Part shown: positions 1 through 43,034 of the stretch, one piece after another
How the letters are laid out: each line of letters begins with the position of its first letter
Numbering within the stretch: position 1 is the first letter of the stretch
Notes under the pieces: generated by a model
What the model was told of the DNA's origin: nothing
What the model saw: the letters and a program-made list of their open reading frames with translations, nothing else
Database searches by the model: none
Program-made: the position numbers and the translations under genes
From: an uncultured archaeon
GTDB lineage: Archaea; Aenigmatarchaeota; Aenigmatarchaeia; CAZXUR01
DNA: 43,034 nucleotides
Assembly (NCBI GenBank): GCA_964644245.1
Contig: CAZXUR010000007.1
Location: forward strand, 1 to 43,034
Reading direction: 5' to 3'

Positions 1-480
1 AAACACACTGGCAAACCCGAAGTCTAACACGAACTCGCCTTCTTCCTCCTCTTCCTCTTCCTCGTCTTCCTCGGGTATTTCCATGTGAGGACCTATATAG
101 ACATGAGTGTCGTTGACTTTTTGCACGTAAACCTTGTGTCTGCCTGGTTCTGCGGGTATCTCTCCATAGAGGACCGGGCCTCCAGTAACCGAGCTCAAAG
201 CATCGGCACGGGTCCCTCCCACGCTCATTCTCATGACTATGGTCCTGTTGACTACGAATATTTCCTCCACACCTTCGGGTATGTTCAGGTCTACGGATAT
301 CCTTCCGCCCAGAGAATATACTTGGTCTGCGGTGTCTGCGACTTTCCTAGTGGATTCCTTGGCCTCGAAGGCTCTCATAGAAGAAGAGGAGGTGTTTGCG
401 AAGAACATCATTGACGGTATTAGTATCAGCAGTAGACTTCCAAACATCACAATATATTCGGTTGCGGCCTGTCCCTTCAT
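1..480 (-). CDS. Class III signal peptide (type IV pilin-like) protein, 3' end truncated by window edge
   Basis: Not in the ORF track. ATG at 480 reads MKGQAATEYIVMFGSLLLILIP (K-G|Q-x-x-x-E followed by a hydrophobic helix) and stays open to position 1. Contains a poly-Glu linker and is paralogous to 512..1036. Confidence 0.85.
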   Translation of the reverse strand, partial: MKGQAATEYIVMFGSLLLILIPSMMFFANTSSSSMRAFEAKESTRKVADTADQVYSLGGRISVDLNIPEGVEEIFVVNRTIVMRMSVGGTRADALSSVTGGPVLYGEIPAEPGRHKVYVQKVNDTHVYIGPHMEIPEEDEEEEEEEEGEFVLDFGFASVF

Positions 481-511
481 AACTAAATTTATATAAGCCA
501 GTATAAATAGG

Positions 512-1036
512 TTAACAATCCTCGTCCTCTACGCTTGTACAAGGCACTCCGTAATCAGCCGGGCAAACCCCGTCTCCTGTTCCGCAATAGTAGTTCTGAC
601 CGCATATGACCACTCCGTGGCCTTCTCCGATTTTTATCAGCTTGTCAGTTATTCCCATCACCTTTACCATGTTTTCCCCTGATTTCATAGGAATGTGTCC
701 CACCAGTGTCACGTCCCTGTCTAGTATGCCTACAGCGTCTGCGTAGCCGTCTTTCACCTGCACCCGTATGAGCATGGTCTGGTTGGTGACAAGCGTGTGG
801 TTGACTGCGGTAGGCATGTATATGCGTACGGTCTTGGTCCCGCCACCAGCGTCGTAGATTTCTCCGGCTGCCCTCTGCAGTGTTTCTATGGACTCCCTGG
901 CCTGTTCGGCACGGATTGACCTGGTCTGAGCAGAACCCATGTAATTGACCACTCCAGTCACTGCTATGAGTATCACCCCGAATATGGTAATCACTTCCAT
1001 GGCAGTTTGTGCCTTTTTGGACTTTAACATTCGCAT
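512..1036 (-). CDS. Class III signal peptide (type IV pilin-like) protein with Cys-rich C-terminal tail
   Basis: KKAQTAMEVITIFGVILIAV prepilin-type N-terminus; C-terminal CGQNYYCGTGDGVCPADYGVPC...DEDC. Confidence 0.85.
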   Translation of the reverse strand: MRMLKSKKAQTAMEVITIFGVILIAVTGVVNYMGSAQTRSIRAEQARESIETLQRAAGEIYDAGGGTKTVRIYMPTAVNHTLVTNQTMLIRVQVKDGYADAVGILDRDVTLVGHIPMKSGENMVKVMGITDKLIKIGEGHGVVICGQNYYCGTGDGVCPADYGVPCTSVEDEDC

Positions 1037-1046
1037 AGTTATTCAC

Positions 1047-4000
1047 CTAATACTTGATTACACCCCTCCAGGTGTCAGTCGAACAGCAGGCGTATGGGAT
1101 GTATTCGGAAGAGTCTTCCTCTACACACGTCCCGCTGTTGTCAACTTCCTCATAGTAGCAGTGCTGGGCAGAAGGCGACCAAACCGATGTCTCTGTGTCA
1201 TCCGGCTGGAGATTCACCCCTGAAGGCGCGTCGTCGGTGTTGCAAGCGCTGGGAAGAGCCTCGCATTCGGTTGTCCCTGAGTTCCAGGTCAGGCCTGAAC
1301 AACAGCTGTCCGCATCCACCGCATACTCACCCTCTTGCGCACAGTTCGCACTGCACTCGAAGGAATCGCCTGAATTGACCTTCATGCAGTTATTCTCACA
1401 ATTGGCATCGTTTTCACAATCTGACGTGCTGGTACAGGGCGAAGCCCCGCAGACTCCCGTTGTCACCACATAGTCTGCCGTATCACTGCCAGAGCCTGTT
1501 GCACTCGCTGCTGTTACTGTGAATGTATAGGTACCGTCGGCAGCACCGGCATCAGAAGTGACCGACAGAGTAGACGAGTCTGAAGCACCCGGGTCAAGAT
1601 TTGTTATCGGGTCTATATCAAAAGCACTAGACCAACCGCCCGGAAGTCCTGATACGTCTAAATCAAAGTCAGATGAACCACAGGCAGCGTTGTCGTTGTT
1701 GGTCACCGTGACCGTATAATCAAGGGTGTTCCCAGCGTTCCCGCTCTGTGAAGAGGGGGAAACATCAACAGTCGGGTCTGCCCGGACGCAGTCCTGCACA
1801 CATCCTATATTCGTTACATCGAATCCTGTGTACCCATTACCGCCGTTGATTGAGTCGTCCGTGTGCCAGCTAATAGTACCTGATTCTCCGCCAGTGGCGT
1901 CAGTGCCTGTCCACGTGCCTGAGTGTCTGCTACCACTTATGTCCCAGTAATCGTTTATTGGTTCCGTATCGCCTGTAGAGTCCACTTCCATGGAAGACCC
2001 GGAAGGACAGGTACATGTAATCGAACATTCCATGTCGTTCCCGTATTCTGACTGACTTATGCCTACGTCCACTGTGTTGTCCCCGACCGTAAGACCAGAA
2101 CAGTCCCAGGCAGGACATCCTGGTGAGTATTTTAGGTATAAGGTGTAGGAGTTATCACCATTTACGTTGATGAGTCTGGAACTTGGTTTTGAAGAATCTC
2201 CGGTTTGTGAGTAGTCGTCTTTGCTTGCAGATATTACTGCGTCATCCATGTTTCCCACGTTGAAAGTCGCAACACCGGAACTGCTTGTTGTGTCCGATTT
2301 ATCCACGCCCATAGAGTTCTGAGTCATTTTGACTGTTGCTGAATCAATCAAGGCATCGGTATCATCGTCACCATCTTCACGCACAGTCACTGTAATTGTG
2401 TTCTCCCCCGGATTGCCACAAGGAGAACATGGACCTGAGGTTACGTCAATTGGCTGATATAATGCGGTGTATACCGCGTCTTCTGAAATGGTCTGTGTTG
2501 TCTGTAGATTGGTAGTAAGACTGCTCCCGTCCTTCTCCCATCTGCAGAACTGCATGTTGTTCCAGTTGTTCCAAGTGAAGCCATCGCTTGCGGTCAACGT
2601 CAGGTCGGAGTTCAGGGGTACGTCTATGGTGAATTCTGTGAAACCGGTCTGTGTGTTCCCTCCATCTATGTTGTAGTCGATGGAAACGCCTGACATGGTT
2701 TCTCCAGTAGACACTTCTGCGTTAACAGTCGCTGTTCTCAGTTCTTCAACCACGTAATCTGCGGTACCGCTTCCGCTGTAGGTCGGGTCTTCCTCTTTTT
2801 CAGCGGTTACAGTAAATGTGTATGGCCCTCCGGTCGCGTCCGAAGGAGAGGTCACGTCTATAGTAGTTTCCGCGGAGCTAGCTTCATCGACAGTCAACGG
2901 GTCTGTTGCAAATACGCCCGACCAACCGGCTTCAGGCGGGGTGAAGGTCAAGTCAAACGAAGACGCGTCGCACGCTTCATTGTCATTGTTGGCCACCCTG
3001 ACCGTATAAGTGATGGTGTCACCTGGGTTTCCCGTGTCTGTGTCCGGAGACACAGAAACAGTCGGATTATTTTCCTCGCAGTTACAAAAACCGAAACATC
3101 CAGTCGACTGGACGGATTGTTGGTTGTTGACGTTGTCCCTGGAATGGTAACGGACGTAACATGTGCTCGCACAACTCCGTTCTATGGGATCTAAATAAGC
3201 ATCAGAAGGAGTGCATGTATCCGAATTGTCCCAGCAGTACAAAGTCTGGGCAACACCACTACCACCGTCATCTGGATCGAGAGTCACTTTATAATCCCCT
3301 CCCCCCAAGTCTTCCACTGTATGCGATGTCGTGGGGTCGCGGTTGTCATGTCTTACATAGAACACGCATCCTGAGGTGGACGTATGATCCACATAATCGT
3401 AAACGGTAGCATACTCAGTGGAGGAAGACGTGTCCGAATTGTCCCAGTTGTATTCGTGTGAACAAGGGTTAGAAGTGTATTCATCGCCTGAGGATGTGGC
3501 ATAAGGGAAATTAACTTTTTGTACACCCACGTCATCGTCTGCAGACACACTCACTTCGTAACTTCCCGTACTGTCACTGTTGTAATAAATACGATTGTTT
3601 GGGTTCACGTATCCGTAACTGGAATCCGGTGACTCTGAAATAGACACGGAAGTACAGGACGGGTCCCCGTTGTCTGATTGGATTTCCTCTGTCTCCTCGT
3701 TTGAGACTTTGTCTCCGTCATCGACCCGGCAGTAGATAGTATGTCTGTTGGAGTCAGTCCATGGAGCAGAGAAAGTGCAGGAAGGGTCATCACTTTCATA
3801 ATCTCCGGTGCATAAGTCGCTCGCGCCAGAGGAAGTCCCGCAAAGAATTTTCAAATAATTGTTTTCAGGGTCAGAAGAACTAGCGGTTACAGTCACCGTT
3901 GTACCATCTTTCACGTAGGTTAATCCTCCTTCCTGGTAGGCAGAGGACGTGGAAATGGATGAGAGGCTGGGCGCACTGTTCGAGCAGCTGACGCCGCTCC

Positions 4001-5780
4001 TGTCAGAGCATAAGTTCTCGTCGCTCGAGTCCTGTACTTGGCATCTGAGGTCTTTGCTTCCGCTGGAACTCACATCGGATGATGAATGACTGAAAGGAGA
4101 ACCGGTACTATCGTCACTGACAGACTCGTCCGGACCGTCCTCATCTATGATTGCATAGGCGTGGTCTCCACCACCCCACGAACAATCCATAGTCACAGAA
4201 TATTCAAAGTAAGGATATCCGTTGTAGACACAGCTTGTATCGGTTACTGAAGCACTACACGAGGTACAACAGCATACACCCGACTCTTCGTTCGTACAAT
4301 AGTAATCGCCGTCAGACTCATACGTCTCTCCCGAACCATCGCAGGAAGATTGGCAGGAGGCGCTGTCGTGCCCGGCACATGCCTGTCCAGACGCAGTCGT
4401 ACACTTCTTGTGTATGCTTGGTGAACAGCTCACATAGTCGTTTGCTTCCCCACAGTCGTTGTCGTTGGAAAAGCCAGAACCGAAACACCTGATTTGCCAA
4501 GAATGGGGGTCAGAATCGGGTGGAGTTACTGAATATGTATCCGAATGCCACACACAATCTTGGTAGTCCGTTCCGTACCTACAGTCTGATAAAGAACTTC
4601 CGTCTCTGTATATGGACCTGACTTCATAACTGTAAGGGCTTGCTGTCCCCAAGAATTCGTAGTCTATGTTAAAAGAATCCCCGAAATACACATCTGAAGG
4701 GCATGACGTCAGTTGCACTTCACACTCATGGTTGTCGCAACAGTTCAAATCCTTGTCACAGTCCGAAGATGTGTCATAGCATTGTGGTGTAGCGGCACAA
4801 CAGTAGTCCAGAGACGAATCGCATTCGATGCCGCCACCTGCTTCCGGGTCACCGCAGTAGCAGGGCAAGTTTGTATTCGAACCGCATGAAGGGTCACACT
4901 CACAGTCGTATCGGCAGACGTCTGCTTCTGTATCCGCATAGCACGTGGATTCCCTTGCACAGCAGAATTCACCAGAAGAACATGTATCTGAGCTTGATAT
5001 AGAACTACCGCACCAACATTTTTCTGATACGTCAGATGCACAAGCCTCTGAACTGCATTCTGGGATACAGTCAGTGCCGTCCCATTTGTAATCTTCATCG
5101 CAATAAAAATACCAACATGTATCATCAGAGCTTGGATAGTTGTTTAAATTGTTTACTGAGCTGGAAGATACCCCATTTGATTTCCCTTTATAAGGATCAT
5201 CTGTTGGGTCACCACATTCAGCTAGAACAGCTGATCCCAAATCAGGATCAGATGGGGCATTTGAAGGAATGCACTTTGAAGAGTCGCAAATACAACCTTC
5301 TATACCACCATCAAGTGATCCTCTACCTGGGTTTGGATCGTAATCACAGCTCTCCCACCAATGACAGGGTTCTCCGTCTATCTGATATCTGTAGTCGTAA
5401 ATAGGCATATAATCATTGCCCAGAGTATCACAACCTCCGCATGATGTGCTGCTATCAGCTGTGTAACTACCAGGTGCACATTTGGTGCAGTCTGCCATCT
5501 CCGGCACTCCTGATATGTAAAGAGGTTTGTAGTAGCAATAACGGGAACCAGAAGAAGGATATACGATAGCAGGAGGAACACCGGGCGGTGAGCCTATTTT
5601 TTGTGTCTGGCAGTCTTCCTCGGCGAGAGATCCACTTTCTATATATGAACTGTCATAAAGGCAGTAATCAGATATAGAACTACAGCAAGCCTCGACACCT
5701 TGGGCATGGACACTAGGAATCGTCAGGATGATCAAGCTGAAAATTAAAAACAATACTCTCAGTTCTTCTTCAATCTTCAT
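1047..5780 (-). CDS. Large secreted Cys-rich multidomain surface protein (Ig-like/NEW3-like repeats, CUB-like domain)
   Basis: 1577-aa ORF with a signal peptide (...PSVHA), many Cys-rich modules and two related PTVxVSP...TYTVxVxNND...YTFTVTA domains; rich in Ser/Asp/Thr. Confidence 0.85.
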   Translation of the reverse strand: MKIEEELRVLFLIFSLIILTIPSVHAQGVEACCSSISDYCLYDSSYIESGSLAEEDCQTQKIGSPPGVPPAIVYPSSGSRYCYYKPLYISGVPEMADCTKCAPGSYTADSSTSCGGCDTLGNDYMPIYDYRYQIDGEPCHWWESCDYDPNPGRGSLDGGIEGCICDSSKCIPSNAPSDPDLGSAVLAECGDPTDDPYKGKSNGVSSSSVNNLNNYPSSDDTCWYFYCDEDYKWDGTDCIPECSSEACASDVSEKCWCGSSISSSDTCSSGEFCCARESTCYADTEADVCRYDCECDPSCGSNTNLPCYCGDPEAGGGIECDSSLDYCCAATPQCYDTSSDCDKDLNCCDNHECEVQLTSCPSDVYFGDSFNIDYEFLGTASPYSYEVRSIYRDGSSLSDCRYGTDYQDCVWHSDTYSVTPPDSDPHSWQIRCFGSGFSNDNDCGEANDYVSCSPSIHKKCTTASGQACAGHDSASCQSSCDGSGETYESDGDYYCTNEESGVCCCTSCSASVTDTSCVYNGYPYFEYSVTMDCSWGGGDHAYAIIDEDGPDESVSDDSTGSPFSHSSSDVSSSGSKDLRCQVQDSSDENLCSDRSGVSCSNSAPSLSSISTSSAYQEGGLTYVKDGTTVTVTASSSDPENNYLKILCGTSSGASDLCTGDYESDDPSCTFSAPWTDSNRHTIYCRVDDGDKVSNEETEEIQSDNGDPSCTSVSISESPDSSYGYVNPNNRIYYNSDSTGSYEVSVSADDDVGVQKVNFPYATSSGDEYTSNPCSHEYNWDNSDTSSSTEYATVYDYVDHTSTSGCVFYVRHDNRDPTTSHTVEDLGGGDYKVTLDPDDGGSGVAQTLYCWDNSDTCTPSDAYLDPIERSCASTCYVRYHSRDNVNNQQSVQSTGCFGFCNCEENNPTVSVSPDTDTGNPGDTITYTVRVANNDNEACDASSFDLTFTPPEAGWSGVFATDPLTVDEASSAETTIDVTSPSDATGGPYTFTVTAEKEEDPTYSGSGTADYVVEELRTATVNAEVSTGETMSGVSIDYNIDGGNTQTGFTEFTIDVPLNSDLTLTASDGFTWNNWNNMQFCRWEKDGSSLTTNLQTTQTISEDAVYTALYQPIDVTSGPCSPCGNPGENTITVTVREDGDDDTDALIDSATVKMTQNSMGVDKSDTTSSSGVATFNVGNMDDAVISASKDDYSQTGDSSKPSSRLINVNGDNSYTLYLKYSPGCPAWDCSGLTVGDNTVDVGISQSEYGNDMECSITCTCPSGSSMEVDSTGDTEPINDYWDISGSRHSGTWTGTDATGGESGTISWHTDDSINGGNGYTGFDVTNIGCVQDCVRADPTVDVSPSSQSGNAGNTLDYTVTVTNNDNAACGSSDFDLDVSGLPGGWSSAFDIDPITNLDPGASDSSTLSVTSDAGAADGTYTFTVTAASATGSGSDTADYVVTTGVCGASPCTSTSDCENDANCENNCMKVNSGDSFECSANCAQEGEYAVDADSCCSGLTWNSGTTECEALPSACNTDDAPSGVNLQPDDTETSVWSPSAQHCYYEEVDNSGTCVEEDSSEYIPYACCSTDTWRGVIKY

Positions 5781-5812
5781 AATCTATTTTTCTCTCCCTT
5801 TATATAAATAGC

Positions 5813-7399
5813 TTAAGATTCTGTAGTTTCTATAAGATTTATCCAATTTTTTACTAGCCACTCAGGTTGGGTTGTGTTATATGTTCCTTTTTCTTGTGCC
5901 AATTTATATACATCAATATCCCTATCTGGATAATAAGAGCCATCCCATTTTGCCCATCTATCTGGTCTTAAATCACCGTCGTCATCAAATTCATAATCTT
6001 CGACTTCTTCGTAGTACCATCCAGTTCTAAAAAGGTCGGGTTTTCCATCTCCTGTAGTATCGTACCAACCACCACCTTTTGGTGGTTCATCAGAAATTGA
6101 CCACTTTTCATATTTTTCATCCATATTTTTATCCAAAGCAGATGCTCCCAGTCCATAGCTCTTAACATGTTTTTCATCCCATTTACCATCTTCATCTTTG
6201 TCAAGGAAAACGAAATTTATATCCTTATCATCAACGTATTTTCTTCTTGTTATTGAATTAATTTTTCCATTGCTTTCATAATCTCCAACCGTCAATATAG
6301 GTTTCCCATCTTCATAGGCATTCCACAATTGTTTCGTGTTCATTTCACCGTCATATTTGGGTTTGGTTACCTTCAGATAATATTGTTCCCACCGATCCCC
6401 TATAAGACTTCCTATTTTCATTGTCCTCTCAATAAGTTCATCTGTTGTAGCATTTCTTTCTTCCTCTACTCTTATATCCTGTGTTCCATCTTCGTCTACA
6501 TCAAACCCCCACCAACTTTCTTTATAATTAGTGCCTTGGTATTTCATTACAGGCTCCGCTCCCAAATCCTTTGCCGTTGCCTTATGATAGTCAACGAATT
6601 CGTCTACTGACCTGTTCAAATTCACATCTACGTCAGAAACGGCCAATGGTAATGTATATGTTATTTCTCTCGACTCTCCGGGTTGCATATCCTCCAGACG
6701 CCATACTAAAAGACCCATATCATCAACCTTGATAGAAGGTTCCAGAGATGAAGTCACGTTTCCAAAGTATCTTCTATATTTTTTAGGCACGATTTGCATT
6801 GCCTGTATTTCTTTAACATTTTCAGTTGGATTTTCTGCTGTTATTTTTCCTTCCAAGAAATAATCCCCGTCTTTGCTCAAAATCGCAATGTCTCTGTATT
6901 CCTTACTCGGGTAAGGCACGTTTGATAAATCTTGTGGGTACTCGTAAAACATCCCGGTTTCATTTAATTTCAATACATTGTTTCCTTTCTTGTATTCAGC
7001 GGAAGTTACGGACCCGTCCGAATCGTGTTCCAGCCGAAGTTCCGCATCCCTGACACCGTCTTTGTCTAAGTCTAGTATGAATCTATCTCTTATACCATCT
7101 TCATCCATATCCATCTTCTCAAGAGCTTTGTACTTAGATGGACCATCTCCGCCGTCACCATCAAGCAAATCGTCAAACCACCCCTGCTTGTAACCGTGAT
7201 AACCCAAAGCTCCTATGGCAGCAATGACACCGGCAGCAATCCCTCCATAAATCAGTTTTCTCGCTGTAGTTCCGCCCTTTTTGTCCTCTAAGAAGTCGCT
7301 CCTGAAATTAGGTGTTTCTTGGAAAACGAAATCGTCTCTTAAATCTTCTATCCTTTTGCCTTTCTCCCATTCATCTATCCTTTCATCGAGTGTGGTCAT
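5813..7399 (-). CDS. Membrane-anchored protein with multiple DxDxDG Ca-binding loops
   Basis: Single N-terminal TM segment (LIYGGIAAGVIAAIGALGY); DMDEDGIRD, DLDKDGVRD, DVDEDGTQD, DKDEDGKWD and DTTGDGKPD motifs. Confidence 0.75.
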   Translation of the reverse strand: MTTLDERIDEWEKGKRIEDLRDDFVFQETPNFRSDFLEDKKGGTTARKLIYGGIAAGVIAAIGALGYHGYKQGWFDDLLDGDGGDGPSKYKALEKMDMDEDGIRDRFILDLDKDGVRDAELRLEHDSDGSVTSAEYKKGNNVLKLNETGMFYEYPQDLSNVPYPSKEYRDIAILSKDGDYFLEGKITAENPTENVKEIQAMQIVPKKYRRYFGNVTSSLEPSIKVDDMGLLVWRLEDMQPGESREITYTLPLAVSDVDVNLNRSVDEFVDYHKATAKDLGAEPVMKYQGTNYKESWWGFDVDEDGTQDIRVEEERNATTDELIERTMKIGSLIGDRWEQYYLKVTKPKYDGEMNTKQLWNAYEDGKPILTVGDYESNGKINSITRRKYVDDKDINFVFLDKDEDGKWDEKHVKSYGLGASALDKNMDEKYEKWSISDEPPKGGGWYDTTGDGKPDLFRTGWYYEEVEDYEFDDDGDLRPDRWAKWDGSYYPDRDIDVYKLAQEKGTYNTTQPEWLVKNWINLIETTES

Positions 7400-7432
7400 A
7401 CTATTAGCTATTAGTAGAAATGCTTAAAAGGA

Positions 7433-7795
7433 TTATTTTATGGACTGGATGCACTCTTCTCTTGTCTCGTCTCCCCTTATGTCTTCGCAGAGGCTCGAAT
7501 CACCGGAGAAATAGGCGTCACAGTAAAGCTGGGCATCGTATACAATCAATTCCCCGCAAATGCTCTCGTCGTTTTCCTGAATCGCTAAATCAACCTTACA
7601 AAGGTCTTTCTTCCTTCCAGATTCAAAGGAGTTACAATATTCCATGGTCAATACTTCTGTTACAGTCGTGGTTGTGGTCCCGGCTATAGTGGTGGAAGTG
7701 GTGGTTGTTATAGTGGGAGGTTGGTTCAAAAAAAGATACCAGAAACCCACAATCAGGAAGACTACGGTCAATGTTGCCAAAACCCATTTAAGCAT
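7433..7795 (-). CDS. Small membrane-anchored protein with Thr linker and Cys repeats
   Basis: N-terminal TM, poly-Thr stalk, repeated C-x(9-10)-C-x3-A-x4-D-x2-C units; paralog of the adjacent gene. Confidence 0.75.
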   Translation of the reverse strand: MLKWVLATLTVVFLIVGFWYLFLNQPPTITTTTSTTIAGTTTTTVTEVLTMEYCNSFESGRKKDLCKVDLAIQENDESICGELIVYDAQLYCDAYFSGDSSLCEDIRGDETREECIQSIK

Positions 7796-8074
7796 TCAAC
7801 CCACCTTTGTCTTGCAGATTTCCTTAGTCTCCACGTTTTCTATTTCATCGCAATAACTTACATCCCCTTCCACTAAGGCCTTGTCGTAGTAGCATCTATC
7901 CTTCTGAACACCGGTCAGGGCTTCGCAGTCGTCGTATTTGGTGTCGACCGTGGCCACAATGGTGGTAGTAGTGGTGATGGTTGTGGTCGGGGCTTCAGTG
8001 GTGGTAGTTGTTTCAGGCAACTGTCCAACACACCCGCTGACTAATATTAACATAATTATGAGTGCCTTCTTCAT
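7796..8074 (-). CDS. Putative lipoprotein with Thr linker and Cys repeat
   Basis: Likely start MKKALIIMLILVSGC (lipobox-like), poly-Thr, then DRCYYDKALVEGDVSYCDEI. Confidence 0.75.
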   Translation of the reverse strand: MKKALIIMLILVSGCVGQLPETTTTTEAPTTTITTTTTIVATVDTKYDDCEALTGVQKDRCYYDKALVEGDVSYCDEIENVETKEICKTKVG

Positions 8075-8078
8075 AATC

Positions 8079-8993
8079 TTATTTCGTACTGCTCCCATAT
8101 ATACTTTTTGTTCTCGGTAAATCTGAAATACCGAACATGTCTACCGTCAGGGAGTTTATTCGGGTCAAAAGCAGGAAGGTCAAACCGGCGGTCAGGGAGA
8201 AGCCCAGGAACTGGAAGATTAAGGCGCTGCCACCCTCTGCTATTCCCAGACCTGACGGGGACACGGGGACGAACATGATGGTCGTCAGCAACGGTTGGAG
8301 GAACAGTGCGGTTAGGAAACCTATGGGAAGGTTGAGGGATGATGCTACGAAGTACCACTGGAGGCCTAAAAGGAGCCAGCTGAGGAGGTCGATGAGGATG
8401 AAATAGAGGTAGAGTCTCTTGGACAGGGCCTTCCTACACGCCTGCATCGCGGAAACATACTTGTGGATTTTTCCCGGTATCTTCTTGAGGACGAGAATGG
8501 GCAACTGTGTGTAGAGTGTGAGGAAAATGGCTGCAGCTAAGATAAGGATAAACACGACTGACAGGACGACCAGGTTCATTATCCTTGTAATCAGAAGCGA
8601 GAAATAAATCAAGGACAGCAAAATCAGGGCAACTTTCAAGACAAGTGTGATTCCTTGGAAAAGTATCAGATAACCGGCCTTTTCTGAGACGCTGCTCCGT
8701 GACTTCCTGGCTGCCGAGTAGGCCGTATAAAGATAACCGCTCCTGGCAGGGGTGACGTATGTGTAGAACATGCCTCCCAAGTGGGAGAAGAACAGCTCCT
8801 TGAAGGGCAAATGGTAGACCAGAGACAACTTGTAAGTGGCGACCAATTCGTTGACCAGGAATACTAACAACGCGGCCACGAAATAGATTGGGTTGACAGT
8901 TATCAGGAGGGAGGCGACTTCTGATGGGCCAAGACTCAAAATCAGGGCGGCTAGGATGACCAGGCCTATGACGACTGACAGGGCCCTTTTCAT
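8079..8993 (-). CDS. Flippase-like membrane protein (lysylphosphatidylglycerol synthase TM / UPF0104 family)
   Basis: About 8 TM segments; family motifs TPARSG and PVSPSGLGIAEG...LLTR; divergent from a GT2 gene. Confidence 0.85.
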   Translation of the reverse strand: MKRALSVVIGLVILAALILSLGPSEVASLLITVNPIYFVAALLVFLVNELVATYKLSLVYHLPFKELFFSHLGGMFYTYVTPARSGYLYTAYSAARKSRSSVSEKAGYLILFQGITLVLKVALILLSLIYFSLLITRIMNLVVLSVVFILILAAAIFLTLYTQLPILVLKKIPGKIHKYVSAMQACRKALSKRLYLYFILIDLLSWLLLGLQWYFVASSLNLPIGFLTALFLQPLLTTIMFVPVSPSGLGIAEGGSALIFQFLGFSLTAGLTFLLLTRINSLTVDMFGISDLPRTKSIYGSSTK

Positions 8994-9046
8994 AGTCCTA
9001 ATAAGCTTATAAGTATATATTAGTTAATTGACTTATGCTGTCGGTC
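8985..9046 (+). repeat. 62-bp direct repeat, left copy
   Basis: CCTTTTCATAGTCCTAATAAGCTTATAAGTATATATTAGTTAATTGACTTATGCTGTCGGTC matches 11608..11669 at 61/62 positions. Confidence 0.95.
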
Positions 9047-9157
9047 TGATTATAGACGGGACTGACAAATTATTGGACGAAGAGAATAGTCATTGGGTTA
9101 ATTTAACATCAAGATAATTATTTAAAGATGTTTATGGAAGTATTTATGGTTGTTGGT

Positions 9158-9304
9158 ATGCTAAGAAAGTTTTTGGAGGAAGAGTTTGTGTTTTTTTCAG
9201 AACCTGAAGAAATAGAATCAAGTTACACAATGAAGATATGTACAAATACCTGTGCATGCGCATCTTGCTGGCCTTACAAGTCAGAATATAAGAAAAGAGA
9301 GTAG
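9158..9304 (+). CDS. Putative RiPP precursor peptide (48 aa, acidic leader, CxxxCxCxxC core)
   Basis: Manual translation gives MLRKFLEEEFVFFSEPEEIESSYTMKICTNTCACASCWPYKSEYKKRE. It ends 6 bp before the rSAM/SPASM ATG. Alternative in-frame ATGs lie at 9128, 9134 and 9146. Confidence 0.75.
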   Translation: MLRKFLEEEFVFFSEPEEIESSYTMKICTNTCACASCWPYKSEYKKRE

Positions 9305-9310
9305 TAGAAA

Positions 9311-11089
9311 ATGAGATTCTCTCCGTTTATATATTTTCAGGAGAATCCAGCTGGGAAATATGTTTTCTGTTTCAATCCTATAACTTTAAAGAAGATGTAT
9401 TGTTCTCCTACCTCAATGAAAAAAATAAGAAAGGATGTTAAAGAGGGAAAGAAAACTGCCACAGTAAAAAAGTTAATCAGCAATGGTTTCGTTTTTGAGG
9501 ATGAAGACAAAAATGAAGAGCTCCTGCAAAATGAGTCAGAAAAATTAAGACCATCCATAAACTTTTCCTATATCATGCCCACCAACGATTGCAACTTTGC
9601 GTGCAAGTATTGCTATATAAAGAAAAAGAAAGAACATCTTTCTAAAACAGATGCAGACAAAACACTCAAGGTTTTATATGAAAATTTTAGACAACGCGGA
9701 GAGATAAGCTTTTATGGCGGTGAGCCACTCCTTGCAAAGAAAATGCTTTTCTATATAATTAAAAAAGCTAGTAAATGGGATGATAAAAAAATTCGTTTTT
9801 CTATGGTAACCAATGGGTCTTTGGTCTCGAATTCAGTAGCCAAAAAGCTGAAGAAATTTGATGTCAATGTTTCTGTTTCTTTGGATGGATGGAAAGATTT
9901 GAACGATCAAAAAAGGGTCAAATCAGACGGCTCCTCTACTTTTAATGAGGCTTTGAGAGGTTTTTTCAATCTGCAGGATAGAGGGCTCAATCCCGGAATT
10001 TCCTGTACACTTGGTGACCATAACTTAAAACATTTAGAAGAAGTAGTGGATTTTTTTCATTCGATTGGAGTCACAAGGATTGGTTTCAACCCACCAATAA
10101 CAAAGAAATCAGCAAATACAAGACTAATTACTCTTGCCCTTTACAAAGCTTTCAAGAAGGCAAAATCGTATGGAATCTATGAAGATAGAGTCATGAGGCG
10201 TTATATTCCGTTTTGTAAAGAAGAATTTTGCCTTCAAGAGTGTGTCGGAAATGGCCATCAAATTGCCATCTCACCAGATGGTAAAGCAGCACCTTGCCAG
10301 GCCTTTTTTAATTATCGGAAACTCAACCAGATACCTTTAGATTCGGTTGGGAAAGCTGAAAATAACGACCTGTGGAAAAAATGGGCTAAGAGAAGTCCCA
10401 TTACAATGGAAGAGTGTAAAGGATGCGAACTTGTGGGTGTTTGTGGAGGTGGCTGTGCCTATAATGCATACCTCCAAAGCGGCAATATATCTAAACCGGA
10501 CAAACAACATTGCAAATGGGTAAAACCTATGTTTAGATTATTCCTTATACCGCATTACTTCCATGAGAAAGTCATGCCCGAAATTAAATATAAAGAATTC
10601 GAACTTTCAGATGGTGAGATAGTCAGAGAAATGGCAAAAAACCAAATAAAAGAGGAAAAAGAAAGGTTAAAAACTGCGAACAAGAAGGACAAAAAGATGA
10701 TTAAAGAGCAGATAAAGGAAATTAAGGGCGAATTAGGAGAATGGGACAAAGTCGTGACGGGCTGGTGTACATTAAACCTCGCGAAATTCGGTGTTGCACT
10801 GATGGCCCTCAGCGATAAAAAAGTGGTTGCCTTTTGTTCGATTGCGCCTCTCAAAGAGTATTTTGAAAAGGGAGAATTTGGTGTAGCTGAGATGGGCACG
10901 GGTGTGCTCAACGGATATGAGGGAAAAGTTGCGGAAAATCTAATCAGGCGTGCCTTGCAGAGGGCCAGAGAGATAAATATACATACAATTTATGTGGAAG
11001 ACGGAGAACCGTCTAAGAGGTTGAGAAAAGCTTTCAAAAGAGCGAACTTCAGAAAAACTGGAAAAACCATGAAGGTAAAACTTTCATGA
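9311..11089 (+). CDS. Radical SAM/SPASM peptide maturase with C-terminal GNAT-like domain
   Basis: CNFACKYC, YGGEP, TNG and SLDG motifs; SPASM CKGCELVGVCGGGC; N-terminal ~75-aa extension in the RRE position; C-terminal VVAFCSI...AEMGTGV...LIRRALQRARE resembles a GNAT fold. Confidence 0.9.
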   Translation: MRFSPFIYFQENPAGKYVFCFNPITLKKMYCSPTSMKKIRKDVKEGKKTATVKKLISNGFVFEDEDKNEELLQNESEKLRPSINFSYIMPTNDCNFACKYCYIKKKKEHLSKTDADKTLKVLYENFRQRGEISFYGGEPLLAKKMLFYIIKKASKWDDKKIRFSMVTNGSLVSNSVAKKLKKFDVNVSVSLDGWKDLNDQKRVKSDGSSTFNEALRGFFNLQDRGLNPGISCTLGDHNLKHLEEVVDFFHSIGVTRIGFNPPITKKSANTRLITLALYKAFKKAKSYGIYEDRVMRRYIPFCKEEFCLQECVGNGHQIAISPDGKAAPCQAFFNYRKLNQIPLDSVGKAENNDLWKKWAKRSPITMEECKGCELVGVCGGGCAYNAYLQSGNISKPDKQHCKWVKPMFRLFLIPHYFHEKVMPEIKYKEFELSDGEIVREMAKNQIKEEKERLKTANKKDKKMIKEQIKEIKGELGEWDKVVTGWCTLNLAKFGVALMALSDKKVVAFCSIAPLKEYFEKGEFGVAEMGTGVLNGYEGKVAENLIRRALQRAREINIHTIYVEDGEPSKRLRKAFKRANFRKTGKTMKVKLS

Positions 11090-11155
11090 CCCGGTATTCT
11101 ATTTTGGTTCAGAACTTTGTAAATCCTTATAAGCATTTCGCATATAGTAGTTGAT

Positions 11156-11482
11156 ATGAGCAGTGAAAGCAGCGAACTTCGTGCTCCCTATATAGAAGTA
11201 CCGGGCAGATATAAGCACTTGACATCTGTCTATGGAGAACGTCTTCCCGAGATGTTTACACCTCGCTACACAAAAGGGGAAAAGAGACGTTTTTTCGAGA
11301 GTGCAATAGAAGACGGCGGTTATTTCTTCTACTCTGTCGGAGATGAAGATGTTCGTGGAAAGAAATTCAAAGTCGTCTCGGTCGATGAGGATAACGTAAC
11401 CCTCAGTTTGGATGACTTGGTTGTAAAGAAGAGAATAGAGGAAGCCTACGACAGTGGAATAATCGTGGGCGAGGATTTCTGA
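11156..11482 (+). CDS. Hypothetical protein (108 aa)
   Basis: ATG-initiated ORF with protein-like composition, co-oriented with the rSAM gene; no motif recognised. Confidence 0.6.
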   Translation: MSSESSELRAPYIEVPGRYKHLTSVYGERLPEMFTPRYTKGEKRRFFESAIEDGGYFFYSVGDEDVRGKKFKVVSVDEDNVTLSLDDLVVKKRIEEAYDSGIIVGEDF

Positions 11483-11607
11483 ACCTCTCATCATTCAAGA
11501 TCGTTTTGTTTTAGTTCTCTCAAATCACTCCTGCTTTCACTTTGGGACGAACCTTTTAAGAAGTATTATCATTGTTCCGAAATAGCCAGGCTTTGTCCGG
11601 ACAAGAG

Positions 11608-11669
11608 CCTTTTCATACTCCTAATAAGCTTATAAGTATATATTAGTTAATTGACTTATGCTGTCGGTC
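11608..11669 (+). repeat. 62-bp direct repeat, right copy
   Basis: Matches 8985..9046 with one mismatch (G8995 vs C11618); contains the GT2 start codon. Confidence 0.95.
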
Positions 11670-12329
11670 GTAGTGCCTGTGTACAACGAAGCAGACGTGA
11701 TAGAGAAGAACGTGGACAGGCTCAGGAAACACCTTAAGGGAAGGTCTGAGATAGTACTGGGAGAGAACGGCTCTAAGGACGGTTCTGCGGAAATCTGCGA
11801 TCGGCTTGCGGGCGAATACAAGGATGTCAGGACCATCCACACCAAAAAGGGCCTTGGCAGGGCTCTGAAGGCGTTAATAGAGAAGGCGGAGGGCGAGAAG
11901 GTCGTTTACATGCCTGCGGACCTGGCTGTGGACGTGAAGTTCATCGACCAGGCGGAGAGACTCTTGGACGAGGTGGATATAGTGGTCGGTTCTAAGCGCA
12001 TGGAAGGGGCGGTGGACGACCGGGTTTACGCAAGGAGGTTTGCCAGTTTTATCTTCAACTCTCTGGTCAATTTATTTCTCAATCTAGGTCTCAAGGACTC
12101 CCAGTGCACCAAGGGATTCAGGAAGTCAAAGGTGGAGGGACTCTTGAACAAGACCAGTGACAGGGGCTTCTTCTTTGAAGTGGAACTGCTTTACTACGCG
12201 AAGAAAAAAGGACTGAGGATGGAAGAAGTACCGGTGGTGGTGAGGGACAAAGGCAGGAGTTCCGTCCGCATAGTCAGGGATTCGTTAAAACTTCTTAAGA
12301 AGCTTCTTGGCTTTTCTGTGAGTAAATAG
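11658..12329 (+). CDS. GT2 glycosyltransferase (dolichol-phosphate sugar synthase-like)
   Basis: SVVVPVYNE, NGSKDGS, GLGRA, ADL, VVGSKR, DSQC and FEVELL motifs. Confidence 0.9.
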   Translation: MLSVVVPVYNEADVIEKNVDRLRKHLKGRSEIVLGENGSKDGSAEICDRLAGEYKDVRTIHTKKGLGRALKALIEKAEGEKVVYMPADLAVDVKFIDQAERLLDEVDIVVGSKRMEGAVDDRVYARRFASFIFNSLVNLFLNLGLKDSQCTKGFRKSKVEGLLNKTSDRGFFFEVELLYYAKKKGLRMEEVPVVVRDKGRSSVRIVRDSLKLLKKLLGFSVSK

Positions 12330-14372
12330 GACGTAAACCATTCCTGAGGCGGTCAGCAAAACGCCCAGCCAGTCGGACCAGACCGTTCCGTAGTAAAGTC
12401 GTACTTCCTCTGACTCCGGGAATATCAGCATCAAATTAGGCGAGACCAAATAGACCTTTTCCGCGCCCTCCACCCTCCAGTTGGGGAAGTAGGACACCTT
12501 GACTAATACTGGTTGGTCAATACAGTCTGTGGTGATTGCGACTTCCTCCTCCTTCAGTGTGGCTTCTGCAACGCACGGCTCCAGGTCTCCCGCTTCTTCC
12601 AGGGCAGGGAACATCTCCCGGTTACTATATATAATAGTGGAGAAGTGGGCTCGGTCGTAGTCTGACACTTCGCTTACATAGACCACCGGCCTGTCCAGGT
12701 AGTCTGAGTGGAACCAGAGGAAGGAGGAGTTGCGCCAGTCGTTAGTGACCAGAAGGACGGGTTCCTTGGTCAGGGGTCTCACGTACGAGGACTGGGAATT
12801 AACTTCGTACACTTGAAACTCGCCGATTTCTTTGAGTAACGTGTATTCCGGATATTCCTGTATCTCTGACTTGATTTTGTCACTGGAGGCGACGTAGTAC
12901 TTTACGTTGTAGACTTCCAGGACTTCATCACCACGGGACAGGTTGGTCACAGGCATGTGTATGGGGAATCCCGGCCACCAGGACTCTGCAGACACGGTCT
13001 TCTGCATGTAGTAGAAGAACGGGAAAGTCGTCGACGACTCGAATGTAAGGCCTTCCATCACACCCTTGTCAGTGAACACTGGAGAGGCTTCAAACAGCCG
13101 AGGAGTGCCATGCGAGTTGTAGTCTCCCGAATACTCCACATCTATGCGTCCGGGAGGAAGGGACTCCAGATAGTTGTAAAGTTCTTTTACGTCCTCCCAC
13201 CCGCTCTTGGCCTCCAATCCCTCGTAGTTCCATTCTATCCACCCATCTATATAGGTGCTGGAAAGATTGACGGATATGAAAATTATTATCAGGAAGATGA
13301 CAGGCGTCAGGAGACGCACACGACTCTTGACTCTGAGACTCTTCATCATCCAACCCAGTCCGATTGGTGCGATGAGAAGCGGAAGGAGATAGAGAAAGGG
13401 TAGGAAGCGCACGTAGAGCAGGTTCACGTTCTTTATGAACAGGTAGAGAAGGGTGCCTGAAATAAACGTCCAGGACAGGTACTGTATCCTACGGTCCTTC
13501 CTGAGTGCTATTATGGCTATTGCTGCGAGGAGGTAGAAGGGCAGGAACTGGTCCAGGAACATCTTGCTGATTTCCGGGAAGCCGTAGAACACGTCTTTGG
13601 GAGCGGAAGACCAGGCGAGTTTCGCGACCATGGGAACCAGCCAGAAGGCTGAAAGGAGGAACCCCAACGCACCCGCTTTTATCAGGTATTTGGTCCGTTC
13701 GTATCTCCTTTCGTAGAGCGTCAGCGCAACCAGAAAAAGAGCGATGAAGAAAAGCATTATCATGGTGTAAATATGGTTGAGAATTACCAGTGCGATGAGT
13801 ATGGAATTTGCAACCAAGTACTTCTTGGTCTCCATCCCCTTCCAGAGCAGACCCATGGACAAGACCATGAGAGAGAGTCCTATCCCGTAAGGCACCTGCC
13901 CGGCGAGGGTGCTGGGTATGTTTCCTCCCCACCGGCTGTAAGTCTCCAGGAACAGGAAAGGGAGTGTGAAGGCAGCACCCAGTTCAGGTACTGGGAACTT
14001 GAATTTCATGTATTTCAAGCACAGATAAGCGGTCAGGGGCAGGAGGAAGACCCCCAAGGCAGTGACCAACTTGAAGGAAACTTCCAGGGGGATGAGGAAC
14101 CCCAACAACGACATCAGCAGGTAGGGGGGGATGAAGTAGTACTGGAACAGGGGAAGTCCTGCCAGCCAGTGCGGATACCAGCCGACGAGCTTGCCTTGAG
14201 GCAGGAGGTAGTTGTACATATAATGGGCGAGTACGTAGTGAGAACCCATGTCTCCGCCGGTAGTGGTGGTGGGGGAGAGAAGCAGTGAAGGCTGGTAGTA
14301 GGACAGCAGGTACAGCCATATCAAGACCAGTACTAGGCAACTGACGAGGGTCTTCCTTTCCAAAATCTCCAC
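12285..14372 (-). CDS. Polytopic membrane protein, GT-C-like (PTPS-related/YfhO-type)
   Basis: GGDMGSH...GWYPHWLAGLPLFQYY motif, about 12 TM segments, an extracellular domain with SYFPNW and a C-terminal TM. Start placed at GTG 14372; the ORF track extends to 14441. Confidence 0.8.
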   Translation of the reverse strand: MEILERKTLVSCLVLVLIWLYLLSYYQPSLLLSPTTTTGGDMGSHYVLAHYMYNYLLPQGKLVGWYPHWLAGLPLFQYYFIPPYLLMSLLGFLIPLEVSFKLVTALGVFLLPLTAYLCLKYMKFKFPVPELGAAFTLPFLFLETYSRWGGNIPSTLAGQVPYGIGLSLMVLSMGLLWKGMETKKYLVANSILIALVILNHIYTMIMLFFIALFLVALTLYERRYERTKYLIKAGALGFLLSAFWLVPMVAKLAWSSAPKDVFYGFPEISKMFLDQFLPFYLLAAIAIIALRKDRRIQYLSWTFISGTLLYLFIKNVNLLYVRFLPFLYLLPLLIAPIGLGWMMKSLRVKSRVRLLTPVIFLIIIFISVNLSSTYIDGWIEWNYEGLEAKSGWEDVKELYNYLESLPPGRIDVEYSGDYNSHGTPRLFEASPVFTDKGVMEGLTFESSTTFPFFYYMQKTVSAESWWPGFPIHMPVTNLSRGDEVLEVYNVKYYVASSDKIKSEIQEYPEYTLLKEIGEFQVYEVNSQSSYVRPLTKEPVLLVTNDWRNSSFLWFHSDYLDRPVVYVSEVSDYDRAHFSTIIYSNREMFPALEEAGDLEPCVAEATLKEEEVAITTDCIDQPVLVKVSYFPNWRVEGAEKVYLVSPNLMLIFPESEEVRLYYGTVWSDWLGVLLTASGMVYVLFTHRKAKKLLKKF

Positions 14373-15145
14373 CTCAGGCTTTTGAATTGGTAAGCCACTA
14401 CTATCAGGACTAGTAGTACCAGGGCTGCCAACAGGAACCAATTGTCAAGGAGCAAATTCCCAGGCTCTACTATTTTCACCGTTCCCCTGGTCACGGATGA
14501 GTGATGTAAATCTCCTTCATATTCGGTTACGGCTAAGACCGCATAACTGCTTCCTGCCAGGGCTCCGAAGGAGCTGATCTCGAATTCAACCACCTCTTGG
14601 GAGCCTCCCCTGATTTCCACGGTCTTCTCTCCTTCTGTTGAAATTTCCTTGGGAGTTACCAGTCGGATTCTGACTTGCTTGACATCGTTTCCCATGTTCC
14701 TAACTCTCAGCCTGATGTTTGTCTCTCCCTCTTCGGTTATGGTCGATTTCCCGATATTGGCAAAAACCTCGGAGGAAGTGGAATGCTGGTAGTCAAAACT
14801 AGAATGGGTGATGGCTGAGAAGGGATAGCCGTTGGCGTCTGCGTAGTCCACACGGACCACCAGGGGGTATGTGCCCGGTTTGTCCAGTCCTGACAGGTCC
14901 ATAGACATGTCGGTTTCAAATGATTGTCCGACCCCTAATATGTCCTTTGTCTGGGAGGAATTCCTGGTTCCCTCTAATTCAGTAGTCAACTTCACGTTGT
15001 ACGCAGATTCGTCCCCGTTGTTCTGGGTGCTCACATCGACGGTCACCACGTCTCCCGAGACTTCGGTGCTCACCTCAGTAGTCATGGATATGAATGATGC
15101 TGAAACTAAAGGGACCATCAGCAGGACTGCAAGCCACTTAAGCAT
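14333..15145 (-). CDS. Secreted Ig-fold (CARDB-like) protein with C-terminal membrane anchor
   Basis: Signal peptide, two beta-rich domains (QNNGDESAYNV, VRNMGN), C-terminal TM and basic tail. Confidence 0.8.
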   Translation of the reverse strand: MLKWLAVLLMVPLVSASFISMTTEVSTEVSGDVVTVDVSTQNNGDESAYNVKLTTELEGTRNSSQTKDILGVGQSFETDMSMDLSGLDKPGTYPLVVRVDYADANGYPFSAITHSSFDYQHSTSSEVFANIGKSTITEEGETNIRLRVRNMGNDVKQVRIRLVTPKEISTEGEKTVEIRGGSQEVVEFEISSFGALAGSSYAVLAVTEYEGDLHHSSVTRGTVKIVEPGNLLLDNWFLLAALVLLVLIVVAYQFKSLRWRFWKGRPSSVA

Positions 15146-15193
15146 ATTCTAAATTGGACGTCAGAAATAAAAAGGTAGGACCCAAGTCTTTTC

Positions 15194-15817
15194 ATGCGGG
15201 TAGAATACCTCGGACACGCGTCTGTCAAACTTATTTTCGGAGGGAAGCTGGTGTACATAGACCCCTACAAGGTGAAGGAGGGTAACGCCGACTTCATCCT
15301 CATAACCCACGACCACTACGACCACTGCGACCCCAACTCTGTCAACGCCCTGAAGAAACCAGAGACAAAGATAGTGGCGACGAAGATGGCTTCAGACAAG
15401 ATAAGCGGGAACATAACCGTGGTCAAGGAAGGGGGTACGGTTGATTTGGGTTTCAATCTGTTGGCGACGCCTGCCTACAACAAGGACAAGAACTACCACC
15501 CCAAAGGCATGGGGGTGGGATACGTGCTGGATGGTGAGAGACGCGTTTATCACGCGGGAGACACGGACTTCATACCAGAGATGGCTCAGCTGAAGGACCT
15601 TTCTTTGGACCTGGCGTTCCTGCCCATCGGAGGGACCTACACCATGGACGTAGAACAAGCCATAGAAGCGGTGAATGCATTGAATCCAAAGGCCGTTGCG
15701 CCAATACACTACGGTCCTGGTTCTCCGGTAGATTTGCATGTGAATCTGGACGTGTTCGTTAAGGCGTTGGAAAAGGCAGGGGTAGACGTATACACGGAGA
15801 AGAAGTTCGAACTCTAA
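15194..15817 (+). CDS. MBL-fold metallo-hydrolase
   Basis: LGHAS, IDP, THDHYDH, HAGDT, LPIGGTYTM and PIHY motifs. Confidence 0.92.
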   Translation: MRVEYLGHASVKLIFGGKLVYIDPYKVKEGNADFILITHDHYDHCDPNSVNALKKPETKIVATKMASDKISGNITVVKEGGTVDLGFNLLATPAYNKDKNYHPKGMGVGYVLDGERRVYHAGDTDFIPEMAQLKDLSLDLAFLPIGGTYTMDVEQAIEAVNALNPKAVAPIHYGPGSPVDLHVNLDVFVKALEKAGVDVYTEKKFEL

Positions 15818-16050
15818 CCCTTAGAAGAAAAAAATGTCTTTGTCTCTAACTTGCAGCTTCTCTGCTGTTACTTTTTCTTTCGACCTTGCAAGTAGTGGGG
15901 GGGAGATAAAGGTGGTTTCGATTAAAGATACGATGAAAAGATAAGCTAGAAGTAATATCTTATTTATGAATAAGGTGAGGATTCATATGCATCCAGATAG
16001 AAAATCTTTTTTTAAACATTTCCTAGACGCAATTCAAAGTTATATGTAAA

Positions 16051-16656
16051 TTAAGATTTTGATGTAATTTCTAACAAGTTGACTATTTTTTCAAATATTT
16101 CATTTACGTCTTCCTTCCCGTTAATTAAAAATACATTTTCCATTTATTTTTGTATCTATCAAATATACATTTGTATAAGTTACCTTCTTTTCTAAAATTT
16201 TCTTTTTTAAAAAATATTGTATTCCTCAACCTACGGTTTTTAGTTAATCTTTTCTTCCTTTCATGCAGCGTTGCGTCAAAGACAAAGGTTACGTCTGGTT
16301 CCATACAGAAAAAATTTGTTTTTTCTATTAATTTTAATGGAATTCCTTGAATTTGTTGATATACACAACTTGAAAGAAGATATCTATCAGCGATTACGAT
16401 ATTACCTTCTTCTAACTTCTCTTTGATATATCTTATATGAGCAAATCTATCTGCCGCATGTAAATATAAAAGTATAAAAGAAGAAACAAGGTTATCTCTA
16501 AAAGAATATTTGCCAATTACTTTTTTAATATGGCTCTTTTGTATAGACTACAGAAACACGGCGCTCAATTAAATATTTTTTAAGTAATTTTGCTTGTGTC
16601 GTTTTACCGCTGCCGTGAGGACCTTCAAAAACTATAAACTTAACATTTTTCTTCAT
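16051..16656 (-). pseudogene. tmk: Thymidylate kinase family gene with two frameshifts
   Basis: Manual translation: MKKNVKFIVFEGPHGSGKTTQ...TKEPY then stop at 16525-16527. A second frame continues with LHAADR, IADRYLLSSCVYQ and EPD, stopping at 16125-16127. A third segment NVFLINGKEDVNEIFEKI ends at TAA 16051-16053. Confidence 0.85.
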
Positions 16657-16657
16657 G

Positions 16658-17560
16658 TTAACATACCATTAAAGTTTTTTCTATATACTTTTTAACATGG
16701 TTTTCTTTGTATGGATATTTTATCCAGATTTTTTCGATACTGTCATTTAATATATTTCCTATGTAATCAACACAAGACTCTTTTGACCAAACCGGTGAAG
16801 CGACAACATCGCCGTTTGGATGAATGAGAAGAGCATGACCTTCCTTTATTTTATTCCAGTCAGTTAAAGTAATCCTGATATTCCAACCCATTTTATCTTT
16901 TTTATTTTTAAGTTCGTTGAATAATTTTTTAATTTCCAATGAAGACAATCTTTCTGATACAATGGTTTTTCCTCTCCCTTTTGGTATAGGACTAAGAATT
17001 TTTAGTTTTTTCGCACCAAACATATCTGCAATTTGCGCAACATAAGAAACATACTTTTTATTTTCTTCAAGAAGAACCATTACTATAGAAAAATCAATAC
17101 CTGCCTGTTTTAAACTCCACAAACCTTCTATAATTTTGTCATATGAGCCTCTTGTTTTATTATGAATTTTTCTAGGACCGTCAATTGTTACATCGACATA
17201 ATTAACGCATTCTGATAATTTTTTTGCAAGTTCTAAATCGATTTTAGTAGCATTACTAGCTACCGCCACAATGTCAAATTTGTTCTTACACATTTCCAAG
17301 ATGGATAACAAATCTTTTCTTAAAGTAGGTTCTCCGCCAGATATAATTATTCTTTTTACTCCTTCGAGATTTTTTATCATCTCCTTTAATTCTTTTATTG
17401 AGGAATCAGGCATAGATTTTGATTCACTGCAGTAAATACAATTGAGATTACATTTTCTGGTAATCTGTAAAGTAATTGACAAGGGATATTTTGGAATTAC
17501 TGCTTTTTTGTTTTCAGAGTGGAAATGCTGCTCCGTAAGGTTAAACCTTATTTTTTCCAT
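16658..17560 (-). CDS. Radical SAM protein lacking SPASM cysteines
   Basis: CNLNCIYC, SGGEP, SNAT and TIDG motifs; the C-terminal IHPNGDV...IGNILNDSIEKIW extension has no auxiliary-cluster Cys motif. Likely start MEKIRF at 17560. Confidence 0.88.
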   Translation of the reverse strand: MEKIRFNLTEQHFHSENKKAVIPKYPLSITLQITRKCNLNCIYCSESKSMPDSSIKELKEMIKNLEGVKRIIISGGEPTLRKDLLSILEMCKNKFDIVAVASNATKIDLELAKKLSECVNYVDVTIDGPRKIHNKTRGSYDKIIEGLWSLKQAGIDFSIVMVLLEENKKYVSYVAQIADMFGAKKLKILSPIPKGRGKTIVSERLSSLEIKKLFNELKNKKDKMGWNIRITLTDWNKIKEGHALLIHPNGDVVASPVWSKESCVDYIGNILNDSIEKIWIKYPYKENHVKKYIEKTLMVC

Positions 17561-18413
17561 TTTTCCCACCTTCAAAATCAAACAAATTTTTAGGCTTTGT
17601 TGGGATTTCGCCAAAATAATCTTTTGGCGATTCCCACACCTCTTTTAACCATTTTACATCCTCAATAGAATCAGGCGATTCCACAATAAATGTAAACTCT
17701 TTATAACCTAAATCCTGTAGGGTTGCAAAAAGATATGGCAACGGAGGATTAAATGACTTAGCAGAAATATGTCTGGTTTCATTTCCATTTTTGTATTCAA
17801 CCCCTCCTCCATGAAAATAGTTCGGTTTGTATCCAAGCTTTTCTTCAAAACTTTCTAGTACTTCTTTAAAATCTTCACAACTGTATGGATAATTCCCATT
17901 ATTTCTAGCATAGAAGTGAGACCAATCTATAACGGGTATTACTCTATCGTCATTAATCAGTTCCAACAATTTAATCAATTCATTCACCGTCCCTATTGCC
18001 TGTTGTTTCCCTGTGTTTTCAATACCCAATTTTCCTTTTTTTACATTTGACTTATCCAAAGCTTCTTGAATAGCATTTACTATACCTTCTTTTAACTCAT
18101 TTATTTTTTTCCCACCATAAAATCCTAAATGAAATGTTGCTACATTTTTTAATTTTTCCGCAATTTTTAATCCAGAAACCAAATAGCTAACGTTTTTCTT
18201 CCTTTTTGAATTACCTAGATTTATCCAGAATGGCAAATGACATGATAACGCAACTTTACATTTTTTTGACTGAGTAATTATATTTTCTGAAATGTTTTGT
18301 GGGATACCATAAGCAAAACCCATTTCGTAAGCATCTATGTTTTTTTGGGCGAGTAAATCTATATATTCCGGCAAGTCCTTTGCGTATTTTCTGGCAATTC
18401 CAAATTCTGGCAT
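17541..18413 (-). CDS. Endonuclease IV / AP endonuclease 2-like TIM-barrel protein
   Basis: SCHLPFWINL, FHLGFY, IENTGK, GTVNE, IDWSHFYAR, RH and IVESP match the archaeal Nfo-like metal-ligand pattern. Confidence 0.85.
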   Translation of the reverse strand: MPEFGIARKYAKDLPEYIDLLAQKNIDAYEMGFAYGIPQNISENIITQSKKCKVALSCHLPFWINLGNSKRKKNVSYLVSGLKIAEKLKNVATFHLGFYGGKKINELKEGIVNAIQEALDKSNVKKGKLGIENTGKQQAIGTVNELIKLLELINDDRVIPVIDWSHFYARNNGNYPYSCEDFKEVLESFEEKLGYKPNYFHGGGVEYKNGNETRHISAKSFNPPLPYLFATLQDLGYKEFTFIVESPDSIEDVKWLKEVWESPKDYFGEIPTKPKNLFDFEGGKNGKNKV

Positions 18414-18486
18414 TTACATTCATGTTAGATAACCTATTAAACTTTATAACTCTATATACGGCAGTAAATTTACAAAACAAAGCTCT

Positions 18487-18502
18487 CCTCAGAAGGCTGA
18501 GG
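18487..18502 (-). terminator. Possible hairpin terminator downstream of fbp
   Basis: CCTCAG-AAGG-CTGAGG stem-loop, followed on the minus strand by TTTGTTTT; marks the GC/AT boundary of the islet. Confidence 0.35.
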
Positions 18503-18510
18503 TTCATCGA

Positions 18511-19599
18511 CTAATCTATTTTCTTCATCCGGCTCTTCAGTTTCTTCATCACGCCGGGAAGAGTTGTGTACTCCATTTCTTCAGAGGATGTGCGGTGTGG
18601 TTCAAATGGTCCCATTCTTCTCAGATGGTTCGCCAGTTCGTTCGCCTCTTGCCTTGCCAGGTCAAAGGCCGGGTCGTCGAACAAGTCGGATGGTTCTCCG
18701 AGCGTGTCAGAAATCTGGAAACCAAGCGCCAATACTCTCGGTGGTCCGTCGAAGCGCGTACACCTAGCGTTCTTAAGTCCCACGGGCATCACTGGACCGT
18801 GGTGTGAGCCTCTCATCCATCCCTTGACCATAAACGGCTGGGCGTAAGGCTCAAGCAATTCTCCTAGAGCCGGAAGGCCGGATTGAGCTCTCACTACACA
18901 GCAACCATCGTCTTTGCCAACGTACTTCTGCCCAATTATGTTGACTTTGTTGGTGCTTACTGCTGCAGCTGGAGTTCCGTCCTTTTTTCGTATAGATTTG
19001 ATACAGAACCTTCCTGGAGATCCGAGCAAGGCAGTGATGTCGTACATTTCTTCGGGCGACTTGAGTTCTACTTTCTTACCATCGATTACGTCATGTATCT
19101 CAAATATGAATCCCTCGTGCATGTTGGGGTCTATGGTCAGGCCGGCGGTGGTGAAAGGGTCTGCAAACGTCTTGAACAGTGGGTAGTTGAACGCACCGGC
19201 ATCAGATTTGTCTCCCATGAATACTACCATGGGGTCGCTCTTCCTCCTCTCAAACTCAATTTCCGCCACTCCGGGCCCCATGCCTCGCACGTTGCCTGAG
19301 AAGGCTTCTTTTAGTATATCCTGTCCGGCTCCGTAGAGCTGCAATTTTTTCGCCTCCTCGGTTCCGGCCTTGAAAGCGTCCCAGGCCAGTCCGTGTATTT
19401 CTTTGGAGTCCACACCCTTGTCGTGGAGCATTATCAGCTCTAAGTCATCACCACAGTGGGTTACGTGAAACCCCTTGAGGATTCCTCGGTCCCACAGTAC
19501 TTTATTTGCTATTTCAATGATTTTAGGATGGACACTTGAGTGGCAGGGATAGCCTCCCACATCTGCTTTTATAACAGAAACGGTGACTTTCTCGGGCAT
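18511..19599 (-). CDS. fbp: Bifunctional fructose-1,6-bisphosphate aldolase/phosphatase
   Basis: KADVGG, GDDL, LYGAGQD, ADPF, YVGKDD, GWMRGSHHGP, RFDGPPRV and GPFEPHR motifs. Confidence 0.96.
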   Translation of the reverse strand: MPEKVTVSVIKADVGGYPCHSSVHPKIIEIANKVLWDRGILKGFHVTHCGDDLELIMLHDKGVDSKEIHGLAWDAFKAGTEEAKKLQLYGAGQDILKEAFSGNVRGMGPGVAEIEFERRKSDPMVVFMGDKSDAGAFNYPLFKTFADPFTTAGLTIDPNMHEGFIFEIHDVIDGKKVELKSPEEMYDITALLGSPGRFCIKSIRKKDGTPAAAVSTNKVNIIGQKYVGKDDGCCVVRAQSGLPALGELLEPYAQPFMVKGWMRGSHHGPVMPVGLKNARCTRFDGPPRVLALGFQISDTLGEPSDLFDDPAFDLARQEANELANHLRRMGPFEPHRTSSEEMEYTTLPGVMKKLKSRMKKID

Positions 19600-19644
19600 G
19601 TTAACACTATTCTATTTATATCTATTCCCATATAAAGGTTTGTT

Positions 19645-20274
19645 ATGATTGTAGTGAATTTCAAGACATACAAGGAAGCCACCGGAAAGAATGCCGTACA
19701 CTTGGCAGGATTGATAAAGAAGGTTGCCAAGGAGACAGGAGAGAGGATAATCGCCTGCCCCCAACTGGTAGACCTGGAAAAGGTTGCCGGATTCTGCGAG
19801 ACTTTCGCCCAGCACATAGACACCATAGACTACGGCTCCAACACTGGCTGGGTGCTGCCAGAGGCGGTGAAGGAAGCCGGGGCCGAAGGCACTCTGATAA
19901 ACCACTCCGAGCACAGGCTGGACATGAAAGGCATAAAGGCGCGCATTAAGAAGGCCAGGGAAATCGGTTTGAAGACTATAGTGTGTGTGAAAGACGTCAA
20001 GGAAATCAAGAAGGTGAAGGGGTTCAATCCCGATTACATCGCAGTAGAGCCGCCCGAGTTGATAGGAAGCGGCAAATCAGTGTCCACTGAACAGCCCGAG
20101 TTAATAGAGAAGTCGGTGGAAGCGGCCCATCCGGTCAAACTGCTGTGCGGCGCGGGAATCACCTGCGCGGATGACGTGAGTAAAGCGCTGGACCTGGGCG
20201 CGAAAGGCGTTTTAATCGCTTCGGGAATCGTAAAGGCGGACAAGCCTGACCTGGTCTTAAAAGAGATGTCTTAA
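19645..20274 (+). CDS. tpiA: Triosephosphate isomerase (archaeal type)
   Basis: VNFKTY, AQH, LINHSEHR, VEPPELIG and CGAGI motifs. Confidence 0.97.
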   Translation: MIVVNFKTYKEATGKNAVHLAGLIKKVAKETGERIIACPQLVDLEKVAGFCETFAQHIDTIDYGSNTGWVLPEAVKEAGAEGTLINHSEHRLDMKGIKARIKKAREIGLKTIVCVKDVKEIKKVKGFNPDYIAVEPPELIGSGKSVSTEQPELIEKSVEAAHPVKLLCGAGITCADDVSKALDLGAKGVLIASGIVKADKPDLVLKEMS

Positions 20275-20690
20275 CCCCTTTTACCGTACTTCTCAAAAAC
20301 AGACAGGAATTCGAGTCTTTCTCCCTCAGTTATGACTCGATGCCATTTCCCTGCAGGTATGGTCACCAGGTCCCCTTTCTTTACTTTATAGGTCTTTTTC
20401 CCGACTTTCATCTTTCCCTTTCCCTTCAGAAATATGTACACCTCTTCCTTGCCTTTATGCTTGTGTCCGGTGGTCATCTTGCACTGAGAACCGACTTTGC
20501 CTCCGTGAAGAACGGTCTTGGATATGACTATTTTTTTGAGCCCGGTCTTTTTTGACGGTAAATCGTACAACTCGTAGTTGATTTCTTTGGTGGGTGTTTT
20601 GTACACACATTTCCCATCTACTTTGATATCACAGACTCTCTTTTTCTTCTTCTTTGCCATCTTCTCTATTTTATCGATAGAGGTCTTCAT
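20271..20690 (-). CDS. Cupin protein, likely a short cupin-type glucose-6-phosphate isomerase
   Basis: TVLHGGKVG...MTTGHKH...EEVY...GKG and IPAGKWHRVI motifs; sugar-phosphate gene context. Confidence 0.7.
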   Translation of the reverse strand: MKTSIDKIEKMAKKKKKRVCDIKVDGKCVYKTPTKEINYELYDLPSKKTGLKKIVISKTVLHGGKVGSQCKMTTGHKHKGKEEVYIFLKGKGKMKVGKKTYKVKKGDLVTIPAGKWHRVITEGERLEFLSVFEKYGKRG

Positions 20691-20727
20691 CCACTCACCT
20701 TTTTATCCTACTATGAAAAGTATGTTT

Positions 20728-22014
20728 ATGTCAATATATAAGGCTTATGACGTGCGCGGTGTTTATCCCAAGGAACTGGACGAGGGCAAGGCAGAGAGGA
20801 TCGCCAAAGCATTTGCGAATTACATGGAGGCCAGGAAAATAGTAGTGGGAAGGGACGTGAGGAAGTCTTCTCCCCCCCTGTCCGAAGCAGTGGTCAAAGG
20901 ACTGGTGAACCAGGGATGCATGGTGGTGGACCTGGGAGTGGTCACCACGCCCATGCTCTATTACTATGTCACGGAAAATGACCTGAAGGCAGGAGTGATG
21001 GTCACCGCCTCACATTCGCCCAAGGAGTACAACGGATTGAAGTTGTGTGGGAAAGGCGGGGTGAGCCTGACTTATGACTCAGGCATCCGGATAATAGAAA
21101 AAATGACTGAAAAGAAGTTCAGCAGGAAGCCGGGGGGCGACGTGATGGAAGTGGACGTCAGGAAGGAATACGCGGATTATTTGACCAGAAGATTCAGGGG
21201 AAGACTACCGGACAAACGCGTGATAGTGGACTGCGGGAATGGAAGCGCTTCGGTAATCGCAAAAAAGGTTTTCCATCATCTAGGAGCAAAGACGGAGATG
21301 CTCTATTGCAAGCCGGATGGAAACTTTCCCAACCGTTCTCCGGAGCCCAACGACAGATCTCTGGCCAGGCTCAAGACCATGGTTAAAACAGGGAAAGCAG
21401 ACCTGGGAATCGCGTTCGACGGGGACGCAGACAGGTGCGAATTCGTGACCGACAAGGGCATCGTCTCACCAGACGTAATCCTGATGTTCCTGGCCAGAAA
21501 ACTGGTCAAGAAGGGAGACAAGGTGGTCTACTGTGTGAGGTGCACCAAAGCACTGGAGGCACTGGTCAGGCATCTGGGAGGAACCCCCATAGAGGTCAGG
21601 GCAGGAAGGGCTTATATCAAGAAGAGAATGATTGAAGAGGAGGCCCTGTTGGGAGGGGAGTACTCGGGACATTTCTTCTTCCGTGAGAATAATTATATGG
21701 ATGACGGTCTTTACGCGGCCCTGCGAGTCCTCAGCCTACTGGAGGGGGAACTGCCTATCTCTACATACCCAGGCGAGGATTACAGGTTGAAGACTGAAAA
21801 TCCTGAGAAGGTTTTGGAAAGGACGGAGGAAGCCTTCAGTGGCCAGAAAATAGAGAGAAAGGACGGAATTAAAGTGTTTTTGGACAAAGGTTGGTTCTTA
21901 CTGAGGAAGTCTCAGACCGAGCCGAAAGTGGAACTGAGGTTGGAAGGTTATACGGACAGTGCTTTAAAAGAAATAGAGGAACTGGTAAAGGAAAAGACCG
22001 GCCTCAAGTTTTAG
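20728..22014 (+). CDS. Phosphomannomutase/phosphoglucomutase
   Basis: MSIYKAYDVRG start, TASHSP, FDGDADR, GEYSGH and SQTEP motifs. Confidence 0.93.
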   Translation: MSIYKAYDVRGVYPKELDEGKAERIAKAFANYMEARKIVVGRDVRKSSPPLSEAVVKGLVNQGCMVVDLGVVTTPMLYYYVTENDLKAGVMVTASHSPKEYNGLKLCGKGGVSLTYDSGIRIIEKMTEKKFSRKPGGDVMEVDVRKEYADYLTRRFRGRLPDKRVIVDCGNGSASVIAKKVFHHLGAKTEMLYCKPDGNFPNRSPEPNDRSLARLKTMVKTGKADLGIAFDGDADRCEFVTDKGIVSPDVILMFLARKLVKKGDKVVYCVRCTKALEALVRHLGGTPIEVRAGRAYIKKRMIEEEALLGGEYSGHFFFRENNYMDDGLYAALRVLSLLEGELPISTYPGEDYRLKTENPEKVLERTEEAFSGQKIERKDGIKVFLDKGWFLLRKSQTEPKVELRLEGYTDSALKEIEELVKEKTGLKF

Positions 22015-22969
22015 CTTTTCTCAGGTACTCGGCAGCGTCTTCCGGAGCCATCTCGTTTACGAACAGTTCGAAGAACTCTGAGCTGGCGAATGTCTTGGAC
22101 GTCCTGGGAAGCAGTTCTAGATGGAAGTGCCAGAAGTCTGAGGAAGGGAAGAAATGGTACAATATATTGTAAGCAGGCTTGTCGAATATATTGGAGTAGG
22201 CGCTCACGACAGCCTTCATGCACTTGGCCAGGTCGTTTATCTCGGTCTTCCTAATTTCATCGAAGTCAGAGAAGTGCCTCTTGGGAAAAATCCAGGTCTC
22301 GTAGTGCCATCTGGGAGCGAACGGACAGAAGGCGATGAAGTGGTCGTTCTGGTAGACCACACGTTTCTTGTTCTTTTTCTCCAATTTTATGACGTCGCAG
22401 AAAGGACATCTCTTCTCCTTCTCGTAGTACTCCTGCGCCGCAGACATCTCGTCCGACACCTGCTTGGGAAATACCGGAGAAGATATTATCTGGGAGTGTT
22501 CATGTGCTATGGAAGCCCCGGCCTTCTTCCCGTGGTTCTTGAACATCACCACGTACATGGTCTCTTCCTCTTTCATGAGGTCTTTGTACCTTCTCAGGAG
22601 GGTCCTCAGGTACAGCCTTATCTGCTTGAGGCTGAAGTCCTGGAAGAAGTTATGGTCGGGCGTTTCTATGACCACTTCGTGCGAGCCGTGGGAGGTGAAT
22701 GAGGTGAGCAGACCCTTTGACTTCTTCCTGAAGTTCTTGGCGAACATGATGGGGTACTTGTTTGGTATGACCCTTATCCTCCAGTTCTTCTTCGGGTATT
22801 GGTAGATTTCTTTGGGGGTGTTGTGCTCGTTACCCGGGCAGAATATGCACTCTTCTGGCTTTCCCTTCTTCTCTCTTCCGGTCACGTCCGAAGGCCTTTT
22901 AGCCCTCTTGCTGGATATAACCACGTACCTTTCCAGAATATAGTCCTTGCGTATTTCGCTCTTGGTCAT
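22004..22969 (-). CDS. galT: GalT-family nucleotidyltransferase (galactose-1-P uridylyltransferase-like)
   Basis: RAKRP, CIFCPGNE, NKYP, HEVVIETPDH, GASIAHEHSQI and HFHLE motifs. Confidence 0.88.
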   Translation of the reverse strand: MTKSEIRKDYILERYVVISSKRAKRPSDVTGREKKGKPEECIFCPGNEHNTPKEIYQYPKKNWRIRVIPNKYPIMFAKNFRKKSKGLLTSFTSHGSHEVVIETPDHNFFQDFSLKQIRLYLRTLLRRYKDLMKEEETMYVVMFKNHGKKAGASIAHEHSQIISSPVFPKQVSDEMSAAQEYYEKEKRCPFCDVIKLEKKNKKRVVYQNDHFIAFCPFAPRWHYETWIFPKRHFSDFDEIRKTEINDLAKCMKAVVSAYSNIFDKPAYNILYHFFPSSDFWHFHLELLPRTSKTFASSEFFELFVNEMAPEDAAEYLRKAKT

Positions 22970-23053
22970 AATTCTATTTGTTTTTCCCGTAAATAAAGTT
23001 TTGCGGTCTTAAGTTATATATACTGGCTTCCAGAAGTAGTTAATAACTGGGGA

Positions 23054-24820
23054 TTGCGAGTGGATATAAACCTGTTTGAAGTATCCTTTGAAGTAGCCAA
23101 CAAAATCGGAGGCATACACACATTTCTCTCCTCTAAAACCAAGAAGATGGTGGATATTTTCAAAGACTACTACTTCATAGGTCCCTACAATCTGAAACGG
23201 GTGAGAATCGAATTCGAGGAGAAGAGGGCTCCCAACGAGTTCAAGCCCATTTTTCAGGACATGAAGAACCACGGAATCAACTGCTACTACGGGAACTGGC
23301 TGGTACCCGGGAGGCCCAAGGCCATTCTGGTCGAGCCTACGGATTACAAGAAACAGATAAACAAGATAAAGGAACATTTGTGGGATGAGTATCAGGTTGA
23401 CTCGTGGGGCACAGACTTCTGGTTCAACCAGCCAGTGTTATGGTCAAAGGCAGCCGGAATCCTCCTGGAAAAGATGATTCAACAGGTGTTCAACGACAAG
23501 CCCTGCGTGGTGCACTCGCACGAATGGCTTTCCGGTCCCACGTTGCTCCACCTCCACGAGAAAGACGTAGATGCAGGCACAGTTTTCACCACACACGCAA
23601 CAGTACTGGGAAGGACAATGGCCGGCAACGGGGTGAACATACACGACATGATAAACAAAGGGCTCTCCAAGGGCAAGTGTGTGGACGAGCAGGCCTGTTA
23701 TTCCCACAGGGTGTGCGCCAAGCACCATCTGGAGAGAGCGGTTGCAAAGAATGCAAAGGTTTTCACCACGGTGAGCGATGTGATGTCCAAAGAGGCAGAG
23801 TTCTTCCTGGGCAGAAGGCCTGACGTGGTATGCCCCAACGGACTGGACACCAGCTCGTTCCCTCTGATGGAAGAGCTGTCCGTGCAGCACAAGGACTACA
23901 GGGAGCAGTTGAGACATTTCACACTCGCTTACATAGCGCCTTACTACAACATAGACGTGAAAAAGACATTGTTCTTCTTCACCGCAGGAAGACACGAAAT
24001 GAAGGTCAAGGGAATAGACATGTTCATAGACGCCTTGGGTCGGATGAACAAGGAACTGTCCGGGAAGACGGACCGGAACCTGGTGGCGTTCATATGGGTG
24101 CCCGGTGGCAACGACGGTCCGAGGAAGGAGTTCCTGGAGACTTTGGCACTGTTCAACTCCATGGAGGAGTATGTGGAGGACCATCTGCCCAAGTTCGGTG
24201 AGTCTTTGCTGCAGAAGTTGTGCTCGGGAAAGGTTTCTTCCACCAGACTGTCGGACGACTTCAAGAGCGACTGCAAGAAGATGATACTCAGGTTCAAGAA
24301 CCGCAAGGGAAACCCGCCGGTCTGCTCGCACATCATCGACAGAAACGACATAATAGAGGCCCTGGAGAAAAACGGTCTTGGTAACTCCAAAGAGGATGTG
24401 GTGAAGGTCATCTACTATCCGGAATATTTGAGTTCGGCAGACCTGATAGGCCTCAACCTCTACCCCGCCCTCATAGGTTCCCACTTCGGAATATTCCCTT
24501 CCTTCTACGAACCTTGGGGTTACACCCCCCTTGAGACCATGTCCTGCGGGGTGCCCACAGTCACCTCGGACGTGTCCGGTTTTGGCAAATTCATAGAGCC
24601 ACAGTTGATGAAGAACTCGGGAGTATACATAATACCCAGGGAAAAGGAGAGTTACGAGCAAGGCGTTAAAGAGCTGGCAAACGTGATGAAGGAGATGCTT
24701 TTGTCATCCAGGACCAAGCGCATAGAGCAGAAGATGAACGCCAAGAAGTTGTCCAAAAAGGCTGACTGGTCTAAACTCATCAAGAACTACCTGGAAGCCT
24801 ACCAACTCGCCTCTAGCTGA
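23054..24820 (+). CDS. Glycogen synthase, GT3 family
   Basis: FEVSFEVANKIGGIHT, HSHEW, FTTHATVLGR, FTTVS and FPSFYEPWGYTPLE motifs. Confidence 0.93.
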   Translation: MRVDINLFEVSFEVANKIGGIHTFLSSKTKKMVDIFKDYYFIGPYNLKRVRIEFEEKRAPNEFKPIFQDMKNHGINCYYGNWLVPGRPKAILVEPTDYKKQINKIKEHLWDEYQVDSWGTDFWFNQPVLWSKAAGILLEKMIQQVFNDKPCVVHSHEWLSGPTLLHLHEKDVDAGTVFTTHATVLGRTMAGNGVNIHDMINKGLSKGKCVDEQACYSHRVCAKHHLERAVAKNAKVFTTVSDVMSKEAEFFLGRRPDVVCPNGLDTSSFPLMEELSVQHKDYREQLRHFTLAYIAPYYNIDVKKTLFFFTAGRHEMKVKGIDMFIDALGRMNKELSGKTDRNLVAFIWVPGGNDGPRKEFLETLALFNSMEEYVEDHLPKFGESLLQKLCSGKVSSTRLSDDFKSDCKKMILRFKNRKGNPPVCSHIIDRNDIIEALEKNGLGNSKEDVVKVIYYPEYLSSADLIGLNLYPALIGSHFGIFPSFYEPWGYTPLETMSCGVPTVTSDVSGFGKFIEPQLMKNSGVYIIPREKESYEQGVKELANVMKEMLLSSRTKRIEQKMNAKKLSKKADWSKLIKNYLEAYQLASS

Positions 24821-25196
24821 GCATTATTTCGTCGAATTTCTTCTTAAAACTCTTCTTCAGTTTGTCCATGTCTAGGGAGGATTTTTTTGTCTTTCTCTTT
24901 CTCCTCTTGTTCTTCTTATTCCCTTTCTTGACTTTCCTGGACTTGAGGAATCTCTTTATCTTGTTTATCATTTCCTGTCTCTTGGCATGCTGTATTCTGT
25001 TGGCCAGCGAAGGCATTTTGAGCACGTCTCTGACCCAGTTTGAAAAGTCATTCTTAGACGGGTTCACGTGGTAGTTGTACACGTCTTTGGGCATCTTTGC
25101 CAGTACTGAAGGCGCTTCCTTGAGTGACTTTATGGTGGTTCCGTTCCTGGCGTAAAAGTACTTTCTCGGATCCTTTATCTTTTTCATACCAAACAC
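24813..25196 (-). CDS. Small basic protein (DUF5752-like domain)
   Basis: YFYARNGTTIKSLKE...YHVNPSKNDFSNWVRDVL...LA motif; Lys-rich tail. Confidence 0.7.
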   Translation of the reverse strand: MFGMKKIKDPRKYFYARNGTTIKSLKEAPSVLAKMPKDVYNYHVNPSKNDFSNWVRDVLKMPSLANRIQHAKRQEMINKIKRFLKSRKVKKGNKKNKRRKRKTKKSSLDMDKLKKSFKKKFDEIMLS

Positions 25197-25201
25197 TAAA
25201 A

Positions 25202-26419
25202 CTACTTGTTGGTGCCCCTATTAATATGTTTTTTGGCCTTGGGCTTGAGATGATGCTCGAAGTGGTTGAGTATGTTCATGTAAGAGATGAACGCCTCATA
25301 GGGCGAGTCAAAGGCGTTGAAGTACTTGTGCACGTCCCCGTCGTTGAACCATTTGGTGCAAAGGTAGTAGAGAAGGTCACTCGTCTGCATGAGTCTCCAC
25401 AGGTGTAGCAGACGAGCATCATCCTTCTCTTTTACAAGAGTTTCTAGACTTTTCAGTTTCTCAAAACACGCCATTTGCATGTCGTTTCCCAACCATGCGG
25501 TCAGGTCTCTGTCTACGTCTGCCCAGGAAGTTAAGAAGGGGCAATCCACGTCACCTTTGACGGGATGGTTTTCGACCACCTCTCGGGTGGTCATGAAGTC
25601 GAGATTTTCATTACTCAAGGCCTTCCCGGGTAAATTTCTCAAGAATTCGAATATTCCGGTGTCGTCCCACTGGTGCTCGCCGTAGGTTTCATAGTCCTGG
25701 AACAGATTTATCACGTCTCCTCCCGAGGACTCCAGCCAGGAAGTGAACTTCTCTGAGGTCAGCGGCCATTCCTCCCAGGACTTTTCCGAGAAACGAAAGG
25801 CGATGTCGTCACTCAACTTGTAGTTACGGGTGAGGAGTTTTATTTTCTCGCAACCCACCGGGCGGTGCAGGTAGTTGGGACTCTTCCAGGTCATGCTCCT
25901 TGAGGCGCCTTCTGCCACTATGCCTTTGTAGCCCATGTCTTCGGCGAACTTCGCGATGTTGTTGTTGTATATACCTTCGGTGTTCCTGAACACCACCGGC
26001 TTGTAGTTGAACAGTGACTTCACCTTCTTCCTGTGCATTTTTATCTGTTCCTCGAACTCTTCCAAGGAGAAAAGAGATGCGAGCGAGTGGTAGTAGGTTT
26101 CTGAGAGAAGGTCCACACAACCGGTGTCTACCAGACGTTGGAAGGACTCTATGACACGGGGGTTGTACTTCTCGCACTGTTCAAGAAAGACTCCGGTCAG
26201 AGAGAAAGACACCTTGAAGTTCCCGTCTGTGGAATGTATGAGGTCGAGGAGCATCTGGTTTGTAGGCAGGTAGCACTTCTTTCCCACCTTGTTGAATATT
26301 TCCTGGTTCTTCTTGCGGTTGAAGTAGAGTTTGTGCAGGTCTTTGCCTTTTGAGAATATGGAGAACCGGTTGAGGCGGAAGGGCTGGTGGACCTGGAAAT
26401 AGAAGCAGATTGAAGTCAT
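25202..26419 (-). CDS. GH57 family alpha-amylase
   Basis: MTSICFYFQVHQP start (ATGA overlap with the upstream gene); ETYYHSL, FRNTE, SDDIAFRF, DYETYGEH, SWAD and QTSD motifs. Confidence 0.93.
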   Translation of the reverse strand: MTSICFYFQVHQPFRLNRFSIFSKGKDLHKLYFNRKKNQEIFNKVGKKCYLPTNQMLLDLIHSTDGNFKVSFSLTGVFLEQCEKYNPRVIESFQRLVDTGCVDLLSETYYHSLASLFSLEEFEEQIKMHRKKVKSLFNYKPVVFRNTEGIYNNNIAKFAEDMGYKGIVAEGASRSMTWKSPNYLHRPVGCEKIKLLTRNYKLSDDIAFRFSEKSWEEWPLTSEKFTSWLESSGGDVINLFQDYETYGEHQWDDTGIFEFLRNLPGKALSNENLDFMTTREVVENHPVKGDVDCPFLTSWADVDRDLTAWLGNDMQMACFEKLKSLETLVKEKDDARLLHLWRLMQTSDLLYYLCTKWFNDGDVHKYFNAFDSPYEAFISYMNILNHFEHHLKPKAKKHINRGTNK

Positions 26420-27555
26420 TTTCTTCCCCCCAGTACTTTCTGATAGACGGAAACGGTGTCTCTGGCTGCGTTCTCCCAGGTGAAATTCTCCACTTCCCTG
26501 CTCCCGTTCTTGGAAAGGCATTTCTTCAGCGGCGGGTATCTGAGGACTGACACTATCTTGTTCGCCATCTCGTCTGTGTCCCAGAAATCGGTCTTTAGAC
26601 AGTGGTCGGTTATCTCCACCACCCCGGACTCCTTGGATACCACGGCCGGAGTTCCTGAAGCCATTGCCTCGAGCACGGTTATGCCGAACGGCTCTGAAAC
26701 CGAGGGGAGAACGTACACGTCACTTATGGAATAGAGTTCGGACAGGTTTTCGTCGGGCACGTATCCGGTGAACATTACGCTGTCAGATAGGTCGTTCTTT
26801 ATGGTATAGTCTATGAGCTCGGGGAGCATGTGTCCGGTCCCCGCCACCACGAACTTTGCCTCCGGCTCTTCCTCCAAAACTTTCTCAGCTGCCTTGAGGA
26901 AGAATTTAGGTCCTTTCTGGAGTGTGAGTCTGGCCAGGTAGAGAACCACCTTCTGGTCCTTGAAGTTATTCCTTTCGAAGAACTCCTTGAACTTTCCTGT
27001 CTCTATCGCGTTGTAGACTACTTCCACTTTGTTTTCAGGAGCCTGGAACTTTTTCACCAGTTGCTTCTTCATCCTCTGGCTGTTGGTCAGGACCAGGTCA
27101 GCCTCTTCCATGCCATCCTTTTCCCGGTCCAGTATGCGCTGGTTGACTCCCAGATTTGCGCCCCGGTCGTACTCAGTGGCGTGGACCATGAAAACCAGGG
27201 GCTTTCCGGTGGCCTTCTTCAGTGCGATACCTGCTCCCACCGTCAACCAGTCGTGGCAGTGTATGAGGTCGAAGCCATCTTCCTCAAACAGCTTCTTTCC
27301 CATCTCTATGCATCTGGAATGGTAGTCATCTATGTCCCGGGTGGAGAAAGACTTTTCCTCTCCGCCCAAATAGGGGTCCAGTTCACTCTTCCCCACTTCC
27401 ACTATGTTTACTCCTGGCACCTCCACCCCGGCTTTTGGTACCATGAGTGTGAGGTCCACTTTCTCAGAAAGAGCCTTAGACAAGTAGTAACAATGGGTTC
27501 CTAAACCTCCCGAAACGTAAGGTGGGAATTCCCAACCTATCATCAAGACCTTCAT
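26416..27555 (-). CDS. GT4 glycosyltransferase (glycogen-cluster type)
   Basis: WEFPPYVSGGLG, HCHDWLT, HATEYDR, QKGP and PSVSEPFGITVLEAM motifs. Confidence 0.93.
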   Translation of the reverse strand: MKVLMIGWEFPPYVSGGLGTHCYYLSKALSEKVDLTLMVPKAGVEVPGVNIVEVGKSELDPYLGGEEKSFSTRDIDDYHSRCIEMGKKLFEEDGFDLIHCHDWLTVGAGIALKKATGKPLVFMVHATEYDRGANLGVNQRILDREKDGMEEADLVLTNSQRMKKQLVKKFQAPENKVEVVYNAIETGKFKEFFERNNFKDQKVVLYLARLTLQKGPKFFLKAAEKVLEEEPEAKFVVAGTGHMLPELIDYTIKNDLSDSVMFTGYVPDENLSELYSISDVYVLPSVSEPFGITVLEAMASGTPAVVSKESGVVEITDHCLKTDFWDTDEMANKIVSVLRYPPLKKCLSKNGSREVENFTWENAARDTVSVYQKVLGGRK

Positions 27556-27560
27556 TTTCT

Positions 27561-27576
27561 ACCTCGTTAACGAGGT
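27561..27576. promoter_or_regulatory. Perfect 16-bp palindrome overlapping the GT4 ribosome-binding site
   Basis: ACCTCGTTAACGAGGT is self-complementary and lies 5 bp upstream of the ATG. Confidence 0.55.
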
Positions 27577-27637
27577 CTGACTATTTACAAAACCTCGACT
27601 TCTGGAAAATAATTGGATTGCTTCGTATATATACTTT

Positions 27638-29389
27638 TTAGTGCAGTTCCACGTGATAACCCTCTTCCTTGCTGATTTTTACCGATAACCACTTTTTGCC
27701 AAGTCTTTTCTTCCTGGTCAGTTCCTTGACTTCCGAAGGCAGTTTTGGTTTGCAAGTCAACTTGCCCTTCTCCACGTCCATCCCCAGCATGTACTCGTCT
27801 ATGGCCCGCACGAACAGAGCAGAGCTCCATGTCTGGAACAGTCCTGGGTTGGGAGAAAGGGAGTCACCGTCCCACGCCTCGTTTATGGCGCCCAGGCAGT
27901 TCTTTTTCAGGTCAGAACTGAGGAACTTCAGGTGCTGCCATCCGATTTCCGGGTCTCCGTAGGCAAATTCACAGCAGGCCGCCCAGCCGGTAGTCAGTCC
28001 CCAGACCATGCCGGTGTGATAACCGTCCGCCTGATATCCGGGGTCCGAAGGACTCCTGGTCCTGACTCCTCCCTGGTTGGTGAACTCGTTCCTGACTTTT
28101 TCAAGCACTTCCTGTTTCTTGTCAGCCACGTCGAGCATCACCGCCACCAGCGGGTTGCATGTCAGTGCGTCTGTCTTCAAATTGTCTCGGTAGTAGTTGG
28201 TCTCCGGATTCCAGTAAGTGTCTTCAAACTCTTTCTTCAACCTTCTGACACCGGCTTTAACCAGTCCCCGGTCCTTGGCCACTTCCAAAGCCCTTATGTT
28301 CAGGGCAGCCACGTCCACGGCTCCCGGCCTGTCTATGGTGTCCATCCAGGTGAAACCTTGTGTGGGCTCTTCCAGTTCTCTCTTTATGACTTCCAACACC
28401 TTTTCTATCCCGTGTTCCCTTTCCAGGAATTGTTTGTCCCTCGAATACTTCAGGTAGTGGTCCAAGGCGAGAATCCACAAAGCATTTGTATCCAAAGCCT
28501 TGAAGTGTGCCTCTCCTTTGAGGTTTATCATCTGGTCTATGATTCCTTCCCTGGATTTGTGGAGGAAGAGCCTTAACACGGTTCGAGCCCGCTTAAAGTC
28601 ACCCATGTCCACCAGTGCAGGCACTGACCACAAGCTGTCTCTGCCCCAGAACTGGAGGAAGTAGGGATATCCGGCTACCAGTCCGCCCAAATCTTCGAAC
28701 GATTTCCAGACCAGGTCCATGTCCTTGCAGCACCACTCAAATTCCTCGGACAACGCGCCCTTCAGAACTCCTTTCTTTGAAGTGGTGTGATGGTTGTTGG
28801 ATGGGGTCTTGCTCCTCAGGAAGCCGCTGAACTTCAGTCTTGCCTTCCTTCCCTTGAGCAGTACTTTCCCGGGCAGGAAAGCCCGCTGTACGTCCTTGTA
28901 ATGTTCCTTGTAGTGGGGGTCTCTCTGGAACATGTAGTTCTTGGCGCTGAAGACCAGTTTACCTGCCTCAGAGGAAATCTCCAGGTCCTTCTTGTTGACC
29001 ACTTGATAGGTCCTCCGGTGATAGTCCTCTGACACATCCTTTATGTTCACCGCCATTTCCACTTCCAAGTCTACGTCCTTGTCTGCTTTCATGTCCACAA
29101 ACAGGTTTCTGCCTTTTAGGTAAACGGTTTCCCTTACCTTCAGACCTCCACAGTCGTACTCAGCCATGCACTTGTCCCCGTCGTAGGTCACCTTTCTGGG
29201 ATTCGGCAGCCATTTCCCGTTGACTTTAAGAGCAAAATAGTCAAGGAACTTCTGGTCGTAGACCCAGAAACCGCACCACTTGGTCTTGAACCCACCGTCA
29301 CAGAATCGATGGAAATGCGCGACTTCATCCGCCAGAAAGTAGCTGTGTTTGTCCAGGTTCTGTTCGACTTCTATAAACTCCATAAACAT
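27638..29389 (-). CDS. Amylo-alpha-1,6-glucosidase / glycogen debranching enzyme
   Basis: AGYPYFLQFWGRD, TWMD, GVRTRS, YHTGMVW and QTWS motifs. Confidence 0.88.
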   Translation of the reverse strand: MFMEFIEVEQNLDKHSYFLADEVAHFHRFCDGGFKTKWCGFWVYDQKFLDYFALKVNGKWLPNPRKVTYDGDKCMAEYDCGGLKVRETVYLKGRNLFVDMKADKDVDLEVEMAVNIKDVSEDYHRRTYQVVNKKDLEISSEAGKLVFSAKNYMFQRDPHYKEHYKDVQRAFLPGKVLLKGRKARLKFSGFLRSKTPSNNHHTTSKKGVLKGALSEEFEWCCKDMDLVWKSFEDLGGLVAGYPYFLQFWGRDSLWSVPALVDMGDFKRARTVLRLFLHKSREGIIDQMINLKGEAHFKALDTNALWILALDHYLKYSRDKQFLEREHGIEKVLEVIKRELEEPTQGFTWMDTIDRPGAVDVAALNIRALEVAKDRGLVKAGVRRLKKEFEDTYWNPETNYYRDNLKTDALTCNPLVAVMLDVADKKQEVLEKVRNEFTNQGGVRTRSPSDPGYQADGYHTGMVWGLTTGWAACCEFAYGDPEIGWQHLKFLSSDLKKNCLGAINEAWDGDSLSPNPGLFQTWSSALFVRAIDEYMLGMDVEKGKLTCKPKLPSEVKELTRKKRLGKKWLSVKISKEEGYHVELH

Positions 29390-29414
29390 AGTTGGTACTG
29401 GGATAAATAAGTTT

Positions 29415-31763
29415 TCAGTTCCTCTTTCCCACGATTTCAGACTTGATTTTGTTCAGGGAAGATACCAGCAGTACCCTGCTTTCATTTTTCTGCGGAGGTC
29501 TGAACTTGTAACGGAACTTCCCGCTGAGTTTGCCCCTTCTTTTGAGTTCTATCAGTGCAATTACTGCTAACAGTGCTACAACCAGTGCGACGTTTGCCAT
29601 GTCGAAGGCAAAGAACCCACCGGTTCCTGTTGGCTGGTCTTCCATATATGGCAGGTTCAGAGTAAGGGCTTGGCTAGCAGATGTCTGCTGTCCGTCAGCC
29701 CTGATATTGACTGTGTATTCTGACTTGCAGTCATATTCCTCACAATAACCGTCTGGTATTTCAAAGTTCAGGGTCACATCCATCCTTTCACCCTCCAGGA
29801 GTTGACCTATCTGGTCCTTGTTGAGGGAGTACCATTGGGAGTCGATTCCTTCCAAGGACAATATCACATCGTACAAGTCCACGCCACCTGTGTTCATGAC
29901 CTTGAAAGTGAGGGTTTTTGACTGGTCTAAAGGCAGTTCAAAGTAGTCGGCTACTGATATCTCCAGTCCTCTCGTCCTTTTCACTTCTCTGGAAAGCGTG
30001 GTTTGGGTGGAGGTGTAAGGCGCCTTTTCAATATCTATCCCTACTTTAAATTCTCCAATATCGTCCGGAGCGTTCAGGTCTATATTAAAGGAGCCCGAGT
30101 CGTCTGTGGTAGCGGAGCCGTTTTCACTGGTTTTCTCTAGTTCATATTCTATGTTAACCCCTCCAACTTCCTTCCCGCTGGAGTCGATTACTCTACCGGT
30201 TATGGACATTCTCTCTCCGGGCTTGTAGATGTCCTTGTCAAAGGACGCTTCCAGTACTAGAGATTCCGGTTCGGTTACCACAAAACCGGACAGTCGTTCA
30301 GCAGTGAAAATCACTATATTCCTGACGGTGTTGATTTCTATATCCAGTTCCTCCCATTCTCCGAGGCAGGTTCTCCTGCCAAAGTTCCAGTCATGGCATG
30401 CCAGCAGGGATATCTCCTCTTCGTTCATCACCTTTGAGTCTGAATAAGGAAGTTCCATATAGGCATGGTCAAACTCCATGCCCAGTTCCAGAGCCACCAT
30501 CTTTGCCACTGTCAAGCCATCTACCTGGTTGTTCGAAGAGTAGTCATACCTTATTGGATCATACACAGGTCCCATGAAGGAATCTCCCGAAGACAGGTTG
30601 ATGCCTATTATTTTGGCCCTCAATTCCGGCAGGTTCAATTCCAAGTCATACGTACCAGGAGTCATGGTCATTGAATAGTTACCCGCTTCGTCCGTGATGC
30701 TGGTCTCCTCTATTCCCTTTCCTTTGAGTTTCATCTCAGCGCCGCTTATGGGAGTACCGCTGGCATCTATGAGGAATCCCTCGAATTTGGTGAGGAATTG
30801 TATGGGCAACGAGTTCTGGCTTTTGACCAGGTTGCCTTTGTAGTCCACGTATATGTTCAGGTCATAAACTTCTTTCCTGGGTGTGAACTCAGGAACGTTT
30901 ACCAACAGGCTCCAGTTGGACGGAGAGTACTTTATCTCCTTGATTAGCAGTTCCTGGTCTCCCAGTTTTGCTATGAATCCTCTCACGTCCATCCTGCTTA
31001 TATGTTGTGATTTATAATTGACCGTAAGTGTCAATGGCACATCCCTGCTCTCGGAAAGACGGTAAGGATAGAGTGACAAGGGTTCGACTATCCTGACTTC
31101 TGCTGCAGACCTGACCTCTATTGCGTTGTAGATGACTTCTGTCATGGTGTGGTCTTTATAACTTCCTTCAATGGTCAGGTCGTAGGTGCCCATAGACGCA
31201 TACTCGGGTATTCTTGCACTTATCTCCCACATGTTGGTTTGTGAGTTGAAGACCGGTATGTCTCCTGACTTGGAGTTGAATATGACCGTGTTTCCCAGTT
31301 TCAGCTTGAAATCCGCGTTGTTTATTGGGGTATTATCCCTGGAAAAGTTCAAAGTCACCTTGAGGTCTTCTCCCGGATAGGTCACCTTTAGGTCGTTCTT
31401 CTGGGGCGAAACCGGTTCCAAAGACAGGCTGTAAAGAGTTATGCCCTCAGTGTATGTGTTGAGGCCTCCATTCTCACAGGTCACATTTATTTTGTATTTC
31501 CCTCCCTCAATAGTGTTAAGCAAGAGGCTCGGATAGAACGAAGCCGTCCAGTCCTGGTCATAGCTGAAAGGTGGGAGATTGGCGATCATCGGACCAGAAA
31601 ATTTACCATAAACATTCGAGCCAGAATCGCAGCTAGAGGTGACTGTGACCACCTCCTCAATCCATGCCTCTCCTGATGGGGTGACTGTTATGTCTGCTGC
31701 AAATGCAGCACTAGACAAAAGGATTAGACCTAGTATTGCAATCAGGAGTGACTCAAGCCTCAT
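29415..31763 (-). CDS. Large secreted Ig-like multidomain surface protein with C-terminal TM anchor
   Basis: Signal peptide, beta-sandwich repeats (TDEAGNY...PGTYDL; TTDDSGSF), C-terminal TM and basic tail. Confidence 0.8.
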   Translation of the reverse strand: MRLESLLIAILGLILLSSAAFAADITVTPSGEAWIEEVVTVTSSCDSGSNVYGKFSGPMIANLPPFSYDQDWTASFYPSLLLNTIEGGKYKINVTCENGGLNTYTEGITLYSLSLEPVSPQKNDLKVTYPGEDLKVTLNFSRDNTPINNADFKLKLGNTVIFNSKSGDIPVFNSQTNMWEISARIPEYASMGTYDLTIEGSYKDHTMTEVIYNAIEVRSAAEVRIVEPLSLYPYRLSESRDVPLTLTVNYKSQHISRMDVRGFIAKLGDQELLIKEIKYSPSNWSLLVNVPEFTPRKEVYDLNIYVDYKGNLVKSQNSLPIQFLTKFEGFLIDASGTPISGAEMKLKGKGIEETSITDEAGNYSMTMTPGTYDLELNLPELRAKIIGINLSSGDSFMGPVYDPIRYDYSSNNQVDGLTVAKMVALELGMEFDHAYMELPYSDSKVMNEEEISLLACHDWNFGRRTCLGEWEELDIEINTVRNIVIFTAERLSGFVVTEPESLVLEASFDKDIYKPGERMSITGRVIDSSGKEVGGVNIEYELEKTSENGSATTDDSGSFNIDLNAPDDIGEFKVGIDIEKAPYTSTQTTLSREVKRTRGLEISVADYFELPLDQSKTLTFKVMNTGGVDLYDVILSLEGIDSQWYSLNKDQIGQLLEGERMDVTLNFEIPDGYCEEYDCKSEYTVNIRADGQQTSASQALTLNLPYMEDQPTGTGGFFAFDMANVALVVALLAVIALIELKRRGKLSGKFRYKFRPPQKNESRVLLVSSLNKIKSEIVGKRN

Positions 31764-32520
31764 ACTTAACACCTGGTATAAAATTCATCAATCTTTTGAA
31801 AAATAGTAGCTTGGGCGGCTTGTATTGTTTATCCAACAGCTTTGATGCCAGTTTCCTGATTTCCACAGACGATGGAGAGATCGGGTCATATGTGAGGAGC
31901 GGCTGTGTCTCGAACAGACTCTTCTTCACGTTTATGTCTTCCGGGACCTTTGCCAGTACTGGCGCCTCACACATGATTTCCACCTCCGAAGGGGTCAATT
32001 CGTACTTCTTGCCCTCCACGCGGTTCAGGACGATTCCCACTACATCCTTCCCTATGTCCTTCGCAATCTTTATCAGTTTCAGCACGTTGGTTATGGTCGG
32101 TATCTCAGGGTTGGCGACTATCAGCACTTCGTCACATGCTCTCATGACAGATAAAGCGTCTTCACACATGCCGGGAGGGGAATCTACTATTATTGTGCCT
32201 CTCATGCTCCTCAGTATCCTTTTCAGGCCTTTGTTGTCTATGAGTACTTCCTCGTAGGATATGGATGAAGGCATCAACTTCAGGCCCGAGTCAAGTTCAT
32301 AAACCGCTTCTTTGGGCTTAACCTTCCCTTCCAGCACGTCCTGTATTTCGTTTTCAAAGCTGTATTGACCCAGACGTAGGCCCACGTTGGCTGCAGTGGT
32401 GTCTGCGTCTATTAGAGTGACTTCCTTGTTCATCTGCCTCAGTGACAGGGCCAGGTTAGTGGCTACCATGGTCTTCCCAGTTCCTCCCTTTCCGCTCACG
32501 ATTCCTATCACTCTGCTCAT
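31753..32520 (-). CDS. minD: MinD/ParA-family ATPase (archaeal MinD-like)
   Basis: Deviant Walker A SGKGGTGKT, IDAD, DSPPG, GIVLNR and VPED motifs; C-terminal amphipathic FFKRLMNF. Confidence 0.88.
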   Translation of the reverse strand: MSRVIGIVSGKGGTGKTMVATNLALSLRQMNKEVTLIDADTTAANVGLRLGQYSFENEIQDVLEGKVKPKEAVYELDSGLKLMPSSISYEEVLIDNKGLKRILRSMRGTIIVDSPPGMCEDALSVMRACDEVLIVANPEIPTITNVLKLIKIAKDIGKDVVGIVLNRVEGKKYELTPSEVEIMCEAPVLAKVPEDINVKKSLFETQPLLTYDPISPSSVEIRKLASKLLDKQYKPPKLLFFKRLMNFIPGVKYEA

Positions 32521-32738
32521 TTCTTCAACCACCACATTTTCTTTTTTGCTCCTATCTTGGACTCTTTCACGGAACTCTCGATTTTTCGCATGTATTTCAA
32601 CTTCATGCAGTGTACGTTGACCGTAGCCCAGGATATTCCCGCCTTCTTAGCGATTTTGTAAGTAGAAAGAGGCTCGTCACTCTTCTTCAAAATATCTATA
32701 ATGAGCTTGTCAGCTTTCGAAAGGTCCTTTTCAGCCAT
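32517..32738 (-). CDS. Small winged-helix DNA-binding protein
   Basis: IIDILKKSDEPLSTYKIAKKAGISWATVNVHCMKL HTH pattern; ATGA overlap with minD. Confidence 0.85.
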   Translation of the reverse strand: MAEKDLSKADKLIIDILKKSDEPLSTYKIAKKAGISWATVNVHCMKLKYMRKIESSVKESKIGAKKKMWWLKK

Positions 32739-32826
32739 TCACTCGCCTAAACCTATTCCTAGTTTGTTCGAGCTTATATAAATATGTTTCTACTTTAGTA
32801 TATATAGGTATTTTTATAATAATATA

Positions 32827-32987
32827 TAAACCTCTCAATATCTCAATTAGATTATCTCTCCCTATATCCCTTTCCGGACTTTTCCCAATTTCTGCTAATT
32901 CCAAATTTCCATACATCTAAACATATTTATATCTGATAGTATTTATATGTTTTTGTCTTTTTATCTAAACATCTCAATATCTCAATT
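32827..32987. repeat. Pair of 22-bp direct repeats in a divergent intergenic region
   Basis: TAAAC(C/A)TCTCAATATCTCAATT at 32827..32848 and 32966..32987. Confidence 0.8.
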
Positions 32988-33117
32988 TAAGTTCGAGACA
33001 CATTGTCAGAAAGGGAAAACATACTCTCCTGTGACAAAAACTTTATATATGGGTCTTGAGATAGAACTATAGAGAACCGAGAAGTGGGATGTGATACGGG
33101 GGATCATTGGTGAAAGA

Positions 33118-34065
33118 ATGGACGTATCACAAGCTTTAAGAGTTATTTTGGGAGTATTACTTTTGGTGATGTCTCTCGGATATGCAACGGAAGACACTTC
33201 CCAGCATTACGAGAACGTGACCATGACGGTTTCTGTGAGTAATCAGGCTCCCTACGTATCTGATGTTACGTTGGAAGAATGGGACAGCTCTGCCTCTGAC
33301 CAGATAGACCTCAGTGCGGCCACCACCAAAAAAGTCTGGTGTAACGCCACCATAAACGATGAGAGTGGTTACGGCGACATAGACACCAGCACTCTGAACG
33401 TAACTATATGGCACAACACTAACAACAGTGGTTCCAACGACAACAACAACCACTATGAGAATGGTTCTGCTTCAGAGTCGGCAGACGCCTGTGACTGGAC
33501 AGAGGGCATAAACTCCACTAGTTCTGAAATTGCCTGCGCTTTTGATGTGCAATACTACGCAGACTCCGGGACTTGGACGTGCACCGTCAACATCAAGGAT
33601 TCAACCGGGCCGGTGGGCACCAACGAAACTGACACGGCCACTGTGAATACTTTTCTTGGTATACATGTCTACAACGACACGCTTGATTTCGGAACTGTCC
33701 AACTTGGACAGAACTCGACCACTCCTCTTTACACCACCGTCCAAAACACCTGCAACCAGGTCATAGATTTGAAAATTTGGGAAGCCAATTGGTCTGGAAA
33801 CTTGACATGCGACGGTTCAGGGTCAAAAAATATATCCACCCAGAACTATCTTTCCTACAACTTCACCGAACAGGACCCATCTCTCGAAACCTCATCCCAT
33901 CTCCAGCCTTCGGGTTCTGCCCCCCAGGACGAAGTTGGTTTGAACTGGGTACAGAGTGACGGCACTAACAGCACTAACAACACTTATTGGAAACTGATGG
34001 TGCCGCGGGTCGGTGTTTCTGGGACATGTGTGGGAATCATACAGTACCAGGCCATGGCTACATAA
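33118..34065 (+). CDS. Secreted surface protein; stand-alone form of the C-terminal domain of the 1486-aa protein
   Basis: GGTGA RBS before ATG 33118, signal peptide, many N-x-S/T sequons; shares VWCNAT, YYAD.G.WTC, DFG..LG and YWK motifs with 36959..37745. Confidence 0.85.
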   Translation: MDVSQALRVILGVLLLVMSLGYATEDTSQHYENVTMTVSVSNQAPYVSDVTLEEWDSSASDQIDLSAATTKKVWCNATINDESGYGDIDTSTLNVTIWHNTNNSGSNDNNNHYENGSASESADACDWTEGINSTSSEIACAFDVQYYADSGTWTCTVNIKDSTGPVGTNETDTATVNTFLGIHVYNDTLDFGTVQLGQNSTTPLYTTVQNTCNQVIDLKIWEANWSGNLTCDGSGSKNISTQNYLSYNFTEQDPSLETSSHLQPSGSAPQDEVGLNWVQSDGTNSTNNTYWKLMVPRVGVSGTCVGIIQYQAMAT

Positions 34066-34126
34066 GCGGATTTCTGGTCTACCTCATTTAGTAAAAGAAT
34101 AAATATTATGGCACATATGTAAGTAT

Positions 34127-35305
34127 ATGTTGAAGAAAACTTTGCTGGTTTTTACCTTCCTGATTCTCACTTCTAATTGTGCGATGGCTGCCGGAATGGG
34201 AGTGGTACCCGGAGTGGTGAGGTTCAAGGACGTCCTGTTCGGGGGCTATGCGGAGAGAAATATAAAGATAACCAACCCAGACCCTTATCCGGCCAAGATA
34301 GAACTGGAACCTCTGGGCGAGTGTTCTGAATGGATTTCTTTCATTCCTGGTACCGAGTTCACCATACCCGCAGGCTCCACTAAGACCGCAACGGTCGTAA
34401 TCCAACCCCCTGCCTACCTCCAGACCGGAGACTACGAGGGAGAGATATCAGTTACTTCCACCCCCCAAAGGCCGGAAGACCTGACTGGCTCTTTTGGAGT
34501 ACTGATAAGGAGCGGTGCTTCTCTTAGAGTAGAGTTAGGCGTGACTTCCAGAGAGATAATCAACTACGTGGGCGAAGCGTCTATCAGGGACACTGAGGTG
34601 GACCTCCCGGTGGAAGTCACCCTGTCAGGTACTAACTACGGTAATGTGCGTGTGAGACCGCTTCTAGTACTGGAAATCATGGACCGTGATAAGTCTCAGA
34701 TACTCCAAAAACTAGAATTCCGGGGAAATATAGTGATGCCGACCACTGACAAGCAAGACGTTTTCACATTTTCCTCTGAGAATCTTTCCGAAGGTCAGTA
34801 CTGGGCGAATGCCACAATCTACGTGAACGACCAGGTGGTGTCCCGTCAGATACACACTTTTGATGTGATGCCTAAGGGTGCTCTGTCTGTAAAGGGAGAG
34901 TTGGTAAGGATATCGAACCCGGTGTGGGCCTATGTGGGTGACTTAGTGCGTATAGACCCCTTGTTCAAGAACAACGGCCAGACGTTTGTGACCGGAAAAT
35001 TCAAGGGAGAGGTCTATCTGGAGGACAGGTTGATAGATTTGCTCGAATCAGAAGAGTACGAAGTACCGGTGGACGGGGAAGTGAATATGACAGTGTACTT
35101 TGAACCCCAGAACTCCGGCAGGCACGTAATCAAGGGGAAAGTATATTACTCCAAAAAGGTGACTTACACCAGAGAATCCATATTAAATGTCAATCCGGCT
35201 GAGGAGCGCCCTTACGCCTTCTTCTTTGACAACCTGGCATGGTTCGTGGTCCTGGCAGTGGTGTTGCTTGTATTCTTCTTCAGAAAAAGCCTGTACAGGA
35301 GTTAA
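34127..35305 (+). CDS. Secreted Ig-fold protein with C-terminal TM anchor (paralog 1)
   Basis: Signal peptide, then GMGVVP...DVLFGGYAER, NYGNV and GQYWA; C-terminal TM. Confidence 0.85.
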   Translation: MLKKTLLVFTFLILTSNCAMAAGMGVVPGVVRFKDVLFGGYAERNIKITNPDPYPAKIELEPLGECSEWISFIPGTEFTIPAGSTKTATVVIQPPAYLQTGDYEGEISVTSTPQRPEDLTGSFGVLIRSGASLRVELGVTSREIINYVGEASIRDTEVDLPVEVTLSGTNYGNVRVRPLLVLEIMDRDKSQILQKLEFRGNIVMPTTDKQDVFTFSSENLSEGQYWANATIYVNDQVVSRQIHTFDVMPKGALSVKGELVRISNPVWAYVGDLVRIDPLFKNNGQTFVTGKFKGEVYLEDRLIDLLESEEYEVPVDGEVNMTVYFEPQNSGRHVIKGKVYYSKKVTYTRESILNVNPAEERPYAFFFDNLAWFVVLAVVLLVFFFRKSLYRS

Positions 35306-35348
35306 CACAACAATATATATTATAAGGTTTAATTTTATTGGAATGTGA

Positions 35349-36545
35349 ATGAGGTTATTGCCCTTTGCTGTTACATCCATTCTTTGTTTACTCTTCCTTA
35401 TCCCTTTATCTCTAGCTTCAGGCATAGGCGTCTCCCCTTCGGAGGTCGTTTACAGTGATGTCCTGTTCGGAGGATATGCAGAACGTCTAGTGACCGTCTA
35501 CAACCCGGACGAACATTCCATGTCTTACGGGATCAGCGTTGAGGGTCAAGTGTCCGAATGGATGTCCTTCGACCCCGGCATAACCTTTTCAGTACCACCC
35601 CAGGGTTCCTTGCAACTGCTGTTCATGATATACCCACCGGATGACATCACTACCGGTACCTATACTGGTACAGCTACCATATCATCTCTGGAAACCGCCC
35701 AGCCGAAGGAGGGTCACGGCATGGGTATAAAGGCAGGGGCCAAAATACCCATATCTATATCAGTTACTGGTCAGGAGAGTACTGACTACGAGGTTTTTCC
35801 AGTCACCAGTGACTTCATGAGTGGGGGAAGTTCTTCTGGTTCCGACTTCGACTTCAAGTTCGACATCATAAACAAAGGCAATGTGGAGGTGGTGCCTCAT
35901 GTTCATGTGGATGTCTGGAACAGGGACCAGACCAGGATTCTGAAATCCATGGATTTTCAGGGTGAAGACATAATGCCCACCAAACATGAAACACAGGAAT
36001 TTAAACTCCTCACTCAGAATCTGGACCCCGGACAGTACTGGGCAGACATAACGGTTACCATCGACGGGAAGGTAGTCCGTCAGGATTTACTGACTTTTGA
36101 TGTTTTCAGTGGTGAAGAGATGCCTGTGGGTGAGGTTATTGGTGTTTTACACAAACCATGGGTCAGGCCCGGTGAGGTCATGAGGGTTGATTTCGTGTTT
36201 GAGAATAAAGGTCTCAAGACCACCACTGCTGTCTTTAGAGGCAACGTGTATGCGAATGAGGTGGATGTGGGCATTGTGGAAAGCGAAGAAGTGACCGTTT
36301 ACCCTGGTGAATCGACAAATCTTACGGTGTTCTACAAGCCGCAGGAAAAGGGACAATACGTGATAAGAGGGAAGGCATATTATTCGGATAAAATCACATA
36401 TCCCGTGGATGCGGTGATAAATGCGGGAGAGGTTCAAGAGACTCCTGAGGCAACCGGCCTGTTCGTCGACCCCACAAATTTCTGGGCCATCCTCGCGGTA
36501 ATAATCCTAATCGTCTATCTAGCCTACAGGTACAAGACCAGATGA
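35349..36545 (+). CDS. Secreted Ig-fold protein with C-terminal TM anchor (paralog 2)
   Basis: GIGVSP...DVLFGGYAER, NKGNV and GQYWA; full-length similarity to the upstream gene. Confidence 0.85.
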   Translation: MRLLPFAVTSILCLLFLIPLSLASGIGVSPSEVVYSDVLFGGYAERLVTVYNPDEHSMSYGISVEGQVSEWMSFDPGITFSVPPQGSLQLLFMIYPPDDITTGTYTGTATISSLETAQPKEGHGMGIKAGAKIPISISVTGQESTDYEVFPVTSDFMSGGSSSGSDFDFKFDIINKGNVEVVPHVHVDVWNRDQTRILKSMDFQGEDIMPTKHETQEFKLLTQNLDPGQYWADITVTIDGKVVRQDLLTFDVFSGEEMPVGEVIGVLHKPWVRPGEVMRVDFVFENKGLKTTTAVFRGNVYANEVDVGIVESEEVTVYPGESTNLTVFYKPQEKGQYVIRGKAYYSDKITYPVDAVINAGEVQETPEATGLFVDPTNFWAILAVIILIVYLAYRYKTR

Positions 36546-36556
36546 ATGGTCCTGTC

Positions 36557-36766
36557 CTAACTTGCGTAGTTACCCTTTAGATAGTAGAGTCGAGCCTTAC
36601 CGATTTCCCGTATCACTATTTTCTCTTCGGCTTCTAGGACCGCAAGGTACTTCAAGGCAGTTATCTTTGATACACCAACTGCCTTGGAGACCTGCTTGGT
36701 GGTAAGACCAAACTCAAACTTGTCCAAAGTCTCTAGGATTTCTTCTTTTGTTTCATTCATTTTCAT
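36557..36766 (-). CDS. Small winged-helix DNA-binding protein (tandem copy B)
   Basis: LTTKQVSKAVGVSKITALKYLAVLEAEEKIVIREIGKARLYYL. Confidence 0.88.
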   Translation of the reverse strand: MKMNETKEEILETLDKFEFGLTTKQVSKAVGVSKITALKYLAVLEAEEKIVIREIGKARLYYLKGNYAS

Positions 36767-36962
36767 ACCTCCCTTTCAAATAATACAATCTGGCTGTGCC
36801 CACTTTGCGGACAACGATTTTTTCCTCCGCAGCCAGTACAGCCAAATATTTCAGAGCGGTGATTTTGGATATCCCGACTGCCTTGGAGACCTGCTTGGTG
36901 GTAAGACCAAACTCAAACTTGTCCAAAACCTTCACGATTTTTGCCTTCGTTTCATTCATCAT
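36753..36962 (-). CDS. Small winged-helix DNA-binding protein (tandem copy A)
   Basis: Start MMNETK at 36962, with ATGA overlap on the giant gene; 51 bp identical to copy B (36877..36927 = 36678..36728). Confidence 0.88.
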   Translation of the reverse strand: MMNETKAKIVKVLDKFEFGLTTKQVSKAVGISKITALKYLAVLAAEEKIVVRKVGTARLYYLKGRYENE

Positions 36963-39900
36963 CCATTCACCGCCGTTATTGTTGCAATACCGTGGCATTG
37001 TCCAGCCACTTCAGTTGCAGGAATCTGTATCTTCCAGTAGAGCATGTCGTAAGCCTCATCAGAGCCGTCATTCTGTCGGTGTTCCAGGTCAAATCCGCTC
37101 ATGGTCGTGGATGAGTCCTGGAGGGCATCACCCGAGTCATAAGAGAAGCTCTCGGTCAAGGAGTAGTGCACGTTGGTGCTGGGGATGTTACCTATTTCTG
37201 TGCACTCCAACTGGCCAGCCGTGCCTTCGGACTCCCACAGGGATATATCCATCTTCTGGTTGCCTGCGTTCCTGACTGTCAGGGATTGTTCTTGGGCGTT
37301 GGAAGACGTGGCTCCCAAGTCCAGGCTGCCGAAATCGACCTTTGACTCGTCGATGTAGATTCCCAAAATGGGTTTGACCGAAGTGTTGGAAGTGTTTGAC
37401 CCCGAGTATCCTGAAGAATCGTATGCAGACATTTTACATGTCCAATTTCCCGGGTCTGCGTAGTATTCCAAAGTGAACTTACACCAGGCGTCGCGCGTGT
37501 TGCCAGCCACCGAGCCCAAACCGCACGAGGCGTTTGTGTACTGGAAGTTGTTATCGTCTGTAGAAATGCCCGTAGAGGAGTTGTAAAAGGTCGCGTTAAC
37601 CGTTGATATATCTGCCCCGCCATCCGCATCGTAGACCGTAGCGTTACACCAAACAACTTTCGTCCCGTAAGGGGTGAGGTCTATCTCACCGGAAGGTGCC
37701 AACAGGTTATCGTCCAAAGTGAGGGTCCTTACTTCCGGAGCGTTTGCAGTACTGACCTCGTAAACCCATTGGTCTGAGGAGTTCCAGTTGTTCGACGTAT
37801 CGTTGGCATAGGCCCTCCACACATAGATACCTGAAGGCAGGTCACTGTAATTGTAATAGACGCTTCCTTCGTTGGACATGGTGACGTTCGTCATGCCACC
37901 GGAAAAGTTGGACTCGAACAGGACTGTGGAGATATCACTGTCCGCATCGCTCCAACTGAGGTTGAACCAATAGGTTTGGCCCGGCGACGCAGGCGGTGTT
38001 GGGTCAGTATCGTTGGAAGACCAGACAGGAGGAGTGGTGTCCGAAATTCCTTCCTGGACTATGACCGTCCTGTTATCACTGTCAAACACCAATCTTCCTC
38101 CATCCAGCCTTATGTTCCACTCGATTATCGCTGGTAGTGTCAGGTTGTTTGTGAAGTCATATTCAATCCCGTTTACCGTGTTGTTCTCTATCAGGCTCTG
38201 GTTCAGCTTCCTGGATTCCCATGTTTGTGTTGTCTTTATGTATGATATGTTTACCTTGTGGACTTCCGGAGTCGTGGTCAGGTTCGAGGTAGATAGGGTA
38301 AAGTTGAATTTCAAGTATCGGGACTCGGGAATGTTTGCTACGTCGTCATAATACACCCAGTCTCCGGACTTATTAGTGGAGTAAGAGACAACTATGCTCG
38401 TGTCTGTGGGTGTGGTGTTAGTGACTACCGATGAGTTCCAAGTTACTGTTTTTCCGGCATCGAAAACCTTGGAAGTATAGTTCCCTTTTACACTATAGGT
38501 CTCTGACTCTTCACCTTCCCAATCATCAAACCAAGGGATGGGATTGCCTGATGTGAGGTTGGCGACCAGTACGTCGCTGTCTACCGGGGTGAATTCTTCA
38601 TTACAATTGCTGTTGTCGTCTGAGTACCAGGTACCTCCAGAGTAGCAAACTCCTATGAAATTGTCCGAGTTACTGCTGTGTGCACTCATTCTCGTGTGCA
38701 CGTTCTCCTCGCTGTACATTATGTATCTGATGCTGCCGTCCTCAGACATCGCGATTCCGTTACCTATGTCAAGGGAGGTGTGATTCACCGTGTTGGAGTA
38801 GAACCAGCAACTGCCGTCCCCACCTGGACAGGTTATGTCTACTTCGCCTCCGTTGTAGCCACCGCCCCATTGGTTGTTGTGCCAGTCCATGTTGCCAGAT
38901 ATGTATCCGGTGTGTATGCCCCCGATGGTTTGCCCACCTCCCCCACTCAGTATTATTTTTCCTTCCGTAGATGTTATGTTCTGGGCGGTACCCTCGTTCC
39001 ATTCCGCTGTGGTGTCAACCGACCAGTAGGAGGTGATGTTTTCAGTCAAGTTGAAATAGAGTTCTGCGGATTTGCAACCAGAATCAACAGAAAAAGGCAG
39101 ATATGTGAAGTTAACTGGATTATCTACGGTCGCTCCTGGGGCAGGCGATTGGAGAGACACATTGGTGGGTGGAGCCTCCTCCTCCGTGTGCAGTTGATAA
39201 GTAGGCTCGGGGGAGCTATGGTTCCTCACCAATATGTAGTCGTAGTAGACGTAGCCACCACCATCAGAGTCTCCTACTATGTGAAGGTGGAAGTCAGTTC
39301 GAGAGGAACCGCTTGCGTTTGTCCAAGAGTCGTTGTAGGAGTCAAAGAATTTGATTTCGTTCCCATCGTGCAGTATTTTTATCCTTACCCAGTCGTTGGT
39401 AGTGATTGGCTGTCCTGAAGTCTCCGCGCCGTTTATCTTTATTGCCTTACAGTTGGGACTGCCAGAACCAACACCATCGTAGAGTATCCAATCTGCGTCT
39501 GTATTATCCCACCACTCAGTGGTCTGGTCAGCCCATCCGATTGACAGGTCGCTGTCATCTGAATAGGAACCGGTCCTCACAAGGGCTTCCACCGAGACTG
39601 GGAAATCGAATAAGTCGTCGGAAGAGAAGTAATGTCCTCCGGTGTTCCAGTCACCGTCCATCCTTATGTAACCGTCAGTCACGGTGACCGCAGAGTCGAA
39701 GTTTGTCCCCCATTTTGTGTCATCGTATAAGGTGCCTGAGAAGTCGTCGAAAAGAAGGAACACATCATCGCCGCTGCTCTCGTTGGTGACTCCTGTTTTG
39801 TTGTAATACATGAAAACCGTTTCGTTTGCATCCTTCCTCAGGTAAGGTATTTTTATCCATACAGATGTTTTCTGGTCAGTTACACTCCAGTTTTCTATCC

Positions 39901-41419
39901 AGTAGGAGACGGGAGACTCCTCGTCCGACGTTTCGTTGTAGTAAGCAAAGCGGACTGCATCCCTGTCGTTGTTCCAGTTAAAACTGGGACCGACGTTGCT
40001 GCTGTCCAGTTCTATGAGAACTGGATAGTTAGTCAGGTTCTCCACACTAGTTGTGAGAGATATGTTTTGTCTGTAGCCCCATTCGGAATAATCCGAAGCC
40101 CAATTTTGGGCTCTTTCTACATCATCCCCAAACCTGAACTCAAGGAAGTGGCTTCCAGAAGTGAGTACCTTAGAAGTCTCAAAACTCACAACTCCACAGG
40201 AATAGTCCGATATGAAGACCGAGTCCCCTCTCCATTGATAATCCAACACCTGGTCTCCACACTTGATTTCCAGGAATTTTAGGTCCCCATCTTCGCTCAG
40301 ATCAGACCAAGTGGTTCCGTCTACAGGGGTTATAACCAAATCGGCAGAACCTTCGGTAGTGAATTTGACTGTCCATTCACCACCAACAGTCGGATATGAC
40401 TTTACGTTTATCACATTTATGTCTCCTCCCGCATATGCAGAGAATTCTGAGACCTGGAATTCTATGTAGTTGCCTTTGTCTTCAAACTCCAAGTTTGTCC
40501 TTTTCCAATTTTTGCAGGAGAAGTCTTCCGGGTCGAAGTCATCGCATCTGTAGACAGCTTCTACATTTCCCTTCTTTTTCAGCTTTACGGTAGCTTTTTG
40601 GAAATCCAACGATGGTGAGACGGCAACCATTTCAGTGCTTATATCCTTGTCATTCGTTTCGTCTATCATCACCGTGGTCTTTTCTGGCAATTCTTTTACA
40701 GAGCCTATCACCAAGGCCTTTTCCTCGCTGAAAAGCCCGAACAGCCAACTTTCAGTGTGGCTGAATTCCAGATTGTAACCGTGTTCGGTCTCAGCCAATT
40801 CATACTGACCTATGGTCTGACCGTCCTTGTTTTTGATTTCTATAACTCTCTGACCATCAGTAGGCAGGGTGGTGGTCGTTCTTTCTGAACTTTCGGTGGT
40901 GGTGACTTGTGTCGTGGTCGTCTGTGAGGTAGTCGTCTCTGTAGAGTCTTGGGCAGCAGTGGTGGTAGTGGAGATTGTAGTTTCGGTGGTAGAAGTAGTG
41001 GTTGAAATAGTCGGGAGGGAAGTGGTCGTGGAAGTAGTAGTGGTAGAAGTGGTGGTCGATGTGGTCGGGACGCCCGGCCTTATTTCGACCGTTTCCCCGT
41101 TGTAACCCCCGACAACGATTCTGAATTTCTGGCTCCAATCCCCTACACGCAATTCTACAATTTCGCCTTTCTCTGCTGTGAGAGAGGATAACTGGTAATC
41201 GCCTATGACCTGGGCCAGTATTTCCTTCGGATTTTGGTGATTATGGTGGAATCCGACTATCAAGTCGTCATCTTCCAGGGATATGAAGTCCACAGACACG
41301 TCAAAGTAAGGACTGTCCTTTACCTTGACGGCCTGCATGTCTGGTGTTGCGCTGACCAGACCCTGTAGAAGGAGTAGTTGAACAACGAAAAGCAAAGAAA
41401 ATGTGAGGCGTTTGTTCAT
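36959..41419 (-). CDS. Giant secreted surface protein with Thr stalk, DUF2341-like domain, Ig-like domains and shared C-terminal domain
   Basis: Signal peptide, poly-Thr region, WGYRQNI...NYPVLI...VRF...SYWIE...VWIKIP...MYY...FDDF (DUF2341-like) and DTTPPVWS. Confidence 0.88.
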   Translation of the reverse strand: MNKRLTFSLLFVVQLLLLQGLVSATPDMQAVKVKDSPYFDVSVDFISLEDDDLIVGFHHNHQNPKEILAQVIGDYQLSSLTAEKGEIVELRVGDWSQKFRIVVGGYNGETVEIRPGVPTTSTTTSTTTTSTTTSLPTISTTTSTTETTISTTTTAAQDSTETTTSQTTTTQVTTTESSERTTTTLPTDGQRVIEIKNKDGQTIGQYELAETEHGYNLEFSHTESWLFGLFSEEKALVIGSVKELPEKTTVMIDETNDKDISTEMVAVSPSLDFQKATVKLKKKGNVEAVYRCDDFDPEDFSCKNWKRTNLEFEDKGNYIEFQVSEFSAYAGGDINVINVKSYPTVGGEWTVKFTTEGSADLVITPVDGTTWSDLSEDGDLKFLEIKCGDQVLDYQWRGDSVFISDYSCGVVSFETSKVLTSGSHFLEFRFGDDVERAQNWASDYSEWGYRQNISLTTSVENLTNYPVLIELDSSNVGPSFNWNNDRDAVRFAYYNETSDEESPVSYWIENWSVTDQKTSVWIKIPYLRKDANETVFMYYNKTGVTNESSGDDVFLLFDDFSGTLYDDTKWGTNFDSAVTVTDGYIRMDGDWNTGGHYFSSDDLFDFPVSVEALVRTGSYSDDSDLSIGWADQTTEWWDNTDADWILYDGVGSGSPNCKAIKINGAETSGQPITTNDWVRIKILHDGNEIKFFDSYNDSWTNASGSSRTDFHLHIVGDSDGGGYVYYDYILVRNHSSPEPTYQLHTEEEAPPTNVSLQSPAPGATVDNPVNFTYLPFSVDSGCKSAELYFNLTENITSYWSVDTTAEWNEGTAQNITSTEGKIILSGGGGQTIGGIHTGYISGNMDWHNNQWGGGYNGGEVDITCPGGDGSCWFYSNTVNHTSLDIGNGIAMSEDGSIRYIMYSEENVHTRMSAHSSNSDNFIGVCYSGGTWYSDDNSNCNEEFTPVDSDVLVANLTSGNPIPWFDDWEGEESETYSVKGNYTSKVFDAGKTVTWNSSVVTNTTPTDTSIVVSYSTNKSGDWVYYDDVANIPESRYLKFNFTLSTSNLTTTPEVHKVNISYIKTTQTWESRKLNQSLIENNTVNGIEYDFTNNLTLPAIIEWNIRLDGGRLVFDSDNRTVIVQEGISDTTPPVWSSNDTDPTPPASPGQTYWFNLSWSDADSDISTVLFESNFSGGMTNVTMSNEGSVYYNYSDLPSGIYVWRAYANDTSNNWNSSDQWVYEVSTANAPEVRTLTLDDNLLAPSGEIDLTPYGTKVVWCNATVYDADGGADISTVNATFYNSSTGISTDDNNFQYTNASCGLGSVAGNTRDAWCKFTLEYYADPGNWTCKMSAYDSSGYSGSNTSNTSVKPILGIYIDESKVDFGSLDLGATSSNAQEQSLTVRNAGNQKMDISLWESEGTAGQLECTEIGNIPSTNVHYSLTESFSYDSGDALQDSSTTMSGFDLEHRQNDGSDEAYDMLYWKIQIPATEVAGQCHGIATITAVNG

Positions 41420-41523
41420 GATGAGCCTCCGGTTGGAATATAGTGGTCAGTCCAAAACATACATCTATTTACAGATTCCTCTGTTCCGGACTTCATTCCA
41501 ATCAACGTCGCGCAACGTTATGA

Positions 41524-41562
41524 GTTTAAACACGATGTTTATACACAATGTTTAAACACAAT
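41524..41562. repeat. Three tandem 13-bp repeats with palindromic core
   Basis: GTTTAAACACGAT / GTTTATACACAAT / GTTTAAACACAAT. Confidence 0.85.
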
Positions 41563-41785
41563 GAATATTTTGAAGTGGTACTATATAAAAGTAAAGATAA
41601 AGGGAGAACTAAGGGCTGAAAAAAACGGTTTAAGAGCTATAAAGACTATTTATAACGTTTTAAACTAAAAAATAGGACTAAAAAAGCAATTTGGGACTTA
41701 ATAACAGTAAAAATGAGCGTTTTATTTTTTTCGTTAACGGCTAGTATAATAAGAAATTTTTATATACTATGCCCCGAAATAGACA

Positions 41786-41802
41786 TTAATGTTAAACATT
41801 AA
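41786..41802. promoter_or_regulatory. Inverted repeat, candidate operator upstream of wHTH gene
   Basis: TTAATGTT-A-AACATTAA with perfect 8-bp arms, between a TATA-like TTTATATA (~41759) and ATG 41814. Confidence 0.6.
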
Positions 41803-41813
41803 GGTCGAAATAG

Positions 41814-42023
41814 ATGGATAACGAGAAAAAGGTCTTGGGTGTTTTGAAGAGGCACAAGTACGGGCTTACCATAAACAAGGTCTCCGAACTCACCGGACTT
41901 CACAGGATAACTGCCTCTAAGTATCTGGCAGTGCTTGAGGCAAAAGGAAGAGTGGTCTTGAGGAAAGTCGGGAAGGCCAAACTCTACTACCTCAAGGAGA
42001 ACTTCACGAAGGTGGAACTATGA
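41814..42023 (+). CDS. Small winged-helix DNA-binding protein (paralog of the 36.5-37 kb pair)
   Basis: YGLTINKVSELTGLHRITASKYLAVLEAKGRVVLRKVGKAKLYYL. Confidence 0.88.
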   Translation: MDNEKKVLGVLKRHKYGLTINKVSELTGLHRITASKYLAVLEAKGRVVLRKVGKAKLYYLKENFTKVEL

Positions 42024-43034
42024 ATATTTTCAAGACAAAGAAGGCCAAAATCGCCACATCACTGATGTTACCTCTTATACTGGTACTCTTGCAGCTGTTT
42101 TTTGTGAGCGTGTTGGCAACTAACATGGTCGTGCTTGAAAACTGTACCAATCCTTCTTGTTACAAATCCAAAGAGTATATTGGAATAACAAAAATGGACA
42201 ATACGGGACTCGGGATTAACTTCGTCGACAAAAAAGGACAGTCAATAGGAAGATATAAATTGATTAAGAAAGGCTCCGAATATGATTTAGACCTTTCGCC
42301 CTCCTCAAGAACAATTCTTGGTTTTTTTGTTGAGGATGATTACGGAGTTGAGATACAAGGGATTAAAGAAAGACCGAAAGGACTGGCGGTGGTAATCGAC
42401 CAAACGCGAGATAAGGGAGTCACGACCGATGCAGTATTTGTAAATAAGTATTTGGAATTCCAAAAGTCGACTGTCCGGCTTCCCAAGAAAGGAGATGTGG
42501 AAACTATTCTCAAATGCAAAGATTTCGATTTCGAGAAATTTACTTGTAAAAACTGGCAACCTACTGACATAAAGTTTGAGGACAAGGGGGACTACATCGA
42601 GTTCCAGGTCTCGGAGTTCTCCGCATATGCGGGAGGAGACATAAACATAATAAACGTGCATAGCCACCCACAGGCAGGGGATAACTGGACTGTGGAATTC
42701 ACCACTGCAGGCATCTCCGACCTTACAATCACTCCTATAAATGGAACGACGTGGAGCACTGACGAGACAGAACAGATGAAGTTCCTTGAAATCGGTTGTG
42801 GAGACCGAGTCTTAGACTACCAATGGATTAACAATTCAGTCTTCATGCCCGACTATTCATGCAACGAAACGGGCTACGAGACGAGCGAGATTCTCGTCGC
42901 AGGAAAACACACACTTGAGTTCAAGTTCGGAGACGATGTTGCTTATGCGTATAACAATCCGACTTATTCAGACAACTCGACCAACTCCACTTTGAGAGGA
43001 CGTCAGATTGAACACCGCCTCAAGTGGCAGGACG
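42020..43034 (+). CDS. Secreted surface protein, paralog of the N-terminal region of 36959..41419; truncated by window edge
   Basis: Not in the ORF track. ATG 42020 overlaps the wHTH stop; MNIFKTKKAKIATSLMLPLILV signal; FEDKGDYIEFQVSEFSAYAGGDINIINV vs FEDKGNYIEFQVSEFSAYAGGDINVINV. Confidence 0.88.
   Translation, partial: MNIFKTKKAKIATSLMLPLILVLLQLFFVSVLATNMVVLENCTNPSCYKSKEYIGITKMDNTGLGINFVDKKGQSIGRYKLIKKGSEYDLDLSPSSRTILGFFVEDDYGVEIQGIKERPKGLAVVIDQTRDKGVTTDAVFVNKYLEFQKSTVRLPKKGDVETILKCKDFDFEKFTCKNWQPTDIKFEDKGDYIEFQVSEFSAYAGGDINIINVHSHPQAGDNWTVEFTTAGISDLTITPINGTTWSTDETEQMKFLEIGCGDRVLDYQWINNSVFMPDYSCNETGYETSEILVAGKHTLEFKFGDDVAYAYNNPTYSDNSTNSTLRGRQIEHRLKWQD

Follow-up and report, generated by a model that had tools for sequence, protein, structure and literature searches.

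A putative RiPP cassette between two copies of a divergent promoter in a DPANN-type archaeon

The locus

The window analyzed, 43,034 nucleotides of contig CAZXUR010000007.1 of assembly GCA_964644245.1, belongs to a DPANN-type archaeon whose genome is 754 kb (753,875 bases) and 86% complete. Within it, a gene for a flippase-like membrane protein and a gene for a family-2 glycosyltransferase (GT2) point away from one another, and between them lies a cassette of three genes with a copy of the intervening promoter segment at either border (Table 1). Both host genes are of full length, as the sequence-only reading had it: the flippase-like product aligns with positions 1-296 of the 302 of the LPG_synthase_TM profile, and its nearest relative, a protein of 302 aa, is 75% identical; GT2 aligns with positions 1-161 of the 168 of Glycos_transf_2 from its residue 3 onwards.

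Table 1. Features at the flippase/GT2 locus, in positions of the window
Feature	Position	Strand	Description	Basis
Flippase-like membrane protein	8079..8993	-	MprF/LPG_synthase_TM family, 304 aa, intact	PF03706 E 3.7e-27, TIGR00374 'flippase-like domain'
Left repeat copy	8977..9046		17 nt flippase coding, 41-nt spacer 8994-9034, 12 nt GT2 coding	
GT2 stub	9035..9049	+	MLSV-stop, at left border of cassette	
Inserted cassette	9047..11599	+	2,553 nt, GC 0.382, three genes all on plus strand	ORFs and composition
Predicted cassette-own BRE/TATA-like box	9112..9128	+	AGATAATTATTTAAAGA, predicts start at ~9148	
Putative RiPP precursor	9128..9304	+	58 aa (52 aa from ATG 9146), C-terminal core MKICTNTCACASCWPYKSEYKKRE with 4 Cys	
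Radical SAM/SPASM maturase-like enzyme	9311..11089	+	592 aa, with C-terminal GNAT acetyltransferase domain	Pfam/NCBIfam
Orphan protein	11156..11482	+	108 aa	No homologue in sequence searches
Flippase-like stub	11569..11616	-	MKRLLSGQSLAISEQ-stop, at right border of cassette	
Right repeat copy	11600..11669		Four diverged bases at left edge; drives GT2	
Family-2 glycosyltransferase (GT2)	11658..12329	+	223 aa, intact	PF00535 E 4.6e-21

The cassette and its cargo

The cassette is foreign DNA that has really been inserted, with duplication of the whole bidirectional promoter and both start codons. Its GC content is in the lowest 1.8% of 2,789 genome windows of equal size (mean 0.477, sd 0.032), its sequence occurs nowhere else in the genome, and it is tightly packed, with non-coding stretches of only 81, 66 and 117 nt and no pseudogene debris. 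A tblastn search (E<=10) found no remnants of host genes inside it, and this lack argues against an origin by duplication followed by decay.

As had been noted from the sequence, there is no integrase or transposase, in that no such family matches any cassette ORF in Pfam and NCBIfam profile searches. There are no terminal inverted repeats at the cassette ends, where end-to-end inverted matching gives a top score of 6.5 (14 nt, noise), and no attC-like fold, the 3′ end as single-stranded DNA giving -9.4 kcal/mol with z = -0.33 against 200 shuffles. Genome-wide, the only integrase match is one of 31 residues to Phage_integrase (PF00589) in a 57-aa frame on contig C8 of this 86% complete genome; in the same 754 kb, profile searches gave no match to Resolvase (PF00239) or Cas1, TnpB-like matches amount to one fragment on another contig, and RadA is encoded (299 bits). 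The 14% of the genome that is unassembled may encode a recombinase. A transposon, insertion sequence or casposon is rejected on the lack of inverted ends and of a transposase or Cas1 and on a duplication of 70 nt rather than a short one, and an integron gene cassette on the lack of a structured attC at the cassette end and of a whole tyrosine recombinase in the 754 kb.

The cargo has the appearance of a RiPP-type cassette, made up of a Cys-rich candidate precursor, a radical SAM/SPASM-GNAT fusion and an orphan protein. The candidate precursor has no family match in Pfam or NCBIfam; its four Cys are all in the last 22 residues and its ORF stops 6 nt upstream of the maturase ORF. It is read as a precursor because of this position directly upstream of the maturase, of which the 58-aa protein would be the substrate. 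The enzyme, 557 aa in a gene caller's version, has Pfam matches to PF04055 (E 1.3e-21), PF13353 and PF00583 (22.7 bits) and the radical SAM CX3CX2C motif as CNFACKYC. The SPASM domain profile PF13186 reaches 19.4 bits, under the cut-off of 21.5, and there is a CX2CX5CX3C motif, CKGCELVGVCGGGC, that is spanned by alignments to NCBIfam SPASM maturases. No named maturase family of NCBIfam reaches its cut-off (best scores FibroRumin 169.8 vs 400, PapB 136.7 vs 340, SCIFF 102 vs 425), identity to the nearest homologue is 32%, and a C-terminal GNAT fusion is present in just one of the 120 matches listed (P0002, 32% identity). Residues ~40-108 of the orphan protein are predicted to form a helix and a small five-strand beta-barrel (AF2, pLDDT 66.8), for which the best structural matches are generic (Z<=7.0; designed SH3 barrel, Hfq). 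The sequences searched contain nothing close to the cargo, the best radical SAM homologue being the one at 32% identity and the orphan having none at all, so that transfer of the cassette between genomes is at most a possibility.

The direct repeat and its promoters

What had been recognized from the letters as a 62-bp repeat across both divergent gene starts is borne out (8985-9046 and 11608-11669, 61 of 62 identical, differing only at 8995/11618), and a repeat finder extends it to 70 nt, with 66 of the 70 positions identical (94%) between 8977-9046 and 11600-11669 at a spacing of 2623. The 70-mer occurs at exactly two places in the 753,875-base assembly and is otherwise unique. The longest exact stretch common to the copies, 51 nt (8996-9046 = 11619-11669), is far beyond chance in an assembly of that size. 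All four mismatches, at 8981, 8983, 8984 and 8995 (G, with C at 11618), fall among the first 22 positions from the left of the 70-nt repeat, for which uniform mutation gives a probability of (22/70)^4, or ~0.01, by our own arithmetic. The homology of the copies ends near 8977 at the left, and at the right it ends abruptly at 9046/9047. The core of the repeat is in part a palindrome (CTAATAAGC/GCTTATAAG), and a perfect 12-nt palindrome, TTGTCC/GGACAA at 11593-11604, is exactly on the border of the cassette with the right repeat.

The true flippase start, ATG 8993 on the minus strand, is inside the left copy together with the beginning of the GT2 stub, and the true GT2 start, ATG 11658, is inside the right copy, from which the flippase-like stub reads back into the cassette; the earlier assignment of starts and stubs to the two copies thus stands. 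A promoter model built from 658 genes of the genome has TATA-like octamers peaking at -29/-28 from the ATG, which marks leaderless genes as common. By this model each repeat copy is predicted to be a complete back-to-back leaderless archaeal promoter, with BRE/TATA boxes, plus both start codons. The left copy scores 5.49 on the minus strand (start 8993) and 5.36 on the plus strand (start 9035), and the scores at both host starts are in the top ~10% of the 658 genes and are reached by only 0.2% of background positions. As a repeat copy carries the entire two-way promoter and both starts, both flanking host genes stay whole.

Repeat layout, promoter model and stubs agree with the earlier claim that the spare promoter halves of both copies face the cargo. 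The suggestion that went with it, that the cassette may borrow the host promoter, describes something possible but unnecessary, because the cassette has a predicted promoter-like box of its own. This box scores 7.61, the highest of all positions from 8950 to 11720 on both strands, and the start that it predicts falls at the precursor ORF's ATG 9146.

Integrated form and stability

Contig ends of the assembly overlap by exactly 55 nt in three clean cases (C5/C13, C4/C12 and C2/C10), which points to a final assembly k of 55, with which the 51-nt core would not have collapsed and the two copies would have been kept separate. We infer that the integrated form is real, and misassembly is an unlikely source of the repeat-flanked layout.

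The sample data, from runs X1, X2 (a sister sample) and X3 (another study), are k=31 contigs. One 357-nt contig of run X2 links the flippase gene to GT2 over a single repeat copy, from 8995 to 11619; it may be a graph artefact, because k=31 is shorter than the 51-nt core common to the copies, and a k=31 graph gives such a contig if both cassette junctions drop out at a depth of ~4. The depth of cassette contigs versus flank contigs is 5.1-6.1 vs 4.3/6.7 in run X1 and 4.4-6.2 vs 4.3/4.2 in run X2, and the equality in the latter leaves little room for an empty-site subpopulation. A very improbable alternative is that the assembler joined a free 2.6-kb circle, bearing a promoter-like segment, into the chromosome at the common repeat: the k=31 graph is identical for the integrated form and for a circle plus an empty site, and run X2 does give a path from flippase through core to GT2, but the final k of 55 suggested by the overlaps exceeds the 51-nt exact core, and equal cassette and flank depth in two samples would be unusual for a small free replicon.

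Run X3 differs from the window at 11 of 1,166 compared bases in the cassette and at two of 171 in the flippase flank, a divergence that suggests co-inheritance of the cassette with the chromosome, not recent movement. In depth and in divergence the cassette matches its flanks, and it looks like a stable resident. The idea that it is an integrated circle able to excise is only partly supported: the insertion is real and there is the one single-copy contig (k=31) in run X2, but depth and divergence look like those of a stable resident. No single-copy relative was found, with none of 40 class-level relatives matching at the DNA level and the genome being alone in its order.

Other repeat-flanked loci of the genome

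Three further loci in the same genome are built in this way, each around a repeat of its own. At locus C2 a 98/100-nt repeat over the start and promoter of a Wzx-type flippase encloses an insert of 1,685 nt containing paralogues of the right-flank genes that are only 56% and 68% identical to them; at locus C5 a 43/45-nt repeat encloses a two-gene insert of 735 nt with a GC content of 0.356; and at locus C6 a gene end is present six times, a second radical SAM cassette lying between copies 4 and 5. Across the four loci the repeats, of 30-100 nt, are unrelated in sequence and have no end motifs in common. That the repeat sequence differs from locus to locus favors a sequence-independent process over one site-specific integrase.

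Integrase-less relics of integrated elements go by the label 'CIME', and the cassette might be such a relic, or a satellite, with the 62-70-nt repeats as true attL/attR and a tyrosine recombinase that was lost or is supplied in trans by a virus, by a plasmid or by an unassembled part of the genome. The partly palindromic repeat core and the integrase fragment on contig C8 are consistent with this. The repeat length is within the 29-69 bp of the crenarchaeal att sites, and intergenic targets are known, in the account of such elements that PMC6563490 gives; for tycheposon islands, too, relics are described in which att sites are partial and integrases are fragmented (bioRxiv 10.1101/2020.12.28.424599). 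Four loci with unrelated repeats and no common end motifs would, however, need a separate integrase specificity for each, the cassette has no integrase, no whole one is present in the 754 kb, and the cassette is tightly packed and free of pseudogene debris, so that we consider a relic or satellite improbable.

How the cassette may have been acquired

The explanation to which we give about an even chance is that the RiPP cassette was integrated, and has recombined, via a promoter copy, probably by host RadA, as an insertion with long target duplication. The 2.55-kb cassette, in one copy per chromosome in the 41-nt divergent promoter between the flippase-like gene and GT2, would have arrived as circular or circularized DNA already bearing a slightly diverged copy of the promoter segment, and a single Campbell-type crossover with the chromosomal copy would have taken place inside the 51-nt identical stretch. 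The host RadA recombination machinery would be a likelier agent than a site-specific integrase. The location of the four mismatches at one edge fits a homeologous incoming copy with the crossover in the identical part. Each border would rebuild a full promoter and gene start so that both host genes remain expressed, and the cargo would use its own predicted promoter-like box, with possible further transcription reading in from the spare halves. A Campbell crossover covers spread among relatives that already have the structure, not the first gain of a target copy.

Alternatively, in a one-off illegitimate event, repair of a break in the promoter may have captured a foreign linear fragment and duplicated ~70 nt of target, the repeats being a scar without further role, with fill-in of widely staggered cuts or a template switch during replication as possible routes. 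The absence of a recombinase, inverted ends or att-like structure, a cargo without close relative elsewhere and so without sign of travel, and cassette depth and divergence equal to those of the flanks all accord with such an event, and the palindrome at the right border could be a repair signature; the mechanism of insertion with long target duplication is itself left open in what PMC2853133 has to say of it. A duplication made in situ starts out identical, however, and mismatches clustered at one edge of one copy fit a homeologous copy better, at least four such loci in 754 kb call for a regular process over rare accidents, and the diverged flank-gene paralogues in the locus C2 insert point to DNA of a related homologous locus. 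On this evidence a one-off event is unlikely.

RadA-mediated recombination through a promoter copy invites a wider proposal, a tentative one that we regard as doubtful: that DPANN archaea swap small cassettes, RiPP cassettes included, without a recombinase, by way of a docking sequence of 45-100 bp that a small circle carries and that copies a host promoter or gene terminus. With complete leaderless promoters and start codons on the docking copy, host genes would be rebuilt and expression supplied at every insertion, and such a route, if true, would be like an integron without integrase. The near-identical repeat and the possible empty-site contig in the sister sample would then make this the most promising locus at which to observe the process.

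In DPANN archaea, whose genomes are tiny, the uptake of accessory genes is poorly understood. Here four loci in one 754-kb genome have AT-rich cassettes flanked by long duplicated stretches of the ends or starts of host genes, with no whole recombinase found, and may represent a regular mode of gene gain that leaves the neighbors unbroken. The flippase/GT2 locus is the cleanest case, as its young repeat (51 nt exact) covers the whole two-way promoter, and its cargo, a putative archaeal RiPP cassette in which the radical SAM/SPASM-GNAT fusion is unusual, is of interest in its own right. Should excision or circles prove true, insertion with long target duplication would be extended to archaea and to other cargo, with a handle on its mechanism; if not, the locus would be a neat but ordinary insertion scar.

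Comparison with known systems

Insertion with long target duplication was reportedly described for bacterial restriction-modification units by Nobusato et al. in 2000. In the passages of Furuta, Abe and Kobayashi 2010 (PMC2853133) that deal with the repeats of such units, these range from 46 to over 400 bp and their mechanism is given as unknown; the screen set out there is for an insert of <20 kb, no other mobile-element gene, a direct duplication of >30 bp that is otherwise unique and a single-copy relative, and no archaeal restriction-modification case is said there to have survived it. The present locus resembles the units described in that paper in its 2,553-nt insert of atypical GC with no mobility gene and in a 70-nt duplication that is otherwise unique in the genome. 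It is unlike the bacterial units treated there in its archaeal host, its putative RiPP cargo and a target comprising an entire two-way promoter and the starts of two genes. The class as outlined there is defined by setting the insert against a genome with the empty site, and the present locus fits it by anatomy.

With archaeal elements integrated by tyrosine recombinases, as portrayed in the relevant sections of PMC6563490, the locus shares direct repeats of tens of bp, foreign DNA and an intergenic target; the restoration of an interrupted host function by an element-borne copy is also described there, as are arrays produced by repeated use of one site, with which contig C6 may be compared. 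It differs from the elements covered in those sections in that the cassette has no integrase, the repeats of the four loci are unrelated and the target is a promoter with two 5′ ends, not a tRNA gene or the 3′ end of a gene. The tycheposon islands of Prochlorococcus (bioRxiv 10.1101/2020.12.28.424599) are, in the portions of that work on their structure, accumulations of cargo modules flanked by repeated att fragments, and there too a streamlined genome that is without classical transfer systems gains small repeat-flanked cargo modules. Tycheposons, by the same portions, have genes for a tyrosine recombinase and for replication, and their targets are seven tRNA genes; the cassette has nothing of the kind. 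A small genomic island of E. coli excises RecA-independently via short direct repeats and with no site-specific recombinase, according to the experiments given in PMC5426353, and like the cassette it is repeat-flanked and without a recombinase of its own; that island is bacterial and its loss through the repeats is shown experimentally in that account, whereas any excision of the archaeal cassette would be hypothetical.

With regard to cargo, the cassette is unlike thioether RiPP clusters in having no protease or exporter and in being in an archaeal host, and unlike SCIFF, PapB-type ranthipeptide and FibroRumin clusters in that all NCBIfam equivalog scores are far under cut-off and the enzyme has a C-terminal GNAT fusion. 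It is like thioether RiPP clusters in having a maturase-like enzyme with CX3CX2C and a candidate SPASM Cys cluster, and like those of the SCIFF, PapB-type ranthipeptide and FibroRumin types in that a small Cys-rich candidate precursor is encoded directly upstream of the radical SAM enzyme.

The duplicated promoter segment

The cassette (9047-11599, 2,553 nt) lies between two direct copies, 8977-9046 and 11600-11669, of a 70-nt segment that the repeat finder gives as 94% identical with a spacing of 2,623 nt, and of which the 753,875-base assembly holds no further copies. When aligned, the copies differ at four positions, 8981, 8983, 8984 and 8995, and are exactly identical over 51 nt (8996-9046 and 11619-11669). 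Similarity is lost gradually at ~8977 on the left and ends abruptly after 9046 on the right; left of 8977 the ~17 matches in 40 aligned columns are at the level of random sequence. The repeat-flanked insertion is real. Set side by side, the copies bear out the 62-nt core, 8985-9046, that the sequence-only reading had put at 61/62, and also what it had said of their coding content: in the left one the flippase-like gene has its true start (ATG 8993, minus strand) and the GT2 glycosyltransferase gene is a stub of five codons, MLSV-stop, and in the right one the true GT2 start (ATG 11658) is accompanied by a flippase-like stub, MKRLLSGQSLAISEQ-stop. Both host genes are, as it held, intact, with proteins that are full length against their own Pfam models. 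A perfect 12-nt palindrome, TTGTCC/GGACAA (11593-11604), has its centre at the junction of the cassette with the right copy of the repeat and extends, with one bulge, to GGCTTTGTCC/GGACAAGAGCC; it may be fortuitous, mark a repair event or serve as a protein site.

The genome (754 kb in 14 contigs, 86% complete), of which the window is one entire contig, C7, is the sole representative of its order among the collected genomes, and its gene content (RadA; the class V-type FBPase family, PF01950; a class III signal peptide, weakly matched), together with its promoter architecture, indicates an archaeon with a reduced genome. In the upstream profile of its 663 long ORFs, counted from the ATG, -34 to -31 is A-rich and -29 to -22 T/A-rich, with all-A/T octamers reaching maxima at -29 and -28 (119 and 110 ORFs) as against 5-19 upstream of -42, which means that many genes are leaderless, the start codon following a TATA box at a distance of ~26 nt. 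In a smaller set of genes, Shine-Dalgarno-like motifs occupy -12 to -9. In a position weight promoter model derived from 658 genes, with the repeat locus under study left out, the flippase start scores 5.49 and the GT2 start 5.36, both among the highest-scoring ~10% of genes and at levels reached by only 0.2% of background positions. On these scores the 41-nt spacer 8994-9034 is read as two back-to-back boxes, TTATAA in the plus direction and, read from the minus strand, TAATATAT. This complete two-way promoter, extended by 17 nt into the flippase and by 12 nt into the GT2 coding sequence, makes up the 70-nt repeat, and it is because the whole promoter and both coding-sequence starts are included that the insertion spares both host genes. 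Left of the flippase gene, over 5813-8098, GC is also low (0.39-0.47) and the genes are without family; the flippase locus gives the impression of a variable cell-surface region.

Cargo of the cassette

The insert GC of 0.382 is in the lowest 1.8% of 2,789 equal-sized genome windows (mean 0.477), while the flank genes are at 0.50-0.52. All three of its genes are on the plus strand, and we read them as a new archaeal radical SAM RiPP cassette whose product chemistry is probably thioether-forming. The best NCBIfam models for the maturase-like enzyme are those of the FibroRumin, PapB, CbpB and SCIFF peptide maturases, all far under cut-off, and its closest homologue among 5.8 billion proteins, P0002, is 32% identical and is the 1 of the 120 matches listed that has the GNAT fusion. 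The predicted structure of the orphan protein orf108 matches SH3/Sm-like barrels at Z<=7.0, a generic small-barrel likeness. A word-based search with it matched one of six candidates, orf108 itself, and phmmer against 1.84 billion representatives gave five proteins at E<=0.001, itself among them. For three of the non-self proteins, two of them >1,400 aa, the best stretches are of ~22 residues, and for the remaining one the match is a 49-residue stretch within a 600-aa protein; the orf108 atlas score of 0.79 is under the level counted as a lead.

The highest promoter model score on either strand of 8950-11720 is 7.61, for a start at ~9148, beside the ATG (9146) of the precursor ORF. A promoter of its own thus seems to come with the cassette and is predicted to yield a 52-aa leaderless precursor, keeping in mind that AT-rich DNA inflates such scores; the earlier suggestion that the cassette may borrow a host promoter is then possible but not required.

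The absence of integrase and transposase genes, also asserted from the sequence, holds, as recombinase and transposase families are unmatched in the cassette ORFs. Neither terminal inverted repeats at the cassette ends nor, 3′-terminally, an attC-like fold (z = -0.33) was found, the window has no tRNA genes or Rfam families, and serine recombinase and Cas1 were not found in the whole, 86% complete assembly, where the sole recombinase-like traces are an integrase fragment and a TnpB-like fragment, both on contig C8. An origin by duplication and then decay was considered and rejected, the search for host-gene remnants inside the cassette giving noise alone at E<=10.

Integrated and empty forms

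The public runs were assessed as k=31 contigs, and at that k, with 51 nt shared between the repeat copies, the graph does not distinguish integration from a free circle accompanied by an empty site, a circumstance that leaves room for misassembly of the window. In the genome assembly, however, three pairs of contig ends (C5/C13, C4/C12 and C2/C10) overlap by exactly 55 nt, with gaps given as 100 N, which points to assembly at k=55; the 51-nt core would then be uncollapsed, so that the contig path would rest on core-spanning k-mers running from unique side to unique side. Depth is alike for cassette and flank contigs both in run X1 (5.1-6.1 versus 4.3 and 6.7) and in the sister sample X2 (4.4-6.2 versus 4.3 and 4.2). 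Overlaps and depth indirectly favour integration, and misassembly is highly improbable.

A 357-nt contig of X2 passes from 8750-8995 to 11619-11729, which is flippase, single repeat copy and GT2, the empty-site form, and the same join arises from a k=31 graph when both cassette junctions are absent at a depth of ~4. In X2 both junctions are absent, the cassette contigs beginning at 9038 and ending at 11562, and the cassette is at flank depth. The contig is taken as an ambiguous sign of an empty site. Run X3, from another study, differs from the window at 11 of 1,166 cassette bases and 2 of 171 bases of the flippase flank. That the two have diverged to the same degree suggests that an ancestor shared by these strains already carried the cassette. 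Against the window, X2 and X3 have in common the substitutions T>C at 10417 and A>G at 10695, both within the cassette, and therefore at least two cassette alleles are circulating. The X3 contig departs from the window at 11557, and its 30-nt continuation has no match in the genome of the window with up to 3 mismatches allowed; since by eye it resembles a diverged form of the same non-coding end, it was discounted as a new context. Run X4 has no contig matching the window.

DNA-level matches were found in 0 of 40 class-level relatives. A flippase protein search of 201 genomes of the class matched 12, the own genome included, with 39% identity for the best non-self match. At the 12 non-self flippase loci, GT2 is within 1.5 kb in six and is head-to-head as here solely in a distant paralogue; a nearer flippase homologue, with 75% identity, is encoded on a short contig of 2,387 nt. 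Relatives were ruled out as an empty-site reference as too distant. Neither the 382 pattern matches of the flippase to metagenomes nor the 203 of the radical SAM enzyme to the genome collection gave a confirmed one, and viral collections gave nothing for that enzyme, orf108 or the 30-nt repeat core, all of these being sources from which records of the own genome or of very near genomes may be absent. The 52 metagenome loci matched by P0002, which has the same radical SAM and GNAT architecture, were set aside as distant radical SAM genes (21-57% identical), and that scan did not recover P0002's own contig.

Other repeat-flanked loci of the genome

That the insertion was a one-off break-repair event is unlikely; in an exact direct repeat scan of the assembly the same anatomy recurs on contigs C2, C5 and C6. 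The C2 insert (1,685 nt, GC 0.37) has a Methyltransf_24 methyltransferase gene and two genes with paralogues in the right flank: a deacetylase fragment, 56% identical in its best segment to the deacetylase there, and a truncated gene, 68% identical to the flank gene after it. Its repeat copies are far closer in sequence than these duplicated coding parts. The C5 insert (735 nt, GC 0.356) is directly behind an RMMBL-domain gene and has two small genes, for 115 aa (no family) and 102 aa (DUF2283), the first of which starts at the ATG of the left copy. On C6 the six gene-end copies divide an AT-rich island into cassettes, and as the one further SPASM-type radical SAM gene of the genome (C6:4996-6123, with 23% identity to that of C7) is between copies 4 and 5, two RiPP-type cassettes of the genome are repeat-flanked. 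The repeat sequences of the C7, C2 and C6 loci are unrelated, and two pairs of end motifs common to their repeats or cassette ends (z 3.6-3.9, scores 11-11.5) were dismissed as noise.

A direct repeat (57/63) whose AT-rich core is promoter-like, C10:5559-5625 and 17800-17866, 12.2 kb apart, has its first copy directly upstream of a RadA paralogue (C10:5982-6632); with a host-like interval GC of 0.496, it probably represents similar promoters and not an insert. The window itself has a second low-GC island at ~15,830-18,500 (GC 0.22-0.35 versus ~0.5 in its flanks), between a metallo-beta-lactamase-fold gene and an FBPase gene, with no long flanking direct repeat, 19-nt matches at 79% being the most found.

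Features of the window and of other contigs of the same genome (coordinates without a contig name are those of the window)
Feature	Coordinates	Strand	Description
528-aa ORF	5813-7399	-	left of flippase; no family
100-aa ORF	7796-8098	-	hydrophobic N-terminus and Thr-rich stretch; no family
Putative precursor		+	58-aa ORF; C-terminal part MKICTNTCACASCWPYKSEYKKRE, four cysteines
Maturase-like enzyme		+	592 aa; radical SAM core CNFACKYC, SPASM-type cysteine cluster CKGCELVGVCGGGC, C-terminal GNAT
orf108		+	108-aa orphan; residues ~40-108 predicted helix and small beta-barrel
Radical SAM gene	16658-17614	-	second window island
Xylose-isomerase-like TIM-barrel gene	17541-18413	-	second window island
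C2 (L018) repeat	3900-3999 and 5685-5784		98/100 nt; covers start and promoter of Wzx-type flippase (PF01943)
C5 repeat	50409-50453 and 51189-51233 (L076 2410-2454, 3190-3234)		43/45 nt; promoter-like, contains ATG
C6 gene-end copies	starts 951, 2445, 4379, 4937, 6957, 8464		six, direct; ..CPELPGKYR-stop and variants
Tyrosine-recombinase trace	C8:15078-15170		31-residue C-terminal Phage_integrase match in a 57-aa frame
Cas12f1/TnpB-like trace	C8:36153-36344		zinc-ribbon match in a 140-aa frame

Route of insertion and known counterparts

The favoured account is a Campbell-type crossover, catalysed by homologous recombination, in which a circular cassette bearing the promoter segment in homeologous form would have recombined with the chromosome. 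It is favoured because all four mismatches fall along the outer margin of the right copy, where sequence from the incoming DNA is expected (by our own arithmetic the chance of such clustering under uniform mutation is ~0.01), because the C2 insert carries diverged versions of flank genes, as if from the same locus of a relative, and because RadA is encoded in the genome and no whole integrase is present. One weak point is that it gives no account of how the cassette first gained its copy of the target. The repeat length on C7 falls within the 29-69 bp given for crenarchaeal att sites (PMC6563490), as for an att pair made by an integrase that was then lost or that acts in trans; the repeats vary by locus, which one site-specific enzyme would leave unexplained and which also speaks for the Campbell crossover, and an integrase origin is improbable. 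Interpretation of the cassette as a mobile circle is plausible.

A literature search, with supplementary tables outside its scope, found no published descriptions of such cassettes in DPANN archaea. What is new is the archaeal host, the cargo and the kind of target; the insertion type itself is known, with its mechanism unexplained. The anatomy of the C7 cassette matches that of the insertions with long target duplication of bacterial restriction-modification units, which are defined by an insert of <20 kb, a duplication of >30 bp and no other mobile element, with a mechanism left open (PMC2853133).
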